Part shown: positions 1 through 44,146 of the stretch, one piece after another
Layout of the letters: the number at the start of each line of letters is the position of its first letter
Position numbering within the stretch: position 1 is the first letter of the stretch
Virus record (IMG/VR): IMGVR_UViG_2698536573_000002
Source of the DNA: a virus
Lineage: Duplodnaviria > Heunggongvirae > Uroviricota > Caudoviricetes
Strand: one strand, 5' to 3'
DNA: 44,146 nucleotides
The notes under the pieces: model-generated
What the model saw: the letters and a program-made list of their open reading frames with translations, nothing else
Databases searched by the model: none
Told to the model about the DNA's origin: nothing
Made by a program: the position numbers and the translations under genes

Positions 1-695
1 GCGTCCTGTGCGGTGTATTTAGCGTTAGCCAGGTCATATGCTGCCTTAACAGCCTTAGGCGTCGCAGCAAGCGTTTCAGACGTGCTATTGGTGGCGCTGC
101 TAAGTTGAACAAAGCCTTTTGAGGTTAAAGTTGCATCAGGATGATTACGTGATTGCTCATGTTTCACAATGGCTTGCTTAAGCCGCTTTGCTGAAACAGC
201 AAGGGAATCATCTGTACCTGCATCAATTTCTTGTTCATTAGCAAATCTTGCAACCCCAACAACAGTTTCGGTCGCGGGAGGATTAATAAACTCAATATCA
301 CCAAATATAATATTTTTAGTATCAAGAGTCTTGATTGCTATGTCACTTGATATTAAAGCAATAGTAGATGATGCTTTATTTATTATTGCTTGTTCTTGCG
401 AGTATACAGCAAACAACGTTCCCTTATTTGTATACAATCCTATTGTATGGACAACATACTCATCTTTACTATCATCCTTCGCCGTTACATGAATTGTATC
501 AGGGGAAACAACTTTGCCACCTATTGTGGTAAGTCGTTTTATTTCGTTTGTTATATTTGTTTGTGAGGTTGACGTGACATAATATCTACCACCTAAACCA
601 ACAGAAACAATCTCAACTTTATTTGTTCCTGTTTTGTTGGCATTAACCAACTCCTGACGCCCGGCGTCAGTCATCGTAAATAATAATTTACTCAC
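1..695 (-). CDS. tail fibre protein, N-terminal constant part (partial; gene runs off window start)
   Basis: Minus-strand frame open from window edge to GTG at 693-695 with AGGA 7 nt upstream; translation ends ...HEQSRNHPDATLTSKGFVQLSSATNSTSETLAATPKAVKAAYDLANAKYTAQDA, which I recognise as the conserved N-terminal domain of P2 gpH-type fibres. Confidence 0.75.
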   Translation of the reverse strand, partial: MSKLLFTMTDAGRQELVNANKTGTNKVEIVSVGLGGRYYVTSTSQTNITNEIKRLTTIGGKVVSPDTIHVTAKDDSKDEYVVHTIGLYTNKGTLFAVYSQEQAIINKASSTIALISSDIAIKTLDTKNIIFGDIEFINPPATETVVGVARFANEQEIDAGTDDSLAVSAKRLKQAIVKHEQSRNHPDATLTSKGFVQLSSATNSTSETLAATPKAVKAAYDLANAKYTAQD

Positions 696-725
696 GCTTA
701 ATTCCTTGAATAAACAAATTGCGAA

Positions 726-1307
726 TTAACACTCGCCAATTAATCGTATATAAGACACAGGCTGACAAGCACCAACAATACCGACACCACCAGAAACATT
801 GGCTGCTTGCGAAAATGTAAATAATGTTCTTGCCGACTTTGCGCTCTTGATACTTCTTAACGTATCTTCCAACATCTCTTTCGAAGGAACGGCACCATCA
901 AAAGAGTTAATCGAAGCAACAATTGAGGCTGTATATGGTTCGCCAGGTGGTGATGTTTCAAACCATTCTATTATGTTTACCTCTCCCCCCAAGCTATTTA
1001 CTACATCTTCAACCGCTGCCCTTGTACCCTTTATTCGCTTTGTTCGTATTATTGATTTGAAAACAGAACGCTTTAACGATACAGGCCAACTATCCCTCCA
1101 TGTATCAGCATTCCATTGCCAAGCTAAATGATCGAGGACAACTGAATCCAGGTTATCAACAACGCTATATATTTCTGTCTTATATATTAAATTGTTAATT
1201 GCTTGTAGTTCATCATCGATAGCTTTCGACATAGCTATCACGTTGGGATCGCTAGCTAAGTTAGGAGGTAAAACATCCAACAAGCTAACATTAAAGATAT
1301 CAGCCAT
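726..1307 (-). CDS. tail/baseplate protein, P2 gpI-like
   Basis: 193 aa ORF directly upstream of fibre and downstream of baseplate J, overlapping J stop; position and size fit gpI. Confidence 0.55.
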   Translation of the reverse strand: MADIFNVSLLDVLPPNLASDPNVIAMSKAIDDELQAINNLIYKTEIYSVVDNLDSVVLDHLAWQWNADTWRDSWPVSLKRSVFKSIIRTKRIKGTRAAVEDVVNSLGGEVNIIEWFETSPPGEPYTASIVASINSFDGAVPSKEMLEDTLRSIKSAKSARTLFTFSQAANVSGGVGIVGACQPVSYIRLIGEC

Positions 1308-2424
1308 CCTCTAACCCCGCATACTGGCAATTTATATTTCTCTCTCTGGCGACCTGTGTCTCTCCAACCACAGTAAAAACAGGACTTGATATTTCTAATC
1401 TTTTAGCCCCAGCATTTTTTAAACGTTGAATAATTTCATCTGGATTTATATCTCTTCCCATAACCGAACGTTGCCATTGTTTATACTCATCAATAGCTTT
1501 CTCAACCTCACTTTGAATTAAAGTTGTTCTGTTTTTGTCCGATGAGTTAATCCAGTATTTAATTATTATATCGTATTCAATGCTCTCTGGTTTCTTAACA
1601 AGAACTTTATCTGTGAATGGTCGAATATTAGTTGCAGAGAGAACGCTATTTATCTGCTCTAATAGTTCATCAGAAGGTATATCTCCGTTCTCTAACAAAG
1701 AACGGATTTCTACAATTCCGGGCGATGGTGTATATACATTCACATCTTTTATATTCTGATTGGCTGTTCTTGTCCAATATTTATAAGAATCCTCCGGCCC
1801 TGCTGTAGACAGTTTTTCCGGCGACAGTTTTATTCTTTCAGCATAATTATCATCTGACTCCGTATCAGCACCAGAATTAGATGTTGTTACATTCCTTACG
1901 CTGGAAACATACGGCAACGGAGTCACCAACTCATTTATTTGCCCTGGTAAAAAGCCATTCCCAGATAAACCAGGTATAACAGCATATCCTGAGACTGTAC
2001 CAACTGTTTTCCCAGCAGGTATTTCCAACAAAATATCTGTTTGGAAAATAACACCATTTCCAGTTGAAACTTGAGTGCCAGCAGGTATTGTATATATCCC
2101 CGATAATTTTGTTGACAGATTAAACTCAAATGTAGTCAAGGCAGATTGAGCTTCCAGCCTAGGCGTATCCGTCAGATAGCCTATATGGTCGAGATATTCA
2201 CCTTCACCATATGTAAGAAGGTTTTGTTTTGCAGAAAAATCGATAGCTTTTCTTTGCTGTATAATAATCTCACACAATGATAAGATGAATAATCTACGTG
2301 GATCAGCAGGTGCTAATGTTTCACCTGTTATACTCTCAAAAGCCCTGATTGAACGAGTTGTTATATCAGTCGGGTTAGAATCTGCGAAAGTAATATCTGG
2401 CAAACCACCACGCGGCAACGTCAT
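1300..2424 (-). CDS. baseplate assembly protein J
   Basis: 374 aa; order W-J-I-fibre typical of P2-like baseplate; overlapping stops/starts indicate operon. Confidence 0.7.
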   Translation of the reverse strand: MTLPRGGLPDITFADSNPTDITTRSIRAFESITGETLAPADPRRLFILSLCEIIIQQRKAIDFSAKQNLLTYGEGEYLDHIGYLTDTPRLEAQSALTTFEFNLSTKLSGIYTIPAGTQVSTGNGVIFQTDILLEIPAGKTVGTVSGYAVIPGLSGNGFLPGQINELVTPLPYVSSVRNVTTSNSGADTESDDNYAERIKLSPEKLSTAGPEDSYKYWTRTANQNIKDVNVYTPSPGIVEIRSLLENGDIPSDELLEQINSVLSATNIRPFTDKVLVKKPESIEYDIIIKYWINSSDKNRTTLIQSEVEKAIDEYKQWQRSVMGRDINPDEIIQRLKNAGAKRLEISSPVFTVVGETQVARERNINCQYAGLEDG

Positions 2425-2741
2425 TCTCTAACTCCTATCACAAGTTTTGGCCTAATAAAACCATCAGAAACGTCCGTTCTTTCAAAAGTAACAGAATGGA
2501 TAATCGCTCTAGGCTCAAACTCACTAATTTTTTGAATTATTTCTCGTGTTGCTGTAGCAATAAAAATTGGACTGGGGCTATCAACAAGACTTGAATTAAC
2601 TCCTAATTTTCTGGCATATGGTACAGTGCCAATCTGAGTGTTAATAATAGTAGAGACATTTTGCAAAACTTCTTCTACAACTGTTTTGGGCGACCAATCA
2701 ATCGAGTAAGAAGGTGATAATATGGTAAACGTATTATTCAT
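2421..2741 (-). CDS. baseplate wedge protein W (gp25-like)
   Basis: 106 aa, position between spike and J. Confidence 0.65.
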   Translation of the reverse strand: MNNTFTILSPSYSIDWSPKTVVEEVLQNVSTIINTQIGTVPYARKLGVNSSLVDSPSPIFIATATREIIQKISEFEPRAIIHSVTFERTDVSDGFIRPKLVIGVRE

Positions 2742-3205
2742 AATAATTTACCTAACGCACTTCTAGTTTTTGACTCTATATTGCCAGCAATATCAACTAA
2801 TGCTTCTTTCAGAGAGGTCTGTCCGACTTCCTGTAATTTAATGCCGACGATAATCACTCGCGGATTCCCAGTTGGACCGAAATAAGTCCATGATTCCTCT
2901 ATATCTGTAATTATAAAATTACCAAAATACTGAATACCAATTACAACAGGATTTACTTCCTGAATTGATTGCATCGTCCTAAGTAATGAAAGCGCAGCCA
3001 ATGGAACAATGCCAAGTGTTGTATCCAACCGCATATTAAAACTAACTTCATCCAGATCTGGACCTATATCCTCCAGAACAGGTTTAAGCCCAATAACATC
3101 ATGGCGCGCTACACGACGCTTTGACGTCCTTTTAAAATTGTTGAACGTATTCACTACTATTGATGAGGCAACAAAAGGCATTGTACCAAGCATACCCACA
3201 ATCAT
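2738..3205 (-). CDS. hypothetical tail/baseplate-associated protein
   Basis: 155 aa ORF coupled between V-like and W-like genes; no family recognised. Confidence 0.3.
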   Translation of the reverse strand: MIVGMLGTMPFVASSIVVNTFNNFKRTSKRRVARHDVIGLKPVLEDIGPDLDEVSFNMRLDTTLGIVPLAALSLLRTMQSIQEVNPVVIGIQYFGNFIITDIEESWTYFGPTGNPRVIIVGIKLQEVGQTSLKEALVDIAGNIESKTRSALGKLL

Positions 3206-3822
3206 GCCTGAGCCTCCGTTGTCGGAGCGTATTCCCCCTGAGCTGTGTGATGGTGGCCTTTAGATTTAATCCCATCAACATCTATATCACCACCAACAAC
3301 CTTAACATTCCCAGAAATTGTAGCTGCAACACCTCCAGCAGAAGATCCTTTCATTCCACCTTTGAAGGTTAGTAATCCTTCAACTGTAGCATTTCCGGTA
3401 ATGATGGTTTCTGGAGCATCAATAGTTACGGTTCCTGTAGCCTTAACGGTTACATCTCCGACAGCATCAACAAGGAGTAAATTAGATTCTCTGTCTATCT
3501 CAATACGAGTTCCGTTATTAAATCTAATTACGCGTTTATTAACAGTATTAGATGGCGGCTTCTGTGTTTCATCATAAAAACTACCAAGAATAAAACCTTG
3601 TTGCGGCCCTGCGGGATGAAAGATACACAAAACTTGCTCACCAATATCTGGCATCCAGTAATCAGCATTCTTATCTGTATTTTTCACAATAACTGATAAC
3701 TTTGCCGAAGTGACGTTATCCTGATCATCGAAAGTAACTCTTGCTGTAACATCACCATCATCAATATCAGAAACAACGCCAACTCTTATAGTCTGACGTA
3801 ATAATGTTTCTAAATCATTCAT
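3202..3822 (-). CDS. baseplate spike/assembly protein V
   Basis: 206 aa; gpV-like layout with C-terminal GNVKVVGGDIDVDG repeat-like segment and His-rich tip (GHHHT). Confidence 0.65.
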   Translation of the reverse strand: MNDLETLLRQTIRVGVVSDIDDGDVTARVTFDDQDNVTSAKLSVIVKNTDKNADYWMPDIGEQVLCIFHPAGPQQGFILGSFYDETQKPPSNTVNKRVIRFNNGTRIEIDRESNLLLVDAVGDVTVKATGTVTIDAPETIITGNATVEGLLTFKGGMKGSSAGGVAATISGNVKVVGGDIDVDGIKSKGHHHTAQGEYAPTTEAQA

Positions 3823-3824
3823 AA

Positions 3825-4826
3825 TTAATACCCATTAATTACTCTTCGGACATCAATCGAGGTGGTATAACCACTAGCCCCAATTGAATGCACAGCTTTC
3901 GATATAAGATATTTTCCAGAAAATGAACCGAATCCGTCCAGATTTATAGTTACACCAGCTACCAATCTGGTGTCTCCAACCAAAACTAAAGATCCGGTAT
4001 TTTGATATCTATTTTTAAGCCGCAAAGCAGCCTTTGCCTTACGTTTTGCTTCATCTAAATTAGCTACCAGTTTTCTTATCTTAAGATTCGCCCCTTCTTC
4101 TACGGATGGATCTACCCAAGTATACGAAAGCGACTTTCTTTTTTTAGGTACGCGATATTTGCACGTGCAACTTTTATACAAATCTGTAGATTGTGTGCTA
4201 AAGCTATATCTGATTATCTCATCAATACCTAACGTAAGCGTAGCGATAGGATCTTTTTGCTCAAACATCTCTTGAGCAAATATTATTAATTGGCTATCAG
4301 TGACCTTTAACGACACCCCTTCATCCTGGCAAAGTCGATGGAGAAATTTTAAATCGCTTTCCTCCATTTGATCTTCACGCGCATAATATGGATTACTATC
4401 ACCATCAATAAGAAACAACAGTTCAAGGTTAGCTAATTTAGCTATAGAAGTCGCTATATCTTTAAGAGTTGTTTTTTCCCATGCATTACTTTTTAAATCA
4501 CGTCTAATGCCTGATGAAACAGGAACAGAAACAGCAGTCACCTCAACAACAGAAGGTGGTCCAGAGCAAGTTATGCCATCCACCTGGAATTTCCCACACT
4601 CAAGGACGATTTGATTTATAGGCTTAAAGCTCAAATCAATAAAATCACCCTTTTTAGGTGTCCAGTCTCCAGACCATTTCCCATCATCATTTTTTAATAT
4701 AATGGAAATATCATCGACCTGACCATCTTCATTATCTGTATAAGACATTGACAAAACATCAGGTGACATATGAGCGGTAATATTTACATTCTGATATACA
4801 ACATCAAAAAGCGTTTTACGTAACAC
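3825..4826 (-). CDS. tail protein D (late control D family)
   Basis: 333 aa ORF immediately downstream of tape measure and X-like gene, as in P2 T-U-D order. Confidence 0.55.
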   Translation of the reverse strand: MLRKTLFDVVYQNVNITAHMSPDVLSMSYTDNEDGQVDDISIILKNDDGKWSGDWTPKKGDFIDLSFKPINQIVLECGKFQVDGITCSGPPSVVEVTAVSVPVSSGIRRDLKSNAWEKTTLKDIATSIAKLANLELLFLIDGDSNPYYAREDQMEESDLKFLHRLCQDEGVSLKVTDSQLIIFAQEMFEQKDPIATLTLGIDEIIRYSFSTQSTDLYKSCTCKYRVPKKRKSLSYTWVDPSVEEGANLKIRKLVANLDEAKRKAKAALRLKNRYQNTGSLVLVGDTRLVAGVTINLDGFGSFSGKYLISKAVHSIGASGYTTSIDVRRVINGY

Positions 4827-5034
4827 TATTGCGTCTCCACGGAGGCAAATTATTTACTGATATTGGCATAACCGGAGCATCAGGAACTTTAAGAATAATT
4901 CCCGCAGAAAAAAGCACCGTAAAGCGGTGCTCAGTATTAGCATCAATAAGAAGATAAGACAGGTACTCATTACCATACAACTTTAACGCGATACTATCCC
5001 ATGAGTCCCCTTGAACCGTTCTATAATCATCCAA
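4816..5034 (-). CDS. tail protein X-like (LysM-like small tail protein)
   Basis: 72 aa, overlaps tape measure stop; small LysM-like tail protein pattern. Confidence 0.45.
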   Translation of the reverse strand: MDDYRTVQGDSWDSIALKLYGNEYLSYLLIDANTEHRFTVLFSAGIILKVPDAPVMPISVNNLPPWRRNSVT

Positions 5035-7819
5035 AACTTAATCTCCGTTGTTGGAACATATGAGCACTCAATTTCTTCTCAAAATCAGAATATCCCGCAT
5101 CTAATGCTCTTTTAGCTGCCGCCTCAGTTTCCTTTGGTGAACCAGCCGGAAGATTGATTACAGGTGAATAGGTTATTCCACCAGTCACAGCGTTAACGTT
5201 CTGGCGAGGTCCAGAAGTCCCGGCGGCAGATATCCCGTGAGGTGATAAATTTGATTGCCCGAACTTGGTTGCTATTGCATTCTGTAAGCTGTTATTCCTG
5301 CTAACACCTGATGCCAGAGTAGTCATTATTGCACCACCTGACTTTGTTAGCTGTGAGAATGGACCTTTTTTCGCGTCAGAGAACGGTAAATACTCACGTA
5401 CAGAAGAAAAAACGCCTTTCACTTCATTAATTAAAGCATTTGCTTTTGATTTTATCCCAGTGATTAACGTCTCAATTATTTTTGCACCTGACTCACTCCA
5501 GTTTATTCCAGATAAATAAGCCGTTACAGATTGGAATGCTCTTATAAAGAGTCCAACTGGTGAAAAACGCATAAAAACAGATACCAGTGTATCTATGATT
5601 TTCTTTCCTGTTTCGCTCCAGTTAACACCAGAAAGATAATTTTTTACATATTTAAACGCTTTAATTAATAACGGAAGCGGAGACATCCATTTAAAAGCAC
5701 TAATTAATGTACTGTAAATCTTTACTCCTGCCGAACTCCAGTTTATATTGGAAAGATAATCCCATGCTTTACCAAACATGGATATAATCCATCCATTGAG
5801 ATCAAAGTTTAAGATAAAGTTTTTTATAGTCTCAAAAGACTTAACAGTGTAATCCTTAATAGCAGGCCAAACTTTTGATGCACATTCTTTTATTTTATCC
5901 CAATTCTGATACAACAATATACCTAACGCCACAATGGCTGATATGGCCATCTGAATCCACCCGAAAGGGGTTAGCTTTGTCGCTACAGATAAAGCCAGCA
6001 TAGCTACCCTACACGCTATAACCACACTTTTCATGGTTAGAAACGCACCTGCCGCCATCACAATCTGAGAAACAAAATTGGGGTTGTTAGCTACAAATTC
6101 ACTGATTTTTGTAATCAGCGGAACCAAAACACTAAGCGCGGCATTTAAAGCAGGTTGCAAGGCCTGACCAAAACTTAATGATGCATTGCTAGCCTGAATA
6201 CGTAATTGTTTCAATCGCTCCGCATTATCTTTCGTTATGTTGGCAAAATCGCGGTCAATAACAGCACTTCCAGCTCCAAGAGATGTTGCTTTGATTCTCT
6301 GGTATTCCTTCCAGTTTTGAATCATCGGACGAACAAAGTTCTGAACCTGCATATCGCCAAATAGCTCACCAAGTAACTTCTGATCTCCGTTCTTAGTCAT
6401 TTTCATGACAGAATGCATTGCAGCTTCGAATGGATTCTTCCCTTTTTTCTGCGCTGTTGTGACAATTTTATATAAATCTACACCGAAATTTTTCTTTGCT
6501 TTTTTTAGTGTTTCAGGGGAAAGTATTTTCGCCAAAAAGTTGTTCATATTATTAGCAGCCTCATCCGAAGTTGCAGCACCTTTGCGAGCTATCTGCAAAG
6601 CTGCCCCCATCGTCGCGGCGGCTTCTTTACCTCCCATTTTTAATGCCTGGAACTGAGCACCAAGCACAGGAAGATTTTTGGCCATATCTTTAAATTCAAA
6701 GTTTCCCTCTTTCCCTGCCTGAACCAGAATCCCCATTGCAGACTTCATTTGAGATGGATCAATCTTCAATGAGTCACTTAATGTAAATGATGCTTTCGAG
6801 ACATCGAGGATATCAGAGCCAGTAGCTGTAGCTGTTCGCCCAATAGTTAGTAGATTCGCCTGAGCCTCTTTATAATCCTGCCCAGCAGCGACAAGAAAAC
6901 CCTGAGCGGCCTGAATATCAGATGCAAACTGGTTGGTGGCCGTTCCGGTAACAAGCATCGCCTGCCCCATCGCCTGAACTTCTTCCGGCTTCATATCTGC
7001 CGTAAGACCAATCATTTTGTTTTCACGATTGAAATTTGCTGCATTGTTAGCAGCAGCAAATGCACCAGCCGCTACAGCACCAGTTTGTAATCCTGACCTT
7101 ACAAGTTGACTCTTTGCCTCACCAAGATGCTCTCGCTTCAATTCACGCTGCCTTTCCAACGCGCGGTTTAACTCCTCCTGAGCACGTTTTACTGCAAGAA
7201 CATTTTTCCGTGCTTCAGCCAACGCATTTTTATAGCTGTTAATTTTATCAATACGTTGTTTTTCTAATGCCCGGTTAAGTTCCTCCTGCTGTTTTTTCAC
7301 TTGCTGAACATTTGCTCTGGCTAAAGCCAAAGCCGTTCTGTAGCGGTTAACCTGCTCAACGCTACGGGCCTGAGCCTCACGATTACGATCAATGCTGGCT
7401 TTAAGCTCTTTCTCTCTTGAGGCCAAAGCTCTGGCAGATGTATCAGCTCCCTGATAGGCAGACTTTAAAGCGGCCAGTTCTTCACGCTGAGAACGTAGTG
7501 ATGCTCGTAAATTCGATGAATGTGTTTTTGCCTTCTCAAAGTCACGAAGCATCGCTCTGGTTGGATTGGCCGTGTTTTTTATTTGCTTCTGTAACTCTTC
7601 AACGCGAGCGGCAGCTTTATGATATTCGAGGGCAGTCTGTCCAACCTTTACTTTTACAGATTGTAGCTTTTGAATTTCCCCATGTTCTTTCGTTAATCCA
7701 GCAAGCTCGGCATTTAATTTAGCAACAGCCTGATTAGCTGTAGTAAAACTTTTGGGGAGAGAGGCGGCAACTTTGCCGCCAATTTCAAAAGCCAGCTTAA
7801 AGTTCTTATTGCTGGCCAT
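5027..7819 (-). CDS. tail tape measure protein
   Basis: 930 aa; long coiled-coil N-terminal half with KAQ/ELNRALE repeats, hydrophobic central segment, located after tail chaperone. Confidence 0.85.
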   Translation of the reverse strand: MASNKNFKLAFEIGGKVAASLPKSFTTANQAVAKLNAELAGLTKEHGEIQKLQSVKVKVGQTALEYHKAAARVEELQKQIKNTANPTRAMLRDFEKAKTHSSNLRASLRSQREELAALKSAYQGADTSARALASREKELKASIDRNREAQARSVEQVNRYRTALALARANVQQVKKQQEELNRALEKQRIDKINSYKNALAEARKNVLAVKRAQEELNRALERQRELKREHLGEAKSQLVRSGLQTGAVAAGAFAAANNAANFNRENKMIGLTADMKPEEVQAMGQAMLVTGTATNQFASDIQAAQGFLVAAGQDYKEAQANLLTIGRTATATGSDILDVSKASFTLSDSLKIDPSQMKSAMGILVQAGKEGNFEFKDMAKNLPVLGAQFQALKMGGKEAAATMGAALQIARKGAATSDEAANNMNNFLAKILSPETLKKAKKNFGVDLYKIVTTAQKKGKNPFEAAMHSVMKMTKNGDQKLLGELFGDMQVQNFVRPMIQNWKEYQRIKATSLGAGSAVIDRDFANITKDNAERLKQLRIQASNASLSFGQALQPALNAALSVLVPLITKISEFVANNPNFVSQIVMAAGAFLTMKSVVIACRVAMLALSVATKLTPFGWIQMAISAIVALGILLYQNWDKIKECASKVWPAIKDYTVKSFETIKNFILNFDLNGWIISMFGKAWDYLSNINWSSAGVKIYSTLISAFKWMSPLPLLIKAFKYVKNYLSGVNWSETGKKIIDTLVSVFMRFSPVGLFIRAFQSVTAYLSGINWSESGAKIIETLITGIKSKANALINEVKGVFSSVREYLPFSDAKKGPFSQLTKSGGAIMTTLASGVSRNNSLQNAIATKFGQSNLSPHGISAAGTSGPRQNVNAVTGGITYSPVINLPAGSPKETEAAAKRALDAGYSDFEKKLSAHMFQQRRLSFG

Positions 7820-7824
7820 TAGTA

Positions 7825-8007
7825 TTAATCCTCATTAAACACGTCAATCCATGCGACGATTCGCCTCAACCGAAGCGAAAGCCAGTAGGATATAGGTGTT
7901 GATTGAGATGATTGAGATAGAGAACTCGCGGCCCTCATTATTTGCTTATCAATAGGTTTTTGCTCATCAAAACCTACGAGAGCAAAAAATTCTGTACCTT
8001 TTGACAA
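7825..8007 (-). other. -1 frame extension of tail chaperone; slippery heptamer T_TTT_TTG at 7989-7983 (minus strand)
   Basis: Zero frame reads ...Q N F L L S stop; -1 frame continues ...E F F A L V G F D E Q... to 7825; heptamer fits X_XXY_YYZ. Confidence 0.5.
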
Positions 8008-8255
8008 ACTTTAACAAAGTCTTTCGCTGGTAATCCATTCAGATACTCTATTGGACGACCAATACAGCGAGCAGCCAAGGCTGCATGGACTTTATTATCA
8101 AGTGATGTTTGAACTGAAACATGCCCTTGAGATTGCAGTAAGTCCGATACCTCTAAAATATCACTGCCTTTTAGGTTGTCTAAATCAAGGTTGAGTTCAG
8201 TCACCGGCTCAAAGTCTTCAAAACGATATTCTTTACTTAATTTAACGGTTTCCAT
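7974..8255 (-). CDS. tail assembly chaperone (short form)
   Basis: 93 aa ORF between tube and tape measure; overlapped by -1 frame ORF 7825-8007. Confidence 0.6.
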   Translation of the reverse strand: METVKLSKEYRFEDFEPVTELNLDLDNLKGSDILEVSDLLQSQGHVSVQTSLDNKVHAALAARCIGRPIEYLNGLPAKDFVKVCQKVQNFLLS

Positions 8256-8264
8256 TTTGTCACC

Positions 8265-8786
8265 TTATAAACCTAAATCATCACGAACGCTTTTTAATAT
8301 ATCTTCACCATCAAAGATACAAATAAAGTTCAACTTATCAATTTCCAGGACTTCTTTCCCATCAATAAATAATTTGATATAGAGAACTTCAAATTCATTC
8401 TCTGAATCAGTAGCCTTTGCCACCTGTAGCGAACCTAAATCCAGTTTTTTAGGATTTAGCTTCATTGAAGCCCGAATAGGAACCGTTTTATATTTTCCTG
8501 TTCCTGCATCATAAACCTGCTGGCTACCGCGAAAATCTACCTGATGCGATGAGGATAGAAATAATTTTGTACCAGCAGAGGTCAGAGTTCGCCATTTAAG
8601 AGAGACAGTCATTGGTTTGAAATGCCCCAGCGTTCCGCTCTCAAGCTCTCCAGCGATACCTGCACCACTAACAGTTTCTGTCATCATCTCAATTGATGGC
8701 AGCTTTGCGTCAGCAACACCGATAATACGGTTTCCCTCACCGTATACTGTAAAGTTAATAAGTCTCTCAGGAATTTGATTGCTCAA
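8265..8786 (-). CDS. tail tube protein
   Basis: 173 aa directly downstream of sheath gene. Confidence 0.7.
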   Translation of the reverse strand: MSNQIPERLINFTVYGEGNRIIGVADAKLPSIEMMTETVSGAGIAGELESGTLGHFKPMTVSLKWRTLTSAGTKLFLSSSHQVDFRGSQQVYDAGTGKYKTVPIRASMKLNPKKLDLGSLQVAKATDSENEFEVLYIKLFIDGKEVLEIDKLNFICIFDGEDILKSVRDDLGL

Positions 8787-8802
8787 AGCAACCTCCTATT
8801 AT

Positions 8803-10266
8803 TTATTCAGAAAACAAGTTCAGCAGATAATCAGGATTATATTCCATGACGAACTCAATATCTCTGGCAGGTGAGAATGGTGTCATTTTTACATGGAATT
8901 TAACAATCCCGTCCATTAATGACGTAATCGTGTTTTCAGACTGATCAAAGGTAACAACACCACCTGCAATATCCTGATTACCTGTGAGGCCGTTAAGCCA
9001 AATATTCGCACTTGTAACAATCGATTCAATTAATCGACGGTTTGCAGGATTGTCTATTTTTGACCAATGCGAAAGAATTAACGTATTACCCACCCAGTTA
9101 AACATACGTCGGCAAACACGAAATGCGTCTTTGGGGTCTGTAGATGTTGGATAAATAGCATTACGGTTTCCCCATGATTTCCAACCATCAAAATTAAGGC
9201 TTGTTACAATCCCCTGTCCATTTAAGTAGTTTGCCTGACTAATGTTAAGCCATACTTCACTGCCATCTTTACGTACAGCACCGTCCATCTGTAGTTTTAT
9301 ATTTGACGGAGAACGTGATGGAATATCACCATACTGACTATCCAGCAAGCATGTTGCGGCCGCTAAATGGGTTGAGTGATGGTAAATATTGTCACCAAGT
9401 TTCACCATCGGCCAGCACACTGTCTGGTTAGCGGCCATGTGATTATTGTTCTGTTTCCATTCAGGAACAGCCGAGTAATCACTGATAGTAGATTTATCGG
9501 TCGGCGCATCCGTTATAGCTTCTGCTTTGAACAATTCACTAATCAGCGCGGCTTTAGCCGCCATTAGCTGACCAACTTCACTATCAGAACTAAATCCAGG
9601 TGCAATCACTTGTCCAGGAACTAACTTGAAGCGGGGATACACATCTGACAGTAACTCAAGCCCTGTATTGGCTTTAGTGTTGGAATCCACACCACCGATA
9701 ATGTCATTTTTAGTTACGGCACCGGGATCAAGATGCGTATAACTAACCTTAAGAGTAGCGTCTTTTTCGGTAATTTTTCCTCCGCTAATAGCTGTAATGA
9801 CCGTATAGCCATTATCATCCAGCGCCAGCACATAATCGGTATCAAGCGTTAACCCAGGCGAATCACCATCTGCTTTTTTCACAACAACAGATTTATATAA
9901 GACACCATCGTTAGAGAGCGTACCTTTCCCGCCAGAAAGTTTTACTAACTCATCAGTAACGTCTTTCTTATGTTTTGCTGGATCAAGCACATTGATAAAT
10001 ACAACTGGCGCAACACCATATATTCCAAATGCGACTTTAATTACTTCGCTTAAAGTATATTTCTCGAAGTTTGTGCTATATCCTATTTTAGATACGGCCT
10101 CTGCGTATGTATAAGCAATGATAGGTTTATTTACCGCTGAGGCTGGATCTTCTAACTGATTAACAGGAGCCGTACCAAATGCGACAATCAACCCAGCACT
10201 AACTTGCACTGGAGGAGTTATAGATGTAGCCAGTTCAGATATATAAGTACCGTGGCGATATCCCAT
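8803..10266 (-). CDS. contractile tail sheath protein
   Basis: 487 aa; size and position (sheath-tube-chaperone-TMP) typical of myovirus tail module. Confidence 0.8.
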   Translation of the reverse strand: MGYRHGTYISELATSITPPVQVSAGLIVAFGTAPVNQLEDPASAVNKPIIAYTYAEAVSKIGYSTNFEKYTLSEVIKVAFGIYGVAPVVFINVLDPAKHKKDVTDELVKLSGGKGTLSNDGVLYKSVVVKKADGDSPGLTLDTDYVLALDDNGYTVITAISGGKITEKDATLKVSYTHLDPGAVTKNDIIGGVDSNTKANTGLELLSDVYPRFKLVPGQVIAPGFSSDSEVGQLMAAKAALISELFKAEAITDAPTDKSTISDYSAVPEWKQNNNHMAANQTVCWPMVKLGDNIYHHSTHLAAATCLLDSQYGDIPSRSPSNIKLQMDGAVRKDGSEVWLNISQANYLNGQGIVTSLNFDGWKSWGNRNAIYPTSTDPKDAFRVCRRMFNWVGNTLILSHWSKIDNPANRRLIESIVTSANIWLNGLTGNQDIAGGVVTFDQSENTITSLMDGIVKFHVKMTPFSPARDIEFVMEYNPDYLLNLFSE

Positions 10267-10556
10267 TATTTAATCTCCATGATAGAAGAAGAAACTCTAG
10301 AGTACATTACATACTCGACACTGGTTTTATCAGAAAGTCTTTTCTCTGCATCTGCAAAATCACTGGTTGCCACAAACAAACACTTTGCACCAGGAATATG
10401 TGATATTAATTTTTTACACTCTGGAGATAAGCCATTCTTAAATAGTTTATGCTTCAAAATTGAGAGTTGAGGGATTGTTGGTCCTATATATACAAATGTT
10501 TGAGCAACATCGTCCTTCTTTTCTATATCTTCTTTACTACTTTTCTTATTAGCCAT
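10266..10556 (-). CDS. hypothetical protein (head-tail region)
   Basis: 96 aa ORF coupled to neighbours. Confidence 0.3.
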   Translation of the reverse strand: MANKKSSKEDIEKKDDVAQTFVYIGPTIPQLSILKHKLFKNGLSPECKKLISHIPGAKCLFVATSDFADAEKRLSDKTSVEYVMYSRVSSSIMEIK

Positions 10557-11042
10557 TTAGATAAACTCCTGAGACTGAATATTCTGAGGCTTTAATACTA
10601 TCCACGTTCCAGTTGCTTCCGTTATCCAATATGGATACGGTTGATCATCAAACATTCGCCATCTGATATCGCCCTGAAAGAGAAATTTCTCTTCAAGTAA
10701 AGGCTTCTCCTGAAAATGAAACATCATCCTTTCAAGAAGAGCCATTACCCATTCATATCCAGTATGGTCCTCACAAAAACCACCTAGAAGAAACTTAACC
10801 TTAACTTCATCCGTTTCAGGCTGCATTCCTCCTTCCGTGGGCCTGATAATCACATGAGGAAATTCTGGCGGTTTATCTGGAGATGGTTGTGATTTAGGAG
10901 GCAAGTACCCTTTAAATATTGTTGGAACAAACAATTTAATATCGCTGTCTGTTTCATCATAAGGAGGTCCCTGCACTAATAAATCATGGAAAACCTCATG
11001 TTCCAACCGATTTTTTATTGCATCTATCAAAAGATTAATCAA
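10557..11042 (-). CDS. hypothetical head-tail joining/tail completion protein
   Basis: 161 aa, position between capsid and sheath. Confidence 0.3.
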   Translation of the reverse strand: MINLLIDAIKNRLEHEVFHDLLVQGPPYDETDSDIKLFVPTIFKGYLPPKSQPSPDKPPEFPHVIIRPTEGGMQPETDEVKVKFLLGGFCEDHTGYEWVMALLERMMFHFQEKPLLEEKFLFQGDIRWRMFDDQPYPYWITEATGTWIVLKPQNIQSQEFI

Positions 11043-11383
11043 ATCGGCATTCCTCTGTTAGTATTAACAGTGAGAGTTATTTCCAATACACCAACATTAT
11101 CTGATACTTCATCAACAATATAATTTTTACCGTTGATTTTCATTGACTGGTCTTTGACAGGGAGAACAGGAAAATCTTTTCTTGAAACAAATAATATTAT
11201 TTGCCCCTGATTTATTCCCTCTGCAAACTCAGCATATGAGCGTTTATTCCGCTCATGAATAAGGTCTGTATCAATAACGGCAAGGATATCCTTGCCGTCT
11301 ATGTTATATGTATCGGCAAACTCTTTTTCATTGAGGAATATTGCAGAAATATCTTGCGCTATAACCTCTTTGAAGGAGTTCAT
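11039..11383 (-). CDS. hypothetical head completion protein
   Basis: 114 aa, overlapping starts/stops with neighbours. Confidence 0.3.
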   Translation of the reverse strand: MNSFKEVIAQDISAIFLNEKEFADTYNIDGKDILAVIDTDLIHERNKRSYAEFAEGINQGQIILFVSRKDFPVLPVKDQSMKINGKNYIVDEVSDNVGVLEITLTVNTNRGMPI

Positions 11384-11775
11384 TACTTCTTATTACCTTT
11401 TTTTTGCGTTGATTTTTTCGCATTACTGGTATCAGAAGTAGCTACAGATTCAGATGAATCATCAGCAACCGTTTCCTCATTGCCGCCATCATCCTCAAAC
11501 TCAACCTCGAATACACAGCTACCCGCCTCCGTTCGCGTAATCAACCCCGCGTCCACAGCATCATTAACAGCAGATGCGTATCCATGCTCAAAAGCTAACT
11601 TAGCAGCATCATAGCCCCCAGCCGATGCCAAATCACCATCCTCTTCGGTGGCAATAGCATGTCCTGACGCAATCAGTTCGGCAATTCTGGAGTTATCCAT
11701 TAGCCCATTAAGCAAACGGCCCGCTTTTAGCGAGCCGTGGCTTATCGTATCAATGTTTTTAATCAGTCTGGCCAT
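11383..11775 (-). CDS. hypothetical acidic protein downstream of major capsid gene
   Basis: 130 aa, acidic middle, Ser/Thr/Lys-rich tail. Confidence 0.3.
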   Translation of the reverse strand: MARLIKNIDTISHGSLKAGRLLNGLMDNSRIAELIASGHAIATEEDGDLASAGGYDAAKLAFEHGYASAVNDAVDAGLITRTEAGSCVFEVEFEDDGGNEETVADDSSESVATSDTSNAKKSTQKKGNKK

Positions 11776-12819
11776 TTAAACCACCTTAGCCACCAGATAG
11801 GCATCAGCCACACCAGGATTAGGCAGTGGAGATGACTTCATGGCAACATAACGGCCAGCCGGCTTACGAGTTACCCAGGTGTCTGGAACTCGTGGTGACT
11901 CAACAATCGTTAGAGTCTTTTCGGCGTCATCTACAAGCTCTACAGCACCATACAGCATCGTTCCTCGACCAGGAGAGCCAAAGAGGATCTTATCTTCCGG
12001 TACTAATGGTTCTGGTTTTCCTGTTTTATCATTGCGAATAAGTTCGTCGTAACCATAAAAATCGACACCTTCAAGATTGCCATAATGAGTTACGCCTTCT
12101 TCTAACTCCTTAGGCTCAATATACCCAAGCTCTTTTCGGCGATTATCAAGATATTTAGTTACTGCTTCATTTTTAACGAAGGCATCAACAACTTTTGCGC
12201 CCATTACGGCAACACGAGGTGTAAAACCTGAAGTTAGTGATACCCGACGTTTCCAGTTGCGAACATTGACTAACGGATCTGAGTTTGCTGCACTCCATAA
12301 ATCATCACCTGTCAGTTCAAGATATGGTTTATCTCCTTCCTCTTCAGGCCAAAAATAAACTGTGTCATCCACTCCTTCACCAACAATATCAACCTGCCCC
12401 GTAAACAAGACTTGTGCACACATCCATTCTTCACGGCGGTTAACCATTTCATCAAGCTCAAGCAAATCTTTACCTAATTGCTCGGCGGCTCGTTCTGCTG
12501 GCGATTTTGCGTTGTAAATATTCTCACCCGGAAGCCTGTTTAAAAGCAGCTCTGCTGTTGTTACCAAATCAGGTGCAACAAGTGGTGGCTCCAGAGTTCT
12601 CGTTACAAAGCCGCGTCGCTCAACGGTTTTTGAGCCAAAACCTTTACCAACAAACGGAGCCATAGTACGGCCACCGCGAACAAAATCCAGATCAACTTTC
12701 TTTGTATTAAAGGTCTGAACACCAGGAAAAAAAGTACGAAGAAGAAAACGACGAGCCTTGAAATTCTGAATAACAGGCTCAAGCATTGTACGTCGTTCAA
12801 AAATATCAATATTCGGCAT
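11776..12819 (-). CDS. major capsid protein, lambda gpE family
   Basis: 347 aa; shares blocks with lambda E as I recall it (LLNRLPGEN vs LRRLPDE region); position after protease and decoration-like gene. Confidence 0.8.
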   Translation of the reverse strand: MPNIDIFERRTMLEPVIQNFKARRFLLRTFFPGVQTFNTKKVDLDFVRGGRTMAPFVGKGFGSKTVERRGFVTRTLEPPLVAPDLVTTAELLLNRLPGENIYNAKSPAERAAEQLGKDLLELDEMVNRREEWMCAQVLFTGQVDIVGEGVDDTVYFWPEEEGDKPYLELTGDDLWSAANSDPLVNVRNWKRRVSLTSGFTPRVAVMGAKVVDAFVKNEAVTKYLDNRRKELGYIEPKELEEGVTHYGNLEGVDFYGYDELIRNDKTGKPEPLVPEDKILFGSPGRGTMLYGAVELVDDAEKTLTIVESPRVPDTWVTRKPAGRYVAMKSSPLPNPGVADAYLVAKVV

Positions 12820-12839
12820 AAAAATACGACCTCTTTATA

Positions 12840-13223
12840 TTATGCAGATGGATTTTGTTGTGCGGTATTAAGGAATATTCCAACCTTCCGGCAAGCCAGA
12901 TATACATCGGCAACCTTTGCTGATTCAGGAAGGATAACCGCACGTGCATTGAACATTCCGGTCAACCATGCTGTTCCTACTTGCGCTGAATCAGTCGCAT
13001 CAATACTGTGTTGAGCAATACAATACGGTTCTTTTGCCACTCCCTCTCCAGAGAGATTTATCGGAGCCACAGTGACAACATTTGTTGTCTGATCAATACT
13101 GACAAAAGCAAGTAACTCACCTCGTTTTACTTTACCGCTGGCAAGTTTAATACTTGTTGGAATTGCTGGCATACCACCAGAAATAATCAGATTATCTGGT
13201 TCAAATGAAAAAGACTCTCGCAT
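12840..13223 (-). CDS. putative head decoration protein (position-based)
   Basis: 127 aa ORF between protease/scaffold and major capsid, the slot of lambda D. Confidence 0.4.
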   Translation of the reverse strand: MRESFSFEPDNLIISGGMPAIPTSIKLASGKVKRGELLAFVSIDQTTNVVTVAPINLSGEGVAKEPYCIAQHSIDATDSAQVGTAWLTGMFNARAVILPESAKVADVYLACRKVGIFLNTAQQNPSA

Positions 13224-13232
13224 AAACTCACC

Positions 13233-14321
13233 TTAATTTTTATCGCGGTTTTTAAATACTGACCCAATAACATTTTTTACTGCTTCAGCCTGTTTGTTGC
13301 CGTTGTTTTCTGGTTGATTAACATCAACTGAATCATTCACCTCACTTGCGTCTTCTTGCCGTTGATTAAGAAAGTTTTTGTTACGCGCTCGCTCTGCATT
13401 CATAATTTCCAAAGCAAGGTCAGCCGCAGAAACTCCTGTTTTGAATTTTGCATTCTTAACCAGGTCGTCATGACCAGGAATCACGCTATTCTCGATTGTT
13501 TCAATGCGCTCGCGTTCTGATTTAACGCCCTCGTCTTTACCAGCATTAAAAACCTGATTGTATAATTCTGGATATTTGTTTTTTAATTCATCAAGAGTCA
13601 CAATATCGTCCTCATTTTGTTCATTTGATTCAGTAGATAACTCATTTTTATTTTGCGGCAACTTTGCGAGTGAATCAGGTAATTTTGAAAACCTTGATGC
13701 TTCAAAAGTTATTCCATTAAGCGAAAGCATCCCTTCCTTTATAGAAGCGGATAAGCGCATAGGTTTTTCAACTTCGTCAGCAAATCCAAGCTCTACAGCC
13801 TCTTCTGCATTTAGCCATGTTTCCTGATCCATTAGTTCAATTAATTTATCCTCAGAAAGCCCTGTTTTCTCCTTATATGCAGATAAAATACTATTTCGTA
13901 TCTTATCCATCATCTCAGCAATATCACGCAATTCATCCGCATCGCCAGCAGCAAATGTCCATGGATTATGGATCATCATCATAGCATTAGATGGGATAAT
14001 AATTTTATCACCCGCCATTGCAATAATGGTTGCAGCCGATGCAGCAATCCCGTCGATATAAACCGTAATATTCGCCTTATGACGCTTTAATGATGAAAGA
14101 ATAGCTTGAGCAGTAAAAACAGAACCACCATAACTATTAATTTTTACGCTGATAGTATTTGATGAAATATCCTTTAATTTATTAACTATGTCAGAAGAAG
14201 AAACCTCATCAAATTCACCAATATACCCGTAAATTAAAAGTTCAGCCGGAGAGTCATCTTCACCCGTGCTATTTTTTATTTCCCACCAATTAGGCATCAT
14301 CAGTCTCCATATTTTGTTCAT
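13233..14321 (-). CDS. head maturation protease (S49/ClpP-like) with C-terminal scaffold-like region
   Basis: 362 aa; N-terminal S49-like core (GGSV, AASAATIIAMAGD), C-terminal acidic coiled region. Confidence 0.8.
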   Translation of the reverse strand: MNKIWRLMMPNWWEIKNSTGEDDSPAELLIYGYIGEFDEVSSSDIVNKLKDISSNTISVKINSYGGSVFTAQAILSSLKRHKANITVYIDGIAASAATIIAMAGDKIIIPSNAMMMIHNPWTFAAGDADELRDIAEMMDKIRNSILSAYKEKTGLSEDKLIELMDQETWLNAEEAVELGFADEVEKPMRLSASIKEGMLSLNGITFEASRFSKLPDSLAKLPQNKNELSTESNEQNEDDIVTLDELKNKYPELYNQVFNAGKDEGVKSERERIETIENSVIPGHDDLVKNAKFKTGVSAADLALEIMNAERARNKNFLNQRQEDASEVNDSVDVNQPENNGNKQAEAVKNVIGSVFKNRDKN

Positions 14322-15864
14322 TTACCTCAGAAACAGGAGGTGTAATAAGCCCCAACTCACGGCGAGCATTCTCTTCTCTGCCACAGATTTGTGCGGTTTC
14401 TTCCCAGTTAAGACCTGACATTTCAGCCGCTTCCTTTTCACGGGTAGAGAATGTTTCCTCAACACGCAGTTTTGCAGCTTTGACTTCTTTAAGGGGATCT
14501 AATTGGCCTTGTGATGGGCCATACCATTGAGCGCCACTCCATGCAGAGCGATATTCAGGCCCATAAAAAAAACCAGGGGCAATAACACGACCTTTAGCAA
14601 CGGCTTCGGCCAACCATTCCTCATAGATCGGTTGGCAAAATGACTGAACCATCCAGTCACGTCGCATACGGAACATTTTCCAGGCTTCAAGTAATGCGGC
14701 CCTGCTTGCGCTATAACTTGCTGTAAAATGCTTTACCAAGAGTTCGTAAGGGAGTTCTAAAGCAGCCCCAATTTGACGGCATATGGCGACAACAAAACCA
14801 TCAAATGCCGTATTTGGTCGCCCGGGATTTGCTGTATCTATCGACTCACCTTCACCCAAACTTACTATGGAGCCATTCCCCATTTCTTGGGTGTTATCAT
14901 CATGGTTATCGATCTGCTCGTACTGAGGGATACCCGATTCACCGACTGGTCCATCAGGAGCGTCTGTTTTAATAAAGACAGTAAACATCCCTGACACAAC
15001 CGCAGCAACCAATTCAGCATCGGTGTATCGTCCTAACTGCTTCAATGCTTCAATTACAGGAGCAAGGACAGGAACGCCACGGCGTTGCCCAGGCCTTTCA
15101 AAATCCTGCATGACATGCAGAATATTTCTTCTTCCTGTTTTACTCCCATATGCGGGAATACGTTCCCACTTGCGGGTTACAAAACCAGAAGTCCCGGCTG
15201 GGTGATGTTTTGCAACCCAGTACGCCACAGGCTCGCTAAATTCACCAACCTCTACGCCACCGTAAAGATTTGGTATAAAACGATCCTCTGGATTGCAAAC
15301 ACGATCACCTTCAATTAAATAGACGCACAAATCATATATAACACCCTTACGCTTAATAACTGGTAGCGCAGCAAATATATCGCCAGATGTTAACGCAGAT
15401 ATTTGAACCAATGATTGCAATTGTCCAAAAGTACACATTCTTGATGCATCACAATTTGGAGAATCAGCCCATAATCTAAACTCACGCTCAACATGTTTTT
15501 CCCATGCTCGCGCTTCTTCCTGCGTCATCCCCAAGAAATCGGCATCAATGTTCGCATTTAGTTTTAAACCGGAACCAACAACGTTTGTCCTGATAGTTTT
15601 TATTGCGCCAACCGATAGCGGGTTTCCCATGAAGAGATCACGAGAACGCTCACGTAATTTATCTATATTTTTAACAATATCCTCATCAGGAGAACCAGCT
15701 TTACTAAACCAACCCCTTAATGATTTTTTATGAGTGCTTGCACCATGACGTGAATATCCAAGGTTATTAATACCTTCAAGTGCTTCTAACCGTTTTCTTG
15801 CCAAAGCTCGATTTAATGCCCTCTGAGGTGAAAACGGTGCAATAACTCGATCAAGAATATTCAT
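14290..15864 (-). CDS. portal protein, lambda gpB family
   Basis: 524 aa between gpW-like gene and protease. Confidence 0.8.
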   Translation of the reverse strand: MNILDRVIAPFSPQRALNRALARKRLEALEGINNLGYSRHGASTHKKSLRGWFSKAGSPDEDIVKNIDKLRERSRDLFMGNPLSVGAIKTIRTNVVGSGLKLNANIDADFLGMTQEEARAWEKHVEREFRLWADSPNCDASRMCTFGQLQSLVQISALTSGDIFAALPVIKRKGVIYDLCVYLIEGDRVCNPEDRFIPNLYGGVEVGEFSEPVAYWVAKHHPAGTSGFVTRKWERIPAYGSKTGRRNILHVMQDFERPGQRRGVPVLAPVIEALKQLGRYTDAELVAAVVSGMFTVFIKTDAPDGPVGESGIPQYEQIDNHDDNTQEMGNGSIVSLGEGESIDTANPGRPNTAFDGFVVAICRQIGAALELPYELLVKHFTASYSASRAALLEAWKMFRMRRDWMVQSFCQPIYEEWLAEAVAKGRVIAPGFFYGPEYRSAWSGAQWYGPSQGQLDPLKEVKAAKLRVEETFSTREKEAAEMSGLNWEETAQICGREENARRELGLITPPVSEVNEQNMETDDA

Positions 15865-16100
15865 AAATCTCTTATCACCACTCGTTTAATTCGTGGGCCT
15901 CGGCGTATACCTGCTGATAATCTTTCTACTTCATTACGCCAGTAATCCATCTCTTTTCTGACTTCTGATAAATCCGCACGAGTTAACTGCCGCGTACCAA
16001 ATTTATATGACTGACCGCCAATAGCAATAGCACGATATGCTTCCCGCCAGACAGATAACATCTCTCTGGCTTCAGTCAGAGAAAATGCTTCATTGTTCAT
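15861..16100 (-). CDS. head-tail joining protein W
   Basis: 79 aa small ORF between terminase large subunit and portal, as lambda W. Confidence 0.65.
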   Translation of the reverse strand: MNNEAFSLTEAREMLSVWREAYRAIAIGGQSYKFGTRQLTRADLSEVRKEMDYWRNEVERLSAGIRRGPRIKRVVIRDL

Positions 16101-16111
16101 TTATATTTCCT

Positions 16112-17968
16112 CTATATGTTTACGCCTTTACTTATAACTCTACGGCGTCTTCTACGTATACCTGACGAGTTCTGCACATACACATTACCTCGCATTTCCT
16201 GTTCGGCAAGCCAGTTAAAATTAGGGTTCAGAATTTCCATCGCGGCAGTTGCATAGTTACGGCAATCAAGAGGCTCGTTACGCTCGTAGACTTTCACCCA
16301 CTTTTCTTTTGTCTGCCCATTTTTATATTCAAATATTTTTTTCTCTGATAATAATCCTTTAAAGTATTCGGTATCATATCCTCTGTCAGAATCTAATGGG
16401 AAATGCATATAACCAGGACCAGGATCATGTAGTTTAATTCTTGCCATGATGGTCCCTTTACCATCATCAACCCCCAAATTAAACAACATAGCACCCACAC
16501 GGTTATTATTACTTGGCTTTCCTATAAATGGTAAACCTACCCCACCACGCCCCCTGATAGAGTATATTCGCCTTGATTCTCTCAGCTTAGTGAAGCGATA
16601 TACCTCTGTCGTAAAATGCCCACCAGAGTCAATACAAACAGAAGAAATCTGTAATTTTCGACCGTCACGGAATGACCAGCTACGGAGTAAGTATTCATCA
16701 AGTTGTTTCCAGACAACATCTTGTGCGGGATCACCTGGGAATATTTTATATTCTATCCCCCATGACTCCTTACCTTTTCCCCAACCGACCAATTCACAAA
16801 CTAAATACGTGTCCTGTACGTCAACACCAGCACTTAACAATAAAACATCATCTGGTAAAAACTCTTCAAACCTTATTCTGCGTTGCAACAAGTATTCAGG
16901 ATCGATATCGTCTTTAGCATCCTCTTTCCATGGCTCACCCAGCTTAAGGTTAATAAACTCCATTAATCCATTTTTATCGCGGTTTCTGGTTGCTTCCGTA
17001 AATTCTTCAACCAGCTCTGACAATGCAACCCACGGGGAGTAAAGACTGTTAATATGAAAACCAACAATACCTTTAACTCCAGTATGTTCAGCTATCCATA
17101 CCCCCTTTGCCAACCAATCAACGTCTGGTTTACCAGATCCGCGCATAATCCCGCCGCACTCACAGCACTCATATCTGGCCGTTTCCGGTAACGCCTCACC
17201 TGAATCGCTCTTATCCCATCTGACTTGCGACCATTTCATCACCTGCATGGTGCCACAACATGGGCAAGGAACATGGTAGTAACGCTGATCGGAGAGCTTA
17301 AACCACTTGTGGATTTTGCTCGTTTCCTCAAAAACAGGAGTAGAAACAAAAACTTTCTTACGATTATGAAAGTTGGTAGTACGCTGAATACCTAGTTTTA
17401 GTGGGTCGCCCTCCTGCGTCACACCGTAACGATCAATCTCATCAGCTAACAGTATTCGAATTGGCCTGGATGCAAGACCTGCTGGGGAATTAGCACCAAC
17501 AAGTGCTATATATCCACCAGCGTAATGCTTCATACGTATAGTCGTGCTGGACTTTTTGGCTGCACCGCGCCCCTCTTTTCCTTCATGCAGCTTGTGTTTC
17601 AAACCAGGGGAATATTTGAACGTCGGATCAATACGCTCCTTTGAAAAAGCCTCAGCCGCCTCTACCGTTGGATAAATCATCAACTGAGGAGATGGCTCCT
17701 GATCTGCAAAGTAACCCATAACATTTAGCTGTAATTCGGATTTACCAATTTGCGAGCTACATTGCATCACTACTGTTTCTGTATCAGCGTCACCAATAAC
17801 ATCCATTGGTTCACGCAAATATGGCACTCGGCTTGTACGCCACGGCCCTGGCTCTGGAGACGTTCCCGGCGCTACATGACGATACTTATCAGCCCATTCG
17901 GAAACAGTTAGCCGTGATTTAGGGCGAAGCGCACGGAAAAAAGCGGTGCTCCATACTGTTTCGCCCAT
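16112..17968 (-). CDS. terminase large subunit, lambda gpA family
   Basis: 618 aa; size and position fit lambda A. Confidence 0.85.
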   Translation of the reverse strand: MGETVWSTAFFRALRPKSRLTVSEWADKYRHVAPGTSPEPGPWRTSRVPYLREPMDVIGDADTETVVMQCSSQIGKSELQLNVMGYFADQEPSPQLMIYPTVEAAEAFSKERIDPTFKYSPGLKHKLHEGKEGRGAAKKSSTTIRMKHYAGGYIALVGANSPAGLASRPIRILLADEIDRYGVTQEGDPLKLGIQRTTNFHNRKKVFVSTPVFEETSKIHKWFKLSDQRYYHVPCPCCGTMQVMKWSQVRWDKSDSGEALPETARYECCECGGIMRGSGKPDVDWLAKGVWIAEHTGVKGIVGFHINSLYSPWVALSELVEEFTEATRNRDKNGLMEFINLKLGEPWKEDAKDDIDPEYLLQRRIRFEEFLPDDVLLLSAGVDVQDTYLVCELVGWGKGKESWGIEYKIFPGDPAQDVVWKQLDEYLLRSWSFRDGRKLQISSVCIDSGGHFTTEVYRFTKLRESRRIYSIRGRGGVGLPFIGKPSNNNRVGAMLFNLGVDDGKGTIMARIKLHDPGPGYMHFPLDSDRGYDTEYFKGLLSEKKIFEYKNGQTKEKWVKVYERNEPLDCRNYATAAMEILNPNFNWLAEQEMRGNVYVQNSSGIRRRRRRVISKGVNI

Positions 17969-17973
17969 GAGGT

Positions 17974-18534
17974 TTATTCTTCCTGCTTAATAAATCGGGA
18001 TTCCTGGAGCGCCTGAAGCGCAAAATTAATCTCGTCTTCAATAATGCGTTCGATCTCCCTGGCTGTTTTGCCTTCACAACGGGGAGCTGCTCTTGGAGCA
18101 ATACTAAATAAGCGGCTACGCAATTCATTAGCTGCCAGAAATGCATCATCCCTGACCGTATCTTTAGCGATGAGAGAGCCTTCCTTTTCTTCAAATTCAA
18201 GGCGTTTCAGCTTTGCCTGATAAATTTTTTCTGCGGTCTTAGCCTTGTTGAATTGCACCGCAACACCGGAAGTACCACCAGCTAATCCGGCATCATCAGC
18301 GGGTAACTCTGGTTGTTCCGAAGATATCCCATGCCCTCTTTTTCCATTTTCAGCAGATACCTCACGACCAACCTGTCGACTCGCTTCATAAGCCGTACTG
18401 GCTTTATCAAAATCCAGCTTGCCGCTTTTCAGCACTGGAATGCGACCGGAACGACAGAGCTTCGTAACCATTGCCGGAGAAATACCTTTCCGGCGGGCAA
18501 ACTCTGACTTACTGACGATGGCCATTACTTGCAA
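17974..18534 (-). CDS. terminase small subunit (putative)
   Basis: 186 aa with N-terminal HTH-like segment immediately upstream of large subunit. Confidence 0.5.
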   Translation of the reverse strand: MQVMAIVSKSEFARRKGISPAMVTKLCRSGRIPVLKSGKLDFDKASTAYEASRQVGREVSAENGKRGHGISSEQPELPADDAGLAGGTSGVAVQFNKAKTAEKIYQAKLKRLEFEEKEGSLIAKDTVRDDAFLAANELRSRLFSIAPRAAPRCEGKTAREIERIIEDEINFALQALQESRFIKQEE

Positions 18535-19115
18535 CCATTAGCAAGATACTGAACAAATCCCTCATGCGTTTCATGCGCATCGTGGTACTGACGATAAACA
18601 TCCAGCAACAATGCAATTTCCATATCCGTCGCGGGAATACGTTCTTTATCAATAGCCAGGTACTTAATTTGAACAACAGGGGAAGAATTATCGTCTTCTT
18701 CCTGCGGCTGTTCATCGCTTAACATTTCGTCAAGCTCTGCATCATTAAACCCAAGCAGATCAATATCAAAATCATCATCCATTAACTCTTTGACTTCTTC
18801 GGCCAGAAGCTGCATATCCCAGCCAGCATTTAAGGCCAGCTTGTTATCTGCAATCCTGTACGCCTTCTTCTGTTTTTCAGAAAGGTTACTCAACCGAATC
18901 GCCGGAACTTTATCCATTTCCAGAATTTCGGCTGCTGCAAGCCGCCCATGCCCCGCAATCAGTTCATTCTTTTCATCGATCAGCACAGGATTAGTGAAAC
19001 CGAACTCACGGATACTGTTCACCAACTGTTCAACTTGCTCATCTGAATGAGTCCGTGAATTTTTGGCATATCTGAGCAGCTTACCGACTGGTAAATATTC
19101 GATTTTTAGAGCCAT
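18525..19115 (-). CDS. ParB-like nuclease domain protein
   Basis: 196 aa; ParB N-domain motif ...ELIAGHGRLAAA...; paralog of 21782-22405. Confidence 0.7.
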   Translation of the reverse strand: MALKIEYLPVGKLLRYAKNSRTHSDEQVEQLVNSIREFGFTNPVLIDEKNELIAGHGRLAAAEILEMDKVPAIRLSNLSEKQKKAYRIADNKLALNAGWDMQLLAEEVKELMDDDFDIDLLGFNDAELDEMLSDEQPQEEDDNSSPVVQIKYLAIDKERIPATDMEIALLLDVYRQYHDAHETHEGFVQYLANGCK

Positions 19116-19672
19116 TTTTTAACCGCCATAACACAACAGGTTAAAGAAAACTGTTTAACTTATTGATACTAAAAGAGAAAAATGACGATCTTTTTACTCA
19201 TAAAAAATCACACAAACCAGCATAATTATCTGATTTTATTAAGTTTTTATAAGTAAAAAGGATCTTGCGATGGTGTTTTGGTTAAAAGATCGGATGTATT
19301 TGCATGATTTATAACGATTTTTATCAGAACAACATCACATTGGTTAAAGATCTGCGCGTATCTTGATGATCTAAAAGAAAATTTCCTACTTTCTTTTTAC
19401 CAGCACAAATACAGCAAAAAATCACGTTTTCCCGATATTTTTCAATGAGATGAGTAAATTTCTTTTACCGCAACTTTTAACCTAACTTTTTTCACGTTTA
19501 GCTAGCCGAACATCGGGGTTCGAATGACCCGCATCCAACGCTTTTGGCCAGAAGGACCCAATTCTGCCGGACGATGAAACGATGCTCGTGCCCACCCACA
19601 GACAGCCAGCGAGCAACGCTACAGAACACAGTGAATACACCCTGCATAACAACACCATCAACCACACGATGA

Positions 19673-20392
19673 TTAACGAGAGAACGTCTTAGAAAGAATG
19701 TCATCAATAGCCTTTGTGACTTCATCAGCAAACGCATTCTCACCAGCACGCAGCGCCACGCCATGCCAATCAAGACGCTGCGAATAGTTAGGTTGCTGGA
19801 TAAACGTAAGGATCAACGTAGGACGCCGCCCAACGCGCTGCCAGACGCCTGGTTGAAGCGGGTTACTTGTACCAGGTCGAACAACAAAAAACTCCGTAGG
19901 CTTGCCCTGACGGCGATTTTGATGCGCATCTCGCTGAACTCTTAGGCCAGATAAGACCTGCTGTAATTGCCCCCGCGAAATATTCCCGTATTTGTCCAGC
20001 TTTGCGCCGGGACCAGGAGCAAGCTGCCAGCCGTTAGGCAAATATCCACCAGCCCTTAGCGCCCCTTCTGAGCGTTTGTACTGTCGTTGGCCACCTTCGA
20101 TTTGCGGAGTCAACGTTACAGGGGCTGGCGTTCCTCCCCATTCACGAGCATACACAATGGCTGTAGGATCACTCTTCTTTGCGGCCAAAACGTAAGTAGA
20201 GTTCTGAATCCACGGCGTGGGCCTGTCAAATACCCGATTAATTTCATTCTTAATCGCAGCCTGAGAAGCCTTTGCCGTTCTGGTTGCCGCAAGCGCCATT
20301 GCGAACGGCAATTCGCGTTCTTCAAGGCGCTGGAGTTGTCGTTGAATATCCTGAGAAGAAAAATCCATCTTTATCTCAATTCTGTCAGCCAC
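19673..20392 (-). CDS. hypothetical protein
   Basis: 239 aa ORF, Gly/Pro/Gln-rich; no family recognised. Confidence 0.3.
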   Translation of the reverse strand: MADRIEIKMDFSSQDIQRQLQRLEERELPFAMALAATRTAKASQAAIKNEINRVFDRPTPWIQNSTYVLAAKKSDPTAIVYAREWGGTPAPVTLTPQIEGGQRQYKRSEGALRAGGYLPNGWQLAPGPGAKLDKYGNISRGQLQQVLSGLRVQRDAHQNRRQGKPTEFFVVRPGTSNPLQPGVWQRVGRRPTLILTFIQQPNYSQRLDWHGVALRAGENAFADEVTKAIDDILSKTFSR

Positions 20393-20408
20393 CAGCGCCT
20401 CCTACACA

Positions 20409-21788
20409 CTACTTAATCAACGGCCGGAAAGCCGTCAGCACATCATCAGATCGTCCGATTGTTGAACCACCAGGCAACGGCAACTCAAACTCAAAACGAA
20501 CAGCTTTCTCCAGACTCTCCCAGCGAAGAGAATCATCGTTAATAACGTGCAAATACCAGCTCTTACAGTTGAATATTGACCGCTTAATCCTGAAACCATG
20601 TACACGACACAACTGCTTCACTTCATCATCAGAGTGGAACTTCTGGTAAAACCAGTGCCCCTTCCGGTACAACGCGGTAAAACCGTTATGATCAATAAAA
20701 TAAAGCCGGCTTTTGGAACTCGCCGCTTGTGTTTGCTTCAGGACTGTTTCCAGCTCTCCACGGCTACGACCAGAAAAGAATATTGACCCACCAGCTTTAC
20801 ACAGGCCTTTCAGAACCGTCAGAACGGACCATTCAGCCTCGACACTATCGACCGAGTTCAAAACGCTATCGCAAATCACGTAGTCGTAACGCCCTCGCGT
20901 TTTTAAGTCGTCCACCAGCGTATCAATCATCCGGTTTGTTGCGGTCCTATCCAGAGTGTTTCCAGCGCCCTTACGGCGGAAAAGCTCGAGATCATGCAGG
21001 TTATATCCCTTTGCCCTGAGCATTCGCGCGTAGTCTCCCTGCCCCGAACCAAAATCAATTCCTCTTGGCGTCTTGGCAATGATCGGGAGGATCAACGACT
21101 CATACAGGTTTGATTTCAGGCTGCCACCATTACGCAACCGCATAAGCTGCGCATACGTCTGGATGTATGTTGTTTTCTCCAGATGAGAATACTCAAATAC
21201 ACCATAAGTTTTATTCAGATAACTTTGGTATTTTTCCTTCTCAACATCAGGGATCACAAACACCGTTAGCGGTGTGCGCGTCATCTTCGCTGCTAATGCA
21301 TACTGAGCACAGTGAATAACCTCGCCAGACTGAGTAGCAACACAACCACCCCACGGACCATACTTGATAACCAGTTCCGCTATGTTCTTTCGAACATATG
21401 CCATTTTCGCGCGCATATTGCCTGAGATCTGGCTTGCCGATACCTGAACAAAACCATGCTTATCTTCCAGACCGGACACCCTGCAACGCTCATCTCCGCT
21501 ATCAAAATCCGTTCCGTTATGCAGTTGGTTAAACCGTACTTCGTCGTATACCGTCGTTTCACAGGGCAACACATACACCGCAGCACGCGTTATTCCCAAC
21601 TTACGTAGCGCCTTCGTCCTTTGGTGTCCCGCCACCAGCAAATCGCCGCGCACTATCAATGGCTTCACAAGCCCCAGCTCCCTGACGCTTTCCGCTAGCC
21701 TCGCAAGATCATCCTCACCGATAAAACGCGGGTTATATTCCGCGCCGCGTAGGTGCGTTATGTCGTAATTGAGGTGAAGCATCAGCAC
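20409..21788 (-). CDS. ParB-like nuclease domain fused to SAM-dependent methyltransferase domain
   Basis: 459 aa; N-terminal ParB motif (LVAGHQRTKA), C-terminal class I MTase motif I (IDFGSGQGDYARML) and DYVICDSVL; no DPPY-type motif. Confidence 0.6.
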   Translation of the reverse strand: MLMLHLNYDITHLRGAEYNPRFIGEDDLARLAESVRELGLVKPLIVRGDLLVAGHQRTKALRKLGITRAAVYVLPCETTVYDEVRFNQLHNGTDFDSGDERCRVSGLEDKHGFVQVSASQISGNMRAKMAYVRKNIAELVIKYGPWGGCVATQSGEVIHCAQYALAAKMTRTPLTVFVIPDVEKEKYQSYLNKTYGVFEYSHLEKTTYIQTYAQLMRLRNGGSLKSNLYESLILPIIAKTPRGIDFGSGQGDYARMLRAKGYNLHDLELFRRKGAGNTLDRTATNRMIDTLVDDLKTRGRYDYVICDSVLNSVDSVEAEWSVLTVLKGLCKAGGSIFFSGRSRGELETVLKQTQAASSKSRLYFIDHNGFTALYRKGHWFYQKFHSDDEVKQLCRVHGFRIKRSIFNCKSWYLHVINDDSLRWESLEKAVRFEFELPLPGGSTIGRSDDVLTAFRPLIK

Positions 21789-22405
21789 ACCTCCCCAGCC
21801 AGCAATGCGGATACAAATCCGATATAGCTGCCATTATCATCAACATAACGAGACACCGCGCAGTCAAAACGATCCGCTTCCTCATCCGTTGCCGGGATTT
21901 TATGACCTCCAAATGACAGGTACTGAACTTTTACGCCTGATTTGGCCTCATCCTTCTCAAATGGGATATCCATACCCTCTGTGTCATCGTAGACCGCCGC
22001 ACTCAATAAGTTATCCAGTTCGCGCTGAGTAAAACCAATTGAGTCCAGAGCAAAATCATCGGCCGCAAGATCTGCAAGCTCCGCGCTTAACAACTCTTCA
22101 TCCCAACCAGCATTCAGCGGAATACGGTTGTCGGCCAGACGATATGCCTTCTTCTGATTCTCCGTTAGCCCAGCCAGAACAATGCAGGGAACATCATCCA
22201 TCCCCAACTGAGTGGCCGCAGCAATTCGACCATGACCAGCAATTACAACGTTGTTCTCGTCTATCAGGATCGGATTAGTCCATCCGTACTCCTGTATGCT
22301 GGCAATAATCTGATCTACCTGCTCCACGGAGTGTGTGCGAGCGTTCTTTTCATAACCAATCAACACAGAAAGTGGTAAAGAAACCACATTAAGATGTTTT
22401 GTCAT
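21782..22405 (-). CDS. ParB-like nuclease domain protein
   Basis: 207 aa; ...VIAGHGRIAAA... and QKKAYRLADN shared with 18525-19115. Confidence 0.7.
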   Translation of the reverse strand: MTKHLNVVSLPLSVLIGYEKNARTHSVEQVDQIIASIQEYGWTNPILIDENNVVIAGHGRIAAATQLGMDDVPCIVLAGLTENQKKAYRLADNRIPLNAGWDEELLSAELADLAADDFALDSIGFTQRELDNLLSAAVYDDTEGMDIPFEKDEAKSGVKVQYLSFGGHKIPATDEEADRFDCAVSRYVDDNGSYIGFVSALLAGEVC

Positions 22406-22875
22406 GCCGTTTATCCGCTAAAATCCCCTCGCTTGTGCAAGCAAGTGGGCCTCGGTTTGTATCCACGGCACCCTGTGGGTATGAATGACTGTCGTCAGGT
22501 CGCAACTGACGGCGGTCGCCCACCTTCCAGTAATAAAAAAGCCACCAGCATTAACTCCACAGCGAGCTGGAGTTAATGAGGCAGCTTTGGTTTGCGCATT
22601 ATCGCAGCCCCTGGTAAGCACAAGAGCTGCTGTAATGCGTTACGCAGGGATCAAACGGATGCGGCCGTTATTTACCTCAATACGAGAGTATTCCGGCTTA
22701 CCATCAACGATTCCAGTAATGACAAGTTCGCCATCAGACGAGCATTCTTCTTTGTCGTCTTCATATAGCTAAGACAAACCTCAAAGATAACGAGGTATCT
22801 TTCGCTTTTCTCCAGACGTAAGCGCCAGCCAGAAATACCAACAAATCTCTTATTGGAAGCGGAAACCAGAACAAA

Positions 22876-23175
22876 TCACTCGGCATAAGCACGATCATCT
22901 TCCGCTGCTGATTTACACGCCGCAGTTACTGATATATTGATAACCGGTGCGCTAATCGTGATGGACGACTCTGTCGGTTGACGCGATATAACTGAACGAT
23001 GGTTATCAATGAAGTCCACAATCTCATTCAGGCATTCTTTAGCTGCCTCATCGTGACTTTTTCCGTATGCTTCACGGAGGACTTTCATCCTCATCATTGC
23101 TCCGTCACATATAGTCGAAAGCGCGTAAAGCACATCACTAACCGCCATTTCTTTTTTGGTGCTTGTCGAAGGCAT
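22876..23175 (-). CDS. hypothetical protein
   Basis: 99 aa ORF in operon downstream of repeat copy 1. Confidence 0.3.
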   Translation of the reverse strand: MPSTSTKKEMAVSDVLYALSTICDGAMMRMKVLREAYGKSHDEAAKECLNEIVDFIDNHRSVISRQPTESSITISAPVINISVTAACKSAAEDDRAYAE

Positions 23176-23249
23176 CCCATGTTCTCCTTTGTCTGGATGT
23201 AAAAAAGCCCCGGCAATTGCCGAGGCTCGTTGTTCGTTATCGTTACGGT

Positions 23250-23450
23250 TTAATGCTCGCGTCGTCCGGCGACAACTTCGGATTTGTATTTCAGGTCGCC
23301 CAGCAAGAATTGCAGTTTAAGCATCTTTGCCGCCGTGTAGTTCCCTGATTCCACAACCTCTTTCATGAGGTCATAAACGGCCGCTACATCATCAGCCAGG
23401 AACTCTTTGCGTTGCTGCTCAGTCGCACGTTTGAAGGAAATACGCATCAC
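23250..23450 (-). CDS. hypothetical protein
   Basis: 66 aa ORF overlapping upstream gene stop. Confidence 0.3.
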   Translation of the reverse strand: MMRISFKRATEQQRKEFLADDVAAVYDLMKEVVESGNYTAAKMLKLQFLLGDLKYKSEVVAGRREH

Positions 23451-23716
23451 TCATCATCTCCTGCCGCACATACAACCTCACAAAAAAAATCAGCAGAATG
23501 TTTCTCCTTGAACGAATGACGCTCAAAACCGCACTCAATATCAGGCGCAAAAACATCCACCACATACGGTCTTTCAGAATGTTTGTTTTCCCAACGATAA
23601 ACCGTAGTGACGTTGAAATGTTTTAACGCTTCACGGAACTCAACGCTGCCCGTCAGGTTTTTTGAGGTCAGGTATTGCAGGAGGTTTTTTACTACTTCAC
23701 GGTCTTGTACTTTCAT
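23447..23716 (-). CDS. hypothetical protein, first gene after repeat copy 1
   Basis: 89 aa; ATG at 23716 is the last triplet of the conserved repeat, RBS GGAGA inside repeat. Confidence 0.4.
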   Translation of the reverse strand: MKVQDREVVKNLLQYLTSKNLTGSVEFREALKHFNVTTVYRWENKHSERPYVVDVFAPDIECGFERHSFKEKHSADFFCEVVCAAGDDE

Positions 23717-23825
23717 CAGATTTCTCCGGTTTAACCAGGGCGGGTATCGCTCGGTTTCGGGTATAACCTTAGGAAATTTTTTCCCACCTGTAAAGCACTT
23801 TTTATATAAATCTATAATTATATAA
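23717..23825 (-). repeat. ~109-bp promoter-bearing repeat, copy 1
   Basis: Near-identical to 29974-30082 and 40078-40187; contains TTTACA-17bp-TAAGGT, 5' leader and RBS. Confidence 0.85.
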
Positions 23826-23827
23826 TT

Positions 23828-24415
23828 TTATGCCACTTGCCAGAGAGCATCATGCAACTGGATACCTCCATTGCACTGGTTGCCCCAGCCATGCCAACCA
23901 TCAGGTAAATCACCGCGAGCAAACAGCTCAATACGAGGAACATCACCTAACAGCCTTACCAGCTTGTCACGAACCACATCAGGCTTCCGAGAATGCTCCA
24001 GACGAGGCGATGTAAACGACTGAATGATCCCCGCATCAAGGCGGGTCGGCAATTTGCCTTTTACCGCAAACAAGCAATCTTCACTGTTTGCACGAGTCAT
24101 ATGCCCCATCCCCATCACCAGCTTATCTGGTTGTCGGCTACCACATTTGTTCCATGTGAAGCCCTTCATGGTCATAAGCCTGAATCCCCATGCTTTCACC
24201 ACCAGCAACGCTTCTTCTGGCTGAGTCGGAACCCACCACATGGCCAACAAACACGATTCAGGATTAGCAAGCTGCCAGACAGGAATACGAGCAATATCCT
24301 CAGCTTTCATCGTTGGATACTTAAAACCAGCTCCACGATTCCCATCCTTACACTTATCTTTGTATTCCCAGGGGGGATCTGCATAAATCAGATTAAACAA
24401 TGCAATTGCCTCCAT
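23828..24415 (-). CDS. MT-A70 family DNA N6-adenine methyltransferase
   Basis: 195 aa starting ...LIYADPPWEY (DPPW catalytic motif near N-terminus). Confidence 0.75.
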   Translation of the reverse strand: MEAIALFNLIYADPPWEYKDKCKDGNRGAGFKYPTMKAEDIARIPVWQLANPESCLLAMWWVPTQPEEALLVVKAWGFRLMTMKGFTWNKCGSRQPDKLVMGMGHMTRANSEDCLFAVKGKLPTRLDAGIIQSFTSPRLEHSRKPDVVRDKLVRLLGDVPRIELFARGDLPDGWHGWGNQCNGGIQLHDALWQVA

Positions 24416-24723
24416 GTTAGTTGTGCCTCCGGCGCTTATCTCCGGCAGTCATAACGCTGGCCAGCTCTACAGCAGACACAACGAAAAGGGCACTAACCAG
24501 ACTGATTAATGCCCTTGCCTGTTGTGTGCCGGATATCGCCCGACAACGCTGTTTTGGTAACACGGCTACAGTTCCGTGCCGCTCCAGCTTTTACCCCTTT
24601 GCGGATAACAGGCCCTGCCTGTACTCACTAACCAACGGCTTCCCGAAATGTGCACCAGGCACGCATAAAGATGAGCACGAAGAAGTAACTCCACCGCGCT
24701 TATCTTTATGTGTGAGGGTGAAT

Positions 24724-24799
24724 TGGTGGCCCCTACCGGATTTGAACCGATGACCGTGCGATTATGAGTCGCCTGCTCTAACCACTAAGCTAAGGGGCC
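24724..24799 (-). tRNA. tRNA with anticodon CAT, ileX/ileY-like (tRNA-Ile2 type; Met not excluded)
   Basis: 76-nt cloverleaf: acceptor GGCCCCT/AGGGGCC, D-arm GCTTAGTGGTTAGAGC, anticodon loop CTCATAA, T-arm GGTTCAAATCC, encoded CCA. Confidence 0.8.
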
Positions 24800-24968
24800 A
24801 TATTTGATTTGTTTGTCTGGTGTGGCGCCGCGCACGAAAATCCCAGCCAATAAATTCAGGATTTTTGGGCGCGGCGGCATATCAGACAAACATGGTTGAT
24901 GCGTGCGCCCATGAGAAAAGCGCATAGAATGTTGTAACTATATATTTATATAATTATAGAAATATATA

Positions 24969-25178
24969 TTACTTTCGGCAGTTGATTTCCCATGCCCTGT
25001 TATGAGCCAGAATATCTTTCTTTGTCTGGCGGTCCATAACATCGATGTCGTGATCAGTCAGGTAGATGGGCTTTACCCAATCACAGGCGGTATCAACCAC
25101 CACCGGGACGCTTCCACGACTCCCGCAGCTCGCGATCAACATCGTCATCAGCCATATGGTTAACACTCTGCTGTACAT
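24969..25178 (-). CDS. o-spanin (Rz1-like lipoprotein)
   Basis: 69 aa with lipobox-like LIASC after hydrophobic N-terminus; overlaps 3' end of i-spanin gene in another frame. Confidence 0.5.
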   Translation of the reverse strand: MYSRVLTIWLMTMLIASCGSRGSVPVVVDTACDWVKPIYLTDHDIDVMDRQTKKDILAHNRAWEINCRK

Positions 25179-25371
25179 TCCCCACCTCTTTTGTCACTTC
25201 TATACGCCGCTCCGCAGTGGCTTTTACGGCGGCTGCATTCTCATTAATGCGCTGCTTTTCAGCTTCATCTTCGGCCTTTTCTCGCCCCTTCATACGACCA
25301 AAACCAAACGCACCGAATGCAACCAATATAACGGTGCCGATAAATGACAAAACGGCTTTCAAACCAGTCAT
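25093..25371 (-). CDS. i-spanin (Rz-like)
   Basis: 92 aa, N-terminal TM helix then charged coiled region; directly after endolysin. Confidence 0.5.
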   Translation of the reverse strand: MTGLKAVLSFIGTVILVAFGAFGFGRMKGREKAEDEAEKQRINENAAAVKATAERRIEVTKEVGNVQQSVNHMADDDVDRELRESWKRPGGG

Positions 25372-25910
25372 ACCACCACTCGCTCTTTCATCCAGCCGTA
25401 GACAAACGACTCATTAGCCTCGCGCTTCTCCGCCAGCTCCAGATAGCGTTCGCCCTGCGTACAGTTCAGCGACGTCAGCATCACCCGTTCGCCGTCTTTT
25501 CCCCGATTCCCAAGATAAGCACGTAGCGCATTAATGGTACGTGGACCGATTCGTCCGTCTGCATCCAAATCGGGATACAGCTTCCCGCGCAGGTTGAACA
25601 CATTCAGCCAGCGTTGAAGCATTTTTGACGCCACTGTTGGCCCCATGTTCACCCCCGTGTCACACAGCTCTGCGGCAATATCAGAGGATAATGCGGCCAC
25701 CTGATCAAAGCGTGGTCCGTACCAGTAATCAGCCTCAAGGATTTCCAGTGCCTGTTCGCGGGTTAAATCGCGCATATCGCCACGGTATCCATGAGCACGG
25801 GCAGTGTTCTGAGTAATGCCCCACTTTGTTGGGCCTCCCTTGTCGTCAGGGTGATCCACATAGCCGCCCTCTTTTCCAAGAACGCTGTTAAAAATCTCAT
25901 CTTTGGTCAT
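25368..25910 (-). CDS. endolysin, GH108-type lysozyme with C-terminal peptidoglycan-binding domain
   Basis: 180 aa; N-terminal LGKEGGYVDHPDDKGGPTKWGIT motif. Confidence 0.75.
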   Translation of the reverse strand: MTKDEIFNSVLGKEGGYVDHPDDKGGPTKWGITQNTARAHGYRGDMRDLTREQALEILEADYWYGPRFDQVAALSSDIAAELCDTGVNMGPTVASKMLQRWLNVFNLRGKLYPDLDADGRIGPRTINALRAYLGNRGKDGERVMLTSLNCTQGERYLELAEKREANESFVYGWMKERVVV

Positions 25911-26229
25911 GATTAAACCCTAATGCGTCAACTATCCGCGCCAGATTGCCCCTGAAATACAGAACAACGATGCAGATAATCAGATTTCCAATAACCACCA
26001 GCCAGTGGGATTCTTGATAAAGACCGAACACATAACGGAAGGGAACATTGGCGTATACAATGACGTAGATATAAGCCAGAAAGGAAACAAATGGACGATG
26101 CCTGGAGTCTTTCCGTCGATAAAGCATCAGCGCCATTACTATTACTGTGCAAAGCACCGCATTAATCAGTGCTGACGGGTCACTGCTTACCATTTGAACC
26201 CCCTCCACGTAAGCGGGAAAGCATTCCAA
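25897..26229 (-). CDS. putative holin/antiholin-like membrane protein
   Basis: 110 aa with multiple hydrophobic helices between holin and endolysin. Confidence 0.45.
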   Translation of the reverse strand: MECFPAYVEGVQMVSSDPSALINAVLCTVIVMALMLYRRKDSRHRPFVSFLAYIYVIVYANVPFRYVFGLYQESHWLVVIGNLIICIVVLYFRGNLARIVDALGFNHDQR

Positions 26230-26575
26230 AGATGCTACCGAGATCCTGGCTGTTTACGAACGTGAGGATTTTAATTGTCAATGCAGCCACAATAACCGCA
26301 CCAAGCGCATCAAGAGGACGATCGTTGTAGCTGGTCCATTTGGCAAGAAATGAGCCAACTAACGGCGCTCCAATCACTCCAACAATGAACGATGTAAAGA
26401 AATAGCCAATCAGCTTGAGACGGCTAATATTCACCGCTGTAGCAACATAGAAAACAGCGCCAGCAAATGCCCCGAATACAACGCCGTAATCAATACCAGT
26501 TGCAATACCAAAAACGCTGGCACCCATCAGGCCACCAGCAGCAACGGCCGTACCGGAAATTGGTTCTGCTGACAT
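26180..26575 (-). CDS. putative holin
   Basis: 131 aa, highly hydrophobic, first gene of lysis cassette; RBS GAGGA 7 nt upstream. Confidence 0.5.
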   Translation of the reverse strand: MSAEPISGTAVAAGGLMGASVFGIATGIDYGVVFGAFAGAVFYVATAVNISRLKLIGYFFTSFIVGVIGAPLVGSFLAKWTSYNDRPLDALGAVIVAALTIKILTFVNSQDLGSIFGMLSRLRGGGSNGKQ

Positions 26576-26588
26576 TGAAATCCTCGTT

Positions 26589-26620
26589 AAAAAAAAAGCC
26601 CCGCCGAAAAAGGCAGGGCT
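26589..26620 (-). terminator. intrinsic terminator immediately upstream of holin
   Basis: Minus-strand hairpin (agccctgcc/ggcggggct) followed by 9 U; ends ~14 nt before holin start. Confidence 0.55.
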
Positions 26621-26905
26621 TCATAAAGCAACAAATTACGCGGTAATCGCTTAACGCAGTTTTACTACGTTAAATGAAACACTACACCCAGTTACCACCT
26701 AAAACAAGGTTTCCCCATAAAAAAACCTTCACAATGTGGTTAATCGATCGATAAAAAAACAATACTTAACTTTTGACCAACCGAACATCCCGACCAGGAC
26801 TTCCATAATATTCGCCGATATGCCACTGCTTAAGTTGAGTAATCTTCTCCAACTTAACTCCCATAGAGTCCAGTTTCTGCCATGTTTTCGGTTGTATGTG
26901 CTTCA

Positions 26906-27265
26906 TTACCCGCTCTGAATATCTGAATACTGCTCGTAAGCGCATGGATTCTCACTACAGCTTATCCAACCACCCGGAGTTACCGAAACTGGCGGCGCGG
27001 CATATAGCTTACGGGTCTGAACACCTGCCCCCTGACATTTCTCTTCCTCAACAAACCATTCGAAAGCACATTCCCCGCAATCTTCCCATTCTCCCCATTC
27101 ATCATATTCTGCATCCCACTGGCGATACTGATATGCCACCGGTTCTGCTTCCAGCAAGGCTAACGCTATTTCATAAGCCCGGCGCTCAATATTGTCTCGC
27201 ACATCCAAGCGGCCTATGCGCTCTTTGATTTCTTTAATCAGTTCTTTGTCGGTAAAAGTGGTCAT
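26906..27265 (-). CDS. hypothetical Cys-containing acidic protein
   Basis: 119 aa ORF; CGEC...C motif. Confidence 0.3.
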   Translation of the reverse strand: MTTFTDKELIKEIKERIGRLDVRDNIERRAYEIALALLEAEPVAYQYRQWDAEYDEWGEWEDCGECAFEWFVEEEKCQGAGVQTRKLYAAPPVSVTPGGWISCSENPCAYEQYSDIQSG

Positions 27266-27471
27266 TTGTTAATCCTCAAAACTTTATGCCCGGGCGCAAA
27301 AGCACGCGTTTTGTCTTTGCTTATTCGCCAGCCATCCTTGCGCGCCTCTTTTGCACAGCCAGCCCATGACGTACCGATATACTCACCGAAGTCTGGCACT
27401 GGATATACACCTTCCGTACACTGGCGGCAGTCACAATAGAGATGCATGGTGTAACTTGCGGCAATAGCCAT
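27262..27471 (-). CDS. hypothetical small Cys-rich protein
   Basis: 69 aa, CDCRQC motif. Confidence 0.3.
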   Translation of the reverse strand: MAIAASYTMHLYCDCRQCTEGVYPVPDFGEYIGTSWAGCAKEARKDGWRISKDKTRAFAPGHKVLRINK

Positions 27472-27472
27472 A

Positions 27473-28036
27473 TCATTCTCCTTTGATGCGAATACCAGCA
27501 GCGCGGATTGCAGCGATGACTTCAGAAACTTTGTATGCCATTACCGTTTGGTAATCCTCGTGAAAATCTGTTCGATGAAGCATGCTGCTACGTTCTGGGA
27601 GCGATATTTCCCGTGCTTCCAGTTCTGCAATGCGCTTCTCTGCGGATTCCAACGCCGCAACCAATTCGTCTACAGTTCCGGCAGCTTGCAGTGCGTAATC
27701 GGTAATAGCCATCTCATGATCAATTTCAGTACCGTTCTCATTCGTTGAGGTGATAGCAAAATAATCAGAGTCGATTTCGTTATCAGCTAAGTGGCGTAGC
27801 GTATCGGCAACAAGCCGGCCGTTTTCGATTAGCAGCTTCCCTACCGTAAGCGCAATATCCTCGTTCTCCTGGTCGCGGCGTTTGATGTATTGCTGGTTTC
27901 TTTCCCGTTCATCCAGTAGTGCCAGCATAACCTGAGGTGTGACTTTCATACGAAATGCCAGCAATTTTTGAGGCGTTGCTACTGTTTCAATTGCTACTGC
28001 TGCCTCACGCAGTGCCTGATAGTTAATCTCACTCAC
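27473..28036 (-). CDS. hypothetical protein
   Basis: 187 aa ORF, coupled to neighbours. Confidence 0.3.
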   Translation of the reverse strand: MSEINYQALREAAVAIETVATPQKLLAFRMKVTPQVMLALLDERERNQQYIKRRDQENEDIALTVGKLLIENGRLVADTLRHLADNEIDSDYFAITSTNENGTEIDHEMAITDYALQAAGTVDELVAALESAEKRIAELEAREISLPERSSMLHRTDFHEDYQTVMAYKVSEVIAAIRAAGIRIKGE

Positions 28037-28550
28037 TGATTGCTCCCCCGCAAACCAATCCTGAACGGATTACCGTTTTTACAATATGCGCCCGTAATTG
28101 TTGCGTTCCGTGGTACTTGATTGCCACATCGCGTAACTTATTAACCAGTTCCCTGACCTGATGTTCCTTTGCTTCCTGTGTCACAGGAATAATTCCAGCT
28201 CTCCGCCGTTCCTGAAGTTCCAGCATTGCGGCCCGGAAATCCTGCCACCATTCCTCATCGGCTACTGGGGTGTTCCGCTCCAGCACCTTGTCCGCATCGG
28301 CGATCAGGTTTGACAGACTCTTGTCTGAAATCTTCGTTACCGGAGTCGTTGGTTGCTCAACCTGCCCGATAGGTTTTATCGTGCTCAAAAGGAGGCGACG
28401 GCGGGAAAGTGGTGCCCCACAACGACGGCCATCTTCCTTGCGATATGTTTCTTTCGGACCAACACACCAGGTTGTCGGCGTTTCGCGTAACTTCACTCTT
28501 TTCTCACCATCATTGGTAATGATTATTCCGGTATGGGTTTTGATGCTCAT
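28029..28550 (-). CDS. hypothetical protein
   Basis: 173 aa ORF. Confidence 0.3.
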   Translation of the reverse strand: MSIKTHTGIIITNDGEKRVKLRETPTTWCVGPKETYRKEDGRRCGAPLSRRRLLLSTIKPIGQVEQPTTPVTKISDKSLSNLIADADKVLERNTPVADEEWWQDFRAAMLELQERRRAGIIPVTQEAKEHQVRELVNKLRDVAIKYHGTQQLRAHIVKTVIRSGLVCGGAISE

Positions 28551-28828
28551 GCCACAGCCCCTCTCAACGGCTTTACTTTGGCTAATAAGGTGTTAAACAA
28601 CATGGAGTTAGGATTCATGCCAAATGGCAATTCCGGTTTAGCGGAGTAGTACAGGCAACCATTTATTTTCCTGGTTGTTATCTGTCCTTCGGCAACCATG
28701 CTTCTCAGTCTGCAACGCATAGAGTTCTGCGACACACCAATGTGTTCCGCGATTACGTCCACTTTTGAACATGGGTGATCGGTCAGGAAATTAATCACAT
28801 CTTGGGGGTTAATAATTTTGCGTTTCAT
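28547..28828 (-). CDS. putative winged-helix DNA-binding protein
   Basis: ORF 28547-28849; start at 28828 (MKRKI) preferred, AAGGA 11 nt upstream; AT-rich motif just upstream. Confidence 0.4.
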   Translation of the reverse strand: MKRKIINPQDVINFLTDHPCSKVDVIAEHIGVSQNSMRCRLRSMVAEGQITTRKINGCLYYSAKPELPFGMNPNSMLFNTLLAKVKPLRGAVA

Positions 28829-28905
28829 TGTCGAGGCGTCCTTATACATTTATATAAATATATAATTCTATATACGGCGGGAGACATCCCGCCGTAGGCT
28901 TACTG

Positions 28906-29973
28906 TCAGGCTTTCAATAGCGATTCTTTCAGATATCGGGCATCAGCCAGGGCGTTTGGAGTAATCTTGCGAACCCATGCATTACGGGTTGGACTCCACT
29001 TAAAGGCGCGTGATTTAAGCAGCGAACGAATGTTTGCCTCTGGTTTGCCAGGGAAATAAAACAGGATGCGGTTATCCTCTGGATCTATCTCCATAGAAAA
29101 GCCGTCGTATTCTTCGCGCTGTGCTCCTGTTACAGACTTGACCGATTCAAGCTCCTTAATACGGCTCTGTAGTCGTTTGATTTCGGCATTATTGTTACTC
29201 AGTGAGTATGAAGGGAAGCCAATGTGCCCACAGAAATCTCCGGCGAGTAACCCTTTGGCTTCGCTTTCAGTAAACTCAAGGTCAATTAATGCGGAAAGCT
29301 GCTGTAATTGGTCTTTTTTGTATTTGCGAATAGCCTTATTTGCGGCCTTCATTTTGATGTGTGACTTCATGCAGCCTTGCAGCTTACGAAGCAACTTAAA
29401 TAGCGCATCAGGATCATCAGACGAAACTCCATTACGGCCGACACCTGCGGCTTTGCTTTCGTAGTACGATGCTCTGCTTTCACACTCAACAAACGATTTT
29501 CTGAATAACGCATCAGCTTTAGACAAACGGCGGCGATGGCCTTTCGCGCTATAATGGTCAACTAAAATCGGCTGGCCTAACGGGATCACATCCAACAGTT
29601 CATGCGCTCGCTTATGCGCCACCGCACCTTCTTTTCTGGCTTTTTCTGCACGAGCAATATATCGGGCAAGACGCGCGTTCTGGCGTTCCTGATAGGTATT
29701 TACGTAATCATCTCCGCGCTGCTGCTGTTCAAGCCATGCTTTGCGCAGCTTTTCTGTTACGTCTACCAACTCTGCAGGGATACAACCTGTTTGGGATTCA
29801 TAAGAGTGACCATCCTCATAAAGACGTCCATCGTCTTCAACAACGAAAAAGGTTTCGTGCTCATCGCTTTTGACCATACGGCCATTAACATGACGTAATC
29901 TATAGCCAGTATCAGTGCTCAACAGGCTGTTAGGGTTGTTGATCCAGTCAGAAATAATTACTTGTTTATTCAT
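28906..29973 (-). CDS. hypothetical protein (355 aa), first gene after repeat copy 2
   Basis: ORF 28906-30123; start at 29973 (MNKQV) preferred because it is the ATG closing the conserved repeat. Confidence 0.45.
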   Translation of the reverse strand: MNKQVIISDWINNPNSLLSTDTGYRLRHVNGRMVKSDEHETFFVVEDDGRLYEDGHSYESQTGCIPAELVDVTEKLRKAWLEQQQRGDDYVNTYQERQNARLARYIARAEKARKEGAVAHKRAHELLDVIPLGQPILVDHYSAKGHRRRLSKADALFRKSFVECESRASYYESKAAGVGRNGVSSDDPDALFKLLRKLQGCMKSHIKMKAANKAIRKYKKDQLQQLSALIDLEFTESEAKGLLAGDFCGHIGFPSYSLSNNNAEIKRLQSRIKELESVKSVTGAQREEYDGFSMEIDPEDNRILFYFPGKPEANIRSLLKSRAFKWSPTRNAWVRKITPNALADARYLKESLLKA

Positions 29974-30082
29974 CAGATTTCTCCGGTTTAACCAGGGCGG
30001 GTATCGCTCGGTTTTGGGTATAACCTTAGGAAATTTTTTCCCACCTGTAAAGCACTTTTTATATAAATCTATAATTATATAT
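29974..30082 (-). repeat. ~109-bp promoter-bearing repeat, copy 2
   Basis: One mismatch vs copy 1 over ~105 bp; -35 tgtaaa at 30046-30051, -10 acctta at 30023-30028 (plus-strand coordinates). Confidence 0.85.
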
Positions 30083-30143
30083 TTATAGATTTTCCGATAT
30101 TCCCGGTGCCTACAAATCACCAAAACAGCTCAAAATGACACTT

Positions 30144-30521
30144 TCATTCTCTTCTCTTTTTCAAGTAGTCGACAACATACGCCCTGGCTTTTGCCAGCTT
30201 CCGGCGATACTGTCTGAGACTAAGAGAAAGGGCGTGGGCTTTATCAATATGCGGTGCATTTATGTCGAGGCCCCGAATCTCCCACGCCCCGTATTCAATT
30301 CGGACAACCAGCGCCGCAGTCTCATCAACTACCGTGAGGGCCGTCACCGCTCCCTCGATACTGGTTTCCAGTGAGTCATTTGGTGCGCCGCCCCCTCCGG
30401 TAAACTGGCAACGCGTAACCATCATCATTTCTAACATCGACGCGAAACCGCTACGGGCGTTGCAGCCATTGCGCACCCACAGCGCCCATAGCTCAAACAA
30501 GCTATCCAGATCGCGTCTCAC
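30144..30521 (-). CDS. putative Q-like antitermination protein
   Basis: 125 aa, GTG start overlapping upstream stop (GTGA); N-terminal LFELWALWVRNG resembles Q of 82/21 type as I recall it; last gene of early operon, followed by a promoter repeat. Confidence 0.4.
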   Translation of the reverse strand: MRRDLDSLFELWALWVRNGCNARSGFASMLEMMMVTRCQFTGGGGAPNDSLETSIEGAVTALTVVDETAALVVRIEYGAWEIRGLDINAPHIDKAHALSLSLRQYRRKLAKARAYVVDYLKKRRE

Positions 30522-30524
30522 TGT

Positions 30525-30857
30525 TCAGATCTCCCGTATCGTGACGGGATAAAGCGCCTCTACCTGCTTTTTCTTCATGATGTAGACGTCTGTTCGCACA
30601 CCTTTAGTGTCGACACAATCAATCGTCCCATCGTCATAAAACACCATGAAATCAAGTTTATAAACGACACCACCTGGCAGATGAAAAGGCACCTGCATAA
30701 GAAACGTCACAACGCGGCCAGCTTTTCTCAGTAGCTTCAGTTCGCAGTAGTAATCAGCCTCTTTTTTGCTATCAAAAGCGATATCATCGACAACCGTTTT
30801 TTTATTGCCGTATTTGCTTTTTCTGGTCGCTGGTTTGCGAAAGCCGGTATATCTCAT
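30525..30857 (-). CDS. DUF1064-family phage protein
   Basis: 110 aa with YGNKKTVVDDIAFDSKKEADYYCELKLL motif. Confidence 0.55.
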   Translation of the reverse strand: MRYTGFRKPATRKSKYGNKKTVVDDIAFDSKKEADYYCELKLLRKAGRVVTFLMQVPFHLPGGVVYKLDFMVFYDDGTIDCVDTKGVRTDVYIMKKKQVEALYPVTIREI

Positions 30858-31261
30858 TTGGTATCCCCTGGTACTTCACCAAGACTAAGATCAAACCCAA
30901 TTTCGTCTTTAACTGACTGCGGCAACAGCTCCCACGTCTGCGCACACAAAAATTCATCGGTGCCATAACGCTCAACAAAGCGAGCACAATTACTCAGGGG
31001 AGGGTGACGAACGGCAATATGCGGAGGCACACGCCCACCACCAGGCACAACACCGCGATGATGTGGTGCGCACAACCCAAAGCTATGGAAGTGGCAATTC
31101 TCATCAACGCTGCCGTAATCAGGATCGTGATGCAGCTCCGTCCACAGCTCTGGATTATCAATTTCACGGCCATCAATAATGCAAGCTATGCAACCCACGT
31201 GAGTGAGCACCGCTTGTATATAAAGTTTCTCTTTCTTCGTTGGTGTACGTCCGTTCATCAA
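30854..31261 (-). CDS. Cys/His-rich putative zinc-binding protein (possible HNH-like nuclease)
   Basis: 135 aa; GCIACII ... ELHHDPDYG ... NCHFHSFGLCAPHHRG. Confidence 0.3.
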   Translation of the reverse strand: MMNGRTPTKKEKLYIQAVLTHVGCIACIIDGREIDNPELWTELHHDPDYGSVDENCHFHSFGLCAPHHRGVVPGGGRVPPHIAVRHPPLSNCARFVERYGTDEFLCAQTWELLPQSVKDEIGFDLSLGEVPGDTK

Positions 31262-31491
31262 CGCCCCTTACCATTGATAAAGAGGTTGAACTCGTTAATT
31301 AACTGGACATACATGCTTCTGGCCGCGTAGTTCTTTGCCAGCTCTTTACGGGATGAGATCCCGCAAAACTCACGCAGAATCACAGAGGCCTCAGAACTGT
31401 TTGAAATGTTCTTCCCTGTTTTACTGGTCAGAAAGCGCCAGAATTGGGGATTCTGGCAATGCATCGCAGCACCGCGAACATAACCACTCAT
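31258..31491 (-). CDS. hypothetical protein
   Basis: 77 aa ORF in early operon. Confidence 0.25.
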   Translation of the reverse strand: MSGYVRGAAMHCQNPQFWRFLTSKTGKNISNSSEASVILREFCGISSRKELAKNYAARSMYVQLINEFNLFINGKGR

Positions 31492-32003
31492 TGATGGCCC
31501 CCGTCATTCCAGGTGCTTTTCACCGTGCGGCTGCTTAAAAACCTGCCATCACGAGAAACAGACACATCTCGTTTACCCAACCTCATTTCACGGCGGTAAC
31601 ATTCAGAAAATGCCTCGTCCGGCAGCATATAAATGCGACGCTTCGCCTCCGAATCCAGAAGGGAACGGCTTGGAGTTACATATAAAAACGACTCATCAAT
31701 AGGGACAAAACCACGAGCAAGAATTGCTGGCAGAATGCCAGGAAGAACGCAGAAAACAGCTCCACGATGCAGCAACATCTGGTACTCCATGACCTCCGTT
31801 ATCCCCGTGACGACTGTTACGGTGTCACGTCTGTTACGGCTGGCAACCAGTCGCTGCACACGTCCAATTTTCTGCTCTACAGATAGACGTTTACTATCGT
31901 TATCAATATGATCGATAACAAATCCTTTAATCGTTTGATCAAGGTAGTGCACCACCTGCGATTGAATCTGGTGATTATCACCAAAGAAGGCCAGAATCAT
32001 CAT
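31488..32003 (-). CDS. hypothetical protein
   Basis: 171 aa ORF in early operon. Confidence 0.3.
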   Translation of the reverse strand: MMILAFFGDNHQIQSQVVHYLDQTIKGFVIDHIDNDSKRLSVEQKIGRVQRLVASRNRRDTVTVVTGITEVMEYQMLLHRGAVFCVLPGILPAILARGFVPIDESFLYVTPSRSLLDSEAKRRIYMLPDEAFSECYRREMRLGKRDVSVSRDGRFLSSRTVKSTWNDGGHQ

Positions 32004-32494
32004 TCCTCAAGCCTCCCAAGTGCTGAACGCCGGGCGTTGCTAATCTCCTTATGAATCAGCTCGATATCGCTGGAATCTTTATTCTTAAACTCCAGCACGG
32101 CAATCGCATCACGAACCTCTGAAACGGTTACGTGTGAGTGTTTCCAGCGAGCAATGAATCGCGGACCGCGTAGATTGCAACGCTCCGCAGGTATCCCCAG
32201 CTCAGAGAAAACCGCTTTCAGCCTTGATAAGCAGTTAACAGGGAGATTCCCTTTGATCTTGTTCTGCCGAACCGATGTGCCATCGCTACGCTGGCGCTGA
32301 CGTTCGGCAAAATCTGCCGCCCATTGCTGGACATTAATCCGGCCTTCCGAATACGCCACCAGCAGCGTCAGGTTATCCGCACGAGGGAATCTCTCGAAGC
32401 GATACCAGGCACCAATCAGTGATGACGTAAAGCCAAACTTTCTGGCAACACCAATTTGGCCTCCATTTTCATCAACCCACTCCTGAAAGGTCAT
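32000..32494 (-). CDS. HTH DNA-binding protein, first gene of leftward-reading early operon (Cro/CII-like role)
   Basis: 164 aa; N-terminal HTH-like GQIGVARKFGFTSSLIGAWYRF; divergent from CI-like repressor across operator region. Confidence 0.4.
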   Translation of the reverse strand: MTFQEWVDENGGQIGVARKFGFTSSLIGAWYRFERFPRADNLTLLVAYSEGRINVQQWAADFAERQRQRSDGTSVRQNKIKGNLPVNCLSRLKAVFSELGIPAERCNLRGPRFIARWKHSHVTVSEVRDAIAVLEFKNKDSSDIELIHKEISNARRSALGRLEE

Positions 32495-32512
32495 TTAACT
32501 AACTCCAGTTAA

Positions 32513-32629
32513 ACCACGATATGTGGTATTAAAACCACAAATCGTGAGTTTTTCAATGGGAAAACAAAAAATAACCTTCTATTTGTGGTCTACCTCTCGT
32601 CTTGCCGTGTGAAAACCACTAAATGTGGT
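32513..32629. promoter_or_regulatory. immunity-region operators, consensus ACCAC-N5-GTGGT
   Basis: accacgatatgtggt 32513-32527, accacaaatcgtgag 32534-32548 (imperfect), half-site gtggt 32585-32589, accactaaatgtggt 32615-32629, between divergent regulator genes. Confidence 0.6.
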
Positions 32630-32666
32630 AATGTATAAATAACCCCCCATTCACGATTGATGAGAA

Positions 32667-33329
32667 ATGAAAAGCAACGACGAGAACATCAAGAAAGAAA
32701 TAGGTCTGCGCATTCAGACTCTACGGAAACAATCCGGCATGACTGCCGGAGATCTCCAGCAAGTCACTGGAATAGGCTTAAGCACCTTGCAGAACTATGA
32801 GGCCGGATTAAGACAACCATCTATACCTGCCATCAAGAAAATCGCGCACGCCCTGAAAGCATCAGCGCCTTATATCGCGTGCTTAACAGATAACCCGTTC
32901 CCACCCCAGAATACTAACGCTCCTGTTATTCCTGGGCTTGTAGCTATAAAAAATGACATAGCATCGCACGCCGGAGAAAAGCCAGTGCTGGCGATAGAAC
33001 AGGAGATTCTACGAAGCAAGAACATCAACCCATCGTCTCTGTCTGTTCTCCAGAGCAACGATGAGCTAAAGCTAATGTCACCAACAATATCCCCTGGCTC
33101 CCAAGTCCTGATTAATACAGACGATACAGAGATTCATGAGGGGATCTATGCCCTTGAAGACAGAAATGGCCTGGTTGTTTTGAGGCACTGTAGAGTCATA
33201 CCGGGTGACAATGCTGTTATGCTGTCAACCGAAAGGGATGCTGAAATGAACACTAAGCATCTGAATAACGAGGAATTTAAGCGTTATAAAGTTCTTGGCC
33301 GCGTAGTTAGTGTTGTCAACTGGTTATGA
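32667..33329 (+). CDS. CI-like prophage repressor (XRE-type HTH with LexA/S24-like C-terminal domain)
   Basis: 220 aa; N-terminal HTH (LRKQSGMTAGDLQQVTGIGLSTLQNYEAG), C-terminal domain with Ser/Lys candidates (LMSPT ... KVLGRVV). Confidence 0.65.
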   Translation: MKSNDENIKKEIGLRIQTLRKQSGMTAGDLQQVTGIGLSTLQNYEAGLRQPSIPAIKKIAHALKASAPYIACLTDNPFPPQNTNAPVIPGLVAIKNDIASHAGEKPVLAIEQEILRSKNINPSSLSVLQSNDELKLMSPTISPGSQVLINTDDTEIHEGIYALEDRNGLVVLRHCRVIPGDNAVMLSTERDAEMNTKHLNNEEFKRYKVLGRVVSVVNWL

Positions 33330-33371
33330 TACACAGCACGGCGAAAGCCGTGCATTTCTACGCTCAAAAAA

Positions 33372-33386
33372 ACCACGCTTTGTGGT
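33372..33386. promoter_or_regulatory. additional ACCAC-N5-GTGGT operator downstream of repressor gene
   Basis: accacgctttgtggt, perfect half-sites. Confidence 0.5.
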
Positions 33387-33421
33387 TTTGACAACATGAA
33401 AAAGTATAAAAGAGGCTACGC

Positions 33422-33796
33422 ATGGAATTACATACAGCCAATAAAAACGAAACTCTGATCACTGCTGGAATCGAAATCCAAGCGTTGAACATAGCGATTG
33501 AGTGTATGTTATGCCAACTCATTGATAATGAGAAAGATATCGACTGGATAGAATCTATCCTTCATCTGGCATCAGAACAAAAAGTCTGCCTCAAAACGGC
33601 CTTACAATACGATGTGCCAGCGATATCGAAGCTGTGCCAGCCATTGATGGCATATAACAGGGCTATTATTTCTGTATGCCTCATGATTCTCGATGAAAAC
33701 ACCCCTCTTAGCGACCGCTCAGAAGCTGCTCTAACCCTCTCACGTAAACAGCGACAGCTAGCAAATCAACTGATATCAACGATAGCTGACCTCTGA
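33422..33796 (+). CDS. hypothetical protein adjacent to repressor gene
   Basis: 124 aa, RBS AAGAGG 7 nt upstream; followed by hairpin at ~33802-33819. Confidence 0.4.
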   Translation: MELHTANKNETLITAGIEIQALNIAIECMLCQLIDNEKDIDWIESILHLASEQKVCLKTALQYDVPAISKLCQPLMAYNRAIISVCLMILDENTPLSDRSEAALTLSRKQRQLANQLISTIADL

Positions 33797-33820
33797 CTGC
33801 AAGCGGGCTAACGCCCGCTT

Positions 33821-33930
33821 ATATGATTATAGATTTATATAATTATATAAAACACTTTTCATCCGCCAAAAAGTTGGTTATGCTTACCTCATTCTATAAA
33901 TATAGATTTATAGAATTATATAATCAAACA
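33821..33930. repeat. clustered AT-rich palindromic motifs upstream of parA (candidate centromere/operator)
   Basis: tatgattatagatttatataattatataa and tataaatatagatttatagaattatataa; same core as in the three promoter repeats. Confidence 0.5.
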
Positions 33931-33946
33931 CATGGAGTCTCGACAA

Positions 33947-34600
33947 ATGACTATATCTGTAGGTATTTTCAACGGAAAAGGCGGCGTAACCAAATCAACC
34001 ATTGCTCGTGCTTTAGCAGTTGCTTATGCAAAGGCTGGCTGGAATGTATGCCTGATCGATATGGATGTGCTTAACGGAACGGTAACGCGTTGGGTACAAC
34101 GCAGAATGGCCAACAATATCGAACCTGCAATCGCGGCGCAGCCGTGCGGCACGCCATCACAAGTCCAGAAAATCATCGAATCAGAAGTATACGACCTGGT
34201 TATCGTTGATGGCGGTGCCTACGCATCTGAATCAGTACCGAAGCTCTCTGAATTTCTGGATATGGTTATTTTGCCAACCAGATTCTCTACCGATGACCTG
34301 GAAACCACCGTTAACACAGCTCACGGCATCGTTAAAAAGGGTGTACCAATCAAGAAAATTTGCATGGTGTTTTCCGGCGCGGCTGAAAACGAAGCTGACT
34401 ATATTGAAGCCCAAGAGTACCTGGCTAATACGCCATACTTTGTTGTCGATAAGTACATTCCCCACAAGCCAGCTCTGAGCAAAGCTCAGGATAAAGGCTT
34501 AAGCCTCATTGAGTGCTCATACGTTGCGCCACGCAAAAAAGCAGACGACGTTATTCAGGGGATTATCAACCAGCTTGAGGCTCTGACTACTGCCGCGTAA
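33947..34600 (+). CDS. ParA/ParF-type partition ATPase
   Basis: Deviant Walker A GIFNGKGGVTKST; start at second ATG (GGAG 9 nt upstream); ORF from 33932. Confidence 0.8.
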   Translation: MTISVGIFNGKGGVTKSTIARALAVAYAKAGWNVCLIDMDVLNGTVTRWVQRRMANNIEPAIAAQPCGTPSQVQKIIESEVYDLVIVDGGAYASESVPKLSEFLDMVILPTRFSTDDLETTVNTAHGIVKKGVPIKKICMVFSGAAENEADYIEAQEYLANTPYFVVDKYIPHKPALSKAQDKGLSLIECSYVAPRKKADDVIQGIINQLEALTTAA

Positions 34601-34643
34601 TATATAATTATAGTTTTATAGATTTATATAAGAGAGGATACAC

Positions 34644-34892
34644 ATGGCCGCACCATCAAAACCACCAAAGAAGAACAGCAAAGGCGTACCGCCATCGATC
34701 GAACAACCGCAGGTTTTCGACCCGACTGAAACGCCAGCCAGAACCAAATCAGGTGGGGCACAAATGGCGTTTAACGTCGACCCTGAATTTAAACGCGAGT
34801 ACAAAACGTTCGCCAGCTCAATGGATATGTCATTGAAAGAAGTGCTAACAAAATCTTTTGAGTTACTCAAGGCTCAATACAACCAGAAGTAA
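34644..34892 (+). CDS. ParG-like ribbon-helix-helix partition protein
   Basis: 82 aa, unstructured basic N-terminus then RHH-like MAFNVDPEFKREYKTFASSMDMSLKEVL; RBS GAGAGGA. Confidence 0.55.
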   Translation: MAAPSKPPKKNSKGVPPSIEQPQVFDPTETPARTKSGGAQMAFNVDPEFKREYKTFASSMDMSLKEVLTKSFELLKAQYNQK

Positions 34893-34954
34893 GAGAAGGT
34901 GACGGCCTCCAGCGCCAACTGTTGGCCGTAGCGACACAACAAGGGGAATTTGTT

Positions 34955-35104
34955 ATGTCCGAGCAACAATATACACGGTTACTGAAAACTCGTCTAACCG
35001 ACCTCAAACGGCTGCAAGCTGGTCGCTTATTTGCCCTGCTATCCACCAGGCCAGCATGGGTACGTGAAGCAGTTCTGAAAGGCTTAATGCGCTCCAGCGT
35101 TTAA
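34955..35104 (+). CDS. hypothetical small protein downstream of par genes
   Basis: 49 aa from internal ATG with AGGGGA RBS. Confidence 0.25.
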   Translation: MSEQQYTRLLKTRLTDLKRLQAGRLFALLSTRPAWVREAVLKGLMRSSV

Positions 35105-35112
35105 ATTCAACC

Positions 35113-35136
35113 ATAAAAAAGGCCCCCGAAGGGGCC
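35113..35136 (-). terminator. intrinsic terminator (minus-strand orientation)
   Basis: ggcccc-cgaa-ggggcc hairpin followed by U6 on minus strand, directly after small ORF 35143-35265. Confidence 0.5.
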
Positions 35137-35142
35137 TAATCG

Positions 35143-35265
35143 CTACTTGCTGCTAATGTTTATCGTCACATTCAGAGCGTTATCAGTAATCTTCCAACCC
35201 TCTCCATGTGGCGTAAACAAAGCCCCAGTAACAACGATAAAAATACACATGTAGTATTTTTTCAT
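35143..35265 (-). CDS. small hydrophobic peptide (40 aa)
   Basis: MKKYYMCIFIVVTGALFTPHGEGWKITDNALNVTINISSK; RBS AAGGG; own terminator. Confidence 0.35.
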   Translation of the reverse strand: MKKYYMCIFIVVTGALFTPHGEGWKITDNALNVTINISSK

Positions 35266-35655
35266 TGTGTGGCCCTTACAGGCCGTTTCACGGCATCCCC
35301 ACCGACGAAAATGACGCGAGAGCAAGCACGCTGTTTGTGCCTGCGTGGTACGGCAAGTGGATAATCCTTTCCTGAAAGTCAGTGCCCGGGTGCGAATCGG
35401 CGGAAAGGCCCCAAGCCATATTACACGTCATACCCTTCATAATGAAGGAATAAAAAACGCTTTTATTACATGAGATTACACGTAAATAAGTTAAAAACCT
35501 TCATTTTGCATGAGCTAATGAGCTAAATTTTTTTATATGAATAGTGGACTATTCACCTCAGTTAGGTAAGAATGTAGTTGCTGTTTGTGCTTGCGTGGTT
35601 GTATTAGTACAACGACGTTATGCTGAAAGGACCGCGAATCCGATCAGCACGAAAG

Positions 35656-35685
35656 AACCGTCCTCAATAGGGCGGTTTTTTTGTT
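35656..35685 (+). terminator. intrinsic terminator (plus-strand orientation)
   Basis: aaccgtcc-tcaata-gggcggtt followed by T8. Confidence 0.45.
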
Positions 35686-35695
35686 TCTTCACTCA

Positions 35696-36235
35696 TTAAA
35701 ACAGTCCAAGACCTGTTAATGGCTTCTGATAATCTCGATTATTCATATCAGCGCCGTTATCGACCCAATTTCTATATGCTTCATCGCAACAATACATTAC
35801 AGCAGTTGGAGTATCTGGGATGCCGCCCCCAAATGAGAATCCCATTGAGCTAATGCTAACTCTTTCTAATGGCCTATTTCTCAATGCTTCAAACCCCTTG
35901 CTATTAAAGTAACGCAGCATCAGAGGTAAAAGGTTATCCTCGTCCTGACTGATTGTTCCAGGGAAAAAGTAGTAACCATAACGGTTAAATTCGGGAATAA
36001 GATTTTCTACCAATGACATGAAATTCACTGGAGTAATATTAAGGGCTGTGAAAGCACCAAAAAGGGCGTCAACTGTTAATACAGACTGCCCGTTCTCTAT
36101 CTTTGTCCATGCGTTTGGTGTTTTTCCAGCAGCTTGAGCCAGTACTCCTTGATGCACACCTCTTTCTAGCCTAAGTTCTTTTATGATCATTAGGTGAATT
36201 GTTGAAAAACATGAGTTTTTTGACTGTTCAATCAT
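35696..36235 (-). CDS. XRE-type HTH protein with uncharacterised C-terminal domain
   Basis: 179 aa; HTH IKELRLERGVHQGVLAQAAGKTPNAWTKIENGQ; RBS GGGGA. Confidence 0.45.
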   Translation of the reverse strand: MIEQSKNSCFSTIHLMIIKELRLERGVHQGVLAQAAGKTPNAWTKIENGQSVLTVDALFGAFTALNITPVNFMSLVENLIPEFNRYGYYFFPGTISQDEDNLLPLMLRYFNSKGFEALRNRPLERVSISSMGFSFGGGIPDTPTAVMYCCDEAYRNWVDNGADMNNRDYQKPLTGLGLF

Positions 36236-36372
36236 TTTTTATCCCCATATTGAATTTTTTCTTTGTTCCCAACTTTAACAAAACACCACAACTTAGGAAT
36301 ATATAGTTCCTTAAATGAATCATACATTCCCACCTTCGGTATATCAAGAAAATTAAAAGCTCGGCATTCAAA

Positions 36373-36387
36373 CCCACACTATGTGGT
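36373..36387. promoter_or_regulatory. ACCAC-N5-GTGGT-like operator upstream of antirepressor operon
   Basis: cccacactatgtggt (9/10 half-site match). Confidence 0.45.
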
Positions 36388-36419
36388 TGTCTCTGTTAAA
36401 ATCCCGCCGTATTGACATA

Positions 36420-36521
36420 AATGCGCCATTGGTGGACACTTTCCGAGCCGTAGCAAAATCTACGGTCGGGATTGGAACCCCGATAATCATCATGGCGCAT
36501 ACCGCGTTAGCGGTTTTTTTA
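36420..36521 (+). ncRNA. candidate small regulatory RNA (c4-like) upstream of antirepressor operon
   Basis: TTGACA at 36412-36417; terminator accgc-gtta-gcggt + T7 at 36501-36520; short elements complementary to leader near 36603-36634. Confidence 0.3.
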
Positions 36522-36685
36522 TGCGTAAAGCACTGCTACACCCAAATTATGGTGGGGCGTGCGGGGGAGTCGTAAGACTCGCCGGATTCCATGGTGACCG
36601 GTAGTTCCAACCCTGTACGTCTCACCACCCAATGATTGGAACCAGACGGTGGTGAGTATCCTTAACCTTTAAGGGAACTATCACC

Positions 36686-36877
36686 ATGACAAACCTACCC
36701 CATGACTATTACGTCAACCTCGTAAAGATCCTTCTCAAGAAAGCCTCATACGCCGATAAATTCCGCCTGGCTGAAATCATCGAGCGCGAAGCTATGCGCA
36801 TCGCCAGCAACGATAACGCTGTTTCTGTCGCAAAAATCTCCCTCGTAACCAAAGTAGTTATGGGAGGTGCAAAATGA
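36686..36877 (+). CDS. small leader protein translationally coupled to antirepressor (icd-like position)
   Basis: 63 aa; stop TGA overlaps ant ATG (ATGA); RBS AAGGGA. Confidence 0.45.
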   Translation: MTNLPHDYYVNLVKILLKKASYADKFRLAEIIEREAMRIASNDNAVSVAKISLVTKVVMGGAK

Positions 36878-38055
36878 AAACGCTTCCGACCGTTAACACC
36901 CTACAGCCTATCCTGCATAACCAGCTCCCCGTTATCACTACTGAACTACTGGCGCAATTGTATGGAACCGAGCGCCAACGTCTGACAAACAATTTCAATA
37001 GAAACAAGGAACGTTTTATAGAAGGTAAACACTTTTTTAGGATAGAAGGTAAAGAGTTACGAGAGTTGAAGAACAAAAACTCTTTAAGAGTTCCTGTGAG
37101 AGTAGTTAACGAACCATCTTTAAGAGGGTTACAAATTCCCCCGAAAGTTCGCTCCCTCATCCTCTGGACAGAACGCGGGGCTGCACGTCACGCCAAAATG
37201 CTTGAAACTAACCAAGCGTGGGATGTGTTCGAACGGCTGGAAGACAGCTACTTCAACCAGAACGCACAAACGGCCGCGACCGTAACCGTCTCACCAAACA
37301 ATGCTCGTGAGGTTGTCGATACGCTCAACGCCAAACCAATGTATTACGTTAAGGTGTGCAACAACGAGCCACTCACAACCTCAGCCGATGTAGCCCAGGC
37401 ATTCAGCACCACAAACAATTCCATCGTTATGGCCATCGATGCATTACGCATTCCTCGCACAGCTGCGGCACGTCATTTCTTTAAAGAGCAACGACCGCTG
37501 GAAGGAAGCGACCGCGAAATAACAATCTATCGCATGACAAAAGACGGATTTACCTTGCTCATGGAAAGTATCGACGGTCCAGGCGTGAAGGATATCAAGC
37601 TGGCCTACATTGAAGCCTTTAACGCTATCAGCAGCGTGTTAAAGGCAGAATACGAGCGAATGCTATACAACCGACTGTATCAGGAAACAAAGATTATCCG
37701 AACGGCAACAGAACATCATCGGCTATTAACGGAACCAAACTACCGCAAGACACTAATCAAAGAGTTTGACAAGGCGACGGAGAAAACTAAAGCGGCACTA
37801 AATCTACCAACAATGACTAAAGATGATGTGATATCAGCCTTACTTCTTGATCTGCTCAGAAACGTCAGAGCACTTATCAGTTTTGACGAAAACCTGAATC
37901 CTCAGCTCAAGCTACTACCACCGACAGGCAAAGTAGTCGACCAAGCAGATCACAACAGCATACTCAGCGTACTGGATGCAAACCTGCCAGCCAGGACACT
38001 ACAGGAGCTGATAAAAATATCTGCGGATAAACTGGCCGCAGGTGCAAAACCATAA
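36874..38055 (+). CDS. antirepressor (ORF6N/KilA-N-like N-terminal domain plus Rha-like domain)
   Basis: 393 aa; N-terminal LPVITTELLAQLYGTERQRLTNNFNRNKERF and central MYYVKV...TIYRMTKDGFTLLM blocks. Confidence 0.6.
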   Translation: MKTLPTVNTLQPILHNQLPVITTELLAQLYGTERQRLTNNFNRNKERFIEGKHFFRIEGKELRELKNKNSLRVPVRVVNEPSLRGLQIPPKVRSLILWTERGAARHAKMLETNQAWDVFERLEDSYFNQNAQTAATVTVSPNNAREVVDTLNAKPMYYVKVCNNEPLTTSADVAQAFSTTNNSIVMAIDALRIPRTAAARHFFKEQRPLEGSDREITIYRMTKDGFTLLMESIDGPGVKDIKLAYIEAFNAISSVLKAEYERMLYNRLYQETKIIRTATEHHRLLTEPNYRKTLIKEFDKATEKTKAALNLPTMTKDDVISALLLDLLRNVRALISFDENLNPQLKLLPPTGKVVDQADHNSILSVLDANLPARTLQELIKISADKLAAGAKP

Positions 38056-38057
38056 AA

Positions 38058-38090
38058 CAAAGCGCCCGATTTGGGCGCTTCTTCAATTCT
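38058..38090. terminator. bidirectional intrinsic terminator between convergent genes
   Basis: agcgccc-gattt-gggcgct flanked by T-rich tracts on both strands. Confidence 0.5.
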
Positions 38091-38725
38091 TAATATTTCG
38101 GTGTAATCAGTAGCGATACATGCCCTGATTTGTCACGAGAAACGTAATACTCGCCTCTCTTAGTCTTGAACTCAGCTTTCTGCATATCTGATTTAACAAT
38201 CTGCTCTAACTGCGCAATCACGGTGTCTCTTTCACTTGACGCATCCAAGACTTCAACTGCTACGGCCATAGAAAGCAAGGAATCAGAGTTAGGCTTGGAT
38301 ACTCGCCATAATAACTCAGAAATCTTCCCATCCTTATCAACTCTAGCCCGACCGTTAACAGATGAGTTGATGGCAAATTCAACGGTGTTATTACCTTGTT
38401 TAACAGACTTAATTCTTATAGTGGAGGTGGCTTTTCCTGATGTAGCGATGCCTTCAAGGTCATCATTATATAACTGCTTAAACTTATCTACGGTCACACC
38501 ATCAAAAGCAGCTCCGGTAGTAGCCGCAGTGTTGGAGTCTTCTGGGATCAAGGTCACAGCCGCAAGAGTATTAACAACTACAAAAGTAGCAATCCCGAGA
38601 AAGCCACTCACTAAAACAGCTTTGAACTTACCACCAGAAGACGAGGCACATTGTTTCCGATATGCGCCACGAACTACGAAGAAACACAAAATCAGGCTAA
38701 TAATAAACGCCACCAGCATCCCCAT
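38090..38725 (-). CDS. membrane protein with two N-terminal TM helices
   Basis: 211 aa; hydrophobic segments then soluble domain; RBS AAGGAG. Confidence 0.45.
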   Translation of the reverse strand: MGMLVAFIISLILCFFVVRGAYRKQCASSSGGKFKAVLVSGFLGIATFVVVNTLAAVTLIPEDSNTAATTGAAFDGVTVDKFKQLYNDDLEGIATSGKATSTIRIKSVKQGNNTVEFAINSSVNGRARVDKDGKISELLWRVSKPNSDSLLSMAVAVEVLDASSERDTVIAQLEQIVKSDMQKAEFKTKRGEYYVSRDKSGHVSLLITPKY

Positions 38726-39290
38726 AGAAATCTCCTTTTAGATATAAGGGTAAAGCAATATCGTATTAGATCTTCCTTAAGACACAACCCCCCCTCCCCC
38801 CATACAGGGTGCCCTTTACCGGAGTTCCGGCCCCTTCTCAAAAGCATCAAAAAAAGCTCGAGATCGAGTACCGGAACTCATGCCACCAGATAGCTCCACA
38901 TCGTTTCCAATGCTTCGCCGCCGTGTGCGCCCTGTGGCCCACAATCATGCCATTGGTCGTCTGATATACCTTCTTCTGCTCATTGAGCACAGGCGAGTTG
39001 TCGCACTCCTGCCTTTCTCAGACTCGACTTAGTTTAGATCGCTGTTCCTGGCTTGCGTCAGCACACTTTCCCCTTGTACGCATACCCGCGCGCCACTTCG
39101 CCCAAAAACACCGAACCCAACGAAGTAGCAAAGACAACGACGCGAGCGTGAGTCTGAAACGTGCACCAGTAAAAAAGGGGTTGCAGGCGCAAAAAGATTT
39201 GATTATCTTTAGACGCAAGAAAGCCGCCCCAATCAAGAGGTGTCTTTTTAAATCCAGCCTACCAAGCAAGATTTAAATTTCAGACTGAAA

Positions 39291-39320
39291 ACCGCCCGGC
39301 AAGGCGGTTTTTGTCTTTCT
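39291..39320 (+). terminator. intrinsic terminator (plus strand)
   Basis: aaccgcc-cggcaa-ggcggtt followed by TTTTTGTCTTTC. Confidence 0.5.
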
Positions 39321-39360
39321 GGCGCTTACATTACACCACCATAAAACGATCCGTAAAGGA

Positions 39361-39633
39361 TCATTTGATCTCTTGTTCCAATTCTGACGACACTTTAACC
39401 TTTTCCCATACAAGGGTTTGCAGCCTTAACAGAATCGCATCTTTATCAAGGTGTGAAAGATCCTTAACCATATCGTCAAATGACAGAACGCGAATGGCCA
39501 TCTCAATGACCCTCGGCGGCTCCCCCTTCTCATATCGCTTATATGTAGCCAACGATATCCCAAATTCTTCGGCGGCTCGCTCCTGCGTCCAGTTCATCCC
39601 ACGACGCCATAATTTCAATTCATAACCCGTCAT
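39361..39633 (-). CDS. XRE-family HTH protein
   Basis: Start at MTGYEL (GGAGG 5 nt upstream); LKLWRRGMNWTQERAAEEFGISLATYKRYEKGE. Confidence 0.55.
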   Translation of the reverse strand: MTGYELKLWRRGMNWTQERAAEEFGISLATYKRYEKGEPPRVIEMAIRVLSFDDMVKDLSHLDKDAILLRLQTLVWEKVKVSSELEQEIK

Positions 39634-39696
39634 AGCATCCTCCTCGCACAATATTAACACTCGCAAAGTGTCAAAATGACACTTTGCGTATTGTGT

Positions 39697-40077
39697 TTAC
39701 TTAACGAGGAATAAAAATGGTTTATTGTTCGGCGGTGTAATCGGAGCTGGCTCGCTTTTGCTCATGCGATCAGTGTACCAGGCCAGCTCCTTGTCAAAGT
39801 AAGCCTGATTAAAATAGGCAATGAATGTAGTTTCAAATCCATAACGACCGCTAATACGCAGCATCTGATTGCCGTTCTCTGTTTCCAGATATACCTGGGC
39901 ACGTTCCTGATTCTCCTTCAGCCAGGTTAAAGCCTCATCGCACGAGGACACACGATACTCATCATCGTAGCCGTCATCGATGCGGCTTGAAGAAGAACGG
40001 CAAATCACGCCAACAGAACCAGCCAGGATAGTTTGAATTTTAAGGAAAGCGTTTTTGCGGATTTTAATCATGCTCAT
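39697..40077 (-). CDS. hypothetical protein, first gene after repeat copy 3
   Basis: 126 aa; ATG at 40077 closes the conserved repeat. Confidence 0.4.
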   Translation of the reverse strand: MSMIKIRKNAFLKIQTILAGSVGVICRSSSSRIDDGYDDEYRVSSCDEALTWLKENQERAQVYLETENGNQMLRISGRYGFETTFIAYFNQAYFDKELAWYTDRMSKSEPAPITPPNNKPFLFLVK

Positions 40078-40187
40078 CGGGTTATCTCCGGTTTAACCAG
40101 GGCGGGTATCGCTCGGTTTCGGGTATAACACTAGGAAATATTTTCCCACCTGTAAAGCACTTTTTATATAAATCTATAATTATATAA
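40078..40187 (-). repeat. ~109-bp promoter-bearing repeat, copy 3
   Basis: About 95 percent identical to copies 1 and 2; same -35/-10 spacing. Confidence 0.85.
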
Positions 40188-40240
40188 TTCCATGAGCACA
40201 AAAAAGCCCCTTTGCAACAGGGGCTTATCATTCGTTCTGA

Positions 40241-40540
40241 TCAGATGTTAAACGCTATTCGTTTTCCTGTGGGAAGCTCAACATCCAGGCTTAATTTGCC
40301 TCCCATAGCTTCAACGTAACGCTTTAATGTCGCCAGCTTTAAATCATTTCCGCGCTGCTCCAGCTTTGTTACTGCTGGCTGGCTTATACCCATCGCCTCA
40401 GCAACCTGCTTTTGTGATAACTGGAGTTCTTCACGCATCATCTGCAAGCCGACCTCAAGAATCATCTCATCTGCCATTTCTTTAATTCGCGCCTGGCTTT
40501 CCGGTGAACGGCTGGCAATCACCTCATCTAATGTTCTCAT
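40241..40540 (-). CDS. HTH antitoxin (HigA-like)
   Basis: 99 aa; LQLSQKQVAEAMGISQPAVTKLEQ and C-terminal LATLKRYVEAMGGKLSLDV. Confidence 0.55.
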   Translation of the reverse strand: MRTLDEVIASRSPESQARIKEMADEMILEVGLQMMREELQLSQKQVAEAMGISQPAVTKLEQRGNDLKLATLKRYVEAMGGKLSLDVELPTGKRIAFNI

Positions 40541-40893
40541 TACTTGCTCTCCAGTGTGTTCAGATGTGCTGCAAACTCATCCTCAGCTATACGCACCAGT
40601 TTTTTATAAAACCGCTTATCGTTACTTTTGTCTCCTGCACAAAGAACGATAGCCCGGCGAATCGGATCGAACGCATAAAAGGCTCTTATCGGACGGCCAG
40701 AAAACTGAACGCGAAGCTCTTTCATATTTTTGTACCGAGAACCTTTTACGGTATCGGCATATGGCCTGGGTAACTCAGGTCCGTAAACCTGTAGCTTTTT
40801 CAAATCAGCCAAAACCTTTTCCTGAAGAGCGTCTTCTTGCTCATTTAGCCAGTCGTCAAATCGCTGGCTAAAAAGTACCGTCCACATGCTCAA
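40540..40893 (-). CDS. RelE/HigB-family toxin (Gp49-like)
   Basis: 117 aa; toxin-first order with overlapping stop/start; TVKGSRYKNMKELRVQFSGRPIRAFYAFDPIRRAIVL. Confidence 0.55.
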   Translation of the reverse strand: MSMWTVLFSQRFDDWLNEQEDALQEKVLADLKKLQVYGPELPRPYADTVKGSRYKNMKELRVQFSGRPIRAFYAFDPIRRAIVLCAGDKSNDKRFYKKLVRIAEDEFAAHLNTLESK

Positions 40894-41131
40894 TCCTATA
40901 ACCTGTAGTTTATATCACTAACTATATAACCTGTGGGTTATAATTTCAAGAAAAACGGGGCCATTTAACATAATGGACGTTATCGGCACCACCGGATCAC
41001 CGTTCATTGTCGGATCTAAAAAATCCGCTCAAAAGATCATGTTTTCCTGGGCGTTTTCCACTGTTTTTTATGTTGCTTATTTGTTAATGAAATCTCGTTT
41101 TCAGTTTCGCCTCATTTTCGACACGAAAGCC

Positions 41132-41422
41132 CTATTTTTGTGACTTTACTCCTGGCATATGGACTTCCCAGCGACGAATCCCCATAGCTGCGCAAAAATC
41201 AGCCACATAATTCAATCCCGCCCATTCGCGGATACCACCACGGGCTTTTTCAATGAAAACGGCAATCCCTTTTTTATTGAGAGCAAAAAGCCGCCAGCTT
41301 TTTGTCACTTCGTCCTGGGTAGCCACAACACAAGTGAAAGCTCCCATGCGATACAGGTCCAAGAACTCTTTGCGTGTTTTGCGTACAAGTTCCATAACAA
41401 ACCTCATATTTGCATGTTTCAA
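41132..41422 (-). CDS. hypothetical protein (second gene of two-gene module beside ori)
   Basis: 96 aa; start overlaps upstream gene stop. Confidence 0.35.
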   Translation of the reverse strand: MKHANMRFVMELVRKTRKEFLDLYRMGAFTCVVATQDEVTKSWRLFALNKKGIAVFIEKARGGIREWAGLNYVADFCAAMGIRRWEVHMPGVKSQK

Positions 41423-41706
41423 ACATCTGTTTTGTTATCAATGAAGATTAACCCTAACCCAGCGAAGTAACACAGCAGCGCCCAGGCTGCATACGGAATG
41501 CTGGATCTGGATGTGGACTCCTTTAACATCTGCCAGTTGCGAACATTGCGACTATCTTTTAAGCCTAGTTTTTTGGCCAACTGCGAGCCGCTCATTCCGG
41601 TCAGGCCAATGACTGCCCGAACTTCTCCACATGTAGGAGATTCCCATTCATCCGCTTTTTTTAAACAAGCCGGATTCAACATTTTTAAAACAGTATCTTT
41701 ATCCAT
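41419..41706 (-). CDS. small HTH-like protein with C-terminal TM helix
   Basis: Start at third ATG (GGAG 6 nt upstream); LTGMSGSQLAKKLGL then IPYAAWALLCYFAGLGLIFI. Confidence 0.35.
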   Translation of the reverse strand: MDKDTVLKMLNPACLKKADEWESPTCGEVRAVIGLTGMSGSQLAKKLGLKDSRNVRNWQMLKESTSRSSIPYAAWALLCYFAGLGLIFIDNKTDV

Positions 41707-41759
41707 AACCATCTCCATTTATTATATCTACGATGGTAGGAAATCTTTTCCTATGTGGC

Positions 41760-42349
41760 AATAGAAATTTACTACATTGCGTATAAGACAAGTTTTCTAT
41801 GTCTAATAGAAAAGGATGTTTCTTACGTTTTGTCGCGTTCTGATTGCTACTGTGTGCGTATTTATCGACGTTTATTGATAAGGTCCGTCCCTTCCTCCTG
41901 CAAAGCCCGGCCGTAGGCCTTATTTCGGCCTTATATAAATTGATTTTGTATAGTTCGAAACGCGCCGTTTCGAAAAGGATGATCAGGCTGCTCCATGCCT
42001 CCGGCAAGTGCCGGAGGAGGTATATTTGAGCGTAGCGACTCGAACCGGCGCGAGCTTTAGCTCGCTGCAAGGGCGAACATATTCACAGGCAAAGCCTGCG
42101 TAAGTTAAATAAAGAAAGTCTTAATAAAAGAAAGTGATTTTGCATTTATTTGTTTAGTGCATCTATTATAAAAAACCATTTGCATATACATATCAAAACT
42201 GTGGATAACTTTATTATCCGATGCCTGTAAAGGCGATATTTTTGCTGTGTTCAGGTTTAGAGAAAATTAATTTAGACTATTTTTTGAACAGATATTTTAT
42301 TGCGACGTAGATAATCCTCCGGTAAAACCGGATTCATCATTCAGGTGGG
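41760..42349. other. putative plasmid replication origin region downstream of repA
   Basis: AT-rich; DnaA box TTATCCACA (revcomp of 42200-42208); palindromes ttcgaaacg-cgc-cgtttcgaa and cctccggca-ag-tgccggagg near 41950-42015. Confidence 0.45.
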
Positions 42350-43198
42350 TTAATGTTGGAGTGATTTCCAGGTCTTTCTTAGCCTGTTATAACGCTGCTC
42401 AACGAGGGATCGTAAATATGCAAGGTCAGCACCTGGATACATGCCATCAGCAAATTCCTGGCTAACCTCTCTAGTGATTTGATGACGAAGTTCGGCCTCT
42501 CCCTTTTCCCGGACAAGACGCGCAGCTCTCTCCGCTGCTTTCTGTTTTGCCTTTATCTCTCTGGCCGTCTTCCTCTGGCGCCATACATTCTCCATCTGCT
42601 CCTGAATAACAATACGCTTATAATCAGCCTCCGTTATCGCTTTTTTAAGCCGTTCGCTATTCTTCGCATTGAAGTAATTAAGTTTCTGGCTAACCGCACG
42701 TCTCCATGCTTGTTCAGTAATACCAACGGTTTCCAGCAGTTGATCACGAATCTCTATTTTCGCTGGCCAATACTGTTTATTCACCCGATCCCAGCGACGT
42801 TCATAATCAATAAAACCTAACGCTTTCAGTTGCGACAACGCCCTTGTACAGCGCGTTATAGACTTGTTCCCAGCTTCGGATACGGTAGACAGGCCGCAAA
42901 AATCAGCCAACGCCTCAGCACTAGCCAGAACCCGCTTAGAAATGATGTTTACATGGTGCAAAATCGCAGCGATCACAGCATTAATCGCCCGACGACGATG
43001 CTCGTTTATCCGGCGCTTCCGCTCTGACGGTTGATTAACGTAGAACGCAACCTCACACGTAAGATCACGCCCATTAATGCGCTGTAAAGCATCAGATAAC
43101 ACCAGCGGCAGCTTGTGCGTATGGTGCTTTGGAGGCTGGAACTCCGGCGACAAATTACAAACGTAAGCTGAACGTAGAGACGGCATTGGTCTATCCAT
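42350..43198 (-). CDS. repA: replication initiation protein, IncFII RepA1 family
   Basis: Contains KSITRCTRALSQLKALGFIDY block resembling R100/R1 RepA1 as I recall it; ORF open to 43327, internal ATG at 43198 gives ~283 aa; upstream part is leader targeted by antisense RNA. Confidence 0.7.
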   Translation of the reverse strand: MDRPMPSLRSAYVCNLSPEFQPPKHHTHKLPLVLSDALQRINGRDLTCEVAFYVNQPSERKRRINEHRRRAINAVIAAILHHVNIISKRVLASAEALADFCGLSTVSEAGNKSITRCTRALSQLKALGFIDYERRWDRVNKQYWPAKIEIRDQLLETVGITEQAWRRAVSQKLNYFNAKNSERLKKAITEADYKRIVIQEQMENVWRQRKTAREIKAKQKAAERAARLVREKGEAELRHQITREVSQEFADGMYPGADLAYLRSLVEQRYNRLRKTWKSLQH

Positions 43199-43242
43199 AT
43201 GTTCGCTCTTGCGTCCACGGAAAACCAACGTATAATGGGAGT

Positions 43243-43320
43243 TGTCGAGGCGCCCATGGTTAGTTGTTGGTTTTCCGTGGATGTCGCAAGAAGCCCGCAG
43301 ATTTATCTGCGGGCTTTTTG
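43243..43320 (+). ncRNA. antisense RNA to repA leader (CopA/RNAI-like)
   Basis: Plus-strand promoter TTGCGT-16bp-TATAAT (43209-43236); terminator gcccgcag-atttat-ctgcgggc + T-run at 43293-43323; fully within repA leader. Confidence 0.55.
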
Positions 43321-43362
43321 TTTCCATATCTGGTCACTTTCCAACCAGACACCCACAATCAT

Positions 43363-43379
43363 AACCACGTTACGTGGTT
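43363..43379. promoter_or_regulatory. ACCAC-N5-GTGGT palindrome in repA promoter region
   Basis: aaccacgttacgtggtt, perfect, ~36 bp upstream of repA leader ORF start. Confidence 0.5.
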
Positions 43380-43508
43380 TTGAGAGAACTCTACCACAAC
43401 ACTTTCGGTCATGCACGAAGTCTCTCACTGATCGAACGATAATCCACCAGTAAAAGGATCTAAATTGGATCTCGTTTTGCGAGCATCATACTACTGGCCT
43501 AACTCCAG

Positions 43509-44063
43509 TCAATGATTCCCAGCCGGAAACCTGCGGTAAAGCGTGGATAAAGTAACATCGAAGATAATCGCTATCCGCTTACGTGAAACACCATTCGCAA
43601 TAAGCCTTCCGATCTGTTCCCATTGCTCTGGTGACAGCTTTGAGCGGCGTCCTCCGATCCTGCCGTTAGCCCTTGCCACCGCCAATCCTGCACGCGTTCT
43701 TTCAATCATATTTTCCCGCTCCATCTCTGCGACTGCACTCAGCATCGTGTAGGCAAAGCGGCCAATTGAAGTGCTAATTTTTATCCCTTCCGTAATCGAA
43801 ATAAACTCAATGTTGTTTGATAAAAAATGGTTAAGTAAATCAACAAGATGAATCAGGGAACGCCCCATTCGGTCCAGCTTCCAGACAATAACCGTATCGC
43901 CCGGCCGTAACACCTTAAGTAGCTTATCAAGTCCTGGTCGTTTTGATTTAGCACCGGATATTTTATCTTCAAAAATCCGGTCACATCCTAAACTCCTGAG
44001 CGCCTCCAGTTGTAATTCCAAATTCTGGTCAAAAGTTGACACCCTCGCATAACCATATTGCAT
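43509..44063 (-). CDS. serine recombinase, DNA invertase (Gin/Cin/Pin/Hin family)
   Basis: 184 aa; GYARVSTFDQ catalytic Ser, VWKLDRMGRS, AEMERE, GRIGGR, C-terminal HTH LSTLYRR. Confidence 0.8.
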   Translation of the reverse strand: MQYGYARVSTFDQNLELQLEALRSLGCDRIFEDKISGAKSKRPGLDKLLKVLRPGDTVIVWKLDRMGRSLIHLVDLLNHFLSNNIEFISITEGIKISTSIGRFAYTMLSAVAEMERENMIERTRAGLAVARANGRIGGRRSKLSPEQWEQIGRLIANGVSRKRIAIIFDVTLSTLYRRFPAGNH

Positions 44064-44131
44064 ACTTTCTAAACCGCGATTGTTGCTAAAAGCGGGAAAA
44101 AATATCGTTCAGACGACACAGAGGCAATTCG

Positions 44132-44146
44132 CAAAAACCTCGGTTT
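44132..44146. other. gix/cix-like invertase crossover half-site at window edge
   Basis: caaaaacctcggttt; reverse complement AAACCGAGGTTTTT matches gix core as I recall it. Confidence 0.5.

What the first reader, a model, noticed from the sequence alone, without database searches (positions are those of the whole stretch)
39361..40187. Strong-promoter operon of an unknown 126-aa protein followed by an XRE-HTH protein
Promoter repeat 3 drives a 126-aa protein of no recognisable family and a ~90-aa HTH regulator. A small unknown gene followed by an HTH regulator is the layout of anti-defence (acr-aca-like) loci and of toxin-first TA pairs.
Basis: inference. Interest (0 to 1): 0.6.

Follow-up and report, generated by a model that had tools for sequence, protein, structure and literature searches.

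The report
Unknown early gene behind Aca-type promoter
A small phage-plasmid protein with no known relatives is transcribed from a promoter that occurs three times and carries the binding-site layout of an anti-CRISPR-associated repressor encoded 1.3 kb away, so it is a good but untested candidate for a counter-defence or establishment factor, whereas the regulator gene next to it looks like a separate unit.

Summary
There is a 126-aa ORF (39697-40077), a 90-aa XRE-type HTH ORF (39361-39633), and one of three near-identical promoter-leader cassettes (about 40078-40195). Both genes are under purifying selection. "Strong promoter" and "operon" are not established.

The window is a ~48-kb enterobacterial phage-plasmid. 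The 126-aa protein has no Pfam, NCBIfam, PADLOC or PDB relative, and some distant homologues are fused to LPD25.

The main result concerns a different regulator. Each cassette carries a 17-bp inverted repeat (TAGGAAA-N3-TTTCCTA type) between -35 and -10. The same repeat lies in the promoter of a 99-aa HTH gene (41419-41718). That protein is homologous to the Aca domain of AcrIF24 (profile E 7e-11), whose operator has the same geometry and position. In six divergent lineages the 126-aa family lies within 2 kb of such an Aca-like gene and behind the same promoter design.

The cassettes also carry 8-bp iteron arrays identical to those at the parA promoters. The adjacent 90-aa HTH is separable: insertions and disruptions occur at the junction, and its homologues have unrelated neighbours.

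The toxin-antitoxin reading is unsupported. An anti-defence or establishment role is plausible but unproven.

The parts
39697..40077 (-). 126-aa protein of an uncharacterised family. It has a ~105-aa alpha/beta domain and a disordered C-terminal tail that ends in a short hydrophobic motif (PFLFLVK).
40078..40195 (-). Copy 3 of a promoter-leader-RBS cassette that occurs three times. In order it holds an iteron array, -35 TTTACA (40156-40151), a 17-nt spacer, -10 TAGTGT (40133-40128), a ~44-nt leader with a predicted hairpin, and a GGAGA Shine-Dalgarno sequence.
   Evidence: Three-way alignment. Leader fold z -3.0. The same design precedes the homologues in L018, L020, L024, L026, L015 and L023.
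40132..40148 (.). 17-bp inverted repeat (TGGGAAA-ATA-TTTCCTA on the minus strand) between -35 and -10. Predicted operator of the Aca-like 99-aa HTH protein.
   Evidence: The pattern TAGGAAANNNTTTCCTA with up to 2 mismatches occurs exactly 4 times in the window (0.26 expected): the 3 cassettes and the promoter of the 99-aa HTH gene. Geometry and position match the AcrIF24 operator IR23-24 (PMC9001735).
40164..40195 (-). Array of 8-bp iterons (TTATATAA TTATAGAT TTATATAA) just upstream of -35. The same units occur at the parA and parG-like promoters.
   Evidence: 42 matches to the two-unit pattern against 0.77 expected, clustered at 8 loci. Repeat families. Arrays in L018 match that element's own par arrays.
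39662..39688 (.). Perfect 12-bp-arm palindrome (CGCAAAGTGTCA-TTT-TGACACTTTGCG) between the two genes. It is a hairpin at the 3' end of the 126-aa unit, a candidate operator of the 90-aa HTH protein, or both.
   Evidence: RNA fold -22.5 kcal/mol, z -3.5. Conserved in relatives with matching changes in both arms and flipped loops. Scored as terminator-like on the + strand. A similar motif lies upstream of HTH homologues in L029 and L027.
39361..39633 (-). 90-aa XRE-type HTH protein, weakly similar to RstR, MqsA and HipB. It is a separable regulator module.
   Evidence: HTH_3 6e-7. RstR subfamily 2.4e-8, below its cut-off. MqsA/HipB E 0.06-0.2. Homologues at ~55% identity have unrelated neighbours. 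Junction insertions. IS110 disruption in L006.
39286..39313 (.). Bidirectional intrinsic terminator after the HTH gene.
40204..40226 (-). Intrinsic terminator after higA. It separates the 126-aa unit from the upstream higBA genes.
41419..41718 (-). 99-aa HTH protein homologous to the C-terminal Aca domain of AcrIF24. Predicted repressor, acting in trans, of the three cassettes and of its own promoter.
   Evidence: phmmer against PDB: AcrIF24 1.5e-5. Profile: AcrIF24 6.8e-11, Aca3 8.4e-5. Homologous to the HTH gene adjacent to 126-aa homologues in distant loci.
41733..41761 (-). Promoter of the Aca-like gene (TTGCCA-17-TACCAT), with the perfect operator TAGGAAA-AGA-TTTCCTA (41737-41753) in its spacer.
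   Evidence: The same arrangement occurs in L003, L006 and L014.
29974..30090 (-). Cassette copy 2. It drives an operon starting with a DUF3560 protein (355 aa), followed by a MarR-like protein, an Ead/Ea22-like protein and others.
23717..23830 (-). Cassette copy 1. It drives 89-, 66- and 99-aa genes, then a ParB_N protein and a ParB_N-methyltransferase fusion.
33819..34639 (+). Partition region. Iteron arrays at 33819-33850, 33884-33931 and 34600-34639 flank parA (33947-34600).
   Evidence: ParA annotation.
34644..34892 (+). 82-aa small protein downstream of parA. It is a candidate ribbon-helix-helix centromere-binding protein and a candidate binder of the iteron arrays.
   Evidence: The position after a type Ib-like parA, and a C-terminal beta-helix-helix sequence pattern, are inference. 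There is no Pfam or PDB hit. The orthologue in L018 differs in the putative beta-strand, as do the arrays.

Best explanation
The 126-aa gene is the cargo of one of three identical early promoter-leader cassettes of a ~48-kb phage-plasmid.

Shown by sequence:
- The cassette holds a 17-bp inverted repeat between -35 and -10. This repeat recurs only at the other two cassettes and in the promoter of a 99-aa HTH gene (41419-41718).
- That protein is a homologue of the Aca (autorepressor) domain of AcrIF24, whose experimentally defined operator has the same 7+3+7 geometry and the same position.
- The cassette also holds an array of 8-bp iterons identical to those at the parA and parG-like promoters.

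Inferred:
- When the element enters a cell that holds no repressor, the three cassettes fire together. They express the 126-aa protein, a DUF3560 operon and a ParB-methyltransferase operon.
- As the Aca-like repressor accumulates, and possibly the small partition protein too, the cassettes are shut down. This is the entry burst followed by repression that is described for acr-aca loci.
- The 126-aa protein has no catalytic signature, a compact alpha/beta domain and a disordered tail with a short hydrophobic motif. It most probably acts by binding a host protein, as a counter-defence or other establishment function.
- Transcription largely ends at, or is attenuated by, the conserved hairpin at 39662-39688.
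- The 90-aa XRE protein downstream is a second, separable regulator. It probably recognises that same palindrome (GTGTCA-N3-TGACAC) and so sets its own expression and any read-through. It is not the repressor of the 126-aa promoter and not an antitoxin.
For: Cassette triplication. Operator statistics: 4 sites against 0.26 expected, all of them promoters. Homology of the 99-aa HTH protein to AcrIF24-CTD (E 1.5e-5 for the single sequence, 6.8e-11 for the profile) and to Aca3 (8.4e-5). The AcrIF24 operator TAGCTCG-ATC-CGAGCTA lies between -35 and -10 and mediates repression (PMC9001735).

The same operator sits in both the Aca-like promoter and the cassette in Salmonella and other relatives. In every locus with enough flank except one, an Aca-like gene lies within 2 kb of the 126-aa homologue on the same strand; it is directly adjacent in L015, L016, L018, L024 and L026, and one small gene away in L020 and L022. 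The same promoter design, with lineage-specific half-sites (TAGGACT, TAGGAC, TAGGCC, GTAGGACG, GGACC), precedes the homologue in those lineages.

Iteron arrays are shared with the par promoters, and they differ together in L018. The co-regulated operons carry typical early or establishment genes. Some distant family members are fused to LPD25, a domain of polyvalent proteins of conjugative elements that is proposed to act early in invasion (PMC5512222). One homologue lies between parAB and TraM/relaxase genes. Aca proteins are already known to control several operons and non-acr anti-defence genes (PMC13551039).

Separability of the 90-aa HTH gene. Motif upstream of HTH homologues.
Against: No binding, transcription or phenotype data exist; every regulatory step is inferred from sequence. 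The -10 hexamer is weak (3 of 6), so promoter activity is itself unproven.

The 126-aa family is a conserved, syntenic gene across very divergent phage-plasmids (27-40% identity). Anti-defence cargo is usually variable, so this pattern fits a core regulatory or maintenance role at least as well.

The other cassette operons are not proven anti-defence genes. No similarity to any solved Acr or anti-defence protein was found. The RHH nature of the 82-aa protein is only inferred, and the AT-rich arrays could be UP elements.

The palindrome stays with the 126-aa gene when insertions separate it from the 90-aa HTH gene, which weakens its role as that protein's autoregulatory operator. The matching changes in both arms could come from template switching rather than from selection.
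Confidence: 0.45

Rival explanations
1. Core regulatory or maintenance partner of the Aca-like HTH protein. The 126-aa protein would be an integral part of the phage-plasmid's own circuitry, not a weapon against the host. For example it could be an anti-repressor or co-regulator that binds the 99-aa HTH protein, or an accessory factor for replication, partition or the plasmid-versus-lytic decision.
For: The family is kept at a syntenic position next to the same HTH family and behind the same promoter design in six divergent lineages, unlike typical variable anti-defence cargo. It always lies in the plasmid-maintenance module near parA, rep or resolvase genes. Its promoter shares iterons with the partition operon.
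Against: Relatives fused to LPD25, and one in a conjugative-plasmid setting without an Aca-like gene within 5 kb, suggest a function independent of that HTH protein. The co-regulated operons are accessory-type genes. There is no DNA-binding or known regulatory fold.
Confidence: 0.25
2. One reading: a two-gene acr-aca-like operon in which the adjacent 90-aa XRE protein is the Aca. It would repress the promoter of the 126-aa anti-defence gene.
For: The layout is a small unknown gene followed 63 nt later by an HTH gene on the same strand with no canonical terminator between them. The pair is conserved in Salmonella and Klebsiella relatives. Homologues of the HTH protein elsewhere lie beside variable accessory or defence-like genes, as mobile regulators do.
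Against: The only match to its candidate operator in the window lies downstream of the 126-aa gene, not in that gene's promoter. The promoter carries a different repeat, shared with the Aca-like gene. The protein has no similarity to known Acas or to the 99-aa HTH protein. In 12 of 62 plasmids an opposite-strand gene separates the two genes. The 126-aa family outside Enterobacteriaceae lacks this HTH protein.
Confidence: 0.15
3. A toxin-first type II toxin-antitoxin pair, with the 126-aa protein as toxin and the 90-aa HTH protein as antitoxin and autorepressor.
For: The gene order and sizes resemble higBA or mqsRA. The HTH protein has weak similarity to the MqsA and HipB antitoxin HTH domains.
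Against: There is no similarity to any toxin family in Pfam, PADLOC, NCBIfam or PDB. Homologues of the HTH protein keep the same C-terminal region beside unrelated neighbours, so there is no partner-specific neutralising domain. The HTH gene is disrupted by IS110 (L006), uncoupled from its Shine-Dalgarno sequence by a ~320-bp insertion in viable phages, or separated by a 567-bp insertion, all with the 126-aa gene intact. The promoter is shared with two non-TA operons. The spacer is 63 nt and holds a hairpin, where tight coupling would be expected. A genuine HigB/HigA pair already lies next door.
Confidence: 0.05

Closest known systems
acrIF23-acrIF24 locus and AcrIF24-CTD, an Aca-type autorepressor (PMC9001735, PMC9638941)
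   Same: The 99-aa HTH protein is a sequence homologue of AcrIF24-CTD, including the recognition-helix N-x-R and the 'AAW' motif. The operator is an inverted repeat with 7-bp arms and a 3-bp spacer, of TAG...CTA type, lying between -35 and -10.
   Different: Here the HTH protein stands alone and is not fused to an Acr domain. It is encoded 1.3 kb away, with its own operator-bearing promoter, and is predicted to act in trans on three further promoters. The cargo (126 aa) is unrelated to AcrIF23 or AcrIF24, and no anti-CRISPR activity is known.
Aca regulators that control several operons and non-acr anti-defence genes, including the RHH-type Aca14 (PMC13551039)
   Same: One regulator with the same operator at several promoters. 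The cargo includes uncharacterised genes and genes linked to LPD domains.
   Different: Here the promoter, the leader and the RBS are all triplicated as a ~110-nt cassette, and each cassette also carries partition-type iterons.
Global regulons of plasmid partition or centromere-binding proteins: omega of pSM19035, KorB of RK2, ParG of TP228 (from my own knowledge, not checked here)
   Same: Short iterated repeats at the par promoter recur at other promoters of the same replicon. This links maintenance functions to accessory operons.
   Different: Binding by the 82-aa protein has not been shown and its fold is not confirmed. Here the arrays lie upstream of -35 in cassettes that also hold a second operator.
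CUP (conserved upstream repeat) elements of the IncN pKM101 leading region, which precede ardA, ardB and related genes (from my own knowledge: Delver & Belogurov 1997)
   Same: A repeated promoter-containing element placed in front of several early or establishment genes.
   Different: There is no sequence relationship. This replicon is a phage-plasmid, not a conjugative plasmid, and the element is much shorter.
Type II TA pairs with an XRE antitoxin (HigBA, MqsRA, HipBA)
   Same: A small gene next to an XRE-type HTH gene, and weak similarity of the HTH domain to MqsA and HipB.
   Different: There is no toxin homology, no obligate pairing, natural loss of the HTH gene is tolerated, and the promoter is shared (see the membership test).

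Membership tests
acr-aca-type anti-defence locus | The regulator belongs to a recognised Aca family. | tested here: met
   For the 99-aa HTH protein (41419-41718): AcrIF24-CTD at E 6.8e-11, Aca3 at 8.4e-5, Aca1 at 0.24 with the profile, and 1.5e-5 with the single sequence. For the adjacent 90-aa HTH protein the feature is NOT met: only MqsA, HipB and RstR-like matches.
acr-aca-type anti-defence locus | An inverted-repeat operator of the Aca within or overlapping the -35/-10 of the cargo promoter. | tested here: met
   A 17-bp inverted repeat at 40132-40148 lies between -35 (40156-40151) and -10 (40133-40128). The same repeat lies in the Aca-like gene's own promoter. There are 4 sites against 0.26 expected. 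Binding itself was not tested.
acr-aca-type anti-defence locus | Cargo gene and aca gene in one operon, with aca downstream. | tested here: inconclusive
   Not so in this window, where the Aca-like gene is 1.3 kb upstream with its own promoter. In L015 and L024 the Aca-like gene lies directly downstream of the homologue on the same strand; in L020 and L022 one small gene, preceded by its own cassette copy, lies between them; in L016, L018 and L026 it lies directly upstream. Co-transcription was not tested.
acr-aca-type anti-defence locus | The cargo protein inhibits a host defence system. | not testable with these tools
   No similarity to any solved Acr or anti-defence protein. Plating or interaction assays are needed.
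Type II toxin-antitoxin (toxin first) | The toxin belongs to, or folds like, a known toxin superfamily. | tested here: not met
Type II toxin-antitoxin (toxin first) | Obligate, partner-specific pairing of the antitoxin with the toxin family. | tested here: not met
   Homologues of the HTH protein have unrelated neighbours. The 126-aa family outside Enterobacteriaceae lacks this HTH protein.
Type II toxin-antitoxin (toxin first) | The antitoxin gene cannot be lost while the toxin gene is intact. | tested here: not met
   IS110 lies in the HTH gene with the 125-aa gene intact (L006). In vB_YpM_41 and vB_YpM_44 a ~320-bp insertion lies between the Shine-Dalgarno sequence and the ATG. Twelve of 62 plasmids carry a 567-bp insertion. 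Expression levels in these variants are unknown.
Type II toxin-antitoxin (toxin first) | Growth arrest by the toxin, relieved by the antitoxin. | not testable with these tools
   Needs expression experiments.
Regulon of a partition centromere-binding protein (omega, KorB or ParG type) | Iterated short repeats at the par promoter recur at other promoters of the replicon. | tested here: met
   8-bp units occur at 33819-33850, 33884-33931 and 34600-34639 (par region) and at 23802-25, 24938-69, 28842-73, 30059-90 and 40164-95: 42 matches against 0.77 expected. In L018 the arrays at par and at the cassettes share that element's own unit sequences.
Regulon of a partition centromere-binding protein (omega, KorB or ParG type) | A small RHH or HTH centromere-binding protein is encoded after parA and binds the repeats. 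| tested here: inconclusive
   An 82-aa ORF follows parA. It has no Pfam or PDB match. The RHH assignment rests only on the sequence pattern, and binding was not tested.
LPD25 / polyvalent-protein-associated domains (Iyer et al. 2017) | The protein contains the LPD25 domain. | tested here: not met
   The 126-aa protein has no LPD25 hit. Only distant relatives (P0058, P0061-P0063) carry LPD25 C-terminal to the shared N-domain, at or just below the Pfam cut-off.
Roadblock/longin-like alpha/beta fold | Structural superposition with significant scores. | tested here: not met

The most novel reading that the evidence does not exclude
The 126-aa family is a new counter-defence or host-takeover protein with a new fold, carried by phage-plasmids. 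It is expressed from a triplicated promoter-leader cassette under dual control: an AcrIF24-type Aca repressor, and the plasmid's own partition (centromere-binding) protein. In this reading the level of partition protein, which is zero on entry and diluted during lytic replication, gates the element's early arsenal.
Probability: 0.25. Interest if true: 0.75.

Novelty: new variant of a known kind. Interest (0 to 1): 0.55.

Why it matters
If the model is right, this common family of E. coli, Salmonella and Klebsiella phage-plasmids has a compact early regulon that can be recognised from sequence alone. The regulon consists of three identical cassettes plus the repressor's own promoter. It is controlled by a relative of a characterised Aca.

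The first genes behind the cassettes would then be a short, well-justified list of candidates for new anti-defence or establishment functions. They are the 126-aa protein, a DUF3560 protein and an 89-aa protein.

The partition-type iterons in the same promoters suggest a link between plasmid maintenance proteins and early gene control. I found no description of such a link for this group. All of it can be tested directly with reporter fusions, band-shift assays and plating assays in E. coli.

Tried and rejected
I used viral contigs and protein look-ups in its place.
- A profile search of the 126-aa family against PDB sequences gave only noise.
- I tested whether the 90-aa HTH protein is related to the Aca-like HTH protein. 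No similarity was found.
- I tested whether proteins upstream of the HTH homologues in other loci belong to the 126-aa family. They do not.
- I tested whether the 96-aa protein after the Aca-like gene corresponds to the LPD25-like 76-aa protein of L020. No similarity was found.
- An internal sigma-70 promoter for the HTH gene inside the palindrome (TTGACA plus a 15-nt spacer plus TATTGT) is possible. Its spacing is poor and it is not consistent among relatives, so I left it as uncertain.
- I considered the single in-frame stop between the two ORFs as a read-through fusion and rejected it. The frame relation is not kept in Salmonella (coordinates).
- My initial guess that the element belongs to the pSLy3 group was wrong. 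That group belongs to the ~100-kb SSU5 supergroup.
- Rfam gave no family for the cassette leader, the palindrome or the downstream non-coding block.
- A literature search by protein accession found nothing.
Full report
**What the window is.** The region is 98-99.9% identical to about 60 non-mobilizable ~48-kb plasmids of E. coli, E. fergusonii, E. albertii and Klebsiella. It is about 71% identical to three Salmonella plasmids. It also matches three Yersinia pestis myophages, vB_YpM_39, vB_YpM_41 and vB_YpM_44. The annotated neighbours are an IncFII-type RepA, ParA, a DNA invertase, tail-fibre genes, a CI-like repressor and an ORF6N/Rha antirepressor. The element is therefore a phage-plasmid. 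My first guess at its named group, pSLy3, was wrong.

**The observation.**
- The 126-aa ORF is 39697..40077 and the HTH ORF is 39361..39633, 90 aa from its ATG.
- Against the Salmonella and Klebsiella orthologues, both genes have far fewer non-synonymous than synonymous differences (pN 0.18-0.23, pS 0.54-0.78). They are real genes.
- The 90-aa protein matches HTH_3 (6e-7). It weakly resembles RstR-family repressors and the HTH domains of MqsA and HipB.
- The 126-aa protein has no Pfam, PADLOC or NCBIfam match, only phrog_8090 of unknown function.
- A terminator at 40226-40204 separates the unit from a HigB (Gp49)/HigA pair upstream. Another terminator at 39286-39313 follows the HTH gene.

**The promoter repeat.** The block runs from an AT-rich array through the promoter, a ~44-nt leader and the Shine-Dalgarno sequence to the ATG. 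The copies end at ATGs 23716, 29973 and 40077. Copies 1 and 2 are nearly identical, and copy 3 differs at a handful of positions. The core hexamers are TTTACA, a 17-nt spacer, and TAGTGT (TAAGGT in copies 1 and 2). That is only 8 of 12 matches, and the consensus scan did not report the site. 'Strong' is therefore not shown by sequence, although the AT-rich DNA upstream could act as an UP element.

**The 126-aa protein.**
- It belongs to a small family: 17 close clusters in 5.8 billion proteins, and 36 clusters at 50% identity in a full profile search.
- Members share a ~100-aa N-terminal domain (IRKNAxKKI..., DD, WL, GxYxF), a disordered linker and a short hydrophobic C-terminal motif. The motif is PFLFLVK here and NVVSLCAYRxR-like in others.
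- An AlphaFold2 model is confident (pLDDT 82.5) for a beta-alpha-beta-beta-alpha-beta-beta-beta-alpha domain, with residues 109-126 disordered.
- Several distant members carry Pfam LPD25 C-terminal to the shared domain. [quoted passage not shown]
- One such member lies between parAB and TraM/Toprim/relaxase-type genes. The others lie in the maintenance module of ~40-kb phage-plasmid-like contigs.

**The key result: the promoter's operator and its probable repressor.** Each cassette has a 17-bp inverted repeat exactly filling the spacer between -35 and -10 (40132-40148 in copy 3). The pattern TAGGAAA-N3-TTTCCTA, with up to 2 mismatches, occurs four times in the 44-kb window against 0.26 expected. 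The four sites are the three cassettes and, as a perfect copy, the spacer of the promoter TTGCCA-17-TACCAT in front of a 99-aa gene at 41419..41718.

That 99-aa protein matches the C-terminal HTH domain of AcrIF24. The E-value is 1.5e-5 for the single sequence and 6.8e-11 for a four-sequence profile. Aca3 follows at 8.4e-5 and Aca1 at 0.24. AcrIF24-CTD was shown experimentally to repress the acrIF23-24 promoter. [quoted passage not shown] That is the same 7+3+7 geometry, the same TAG...CTA ends and the same position as here. In the Salmonella and other enterobacterial relatives the operator is again present both in the Aca-like gene's promoter and in the cassette.

**Conservation of the association.** I searched all fetched loci with profiles of both families. 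An Aca-like gene lies within 2 kb of the 126-aa homologue, on the same strand, in every locus with enough flank except the conjugative-plasmid locus L025.
- It lies directly downstream in L015 and L024; in L020 and L022 one small LPD25-like gene lies between them.
- It lies directly upstream in L016, L018 and L026.
- It lies 1.3-1.7 kb upstream in the enterobacterial group.

The homologue is preceded in each lineage by the same promoter design. It has an AT-rich array in most lineages, a -35 of TTGCxx type, a palindrome with lineage-specific half-sites (TAGGACT-AAA-AGTCCTA, TAGGAC-GAAAA-GTCCTA, TAGGCC-TAAAG-GGCCTA, GTAGGACG-TTT-CGTCCTAC, GGACC-AAC-GGTCC), a -10, a leader with a GGCC...GGCC-type hairpin, and a CCGGAGATAA-CCGATG-like RBS. 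In L018 and L020 the cassette is itself repeated, two and three times, in front of neighbouring genes. Recent work shows that Acas can regulate several operons and non-acr anti-defence genes, including LPD-domain genes, and that an RHH protein can serve as an Aca (PMC13551039). The kind of system is therefore known.

**A second layer: partition-type iterons.** Directly upstream of -35 each cassette carries three 8-bp units (TTATATAA TTATAGAT TTATATAA). The same units form arrays at 33819-33850 and 33884-33931, upstream of parA. They also form an array at 34600-34639, upstream of an 82-aa gene that follows parA, and arrays at 24938-24969 and 28842-28873. In total there are 42 matches against 0.77 expected. 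In L018 the arrays use different units (AAGATATA, TTTATATA, AATATATC), and these are shared between its cassettes and its own parA promoter. This suggests that one protein binds both. The 82-aa protein is the obvious candidate, but its ribbon-helix-helix nature is only inferred because it has no Pfam or PDB match.

**The co-regulated operons.** Copy 2 drives a DUF3560 protein, a MarR-like protein, an Ead/Ea22-like protein and small unknown genes. Copy 1 drives three small unknown genes, a ParB_N protein and a ParB_N-methyltransferase fusion. These are typical early or accessory genes of phages and plasmid leading regions.

**The adjacent 90-aa HTH gene is a separable module.**
- A perfect palindrome with 12-bp arms lies between the two genes (39662-39688). 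As RNA it folds at -22.5 kcal/mol, z -3.5.
- The palindrome is conserved in relatives. Both arms change together (CGC/GCG, GG/CC, ATGCTC/GAGCAT; GTGTCA to GTATCA with TGACAC to TGATAC), and the loop flips between relatives (TTT/AAA, ATT/AAT). The loop flips show that template switching operates here, so the paired changes do not prove selection for RNA structure.
- A similar motif, GTG(T/A)CA-N3-TG(A/G)CA(C/T), lies 37 bp upstream of a stand-alone HTH homologue (L029). It also lies in the promoter region of an HTH-containing operon (L027). This suggests it is this protein's operator. The enrichment is modest: 3 hits in 24 kb against a background of roughly 1 per 50-100 kb.
- The junction is an insertion hotspot. 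Twelve of 62 plasmids carry a 567-bp segment with an opposite-strand 141-aa gene between the palindrome and the HTH gene. vB_YpM_41 and vB_YpM_44 carry a ~320-bp element with inverted ends between the Shine-Dalgarno sequence and the ATG. One relative has IS110 inside the HTH gene while the 125-aa gene is intact.
- HTH homologues at ~55% identity, with the same conserved C-terminal helices, lie beside unrelated genes: membrane proteins plus an Mrr-like nuclease, an AAA_15/21 ATPase, and a HerA-like ATPase.

These facts argue against an antitoxin. They also argue against this protein being the repressor of the 126-aa promoter.

**Interpretation.** The best-supported model is an early, entry-triggered regulon. 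With no repressor in a naive cell the three cassettes fire, and the Aca-like protein, possibly with the partition protein, then shuts them off. Within this regulon the 126-aa protein is most probably a binding-type effector that acts on a host component.

Against a simple 'new Acr' reading, the family is a conserved syntenic gene across very divergent phage-plasmids. That pattern equally fits a core regulatory or maintenance role, so I keep that as the main rival (0.25).

**Limits.** No binding, transcription or phenotype has been measured. The operator-repressor assignment rests on homology, shared sites and their conservation. The role of the iterons rests on their co-occurrence with the par promoters in two lineages. 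The function of the 126-aa protein remains unknown.

Noticed in passing
window 38770-39360: A non-coding block of about 590 nt lies between the HTH gene and the variable 211-aa gene. It is 88-95% identical between E. coli, Salmonella and Klebsiella relatives whose flanking genes are only ~71% identical. It is confined to this phage-plasmid family, is unannotated and matches no Rfam family. Two local hairpins show compensatory changes. It could be a structured leader, an ncRNA or a cis-acting site.
   Followed up: partly
L002 about 6435-6760 (Yersinia phage vB_YpM_41; same in vB_YpM_44); window equivalent 39633/39634: A ~320-bp element with terminal inverted repeats (GGGGTTCCGTGGG...CCCACGGAACCCC) and a duplicated GCTATG is inserted between the Shine-Dalgarno sequence and the ATG of the 90-aa HTH gene. 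It looks like a MITE.
   Followed up: no
L031 696-1121 (E. coli plasmid NZ_CP023368.1); window equivalent about 39640-39655: Twelve of 62 related plasmids carry a 567-bp insertion here. It encodes a 141-aa protein on the opposite strand with an N-terminal hydrophobic segment and no Pfam or NCBIfam hit. It converges on the 126-aa gene at the palindrome.
   Followed up: partly
window 36447-36632 (+) and 36874-38055 (+): isrK-like and C4 antisense RNA genes, both above their Rfam gathering scores, lie directly upstream of an ORF6N/Rha antirepressor gene. This is a P1 immI-like antisense-controlled antirepressor module.
   Followed up: no
window 35115-35413 (-): A full-length ryfA RNA match (134.7 bits against a gathering score of 80) lies in the region between the par genes and a 179-aa HTH gene.
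   Followed up: no
window 32512-32532, 33371-33391, 43363-43383: Three copies of the palindrome AACCAC-N6-GTGGTT. They lie next to the CI-like repressor gene, upstream of the 124-aa/parA genes, and upstream of repA. They may be operators that link immunity, partition and replication.
   Followed up: no
window 23447-23716 (-) and 28906-29973 (-): The first genes behind the other two cassettes are an 89-aa protein (phrog_6143, unknown function) and a 355-aa DUF3560 protein. They share the promoter, leader and RBS of the 126-aa gene, so they are equally candidates for early or anti-defence functions.
   Followed up: partly
window 24938-24969 and 28842-28873: Two further 8-bp iteron arrays occur without the full cassette. 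One lies upstream of a tRNA gene (24727-24799, minus strand) and an MT-A70-like methyltransferase ORF. The other lies upstream of the MarR-like gene inside the operon of cassette 2.
   Followed up: no
window 40078-40121 and the equivalent leaders in L018, L020, L023, L024, L026: The cassette leader contains a hairpin whose outer stem differs between lineages but stays paired (AACC/GGTT here, GGCC/GGCC elsewhere). The fold z-score here is -3.0. It may be a stabilising or regulatory element of the 5' UTR.
   Followed up: partly
window 39634-39699: The 126-aa and 90-aa ORFs are in the same frame, separated by a single TAA and 21 sense codons. The frame relation is not kept in the Salmonella relative, so it is probably a coincidence.
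   Followed up: yes
window 38090-38725 (-) and the equivalent slots in L003, L004, L005: The gene downstream of the conserved non-coding block varies between relatives (211, 214, 264 and 218 aa, all without Pfam hits). Here it has an N-terminal membrane segment. This looks like a cargo hotspot.
   Followed up: no

Follow-up and report, generated by a model that had tools for sequence, protein, structure and literature searches.

KorC is known as a global repressor that acts at several operators, and klcA, which is strongly repressed by KorA together with KorC, is induced about 120- to 220-fold on entry into a new cell (PMC7314908). In plasmid RA3, KorC is also a global regulator, and its gene heads the korC-kfrC operon (PMC7783346). 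The klcA promoter of IncP-1 plasmids contains the palindrome TAGGGCATTATGCCCTA, and in an IncP-1 plasmid TAGGGCAATTTGCCCTA is located 55 nt before both klcA and kleA. The IncP-1 palindrome, TAGGGCA-N3-TGCCCTA, is presumably the KorC operator OC of the RK2 literature. Our literature search, whose coverage did not extend to the original RK2 papers, did not return the OC sequence of IncP-1 plasmids, and no meaningful link of KorC to phage-plasmids was found in it.

The two genes described here belong to a tailed phage genome (Caudoviricetes; IMG/VR record IMGVR_UViG_2698536573_000002). The whole stretch of DNA that was analysed, referred to below as the window, has a length of 44,146 nucleotides. 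Over the 801 bases around the locus, identity is 99.5–99.8% to dozens of E. coli plasmids that are non-mobilizable and ~47–50 kb in size; one of them is the plasmid of ATCC 25922 (48,488 bp; NZ_CP009073.1; 99.6% identical). The region also shares 99.1–99.3% identity with Yersinia phages vB_YpM_39, 41, and 44, of which no description was found in the literature. According to its annotation, the ATCC 25922 plasmid encodes a terminase, a portal, a capsid, a contractile tail, and tail fibres; it also carries genes for ParA, a serine invertase, and a RepA of the IncFII type. This combination of phage structural genes with ParA and RepA identifies the element as a phage-plasmid of ~48 kb from E. coli. 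The genes and sites that surround the locus are as follows:

40241 to 40893: pair of a Gp49/HigB-like toxin and an HTH/HigA antitoxin
41132 to 41395, minus strand: gene B, basic alpha/beta protein of 87 amino acids (WP_000424604; phrog_4595), moron-like cassette
41419 to 41706, minus strand: gene A, korC-like, predicted XRE-type HTH repressor of 95 amino acids (WP_000356589); limits from PGAP, the phrog_8351 ends, and GGAG
42200 to 42208: perfect DnaA box, the sole perfect one in the window, 142 nt beyond the repA stop
42350 to 43327: repA of the IncFII type (IncFII_repA, E 1e-43; RepA_IncFII_LM, E 1e-68)

An earlier, sequence-only reading of this DNA had recognized a two-gene module at 41132–41718, where the ORF list contains two neighbouring minus-strand ORFs, and had placed it between the replication origin and a HigBA-like pair. 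This placement is correct, with repA and the DnaA box on one side and the Gp49/HigB and HTH/HigA genes on the other. The description 'beside the origin' is reasonable, since the only perfect DnaA box is situated near repA.

The maximal ORFs (99 amino acids, and 96 amino acids from a TTG) do not represent the genes, as is evident from the PGAP annotation, the ends of the PHROG profiles, and the positions of the Shine–Dalgarno sequences. PGAP predicted proteins of 95 (start 41706) and 87 amino acids (start 41395) on the ATCC 25922 plasmid, and the profiles phrog_8351 (gene A) and phrog_4595 (gene B) begin exactly at the residues encoded at these two positions. Gene A starts with the ATG at 41706 and gene B with the ATG at 41395; the respective Shine–Dalgarno sequences, GGAG and GAGG, are both located 6 nt upstream. 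The TTG of the 96-amino-acid ORF is probably not used. With these starts, the two genes are 23 nt apart and do not overlap by stop and start codons. Both ORFs, whose coding status the earlier reading had left to comparative alignments, display coding signal: gene A has ~3,900 plasmid homologues, and gene B has a dN/dS of ~0.2–0.37 in comparisons with unsaturated dS. The latter value indicates that gene B is protein-coding and under purifying selection.

Gene A is, judged by its sequence, a member of the KorC family of known plasmid global repressors, and a new one in an unusual host element. A tblastn search of gene A against PLSDB returned 3,928 plasmid records, many of them annotated as korC or 'transcriptional repressor KorC'. 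Identity to the annotated korC of pA1 and pAKD34 is 48–52% (tblastn; 48% for KorC of pAKD34), and the annotation of pAKD34 has the canonical order klcA-klcB-korC-kleA. A word-indexed search of 5.8 billion proteins gave 15 matches, close relatives only. The most distant of these few close homologues, P0027, shares 52% identity with gene A (BLASTP E 1e-25). Its gene (locus L013) directly follows klcA (Antirestrict) and klcB in a backbone that also encodes TrfA, KleE, KorA, IncC, and KorB; this is the korC slot of an IncP-1-type klcA-klcB-korC operon. The alignment of gene A with IncP-1 KorC contains 24 invariant columns. The common residues are W21, P24-T25, E28, R53, V55-R56, and W58 as well as the tail IPYAAWALLCxFAGLGxI[FW].

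Profile and structure searches, as proposed in the earlier reading, were run for both proteins; they led to the KorC family and an XRE-type HTH for gene A and to no informative match for gene B. Pfam, NCBIfam, and PADLOC gave nothing significant for gene A, only a weak match to the HTH of 'mobile mystery protein A'. Among solved structures, the family profile of gene A is closest to the C-terminal HTH domain of AcrIF24 (E 1.6e-7; 31% over 87 columns), followed by Aca3 (E 2e-3). The AlphaFold model (mean pLDDT 83.6) is an XRE-type HTH with helices at residues 26–36, 40–46, 53–59, and 72–81. The best Foldseek match was again AcrIF24 (7dtr; 31% identity, TMq 0.70), and it was followed by Aca1, HipB, Aca2, and the controller proteins (C-proteins) of restriction-modification systems. 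Thus, the HTH-like segment noticed in the first protein is confirmed by profile matches, model, and Foldseek alike. The regulatory role offered earlier as one of several options appears right for gene A, a predicted DNA-binding protein of a repressor family. The designation 'unknown family' holds for gene B and does not hold for gene A.

The survey of the window for operator-like sequences revealed a perfect palindrome in front of gene A and three near-copies in front of other operons:

41737 to 41753, unstranded: OC-like operator, perfect 17-bp palindrome TAGGAAATCTTTTCCTA, in the korC promoter
41733 to 41761, minus strand: predicted sigma-70 promoter of the korC-gene B operon, TTGCCA-17 nt-TACCAT, from a consensus scan
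40078 to 40188, minus strand: cassette 1, promoter-operator-leader, with the operator at 40132–40148, TAGGAAATATTTTCCCA
29974 to 30083, minus strand: cassette 2, promoter-operator-leader, with the operator at 30027–30043
23717 to 23826, minus strand: cassette 3, promoter-operator-leader, with the operator at 23770–23786

The sequence TAGGAAATCTTTTCCTA is the sole perfect TAGG-N9-CCTA in the window. It lies between the −35 hexamer TTGCCA and the −10 hexamer TACCAT, and its final TA forms the first two −10 bases. The three further copies (at 40132, 30027, and 23770) have one mismatch each. With up to three mismatches allowed, the window contains eight matches, a number reached in none of 100 shuffles. 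Cassettes 1–3, each of ~110 nt on the minus strand, are nearly identical to one another and comprise an upstream part rich in AT, the −35 hexamer TTTACA, the operator, and a conserved leader that ends with GGAG and the ATG. Cassette 1 precedes a gene for a 126-amino-acid protein (phrog_8090; 39697–40077) and an HTH gene (39361–39666), cassette 2 a DUF3560 gene (28906–29973) and the genes after it, and cassette 3 an 89-amino-acid ORF (23447–23716) with small ORFs after it. All four operators are in the same register relative to the −35 and −10 hexamers; the promoters themselves are consensus predictions, and the −10 hexamer of the cassettes (TAAGGT) is weak.

The three distal operators reside in repeated DNA and are not independent occurrences within this genome. 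Independent support was therefore sought, and it was found as conservation in diverged relatives. In an Enterobacter relative with a KorC that is ~63% identical, TAGGAAAATATTTCCTA is located between TTGCAA and TACCAT upstream of korC, while the flanks have diverged; the position of the korC promoter is kept in the relative L016 (TTGCAA...TACCAT). The Citrobacter relative L023 has a perfect TAGGAAAATATTTCCTA upstream of korC, of a 125-amino-acid gene, and of the DUF3560 gene, at a distance of 56 nt in the latter case. In K. aerogenes L022, it is present upstream of korC and the 126-amino-acid gene. The site equivalent to that in cassette 1 is thus a perfect palindrome in both L022 and L023. Most likely, the predicted gene A repressor controls four promoters, including its own. 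Neither KorA, KorB, and KlcA/Kle proteins nor a KorA operator adjoining OC were seen in the window.

Searches of Pfam, NCBIfam, PADLOC, and PDB sequences returned no match to gene B, and none was obtained with solved Acr proteins or with defence and anti-defence profiles. The word-indexed search of 5.8 billion proteins gave 12 matches to gene B, again close relatives only. When 1.84 billion cluster representatives were searched exhaustively with a profile, 27 proteins were retrieved; two of them (P0040 and P0049) can be dismissed as repetitive artefacts or noise from eukaryotes. Members of this family are mostly 80–100 amino acids long and carry the motif aaRGG[IV]REWsGL(N/D)yLa.FC..GIslWEVHnk. 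Cluster members are named only 'hypothetical' or 'bacteriophage protein', and the named members originate from Enterobacteriaceae, Pantoea, Vibrio, and Photobacterium. The gene B protein is basic (net charge of ~+7 by our own count) and of the alpha/beta type. Its model is of moderate quality (pLDDT 71), and the fold matches, eL38, the FtsH N-domain, and SRP9, are generic. Gene B was also considered as a small toxin of the HicA-like or dsRBD-like type; this candidate was rejected, as there was no HicA sequence or fold match and no pairing with HicB.

The two genes occur independently of each other. In 10 chromosomal or prophage loci with a gene B homologue, no gene A-like ORF was detected at E<0.01. 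In these loci, the homologue either has a baseplate-like gene on one side and convergent genes for tail fibres on the other, or it belongs to an early region. Salmonella phage SPN3UB carries it in the nin region, between replication genes and ninB/Q and adjoining dinI, and in Klebsiella phage ST405-OXA48phi1.2 it belongs to the early region. Relatives from Enterobacter and Klebsiella (L016, L017, and L022), in turn, possess korC without gene B. The gene order in the Enterobacter relatives is repA-korC-hicA-hicB, with HicAB in the place of HigBA; the K. aerogenes relative has repA-korC-higBA and the same intergenic DNA, without gene B. A three-way alignment revealed a clean indel of ~310 nt between korC and higBA, which starts directly behind the codons for ...GLGxIF of KorC and extends to the vicinity of the gene B stop. 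Accordingly, the inserted gene B cassette supplies, with its 5' end, the codons for the tail that KorC has in the window, IDNKTDV. The earlier view of gene B as a small partner of gene A is not supported as a dedicated pairing, given korC without gene B in sister phage-plasmids and gene B alone in prophages.

The junction of the two genes can fold into the following structure:

41394 to 41438, minus strand: RNA stem-loop (inverted repeat I2), MFE −13.1 kcal/mol, z −2.2

Only three of 200 shuffled sequences fold as well. The korC UGA stop is located in the 5' half of the hairpin, the Shine–Dalgarno sequence and AUG of gene B in its 3' half, and the spacer between them. An equivalent stem-loop that masks the Shine–Dalgarno sequence precedes the gene B homologues in the 10 chromosomal loci. 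Its outer stem, roughly CAAACCnnnG / CnnnGGTTTG, pairs with the Shine–Dalgarno region and encloses an inner hairpin, TTTGTTA..AACAAA. RNAalifold predicted 12 consensus pairs, five of which display compensatory changes (for example, CCCCCG/CGGGGG versus ACCTTAG/CTAAGGT); its covariation term, +0.53, is slightly unfavourable, and some of the sequences disrupt several of the pairs. Taken together, comparison of these leaders lends the hairpin moderate covariation support. Counts of additional copies of the leader motif elsewhere in the window were at chance level. A general role of the stem-loop as an intrinsic terminator was considered and rejected, since a T-rich tail is present only in loci L004, L009, and L011.

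Translational coupling of the two genes, as postulated earlier, probably does not occur by overlap, in view of the 23-nt gap and the TTG start of the longer ORF; it may occur via the hairpin that masks the start of gene B. The position of the korC stop in the 5' half and of the gene B initiation signals in the 3' half makes such structure-mediated coupling plausible. As the 5' arm lies in the last korC codons, ribosomes finishing korC would probably open the hairpin.

We consider it probable that the locus is an autoregulated korC operon of a phage-plasmid, which carries an independent, inserted moron, gene B. The data directly show the family of gene A, the copies of the operator with their conservation, the patchy distribution of gene B and the coding selection on it, and the prediction of the hairpin; repression, the kinetics of a burst, coupling, and whatever gene B does are inferred. 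In this scheme, the KorC-type protein would bind, most likely as a dimer, to the 17-bp palindrome TAGGAAA-N3-TTTCCTA. The operator would overlap the spacer and the first −10 bases of four predicted promoters, its own and those of three accessory operons. The IncP-1 kil-kor regulon suggests, by analogy, that entry of the DNA into a repressor-free cell may set off a burst of transcription from these promoters, which accumulating KorC may then reduce to a low level. Gene B would be a horizontally acquired phage moron inserted in the 3' tail of korC. Being located behind korC, it would ride on the autoregulated korC transcript. The conserved stem-loop would mask its ribosome-binding site and start codon until ribosomes that translate the end of korC open it, so that coupling would act through structure and not through overlap. 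The module is thus largely ordinary: it combines a repressor of a known family with a small phage accessory gene and is not a membrane-anchored novelty.

The solved relatives of gene A suggest another explanation, namely an Aca-Acr-like anti-defence operon, in which gene A would be an Aca-type autorepressor that tempers a burst of an anti-defence effector encoded by gene B. The nearest solved relatives are the AcrIF24 HTH domain and Aca3, with Aca1 and Aca2 added by fold, and the likeness may extend to function: by analogy, gene A could be a small HTH protein that represses the promoter of its own operon via a promoter-overlapping palindrome. Gene B is small, family-less, and borne by phages and plasmids; it is found in accessory spots (in nin near dinI, and as a tail-region moron) and here appears to be under an autoregulated promoter. 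Moreover, the IncP-1 KorC regulon includes an antirestriction gene, klcA (PMC7314908). Nevertheless, gene A is much closer to KorC, in identity (48–52%), synteny, and operator geometry, than to any Aca. The presence of three further operators, four genome-wide, before unrelated operons is that of a global and not a local regulator. The HTH gene is also the first of the operon, which is the reverse of the order in typical acr-aca operons. Gene B homologues elsewhere lack an Aca- or KorC-like neighbour, and the gene B protein is basic (~+7) and matches no solved Acr. Membership of the Aca group goes by an operon with a demonstrated anti-CRISPR gene; gene B had no match among the defence and anti-defence profiles searched, and gene A also occurs without gene B. 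We therefore regard this explanation as unlikely.

The gene order and the neighbourhood of the locus also bring to mind a type II toxin-antitoxin or kil-kor pair, in which gene B would inhibit growth and gene A would repress and neutralise it. An HTH protein followed by a small second protein is a common toxin-antitoxin layout, and the name KorC historically stands for 'kil-override'. The locus is situated among maintenance functions, with HigBA adjoining and HicAB in the Enterobacter relatives, and the tight masking of the gene B ribosome-binding site throughout the family is typical of dose-sensitive or toxic products. However, in at least 10 chromosomal or prophage loci and several phages, gene B has no gene A-like protein nearby, and gene A also occurs without gene B. 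Such separate occurrence does not fit an obligate protein–protein toxin-antitoxin pair, and PADLOC, Pfam, and NCBIfam gave no toxin match. A toxin-antitoxin or kil-kor pair is, accordingly, quite improbable. Transcriptional control of a dose-sensitive gene B by KorC is compatible with the korC-operon explanation and forms part of it.

The C-terminus of gene A had earlier been taken for a transmembrane helix. Its hydrophobic stretch, IPYAAWALLCYFAGLGLIF, is a hallmark of the KorC family: it is almost invariant in IncP-1 KorC and identical in P0027 despite an overall identity of 52%. By hand calculation, the mean Kyte–Doolittle hydropathy is ~1.9 over IPYAAWALLCYFAGLGLIFI, the last ~20 residues of the protein. 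By a simple hydropathy criterion, these 20 residues would qualify as a membrane helix. In the AlphaFold model, residues 72–81 form the last helix of the HTH domain (pLDDT ~91 for residues 71–80), which aligns with ISFAAWHYL of the AcrIF24 HTH domain. Residues 82–89 (AGLGLIFI) are hydrophobic and modelled with lower confidence, which falls across residues 82–95. No signal or other membrane feature was found in gene A, and only about six residues follow the hydrophobic segment. Thus, the hydrophobicity stands, and the reading as a membrane helix finds no support in residues 72–81, which are modelled within the HTH fold and are kept in KorC. On the basis of the model, a membrane anchor is unlikely; residues 82–95, with their falling confidence, may allow peripheral membrane association.

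The idea that a membrane-anchored DNA-binding protein and its partner hold the origin region at the membrane or exclude superinfecting elements, which draws on this hydrophobic end, likely to be called a helix in simple scans, and on the adjoining ori, is highly improbable, because the same segment is kept in bona fide IncP-1 KorC, a known transcriptional repressor (PMC7314908, PMC7783346), its first part packs as the last HTH helix in a confident model and aligns with the AcrIF24 helix, other membrane features are absent, the protein ends soon after the segment, and relatives do without gene B. The proposed unusual membrane-anchored factor is, by its family, a repressor of the KorC type.

With regard to gene B within the korC operon, our best guess is an early-expressed, dose-sensitive host-interaction or nucleic-acid-binding factor. 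A more far-reaching and rather doubtful proposal is that gene B (phrog_4595) represents a new effector of this early-expressed, dose-sensitive kind, acting in anti-defence or in a 'kil'-type host takeover and possibly binding RNA. Travelling as a self-contained cassette with a conserved riboregulatory leader that masks the RBS, the gene would have been taken in by a KorC 'establishment regulon' that is common, with its promoter-leader cassettes, to phage-plasmids and IncP-1 conjugative plasmids.

The korC-operon reading does not overturn current understanding. It converts two 'hypothetical proteins' into a testable picture with a KorC-type global repressor and four defined predicted operators. 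Both genes are present in dozens of sequenced phage-plasmids from E. coli, Citrobacter, Klebsiella, and Yersinia, among them that of ATCC 25922, a reference strain. Gene B and the genes that follow the three cassettes are candidates for early 'establishment' functions. The points of interest are a KorC regulon common to IncP-1 and a phage-plasmid, and a gene B cassette with a conserved RBS-masking leader.

Gene B resembles the morons of lambdoid nin and tail regions, which are also small, have no assigned function, and vary in presence or absence among close relatives. It differs from other morons by its placement inside a plasmid regulatory operon, where its expression would rely on the korC promoter and, probably, on translation of korC, and by its own conserved RBS-masking leader at every location.

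Gene A shares 48–52% identity over ~80% of its length with KorC proteins of IncP-1 plasmids (RK2/RP4, R751, and pAKD34) and of the IncU plasmid RA3. These proteins are of similar size (84–98 amino acids) and have in common the XRE-type HTH, the motifs W..PT..E[IV]R and R.VR.W, and the tail IPYAAWALLCxFAGLGxI. The alignment differs by a 5-residue insertion (MLKES/TP..) between the recognition helix and the last helix. In the window, korC heads a putative operon of two genes, like its counterpart in RA3 (PMC7783346). In both IncP-1 and the window, one operator fronts the korC-containing operon.

The operators of IncP-1 klcA and kleA and those of the window are 17-bp palindromes with TAGG/CCTA ends that overlap the −10 region of several promoters. 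The distance from operator to ATG is 54–55 nt in the cassettes of the window and 55 nt at IncP-1 klcA and kleA. The leader of the cassettes can be aligned with the IncP-1 klcA leader (...ACCGAGC...AAACCGGAGAAA...ATG); in this alignment, the operators of the cassettes and of the klcA promoter fall in the same column, and the last TA begins the −10 hexamer. The inner half-site is different, AAA/TTT in the window versus GCA/TGC in IncP-1, so that the operator specificity of the gene A protein is presumptive. The putative targets also differ from the genes regulated in IncP-1 plasmids and include the 126-amino-acid phrog_8090 protein, the DUF3560 protein, and the 89-amino-acid ORF. Finally, korC resides here on a tailed phage-plasmid with a RepA of the IncFII type and not on a conjugative plasmid of the IncP or IncU group. 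An IncFII-replicon tailed phage-plasmid and the IncP-1 kil-kor system thus have the same regulator, operator geometry, and design of promoter-leader cassettes, which points to exchange of modules between plasmid and phage-plasmid backbones.

The conserved C-terminal half of the 87-aa moron-like gene B product (REWSGL...WEVHNK) also occurs in a number of database proteins whose N-terminal parts, fused to it, are unrelated (locus L006, 5561-6270; proteins P0047, P0051, and P0052). In the window, the residues of gene B past WEVH are unlike those of all prophage homologues. Together, these fusions and the divergent sequence beyond WEVH suggest recurrent recombination inside the gene B cassette or at its ends.

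The stretch that separates the korC promoter from the DnaA box (41850-42110) contains several GC-rich inverted repeats. These may represent origin-associated structures or terminators. The predicted higBA promoter is overlapped by two repeats of 18-19 nt (TATAACCTGTrGkTTATA; 40897-40942), each palindromic in part, which are likely a HigA operator.

41961-41973/42040-42052, GC-rich inverted repeat
41998-42017, GC-rich inverted repeat
near 41920, GGCCGAAATAAGGCC hairpin
40949-40921 (-), predicted higBA promoter, TTGAAA-17-TATAGT

The following RNA genes and recombinase were also identified.

36447-36520 (+), isrK, Rfam match at gathering level
36545-36632 (+), C4 antisense RNA, Rfam match at gathering level
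35115-35413 (-), ryfA RNA, full-length Rfam match (134.7 bits, E 2e-34)
24724-24799 (-), phage-plasmid-borne tRNA-Met (CAT) gene
43509-44063 (-), serine recombinase (Cin/Gin-like invertase)

The isrK and C4 pair at 36447-36632 (+) is a P1/P7-type c4/ant immunity arrangement, which suggests that an antisense RNA and an antirepressor control lysogeny. Close to the isrK/C4 region, the related ATCC 25922 record has an annotated ORF6N/Rha protein. On the minus strand, the tRNA-Met gene lies upstream of the gene for an MT-A70 methyltransferase. The serine recombinase adjoins opposed tail-fibre-assembly genes in the ATCC 25922 record, presumably an invertible host-range segment.

Three promoter-operator-leader cassettes of ~110 nt each, located at 23717-23826, 29974-30083, and 40078-40188 (-), are near-identical to one another. 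The 5' leader TATACCCGAAACCGAGCGATACCCGCCCTGGTTAAACCGGAGAAAT, which provides the SD, is conserved in all three and can be aligned with the klcA leader of IncP-1 plasmids.

Follow-up and report, generated by a model that had tools for sequence, protein, structure and literature searches.

In the IncFII plasmids R1 and R100, the replication origin, which starts with a DnaA box, is located downstream of repA (PMC5883639). In the IncL/M plasmids (pMU604/pCTX-M3) and the I-complex (IncI-alpha, IncB, and IncK), control combines RNAI, a leader peptide, and an activating pseudoknot (Rfam PK-repBA, RF01089), and in IncL/M-type control the RNAI of ~77 nt represses translation post-transcriptionally (PMC8125031). 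Here, we analyzed the replication module of a Caudoviricetes virus record (IMG/VR IMGVR_UViG_2698536573_000002), the whole 44,146-nucleotide stretch of which is referred to as the window. The replicon is real and is a new variant of antisense-controlled IncFII-superfamily replication. We consider it probable that it is an IncFII/IncL-M-superfamily replicon with a downstream origin, a countertranscript (ctRNA) of ~80 nt that is not CopA, and a CI operator at the proximal repA promoter.

The antisense RNAs of IS10 RNA-IN/RNA-OUT, hok/Sok, and pT181/pIP501/pSK41 either nucleate by pairing a 5′ single-stranded end with a loop of the target or act through refolding of the leader. In phage-plasmids, the replication genes can be placed under the prophage repressor, as are repL of P1 under C1 and repA of N15 under CB.

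The phage-plasmid and its relatives

The window represents a myovirus-type phage-plasmid of E. coli, 47-49 kb in size, and the region described here (Table 1) is its replication module. Sixty-two plasmids in PLSDB, one of them in the E. coli reference strain ATCC 25922 (NZ_CP009073.1), are 95-99% identical to the element, and three Yersinia phages are 98% identical to it. RepA is the only replication initiator annotated in a complete copy of the element, in which no integrase is annotated, and the repA region is the element's sole recognizable replicon. The MOB-suite typing in PLSDB gives no replicon type on the three copies inspected; the replicon is present on at least 62 sequenced Enterobacteriaceae plasmids and in infectious phages, and so matters for typing. 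No description of the replicon or of its RNA was found in the literature that we covered; this coverage was incomplete, and an earlier description is possible.

The comparison set for the antisense promoter and fold consisted of 16 sequence variants from two diverged lineages, group 1 and group 2. PLSDB and INPHARED contained no match to the group 2 control region or the group 2 repA, and the group 2 cI region was read from one locus (L023). A search for CI in viral contigs returned near-identical copies only, and a protein-based scan and a motif scan of genome contigs were both empty. The sequence GCCTCGACAMCTCCNATTATA can serve as a search string for more lineages in metagenome contigs.

Table 1. 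Features of the replication module and the cI-like gene, in window coordinates
Feature	Position	Strand	Details
cI-like repressor gene	32667..33329	plus	220-aa product; HTH_3 4.6e-11; phrog_4 repressor 3.3e-23; CI-like C-terminal domain
Origin core, conserved	42041..42209	minus	DnaA box, ATGCA repeats, AT-rich stretch, inverted DnaA-like box, hairpins
repA	42350..43186	minus	278 aa counting the stop codon; IncFII/IncL-M-superfamily replication initiator
Candidate leader ORF (MGASTTPIIRW...)	43006..43257	minus	83 aa; starts in apical stem, crosses repA start
SD-like AAGAG and upstream AUG	43196..43210	minus	AAGAG 43206-43210; AUG 43196-43198, in frame with repA in the window
SL-B, long leader hairpin	43207..43291	minus	5′ half is the predicted ctRNA target
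ctRNA promoter, candidate	43209..43236	plus	-35 TTGCGT 43209-43214; 16-nt spacer; -10 TATAAT 43231-43236
Apical-loop motif GCCUCGACAACUCC, invariant	43238..43251	minus	Complements ctRNA 5′ end; candidate nucleation site
ctRNA, predicted	43243..43320	plus	~78-82 nt; 5′ tail, SL1, and SL2
ctRNA SL1	43249..43285	plus	15-nt loop
ctRNA SL2, intrinsic terminator	43287..43320	plus	16-pair stem, UUUA loop, U-run
Small leader hairpin	43329..43349	minus	TCTGGT / ACCAGA; between operator and SL-A
CI-type operator, candidate	43364..43378		ACCAC-N5-GTGGT; ~+3 to +17 from inferred proximal start site
Proximal repA promoter, predicted	43388..43415	minus	-35 TGCATG 43410-43415; extended -10 TGG-TAGAGT 43388-43396
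Two GATC sites	43457..43471		11 bp apart; just downstream of distal promoter
Distal repA promoter, predicted	43485..43512	minus	TTGACT-16-TATGAT; 10/12 consensus matches

RepA and the downstream origin

An earlier sequence-only reading of this DNA had called the replicon IncFII-type. Profile searches establish that RepA belongs to the IncFII_repA family: it matches Pfam PF02387 (IncFII_repA; 1.3e-43, 149.8 bits, profile positions 2-272 of 275), which places it in the same superfamily as RepA of R1 and R100, and it fits NCBIfam NF040977 (RepA_IncFII_LM; 232.2 bits, cut-off 70) over the full profile length, a likeness to the IncL/M plasmids. The IncFII-type label does not hold in the strict sense. 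Against the TIGR03474 incFII_RepA equivalog model, the protein scores 79.3 bits, below the cut-off of 446.9, and an alignment with classical IncFII RepA that spans 45% of its length shows ~32% identity. The repA start adopted here is the one in the PGAP annotation of pTD225C4_47, and it aligns with the N-termini of relatives. A start at ATG 43327, which would give a long in-frame ORF of 325 aa, was rejected, the extension not being kept in two relatives (L007 and L008); some gene callers stretch repA across the whole control region.

The IncFII-like position of the origin that had been proposed, downstream of repA with a DnaA box at 42200-42208, was confirmed: the box, TGTGGATAA, is a perfect consensus match and lies 142 nt past the repA stop, with the same orientation as in R1 and R100 (PMC5883639). 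In 12/12 relatives the box is found 123-142 nt past the stop, with position and orientation kept, and in a classical IncFII control locus (L034) it lies 177 nt past the stop, again in the orientation seen in the window. Three ATGCA repeats (42141-42185) and an AT-rich stretch (80% A+T) that adjoins the DnaA box make up the rest of the core, together with another DnaA-like box, which is inverted, and two hairpins that covary in the alignment. The core is 74-80% identical even where the RepA identity of relatives is ~60%. We propose that the DnaA box, the ATGCA repeats, and the AT-rich tract constitute the origin, and that RepA most likely acts there, 140-310 bp downstream of repA.

A predicted antisense RNA opposite the repA leader

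A TTGCGT-16-TATAAT promoter had been noticed on the plus strand inside the repA leader, and it is present there. It was not listed in a generic promoter scan because its -35 matches just 3/6 consensus bases; promoter-like sites in that scan are not in excess over shuffled sequence, and consensus matching by itself does not set the promoter apart from chance. The support for the ctRNA comes from comparison of variants and not from consensus matching. TATAAT is invariant in 16/16 variants, even where each flanking helix is replaced, the -35 in these variants combines TTGCGT with a spacer of 16 nt or TTGCAT with one of 18 nt, and the -35/-10 geometry is kept in a lineage with a wholly different spacer sequence. 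This promoter would be constitutive and, with a start estimated at 43240-43244, would produce the ctRNA.

The 78-nt form of the ctRNA folds at -36.8 kcal/mol (z = -5.8 versus shuffles), and the fold of tail, SL1, and SL2 is common to all 16 variants. In alignments of 7-9 related sequences each, SL1 and SL2 are 100% paired across variants, with compensatory changes: one SL1 pair is seen as four types (GC, AU, GU, and UG), several SL1 G-U pairs would be C-A mismatches if read on the sense strand, and SL2 shows a change from AU to GC inside group 1. In group 2, the SL2 stem is wholly replaced. The description of SL2 as a perfect 8-bp hairpin followed by a T-run was right as to its presence and place and too short as to the stem, whose arms (43287-43302 / 43305-43320) form 10 perfect pairs and extend to 16 before the T-run. 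A generic terminator scan missed SL2, probably because the stem is extensible into the T-run; the U-run occurs on the plus strand only. Conservation and covariation thus lend strong support to the proposed countertranscript of ~78 nt opposite the repA leader. All 16 variants have the predicted hallmarks of an antisense-controlled theta replicon, namely an RNA with its own promoter and terminator opposite the initiator leader.

A hypervariable A/C-rich tract (43258..43271) forms the SL1 loop in the ctRNA and an internal loop of SL-B in the mRNA, and 11 of the 39 variable columns among eight near-identical copies fall within it. The window type of the SL1 loop is UUAGUUGUU, and L001 carries another type; the variable loop offers a testable handle on incompatibility among related phage-plasmids.

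The conserved hairpins could alternatively be cis-acting in the leader, through mRNA stability, translation, or protein binding, or could terminate antisense noise, with TATAAT kept as part of a loop and no functional antisense RNA at all. The ctRNA is predicted from sequence alone, its promoter has a weak -35 and does not stand out in the scan, and the covariation of SL-B described below fits a sense-strand structure with or without a ctRNA. We nevertheless regard this as unlikely, since the strand-specific U-run has no other upstream plus-strand gene to serve, the G-U pairs and the four-type pair of SL1 work on the antisense strand only, and the promoter geometry has outlasted an entirely different spacer in one lineage. 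At the homologous place, a close relative, L012 (63% identical), also carries an RNAI promoter of textbook form, TTGAAA-16-TATAAT.

The predicted ctRNA resembles the antisense RNA of R1 and R100 in being a two-hairpin RNA of ~80-90 nt opposite the repA leader, and it had been described as CopA-like. This description was not upheld. Rfam CopA (RF00042) matched neither strand of 41700-43560, even at E<=10, and scored 91.1 bits on the classical IncFII control, and folding gives a different architecture, in which a perfect stem capped by a tetraloop makes up the terminator hairpin, with neither a bulged stem nor a recognition loop of 6-7 nt, and the variable loop is in the 5′ hairpin. The ctRNA belongs to no Rfam family: neither at the gathering threshold nor at E<=10 did scans of 41700-43560 detect CopA, PK-repBA, or any further plasmid antisense family, and the best matches, a Thr_leader look-alike (31.8 bits, cut-off 55) and a CsrC terminator fragment, were rejected. 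It is therefore hardly credible that this is a true IncFII replicon of the R1/R100 type in which a CopA homolog kisses CopT and blocks tap translation. The Pfam match of RepA, the size (~80 nt) and hairpin number of the RNA, and the DnaA-box origin downstream of repA, as in R1 (PMC5883639), would all suit such a replicon, but both the covariance-model and the HMM thresholds contradict it (for TIGR03474, 79 versus 447 bits), and the window has no copB or tap homolog and no UUGGCG/CGCCAA loop motif.

Predicted target hairpins in the repA leader

The ctRNA would be fully complementary to two hairpins of the repA leader, SL-A and the 5′ half of SL-B, which RNAfold predicts with the same architecture in two lineages with differing helix sequences. 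SL-B comprises a basal helix (43285-43291 / 43207-43213), a middle helix (43266-43281 / 43214-43229), and an apical stem (43253-43257 / 43235-43239). The middle helix is a perfect inverted repeat of 16 nt. An inverted repeat at 43215-43229 / 43266-43280 had been attributed to the antisense RNA; the repeat exists, but because the promoter spacer, which precedes the antisense start, contains its first arm, it can fold only in the repA mRNA, as part of the target. Within group 1, 98.5% of SL-B cells are paired, compared with 33-47% in slid controls, four pairs show compensatory changes, and the observed covariation score was reached by 0/500 shuffles. A cross-group MAFFT alignment (A1) was rejected; it misaligned the helices, and covariation was therefore counted within group 1 only, the cross-group case resting on the independent folds. 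Unlike in R1 and R100, the target is the 5′ half of one long hairpin, and antisense and target are not mirror-image hairpins.

The apical-loop motif GCCUCGACAACUCC is kept in groups 1 and 2 and is predicted to be single-stranded in both RNAs. According to the folding models, two sites are open in both RNAs at once, one where the 5′ tail of the ctRNA faces the apical loop and one where the SL1 loop faces the internal loop of SL-B. The tail and the SL1 loop would make contact with these apical and internal loops, pairing would spread along the 5′ half of SL-B, and RepA synthesis would drop. The predicted tail-to-loop nucleation and the pairing of a released arm with the start region are reminiscent of the IS10, hok/Sok, and pT181-type systems; the likeness would be functional only, the replicons and RNAs being unrelated, and there is no terminator here.

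How the ctRNA inhibits repA may involve either of two routes. In one, the freed 3′ arm of SL-B would refold onto the repA start region. When the ctRNA target was masked in the models, pairing of the start region rose in 12/12 variants and opening of the ribosome site cost 2.1-11.4 kcal/mol more, a rise that beat shuffled start sites in 9/10 variants; in the window itself the modeled effect is small (+2.1 kcal/mol), and 14/40 shuffles do as well. The ctRNA would open the basal helix of SL-B, where the conserved SD-like AAGAG is located, and this counts against simple occlusion. The motif AAGRGC.AAC..AUG is kept in all group 1 variants; its upstream AUG shares the repA frame in the window and L016 but not in L007, L008, L019, and L036, and the folding models keep the site closed in either state of the leader.

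In the other route, pairing would cover the apical stem at the point where a leader ORF starts. This ORF, from 43257, ends 181 nt beyond the repA start, is non-homologous to tap, and has neither an SD nor a conserved product. An ORF with this type of start occurs in all group 1 variants (32-83 aa in the five checked, at differing offsets to repA) and is absent from group 2. A tap-like ORF ending at the repA start was not found in the window.

Relatives with a RepA identity of 58-63% have a rebuilt antisense region, which in one is the IncL/M-type pseudoknot design and in the others that of the window. The former, L012, matches PK-repBA at 49.3 bits (cut-off 45), with its RNAI promoter inside the match, and has a UUGGCG loop, CGCC beside the RBS, and a leader peptide of 15 aa that overlaps the start (GTGA). 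The base of SL-A in the window resembles that of L012 SL I (AAAGCCCCG...CGGGGCU versus AAAGCCCGC...GCGGGCU), which suggests descent from an IncL/M-type design; the window differs in having the extra hairpin SL-B of ~85 nt, with the ctRNA promoter in its loop. The ctRNA could thus be real and act as in the IncI-complex and IncL/M, sequestering a loop needed for an activating pseudoknot by the repA ribosome site after leader-peptide translation. The fit of RepA to RepA_IncFII_LM, the features of L012, the ATGA-coupled leader ORFs of group 2 relatives, and an invariant apical loop that would suit a conserved partner all speak for this mode. We consider it distinctly unlikely in the window, where PK-repBA has no match, the UUGGCG/CGCCAA motif is absent, and no leader peptide stops at the repA start. 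A pseudoknot search found no conserved partner of the apical loop in the start region, the complementarity between the two in group 1 being <5 bp (3-4 bp at most, at unconserved positions).

The ctRNA might also act by transcription attenuation or transcriptional interference and not on translation. The promoters are convergent here, and in pT181- and pIP501-type plasmids antisense-induced refolding of the leader attenuates transcription. Attenuation was rejected, however, because the alternative hairpin that forms after masking has no U-run and no terminator follows it, and sense SL-A is followed by CUUCUUGCG in the window or UCUGCGG in group 2, which make poor terminators; we judge action at the level of transcription to be very unlikely.

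Predicted repA promoters and a candidate CI-type operator

Transcription of repA would probably start from two promoters, a distal one and a proximal extended -10 promoter. The position of the distal promoter is conserved, with TTGACG...TAGAAT in group 2, and the pair of GATC sites is kept in group 1, while group 2 has three. A consensus scan did not list the proximal promoter; we infer the site, at which TGnTA[G/A]AGT and TGCATR with a 16-nt spacer are kept in both lineages.

The sequence-only reading had found no CopB-like gene upstream of repA and a CI-type operator in its place, and both points stand. The upstream neighbor of repA is a serine invertase (serine recombinase) gene, and 43330-43508 contains no annotated or conserved small gene, only unsupported ORFs of 32-84 aa. 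The operator motif ACCAC-N5-GTGGT occurs four times in the window (0.13 expected), and the other three copies, at 32513, 32615, and 33372, flank the cI-like gene. The lineages agree in this: group 2 has another palindrome at the place of the operator, which shares an 11-mer with its own cI region, and in L023 this 11-mer, TGACTACAAAA, is found twice in the cI intergenic region and otherwise in the repA leader only. From these shared motifs, the product of the cI-like gene is probably the protein that binds the operator at repA. In transcripts that begin at the distal promoter, the palindrome could also fold as an RNA hairpin.

The operator overlaps the predicted start of the proximal promoter, and thus CI would fill the role that CopB has in IncFII plasmids. 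A two-promoter logic with a repressible proximal promoter may therefore be common to the window and R1/R100, although the window has a phage CI-type operator in place of copB. As in P1 and N15, a repressor operator would lie at the promoter of a replication gene in a plasmid prophage, with RepA as the only annotated initiator. Unlike in those phage-plasmids, the initiator is of another family and the replicon would also have plasmid-type antisense copy control. The dosage of the ctRNA would set copy number, and repA would be de-repressed for lytic replication once CI is lost.

More tentatively, and with less than even confidence, we suggest that the replicon is wired into the lysis-lysogeny switch, with CI gating the proximal promoter, a ctRNA that is neither CopA nor RNAI setting copy number by tail-to-loop nucleation and refolding, the hypervariable SL1 loop defining incompatibility types among phage-plasmids that circulate together, and one origin in both low-copy and lytic use. 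Should the operator for CI and the ctRNA function in the proposed way, the element would provide a compact model in which one initiator is used for both maintenance and lytic replication.

By inspection, relatives have a hairpin of differing sequence where the small leader hairpin of the window lies.

The phage-plasmid and its RepA

The window covers the greater part of a phage-plasmid of 47-49 kb. A 1.8 kb region around the replicon shares 95-99% identity with 59 of the 62 matching PLSDB plasmids, which are mostly from E. coli (one from ATCC 25922) and are all non-mobilizable, and 98% identity with three Yersinia myophages for which Y. pestis EV76 was the isolation host. Genes for terminase, portal, capsid, contractile tail and holins are present in a complete copy, pTD225C4_47, as are those for ParA, a tail-fibre invertase and an HTH protein resembling CI; no integrase is annotated in this copy, and RepA is its sole annotated replication initiator.

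The replicon is real, and its outline in the sequence-only reading is largely right. The label IncFII-type fits insofar as RepA matched Pfam IncFII_repA (1.3e-43) and NCBIfam RepA_IncFII_LM (232 bits, cut-off 70), but it overstates the kinship: RepA scored only 79 bits against the IncFII equivalog TIGR03474 (cut-off 447), is approximately 32% identical to the classical IncFII RepA across 45% of its length, and is 37% identical to the best other plasmid match. These scores and identities mark RepA, at the sequence level, as a distant member of the superfamily and not of a strict-sense IncFII plasmid. The replicon is best described as a new, phage-plasmid-borne variant in the antisense-controlled IncFII/IncL-M replicon superfamily, with a rebuilt antisense/target pair. 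ATG 43327 is in frame with repA, and the 325-aa ORF starting there was rejected as RepA because its N-terminal extension (window 43187-43327) is not kept in relatives. With 326 aa, the representative of the database cluster, P0001, shows that some gene callers stretch repA across the entire antisense control region.

Protein searches returned one set of RepA homologues with 81-85% identity and another with 58-63%. Sixteen distinct control-region versions were collected from the homologue loci, from two Salmonella plasmids and by scanning viral contigs for a motif. Group 1 comprises the window and relative loci L001, L002, L005, L007, L008, L016, L019 and L036; group 2 comprises L013-L015, L017, L018, L021, L023, L024, L026 and L027. 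The same control module is followed in group 2 by a leader ORF that is ATGA-coupled to repA and has 33-162 aa. Between module and repA in L013 (2016-2504), L014 (2016-2504) and L017 (112-588), this ORF has 158-162 aa and weak IncFII_repA similarity, and ends in an ATGA overlap with the start of repA; L015 and L018 have shortened versions of 33 and 63 aa, respectively.

A third design is found in L012 (RepA 63% identical), the leader of which scores 49 bits (cut-off 45) with Rfam PK-repBA, the model for the pseudoknot region of IncL/M and IncB, and has an antisense promoter (TTGAAA-16-TATAAT), a UUGGCG loop and a leader peptide of 15 aa that overlaps the repA start. The working of this pseudoknot design has been described (PMC8125031). 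Two Cro/CI-type HTH genes directly upstream of repA in L012 (1468-2245) are a different solution at the CopB position.

A predicted antisense RNA opposite the repA leader

The predicted antisense promoter lies where it had been proposed, with TTGCGT at 43209-43214, a 16-nt spacer and TATAAT at 43231-43236. By consensus it is unremarkable: its −35 matches at three of six bases, and promoter-like sites in the scan were no commoner than in shuffled sequence. The case must therefore rest on comparison with relatives. TATAAT is invariant in all 16 variants and the −35 is kept, as TTGCGT (16-nt spacer) or TTGCAT (18-nt spacer), with spacer sequence wholly different between groups 1 and 2. The predicted antisense RNA (ctRNA) is 78-88 nt long across the variants, all of which share a fold of a short 5′ tail and two hairpins, SL1 and SL2, the latter a predicted terminator of 15-16 bp with a tetraloop and U-run. 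The proposed hairpin with T-run is present, but 8 bp was too small (arms 43287-43302/43305-43320).

In the nine group 1 sequences, 100% of SL1 and SL2 cells are paired, versus 42-53% in slid controls; one SL1 pair is seen as GC, AU, GU and UG, and in SL2 an AU pair is replaced by GC in a compensatory change. G-U pairing, found at three SL1 pairs, would give C-A mismatches on the opposite strand. The terminator U-run is confined to the plus strand, on which no other gene precedes the terminator. Together, promoter conservation, common fold, covariation and the plus-only U-run make a real countertranscript likely; its existence, like the operator assignment below, rests on comparative evidence. 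Rfam CopA gave nothing against the window at E≤10 and 91 bits against the classical IncFII replicon (positive control). By this measure the predicted RNA is not CopA, and "CopA-like" claimed too close a kinship.

Predicted target hairpins in the repA leader

On the repA strand, groups 1 and 2 fold independently into the same shape, consisting of SL-A, the sense image of the terminator hairpin, and the long hairpin SL-B. The middle helix of SL-B is the inverted repeat noted earlier, which is slightly longer than described (16 nt, perfect, 43214-43229/43266-43281), and its apical stem closes a loop bearing invariant GCCUCGACAACUCC. In group 1, 98.5% of leader-helix cells are paired, versus 33-47% in slid controls, with compensatory changes in four pairs and a covariation score reached by none of 500 shuffles. 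Between the groups, entire helices are replaced and the architecture is retained.

The ctRNA promoter lies inside SL-B, with its −10 in the loop, its spacer as the 3′ arm and its −35 in the basal helix, which limits the complementarity of the ctRNA to SL-A and the 5′ half of SL-B. In two places the prediction leaves both RNAs single-stranded: where the ctRNA 5′ tail faces the apical loop and where the SL1 loop faces the A/C-rich internal loop. A 1.17 kb region compared across eight near-identical copies has 39 variable columns, of which 11 fall in the A/C-rich tract (43258-43271), as would be expected of a specificity determinant; simple-repeat slippage would give the same clustering. In L036 (Salmonella plasmid CP053324.1), the SL-B 5′ arm carries a duplication (CACAGAAAAAGAAACAGAAATC), and repA is open for only 183 codons, which indicates a frameshift, pseudogene or sequencing error in that copy.

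Candidate routes of repression

How the ctRNA would inhibit repA is hypothetical, and in silico masking of the ctRNA target gives this step mixed support. Pairing of the ctRNA would free the SL-B 3′ arm, which could then pair with the repA start region. With the target masked, SD-to-AUG pairing probability rose in 12 of 12 variants, the ribosome-site opening energy rose by 2.1-11.4 kcal/mol, and the masked-state opening value lay above nearly all shuffled start sites in nine of 10 variants (0-3 of 40). For the window itself it was not above shuffles (14 of 40; +2.1 kcal/mol). A conserved SD-like AAGAG and an upstream AUG at 43198 are predicted to be closed with and without masking.

Alternatively, repA expression might have a tap-like need for translation through SL-B. 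A group 1 ORF has its AUG (43257-43255) in the apical stem, within the ctRNA target, and runs past the repA start; it varies in length and frame, has no SD and is absent from group 2. Masking and this ORF point to two candidate routes, leader refolding and a tap-like dependence on translation. No conserved pseudoknot partner was found for the apical loop. Attenuation is disfavoured because no terminator follows the alternative hairpin.

A candidate CI-type operator at the CopB position

The GATC sites after the distal repA promoter are conserved, and group 2 has a GATC triplet at the same place (e.g., L013 ~1685-1720), which suggests Dam/SeqA-sensitive transcription. The palindrome past the proximal promoter occurs four times in the window, versus 0.13 expected; of the other copies, one lies just past the cI-like gene and two are in its divergent promoter region. 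The same motif is kept at repA and cI in a Salmonella-type group 1 relative (CI 65% identical). Group 2 has a different palindrome at this position; in L023, the 11-mer TGACTACAAAA is found only at the repA-leader palindrome and twice, inverted, in the intergenic region beside a cI homologue (30% identical). The motif's presence at repA and cI in the window and relatives supports the proposed CI-type operator where CopB control would be, and the arrangement is best described as a phage-plasmid replicon in which a prophage-repressor operator would replace CopB.

Looser CCAC-N5-GTGG sites are found near the window start (517-529) and at 36374-36386, where the isrK/C4 RNAs follow after ~60 nt. 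In the complete plasmid, the serine invertase directly upstream of the repA promoters adjoins tail-fibre and assembly genes of opposite orientation, and together they are a Gin/Cin-type host-range switch.

The origin and other features

The DnaA box that had been read from the sequence (TGTGGATAA, 42200-42208) is a perfect one. It lies 123-142 nt past the repA stop, in repA orientation, in 12 of 12 relatives, and 177 nt past it in the classical IncFII control. From the box onward, conservation extends over ~170 bp even in relatives with ~60% RepA identity and over ~320 bp within group 1; the spacer that separates the box from repA shows no conservation. Besides an AT-rich segment, the conserved stretch holds three repeats of ATGCA, a DnaA-like box in inverted orientation and two GC-rich hairpins (42041-42100; CAGGC-TTT-GCCTG and GCGAGC-TTTA-GCTCGC) with compensatory changes across relatives. 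Flanked by invariant CCCTTGCAGCG / CGCGCCGGTTCG, these hairpins may act as a primase or ssi (G-site-like) signal.

Features of the replicon and of the rest of the window
Feature	Position	Strand	Remarks
tRNA	24727-24799	minus	Rfam gathering-level match
Divergent region, cI-like gene/leftward gene (phrog_7452)	32495-32666		Full operator-motif sites at 32513 and 32615, plus degenerate ones
cI-like gene	32667-33329		HTH_3 domain; phrog_4 repressor match; CI-like C-terminal domain
Operator-motif copy after cI	33372-33386
ParA-family ATPase	33932-34600	plus	Adjoins immunity region
ryfA	35115-35413	minus	Rfam gathering-level match
isrK	36447-36520	plus	Rfam gathering-level match
C4 antisense RNA	36545-36632	plus	Rfam gathering-level match; P1/P7-type immI-like module
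Gp49/HTH pair	40241-40893	minus	HigB/HigA-like toxin-antitoxin
Two small conserved ORFs	41132-41718	minus	Just past origin; phrog_8351 (weak HTH), phrog_4595
repA	42350-43186	minus	278 aa
SL-B	43207-43291	repA strand	Long hairpin; basal helix 7-8 bp, middle 10-16 bp, apical stem 5 bp
Candidate CI-type operator	43364-43378		Palindrome ACCAC-N5-GTGGT, nine bases past proximal −10
Proximal repA promoter (predicted)	43388-43415		Extended −10 TGG-TAGAGT, TGCATG 16 nt upstream; conserved in both groups
GATC pair	43457-43471		Directly 3′ of distal repA promoter
Distal repA promoter (predicted)	43485-43512		TTGACT-16-TATGAT, then two GATC sites
Serine invertase	43509-44063 and beyond	minus	Resolvase + HTH_7

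Follow-up and report, generated by a model that had tools for sequence, protein, structure and literature searches.

The window, by which we mean the whole 44,146-bp stretch of DNA analysed here, raises a question at its two ends. A gene resembling those for the Gin and Cin invertases lies at the right end, next to a gix-like sequence that is cut by the last base, and a tail-fibre gene runs off the left end. Is this a tail-fibre switch whose invertible part is missing from the assembly, or a different recombination system, or a contig that ends where it does by chance? An earlier note, made from the letters of the sequence, favored the first reading and named inversion as a likely cause of the assembly break. 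We conclude that a Mu/P1-type invertase very probably flips a segment of ~3 kb, swapping the tips of the tail fibre, and that the contig stops inside the crossover site of this invertase.

We found that the window is a complete contig. An exact-protein look-up led to JPXK01000025.1 (GCA_000773535.1, 44146 bp), which is the whole window and has identical end sequence. Both ends of the window are therefore assembly ends. The window was collinear with the entire circular plasmid pTD225C4_47 (47,458 bp), with identities of 95.6-99.5% per aligned block (mostly 98-99.5%). The sole large gap in the window relative to this plasmid corresponded to plasmid positions 40178-44001, a stretch that bridges the left and right ends of the window. 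Both ends also matched closed, circular, non-mobilizable plasmids of ~48 kb at 99-100% identity (68 and 59 records). E. coli is the host of most of these plasmids, among them one of 48,488 bp in ATCC 25922. The family also has a virion form, Yersinia phage vB_YpM_39 and its siblings, which is 98.7% identical over the structural half; in all, the family was represented by three virion isolates and by 59-68 records of closed plasmids. In the record of vB_YpM_39, repA, a gene called 'hin', two fibre/chaperone pairs, the fibre gene and gpI lie in one uninterrupted stretch.

In an explanation that we hold, as a whole, to be very likely, the window represents almost the whole genome of a circular phage-plasmid of E. 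coli, ~48 kb in size, in a short-read assembly from which ~3.8 kb is missing. The virion of this phage-plasmid would have a myovirus-type tail with a P2-type baseplate, and the element would combine an IncFII-type RepA with a P1-like C4 antisense RNA. A C4 antisense RNA of P1 type is present in the window. Features that bear on the proposed switch are collected in Table 1.

Table 1. Features of the window at and near its two ends, with positions counted from its first base.
Feature	Position	Strand	Basis
Tail-fibre gene, 5' part (codons 1-231, GTG start at 695; constant part, 'Sc')	1..695	-	Open frame; cut by the contig end
First part of a tandem repeat array of the fibre gene (unit 132 nt, 44 aa)	1..119	-	Tandem family found in relatives L001 and L002
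Baseplate genes (P2 gpI-like, 726-1307; Baseplate_J, 1300-2424)	726..2424	-	Pfam; directly upstream of the fibre gene
IncFII-type RepA replication initiator	42350..43327	-	Pfam IncFII_repA, E 1.3e-43; directly downstream of the invertase gene; 'repA' in relatives
DNA invertase, small serine recombinase of Gin/Cin/Hin type, 184 aa	43509..44063	-	ORF; Pfam; PDB match; alignment
Candidate recombinational enhancer (Fis-binding)	43974..44045	-	Position only: gene nt 19-90, the P1 cin enhancer stretch
Leader between site and invertase start codon	44064..44127	-	Promoter presumed here or across the site
Partial gixR-like site (outer half-site 44128-44139, TTCGCAAAAACC; core 44140-44141, TC; inner GGTTT 44142-44146)	44128..44146	.	

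Other placements of the element were considered and rejected. A circular contig from which a segment had been deleted was ruled out, since the window ends do not have any sequence in common. The 'pSLy3' group of phage-plasmids has been placed in the SSU5 supergroup, beside groups such as SSU5_pHCM2 and pMT1 (PMC7969092). Membership in this group was rejected, since its elements are far larger, at ~100 kb. The published P1-like and pO111 plasmids are also different from the ~48-kb family. A literature search with vB_YpM_39, CP009073, vB_EcoM-613R2 and phage-plasmid fibre invertases returned no description of an invertible segment in the ~48-kb family.

We found that the recombinase gene encodes a protein of the Din type. 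Sequence comparison confirmed the product predicted for 43509-44063 as a Gin/Cin-type serine DNA invertase, as the earlier note had supposed. Its size and domains fit the type (a class of ~185-195 aa, with a catalytic N-terminal domain and a C-terminal helix-turn-helix); in Pfam, Resolvase covered residues 3-135 (E 9.8e-45) and HTH_7 covered residues 138-181 (E 4.8e-14). Among solved structures, Mu Gin (3uj3) matched best (E 1.2e-61, 211 bits), with no gap across residues 2-181. In contrast, γδ resolvase matched at E 8.8e-31 and 110 bits, and the γδ and Tn3 resolvases reached only ~1e-30. The protein was 54% identical to Mu Gin and 55% identical to P1 Cin, and when another invertase allele, also from a plasmid, was compared along with Gin and Cin, identities ranged over 54-58%. 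Residues Y5, R7, S9, D64, R65 and R68 were invariant in the alignment of the window protein with Gin and Cin; S9 is the catalytic nucleophile, a role that has been described (PMC3575834). A scan with NCBIfam models gave no equivalog above cut-off for the invertase and zero matches for the fibre fragment. The invertase ORF is intact and is conserved at 99-100% across many plasmids. Among deposited phages, the allele was found at 99% in the three Yersinia isolates only; other relatives of the invertase were present in 3 records at 80-90% and 24 records at 60-80%, with Mu and D108 at ~55%.

The right end of the window carries most of a crossover site. The 83 bases of the window upstream of the invertase ATG terminate in ...CAATTCGCAAAAACCTCGGTTT, and the end reads ...TTCGCAAAAACC TC GGTTT. 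Sites of Din invertases are 26 bp long (PMC3798978). They have imperfect 12-bp half-sites, inverted around a 2-bp core. Of the 26 bases, 19 are present; the seven remaining inner bases lie beyond the contig end. The final 13 bases of the window are identical to the center of Mu gixL, TTATCCAAAACCTCGGTTTACAGGAA (the complete Mu site is TTATCCAAAACC TC GGTTTACAGGAA). The 12-mer AAACCTCGGTTT occurs once in the 44-kb window, at the edge; by simple arithmetic, ~0.005 exact occurrences of a 12-mer would be expected by chance when both strands are counted. The gix-like half-site that had been placed at 44132-44146 was correctly located for the part that is present, and matches Mu gixL at 13/13 central bases. 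Completed from relatives, the site is TTCGCAAAAACC TC GGTTT(A/G)CAGGAA, which agrees with Mu gixL in 23 of its 26 bases. After the sequence that ends the window, ...AAAAACCTCGGTTT, the relatives continue with GCAGGAA or ACAGGAA. All relatives used to complete the sites carry the same invertase or one that is 99% identical.

The surroundings of the site resemble those of Mu gixR and gin, with the site ~77 nt before the ATG of the invertase gene. A scan of 43200-44146 for sigma-70 promoters found no consensus upstream of the invertase. A putative recombinational enhancer may lie inside the gene. In the Gin, Cin and Hin systems, a cis-acting enhancer with two Fis sites occupies the 5' part of the gene for the invertase. 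The P1 record annotates an enhancer at nt 19-90 of cin, and the alignment is ungapped there. Fis-like G...C 15-mers centered at nt 29 and 78 align with Mu gin; the same region also encodes the conserved catalytic N-terminus. The first of these candidate Fis sites, GTGTCAACTTTTGAC, presumably resembles the proximal site of Hin. Identity at third codon positions (of the window gene to Mu gin, P1 cin and the different invertase allele of the L003-type plasmid) was 0.33-0.54 in nt 19-90, compared with 0.29-0.35 elsewhere in the gene, a difference that is inseparable from coding constraint.

A serine recombinase in this position might have a different role. Small serine recombinases beside replication genes are often multimer resolvases. 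The gene here adjoins repA, and one record, NZ_CP032086.1 (94,204 bp), has the region twice, in a dimer-like arrangement. The protein could accordingly act on plasmid multimers of the adjacent IncFII replicon, and the sequence at the edge could be part of a res site. We regard this as extremely improbable. The Gin score is double that of the resolvases (211 and 110 bits), and the site at the edge equals Mu gix at 13/13 central bases. Neither a directly repeated site nor a res site with three subsites was found in the 83 nt upstream of the gene or elsewhere in the 44-kb window. In every closed relative, moreover, the only partner of the site is inverted with respect to it, lies 3.05-3.07 kb away and is within the fibre gene. 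Natural variants of the region show inversion and not deletion (see below).

The relatives supply what the window lacks, and their organization argues for an invertible segment. In relatives, the missing ~3.8 kb comprises the remaining constant sequence of the fibre gene, then gixL, Sv, U, U' and S'v (both inverted) and gixR. The gene order in closed relatives is accordingly the rest of the fibre gene, an assembly gene, an assembly gene on the opposite strand, an opposite-strand ORF for a fibre C-terminus, and the invertase gene; the chaperones of the segment are two Caudo_TAP genes in opposite orientations. Alternative fibre C-termini and chaperones had been predicted to lie just outside the window. 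This held in the relatives, from which we infer the content of the segment in the source strain. A search for a second, inverted gix site bounding a segment of ~2-4 kb had been proposed as a check, and the site was found at the distance given above, in the fibre gene of the relatives. Each relative had exactly two sites with the gix pattern, mutually inverted. gixL reads TTATCGAATACC TC GGTTT(G/A)CAGGAA, with its core at fibre codon 486, and gixR, which precedes the ATG of the invertase gene by 77 nt, reads TTCCTG(T/C)AAACC GA GGTTTTTGCGAA. In closed relatives the two cores were 3,047-3,074 bp apart, and the inner arms lengthen the inverted repeat to 28-83 nt. The L003-type plasmid, with its different invertase allele, had no inverted partner site when searched with a 14-mer allowing at most one mismatch.

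Inversion of the segment in silico preserved the fibre gene. The fibre ORF stayed open in 4/4 relatives (802/823, 809/818, 818/811 and 784/772 aa in the two forms), and the fibres of the inverted form were of similar length with different C-terminal thirds. The segment of the relatives was 81-97% identical in nucleotide sequence to the G segment of Mu and 85-89% identical to the C segment of P1. Among the relatives themselves the segment is a mosaic, with identities of 85-97% and differing Sv types, and the cassette recurs at 87-90% in P1-like plasmids of ~93 kb.

We found that, in relatives, the segment inverts in nature. Two contigs from sister assemblies (L009 and L010), in which the invertase is 100% identical to that of the window, differ by reversal of a 3,115-nt segment. 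The segment is 99.968% identical in reverse and the flanks are 99.955% identical, with one substitution in the 3,115 nt of the segment and three in 6,660 nt of flank. With only four substitutions in ~9.8 kb plus the inversion, this inversion must be very recent. In a second pair (L002 and L004), the flanks are the same and a 3,066-nt segment is 96.2% identical in reverse; the segment is also reversed in L023 relative to L025 and in L019 relative to L023. Inversion of the segment thus occurs in relatives that have the identical invertase protein, and we infer from the break point of the contig that it occurs in the source strain.

The positions of the differences between the two arms indicate where the strands are exchanged. 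The inner arms differ at position +6 from the core (G or A), and this base moves with the segment. The outer half-site, the core and GGTTT do not move. Exchange therefore occurs at or immediately beside the core, which is what a serine invertase would be expected to do. At gixR, the inner arm had A in 8 loci and G in 5, and both orientations are thus common among relatives.

The same base would account for the end of the contig. The source contig shares its last base, 5 nt inside the core, with three other assemblies that are independent of it and of each other: GCA_039058385.1 and two metagenome scaffolds from ENA. This last base of the window is also the last one common to both orientations at gixR; the next base is the G/A difference. 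Where both orientations are mixed in a culture, reads would fork one base after GGTTT, and a graph assembler would end the contig there. The recurrent break is good indirect evidence for an active switch in the cultures that were sequenced.

It is possible that the invertase and its site are real and that the position of the contig end is a coincidence, due to low coverage, trimming or a repeat from another prophage. The left end of the window demonstrably has another cause (see below), and P1-like plasmids and prophages have fibre cassettes like the G segment at 87-90% identity. If the genome had another copy of the cassette, this could likewise produce a branch. However, a random end would fall on this base only ~1 time in 44,000 per assembly, and the four assemblies that share it, two of them metagenome scaffolds, are independent. 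The base is the last that the two orientations have in common, with +6 being G on one arm and A on the other. Furthermore, a branch caused by a second cassette would still fall at the site and would still reflect a module bounded by gix. We therefore consider coincidence improbable and inversion the better account of the right-hand break.

The left-hand break is a different matter. The fibre gene is open for 231 codons without a stop (window 695-3, minus strand) and runs off the end, as the earlier note had described; it lies directly downstream of the P2-I-like and Baseplate_J genes on the same strand. The invertase gene is also on the minus strand, in keeping with the same orientation proposed for the two genes. 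The fragment is 99.8-100% identical to the start of the genes for a 'tail fiber protein' (802-818 aa) in closed plasmids, and its N-terminus is of the P2 H type. Relatives have about 3.6 copies of a 132-nt repeat in this gene, with the unit ...KGxVQLSSATNSTSETLAATPKAVKAAYDLANxKYTAQDATTAR.... At its left end, the window stops after 20 nt of the first stretch over which the copies of this repeat agree exactly. It is at fibre codon 231, ~760 nt upstream of the gixL core at codon 486. The left-hand break is caused by the tandem repeat and not by gixL. That so little of the repeat was assembled would fit an older assembler or one run with a small k-mer. Other draft contigs end ~25-60 nt past the gixL core, on the fibre side. 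Inversion as the cause of the assembly break, as originally proposed, is thus upheld for the right end, where the identical base recurs in four assemblies, and fails for the left end, where the tandem repeat is responsible. The two breaks have different causes, one in a tandem repeat and one in a gix site, and the missing piece consists of ~0.76 kb of constant fibre sequence and the invertible segment of ~3.07 kb.

The window invertase differs from Hin, Gin and Cin in its regulatory residues. In those three enzymes, residues of helix E keep the dimer locked in an inactive state and dependent on Fis and the enhancer. In helix E, the window protein has A104, Y105, T106, L108 and V111 where Hin has F105, F106, H107, M109 and L112 and where Gin has F104, F105, H106, M108 and L111. 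The motif is thus A-Y-T-x-L-x-x-V, in contrast to F-F-H-x-M-x-x-L in Gin, and F105, F106, H107 and M109 of Hin are not kept. The 'phenylalanine switch' of helix E in Hin is therefore a feature that is absent from the window protein. The pocket residue F87 is kept. In Hin, the single change F105A gives a protein that is inactive or toxic, F106Y keeps ~10% of the activity, and M109L grew poorly and gave marginal inversion that was scored tentatively (PMC4513852). Many substitutions at positions 105 and 109 of Hin lift the dependence on Fis, and resolvases naturally have small aliphatic residues at the equivalent positions of helix E (PMC4513852). Since the helix-E residues are not conserved, activity and Fis control at the level of Hin or Gin should not be assumed for the window invertase. 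Helix E is a regulatory feature that does not define the group, so the divergence marks a separate branch and membership in the Din group stands.

These residues might also indicate that the switch is a relic, with the invertase inactivated by the divergence of helix E. Din invertases are interchangeable, and Pin of e14 or the Cin of a co-resident P1-like element could in principle act in trans, so that the inversions seen in relatives would be the work of other Din invertases, or would be old. A104, Y105 and L108 are at positions where matching single substitutions cripple Hin (PMC4513852). However, the ORF is intact and conserved at 99-100% in many plasmids, all the catalytic residues are present, and the L009/L010 inversion is very recent. 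Both orientations are common among relatives (8 A, 5 G), and the recurrent assembly breaks imply heterogeneity within cultures. A relic serviced in trans is disfavored by the intact, conserved gene and by the recent inversion, and we consider it very improbable. The natural presence of small aliphatic residues in resolvases (PMC4513852) means that the residues of the window protein may have co-evolved; since the element evidently inverts, they presumably did.

A functional switch driven by the element's own invertase remains our reading, and within it the divergence of helix E is the single unusual detail, mildly novel, of an otherwise classical system. It is conceivable, although rather unlikely, that the protein is a naturally rewired member of the Din group, with resolvase-like A/Y/T/L/V at helix E, that is gated differently. 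If this is true, the invertase may need Fis less, or not at all, or may switch at a different rate, suiting a multicopy or plasmid life beside repA.

By its layout, the system is closest to that of Mu. As in Mu, there is a constant part of the fibre followed by an invertible segment, the invertase gene is transcribed away from the segment, and the right-hand site lies just upstream of its start. The core of the site (TC/GA) and 13 central bases are identical to those of Mu. The Mu-type segment is ~3 kb (PMC3575834), in agreement with the size of the segment in the relatives. There are also differences. Mu is a transposable phage, whereas the window element replicates as a plasmid in its prophage state and has a RepA of IncFII type. 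The outer half-sites have TTCGCA or TTATCG here and TTATCC in Mu. The constant part of the fibre is 485 codons (from relatives) compared to ~170 in Mu, and the fibre here has an N-terminus like that of P2 H and a 44-aa tandem repeat. Unlike in Mu, no mom/com module lies beside the invertase gene.

P1 shares with the window element its life as a plasmid prophage and the type of its C4 antisense RNA. In P1, however, cin is on the other side of the segment and cixL overlaps the 3' end of cin, whereas the site here precedes the 5' end of the invertase gene, the arrangement found in Mu. P1 also has a different core, TT, and the replicon and virion modules differ. Hin with its hix sites and Pin of e14 belong to the same subclass, with 26-bp sites, an invertasome of Fis and enhancer, and a serine nucleophile (PMC3798978). 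Hin flips a promoter of flagellin genes; in contrast, the sequence flipped here is the coding sequence of a fibre. The Min system of p15B is known as a phage-plasmid Din invertase that acts on segments of a tail-fibre gene. It differs in that Min has six crossover sites, and the relatives examined here have two per element. We regard the system as a classical, well-understood tail-fibre switch of the Din-invertase type in a publicly sequenced family of phage-plasmids.

Based on these results, we suggest the following mechanism. Dimers of the invertase would bind two inverted 26-bp gix-like sites, gixR, which is cut by the contig end, and gixL in the fibre gene. The synapsed dimers would be activated by an enhancer bound by Fis; this dependence on Fis is proposed by homology to Gin and Hin (PMC3798978, PMC3575834). 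Ser9 would then cleave at the 2-bp core (TC/GA), forming a phosphoserine link, and strands would be exchanged by a 180-degree rotation of subunits. The result would be inversion of the ~3.07-kb segment, which is predicted to carry Sv and U and, in the opposite direction, S'v and U'. Depending on the orientation, one or the other receptor-binding tip would be fused to the constant N-terminal sequence of the fibre, and the phage would, by analogy with Mu and P1, alternate its host range. The sequenced culture probably held both orientations, so that the contig ended where the reads diverged; the other end would have stopped at the 132-nt repeat.

The system adds another fibre switch of the Mu/P1 type, and its scientific weight is small. 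The ~48-kb phage-plasmids of E. coli in which it occurs are common, although little has been written about them. The divergent residues of helix E offer a natural variant that may be useful to groups that study the gating of serine invertases. For the family itself, the switch explains why draft assemblies break repeatedly at one base, and it means that ~3-4 kb with the determinants of host range are missing from such contigs.

We found features at, or upstream of, the 5' end of repA, the gene for the IncFII-type replication initiator, that resemble the arrangement of IncFII CopA antisense control. This region contains a perfect 16-nt inverted repeat (~43214-43284; arms TCCACGGAAAACCAAC and GTTGGTTTTCCGTGGA); after it, on the + strand, come a GC-rich hairpin and a T-run (~43289-43322). 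The hairpin and T-run would be a candidate terminator for an RNA transcribed antisense to the leader of repA. CopA itself gave no Rfam match. The true start of RepA is uncertain because its annotated lengths in relatives fall into two classes, 278-282 aa and 322-326 aa.

Positions of features in the window and in related loci
Feature	Sequence	Position	Strand	Remarks
132-nt (44-aa) tandem repeat	window	1-119	-	constant part of fibre gene
Same 132-nt repeat	L001	1916-2390		
Same 132-nt repeat	L002	1960-2432		
tRNA-Met (CAT) gene	window	24724-24799	-	between structural and early regions
ryfA sRNA family	window	35115-35413	-	full-length match, 135 bits (gathering score 80)
isrK, C4 antisense RNA immediately after	window	36447-36632	+	Rfam
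repA 5' region with inverted repeat and hairpin	window	43190-43327		upstream of, or at 5' end of, repA
Helix-E 'phenylalanine switch' stretch of invertase	window	43795-43725	-	residues ~101-114
IS element	L025	1330-2543		rve-family transposase ORF of 404 aa, within baseplate spike (gpV-like) gene
Different invertase allele and segment	L003 (NZ_CP028194.1)	3229-5818		

The adjoining matches to isrK (70 bits) and C4 antisense RNA (84 bits) are an immunity-I antisense system of the P1/P7 type, carried here by a phage-plasmid that has a P2/Mu-like tail module. Genes resembling Rha/ORF6N antirepressors lie close to this region in relatives. The phage-plasmid also carries a match to the ryfA family. 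Its tRNA-Met is 85-88% identical to that of unrelated Pectobacterium, Klebsiella and Salmonella phages.

The record NZ_CP032086.1 (94,204 bp) is about twice the unit length and contains both window ends twice. It probably represents a dimer of the plasmid, whether genuine or created by the assembly. In one relative (L025), the IS element interrupts the baseplate spike gene, and this copy of the phage-plasmid is probably a defective phage kept solely as a plasmid.

The copy number of the fibre-gene repeat differs between relatives, with ~3.6 copies in L001, L002 and L004 and ~2 in a Yersinia phage (L005). The fibre of another relative, L021, is shorter (758 aa).

We found that the helix-E switch residues of the window invertase are unlike those of every characterised Din invertase. 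They read F103-A104-Y105-T106-M107-L108-S109-A110-V111, aligned with F-F-F-H-V-M-G-A-L in Gin. Single changes in Hin equivalent to these residues are inactivating or hyperactivating (PMC4513852).

One relative, L003, has the plasmid backbone of the window, and its left flank matches the window at 100% identity. Its invertase is a different allele of 186 aa that shares 58% identity with the window invertase. Its segment also differs, being more fragmented, with two additional short 'phage tail protein' ORFs. A sequence immediately upstream of the L003 invertase resembles hix/pix and has an AA core (CAAACC AA CGTTTTT); a 14-mer search of the L003-type plasmid, allowing ≤1 mismatch, found no partner site. 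The comparison of L003 with the window indicates that whole switch cassettes are exchanged as modules.
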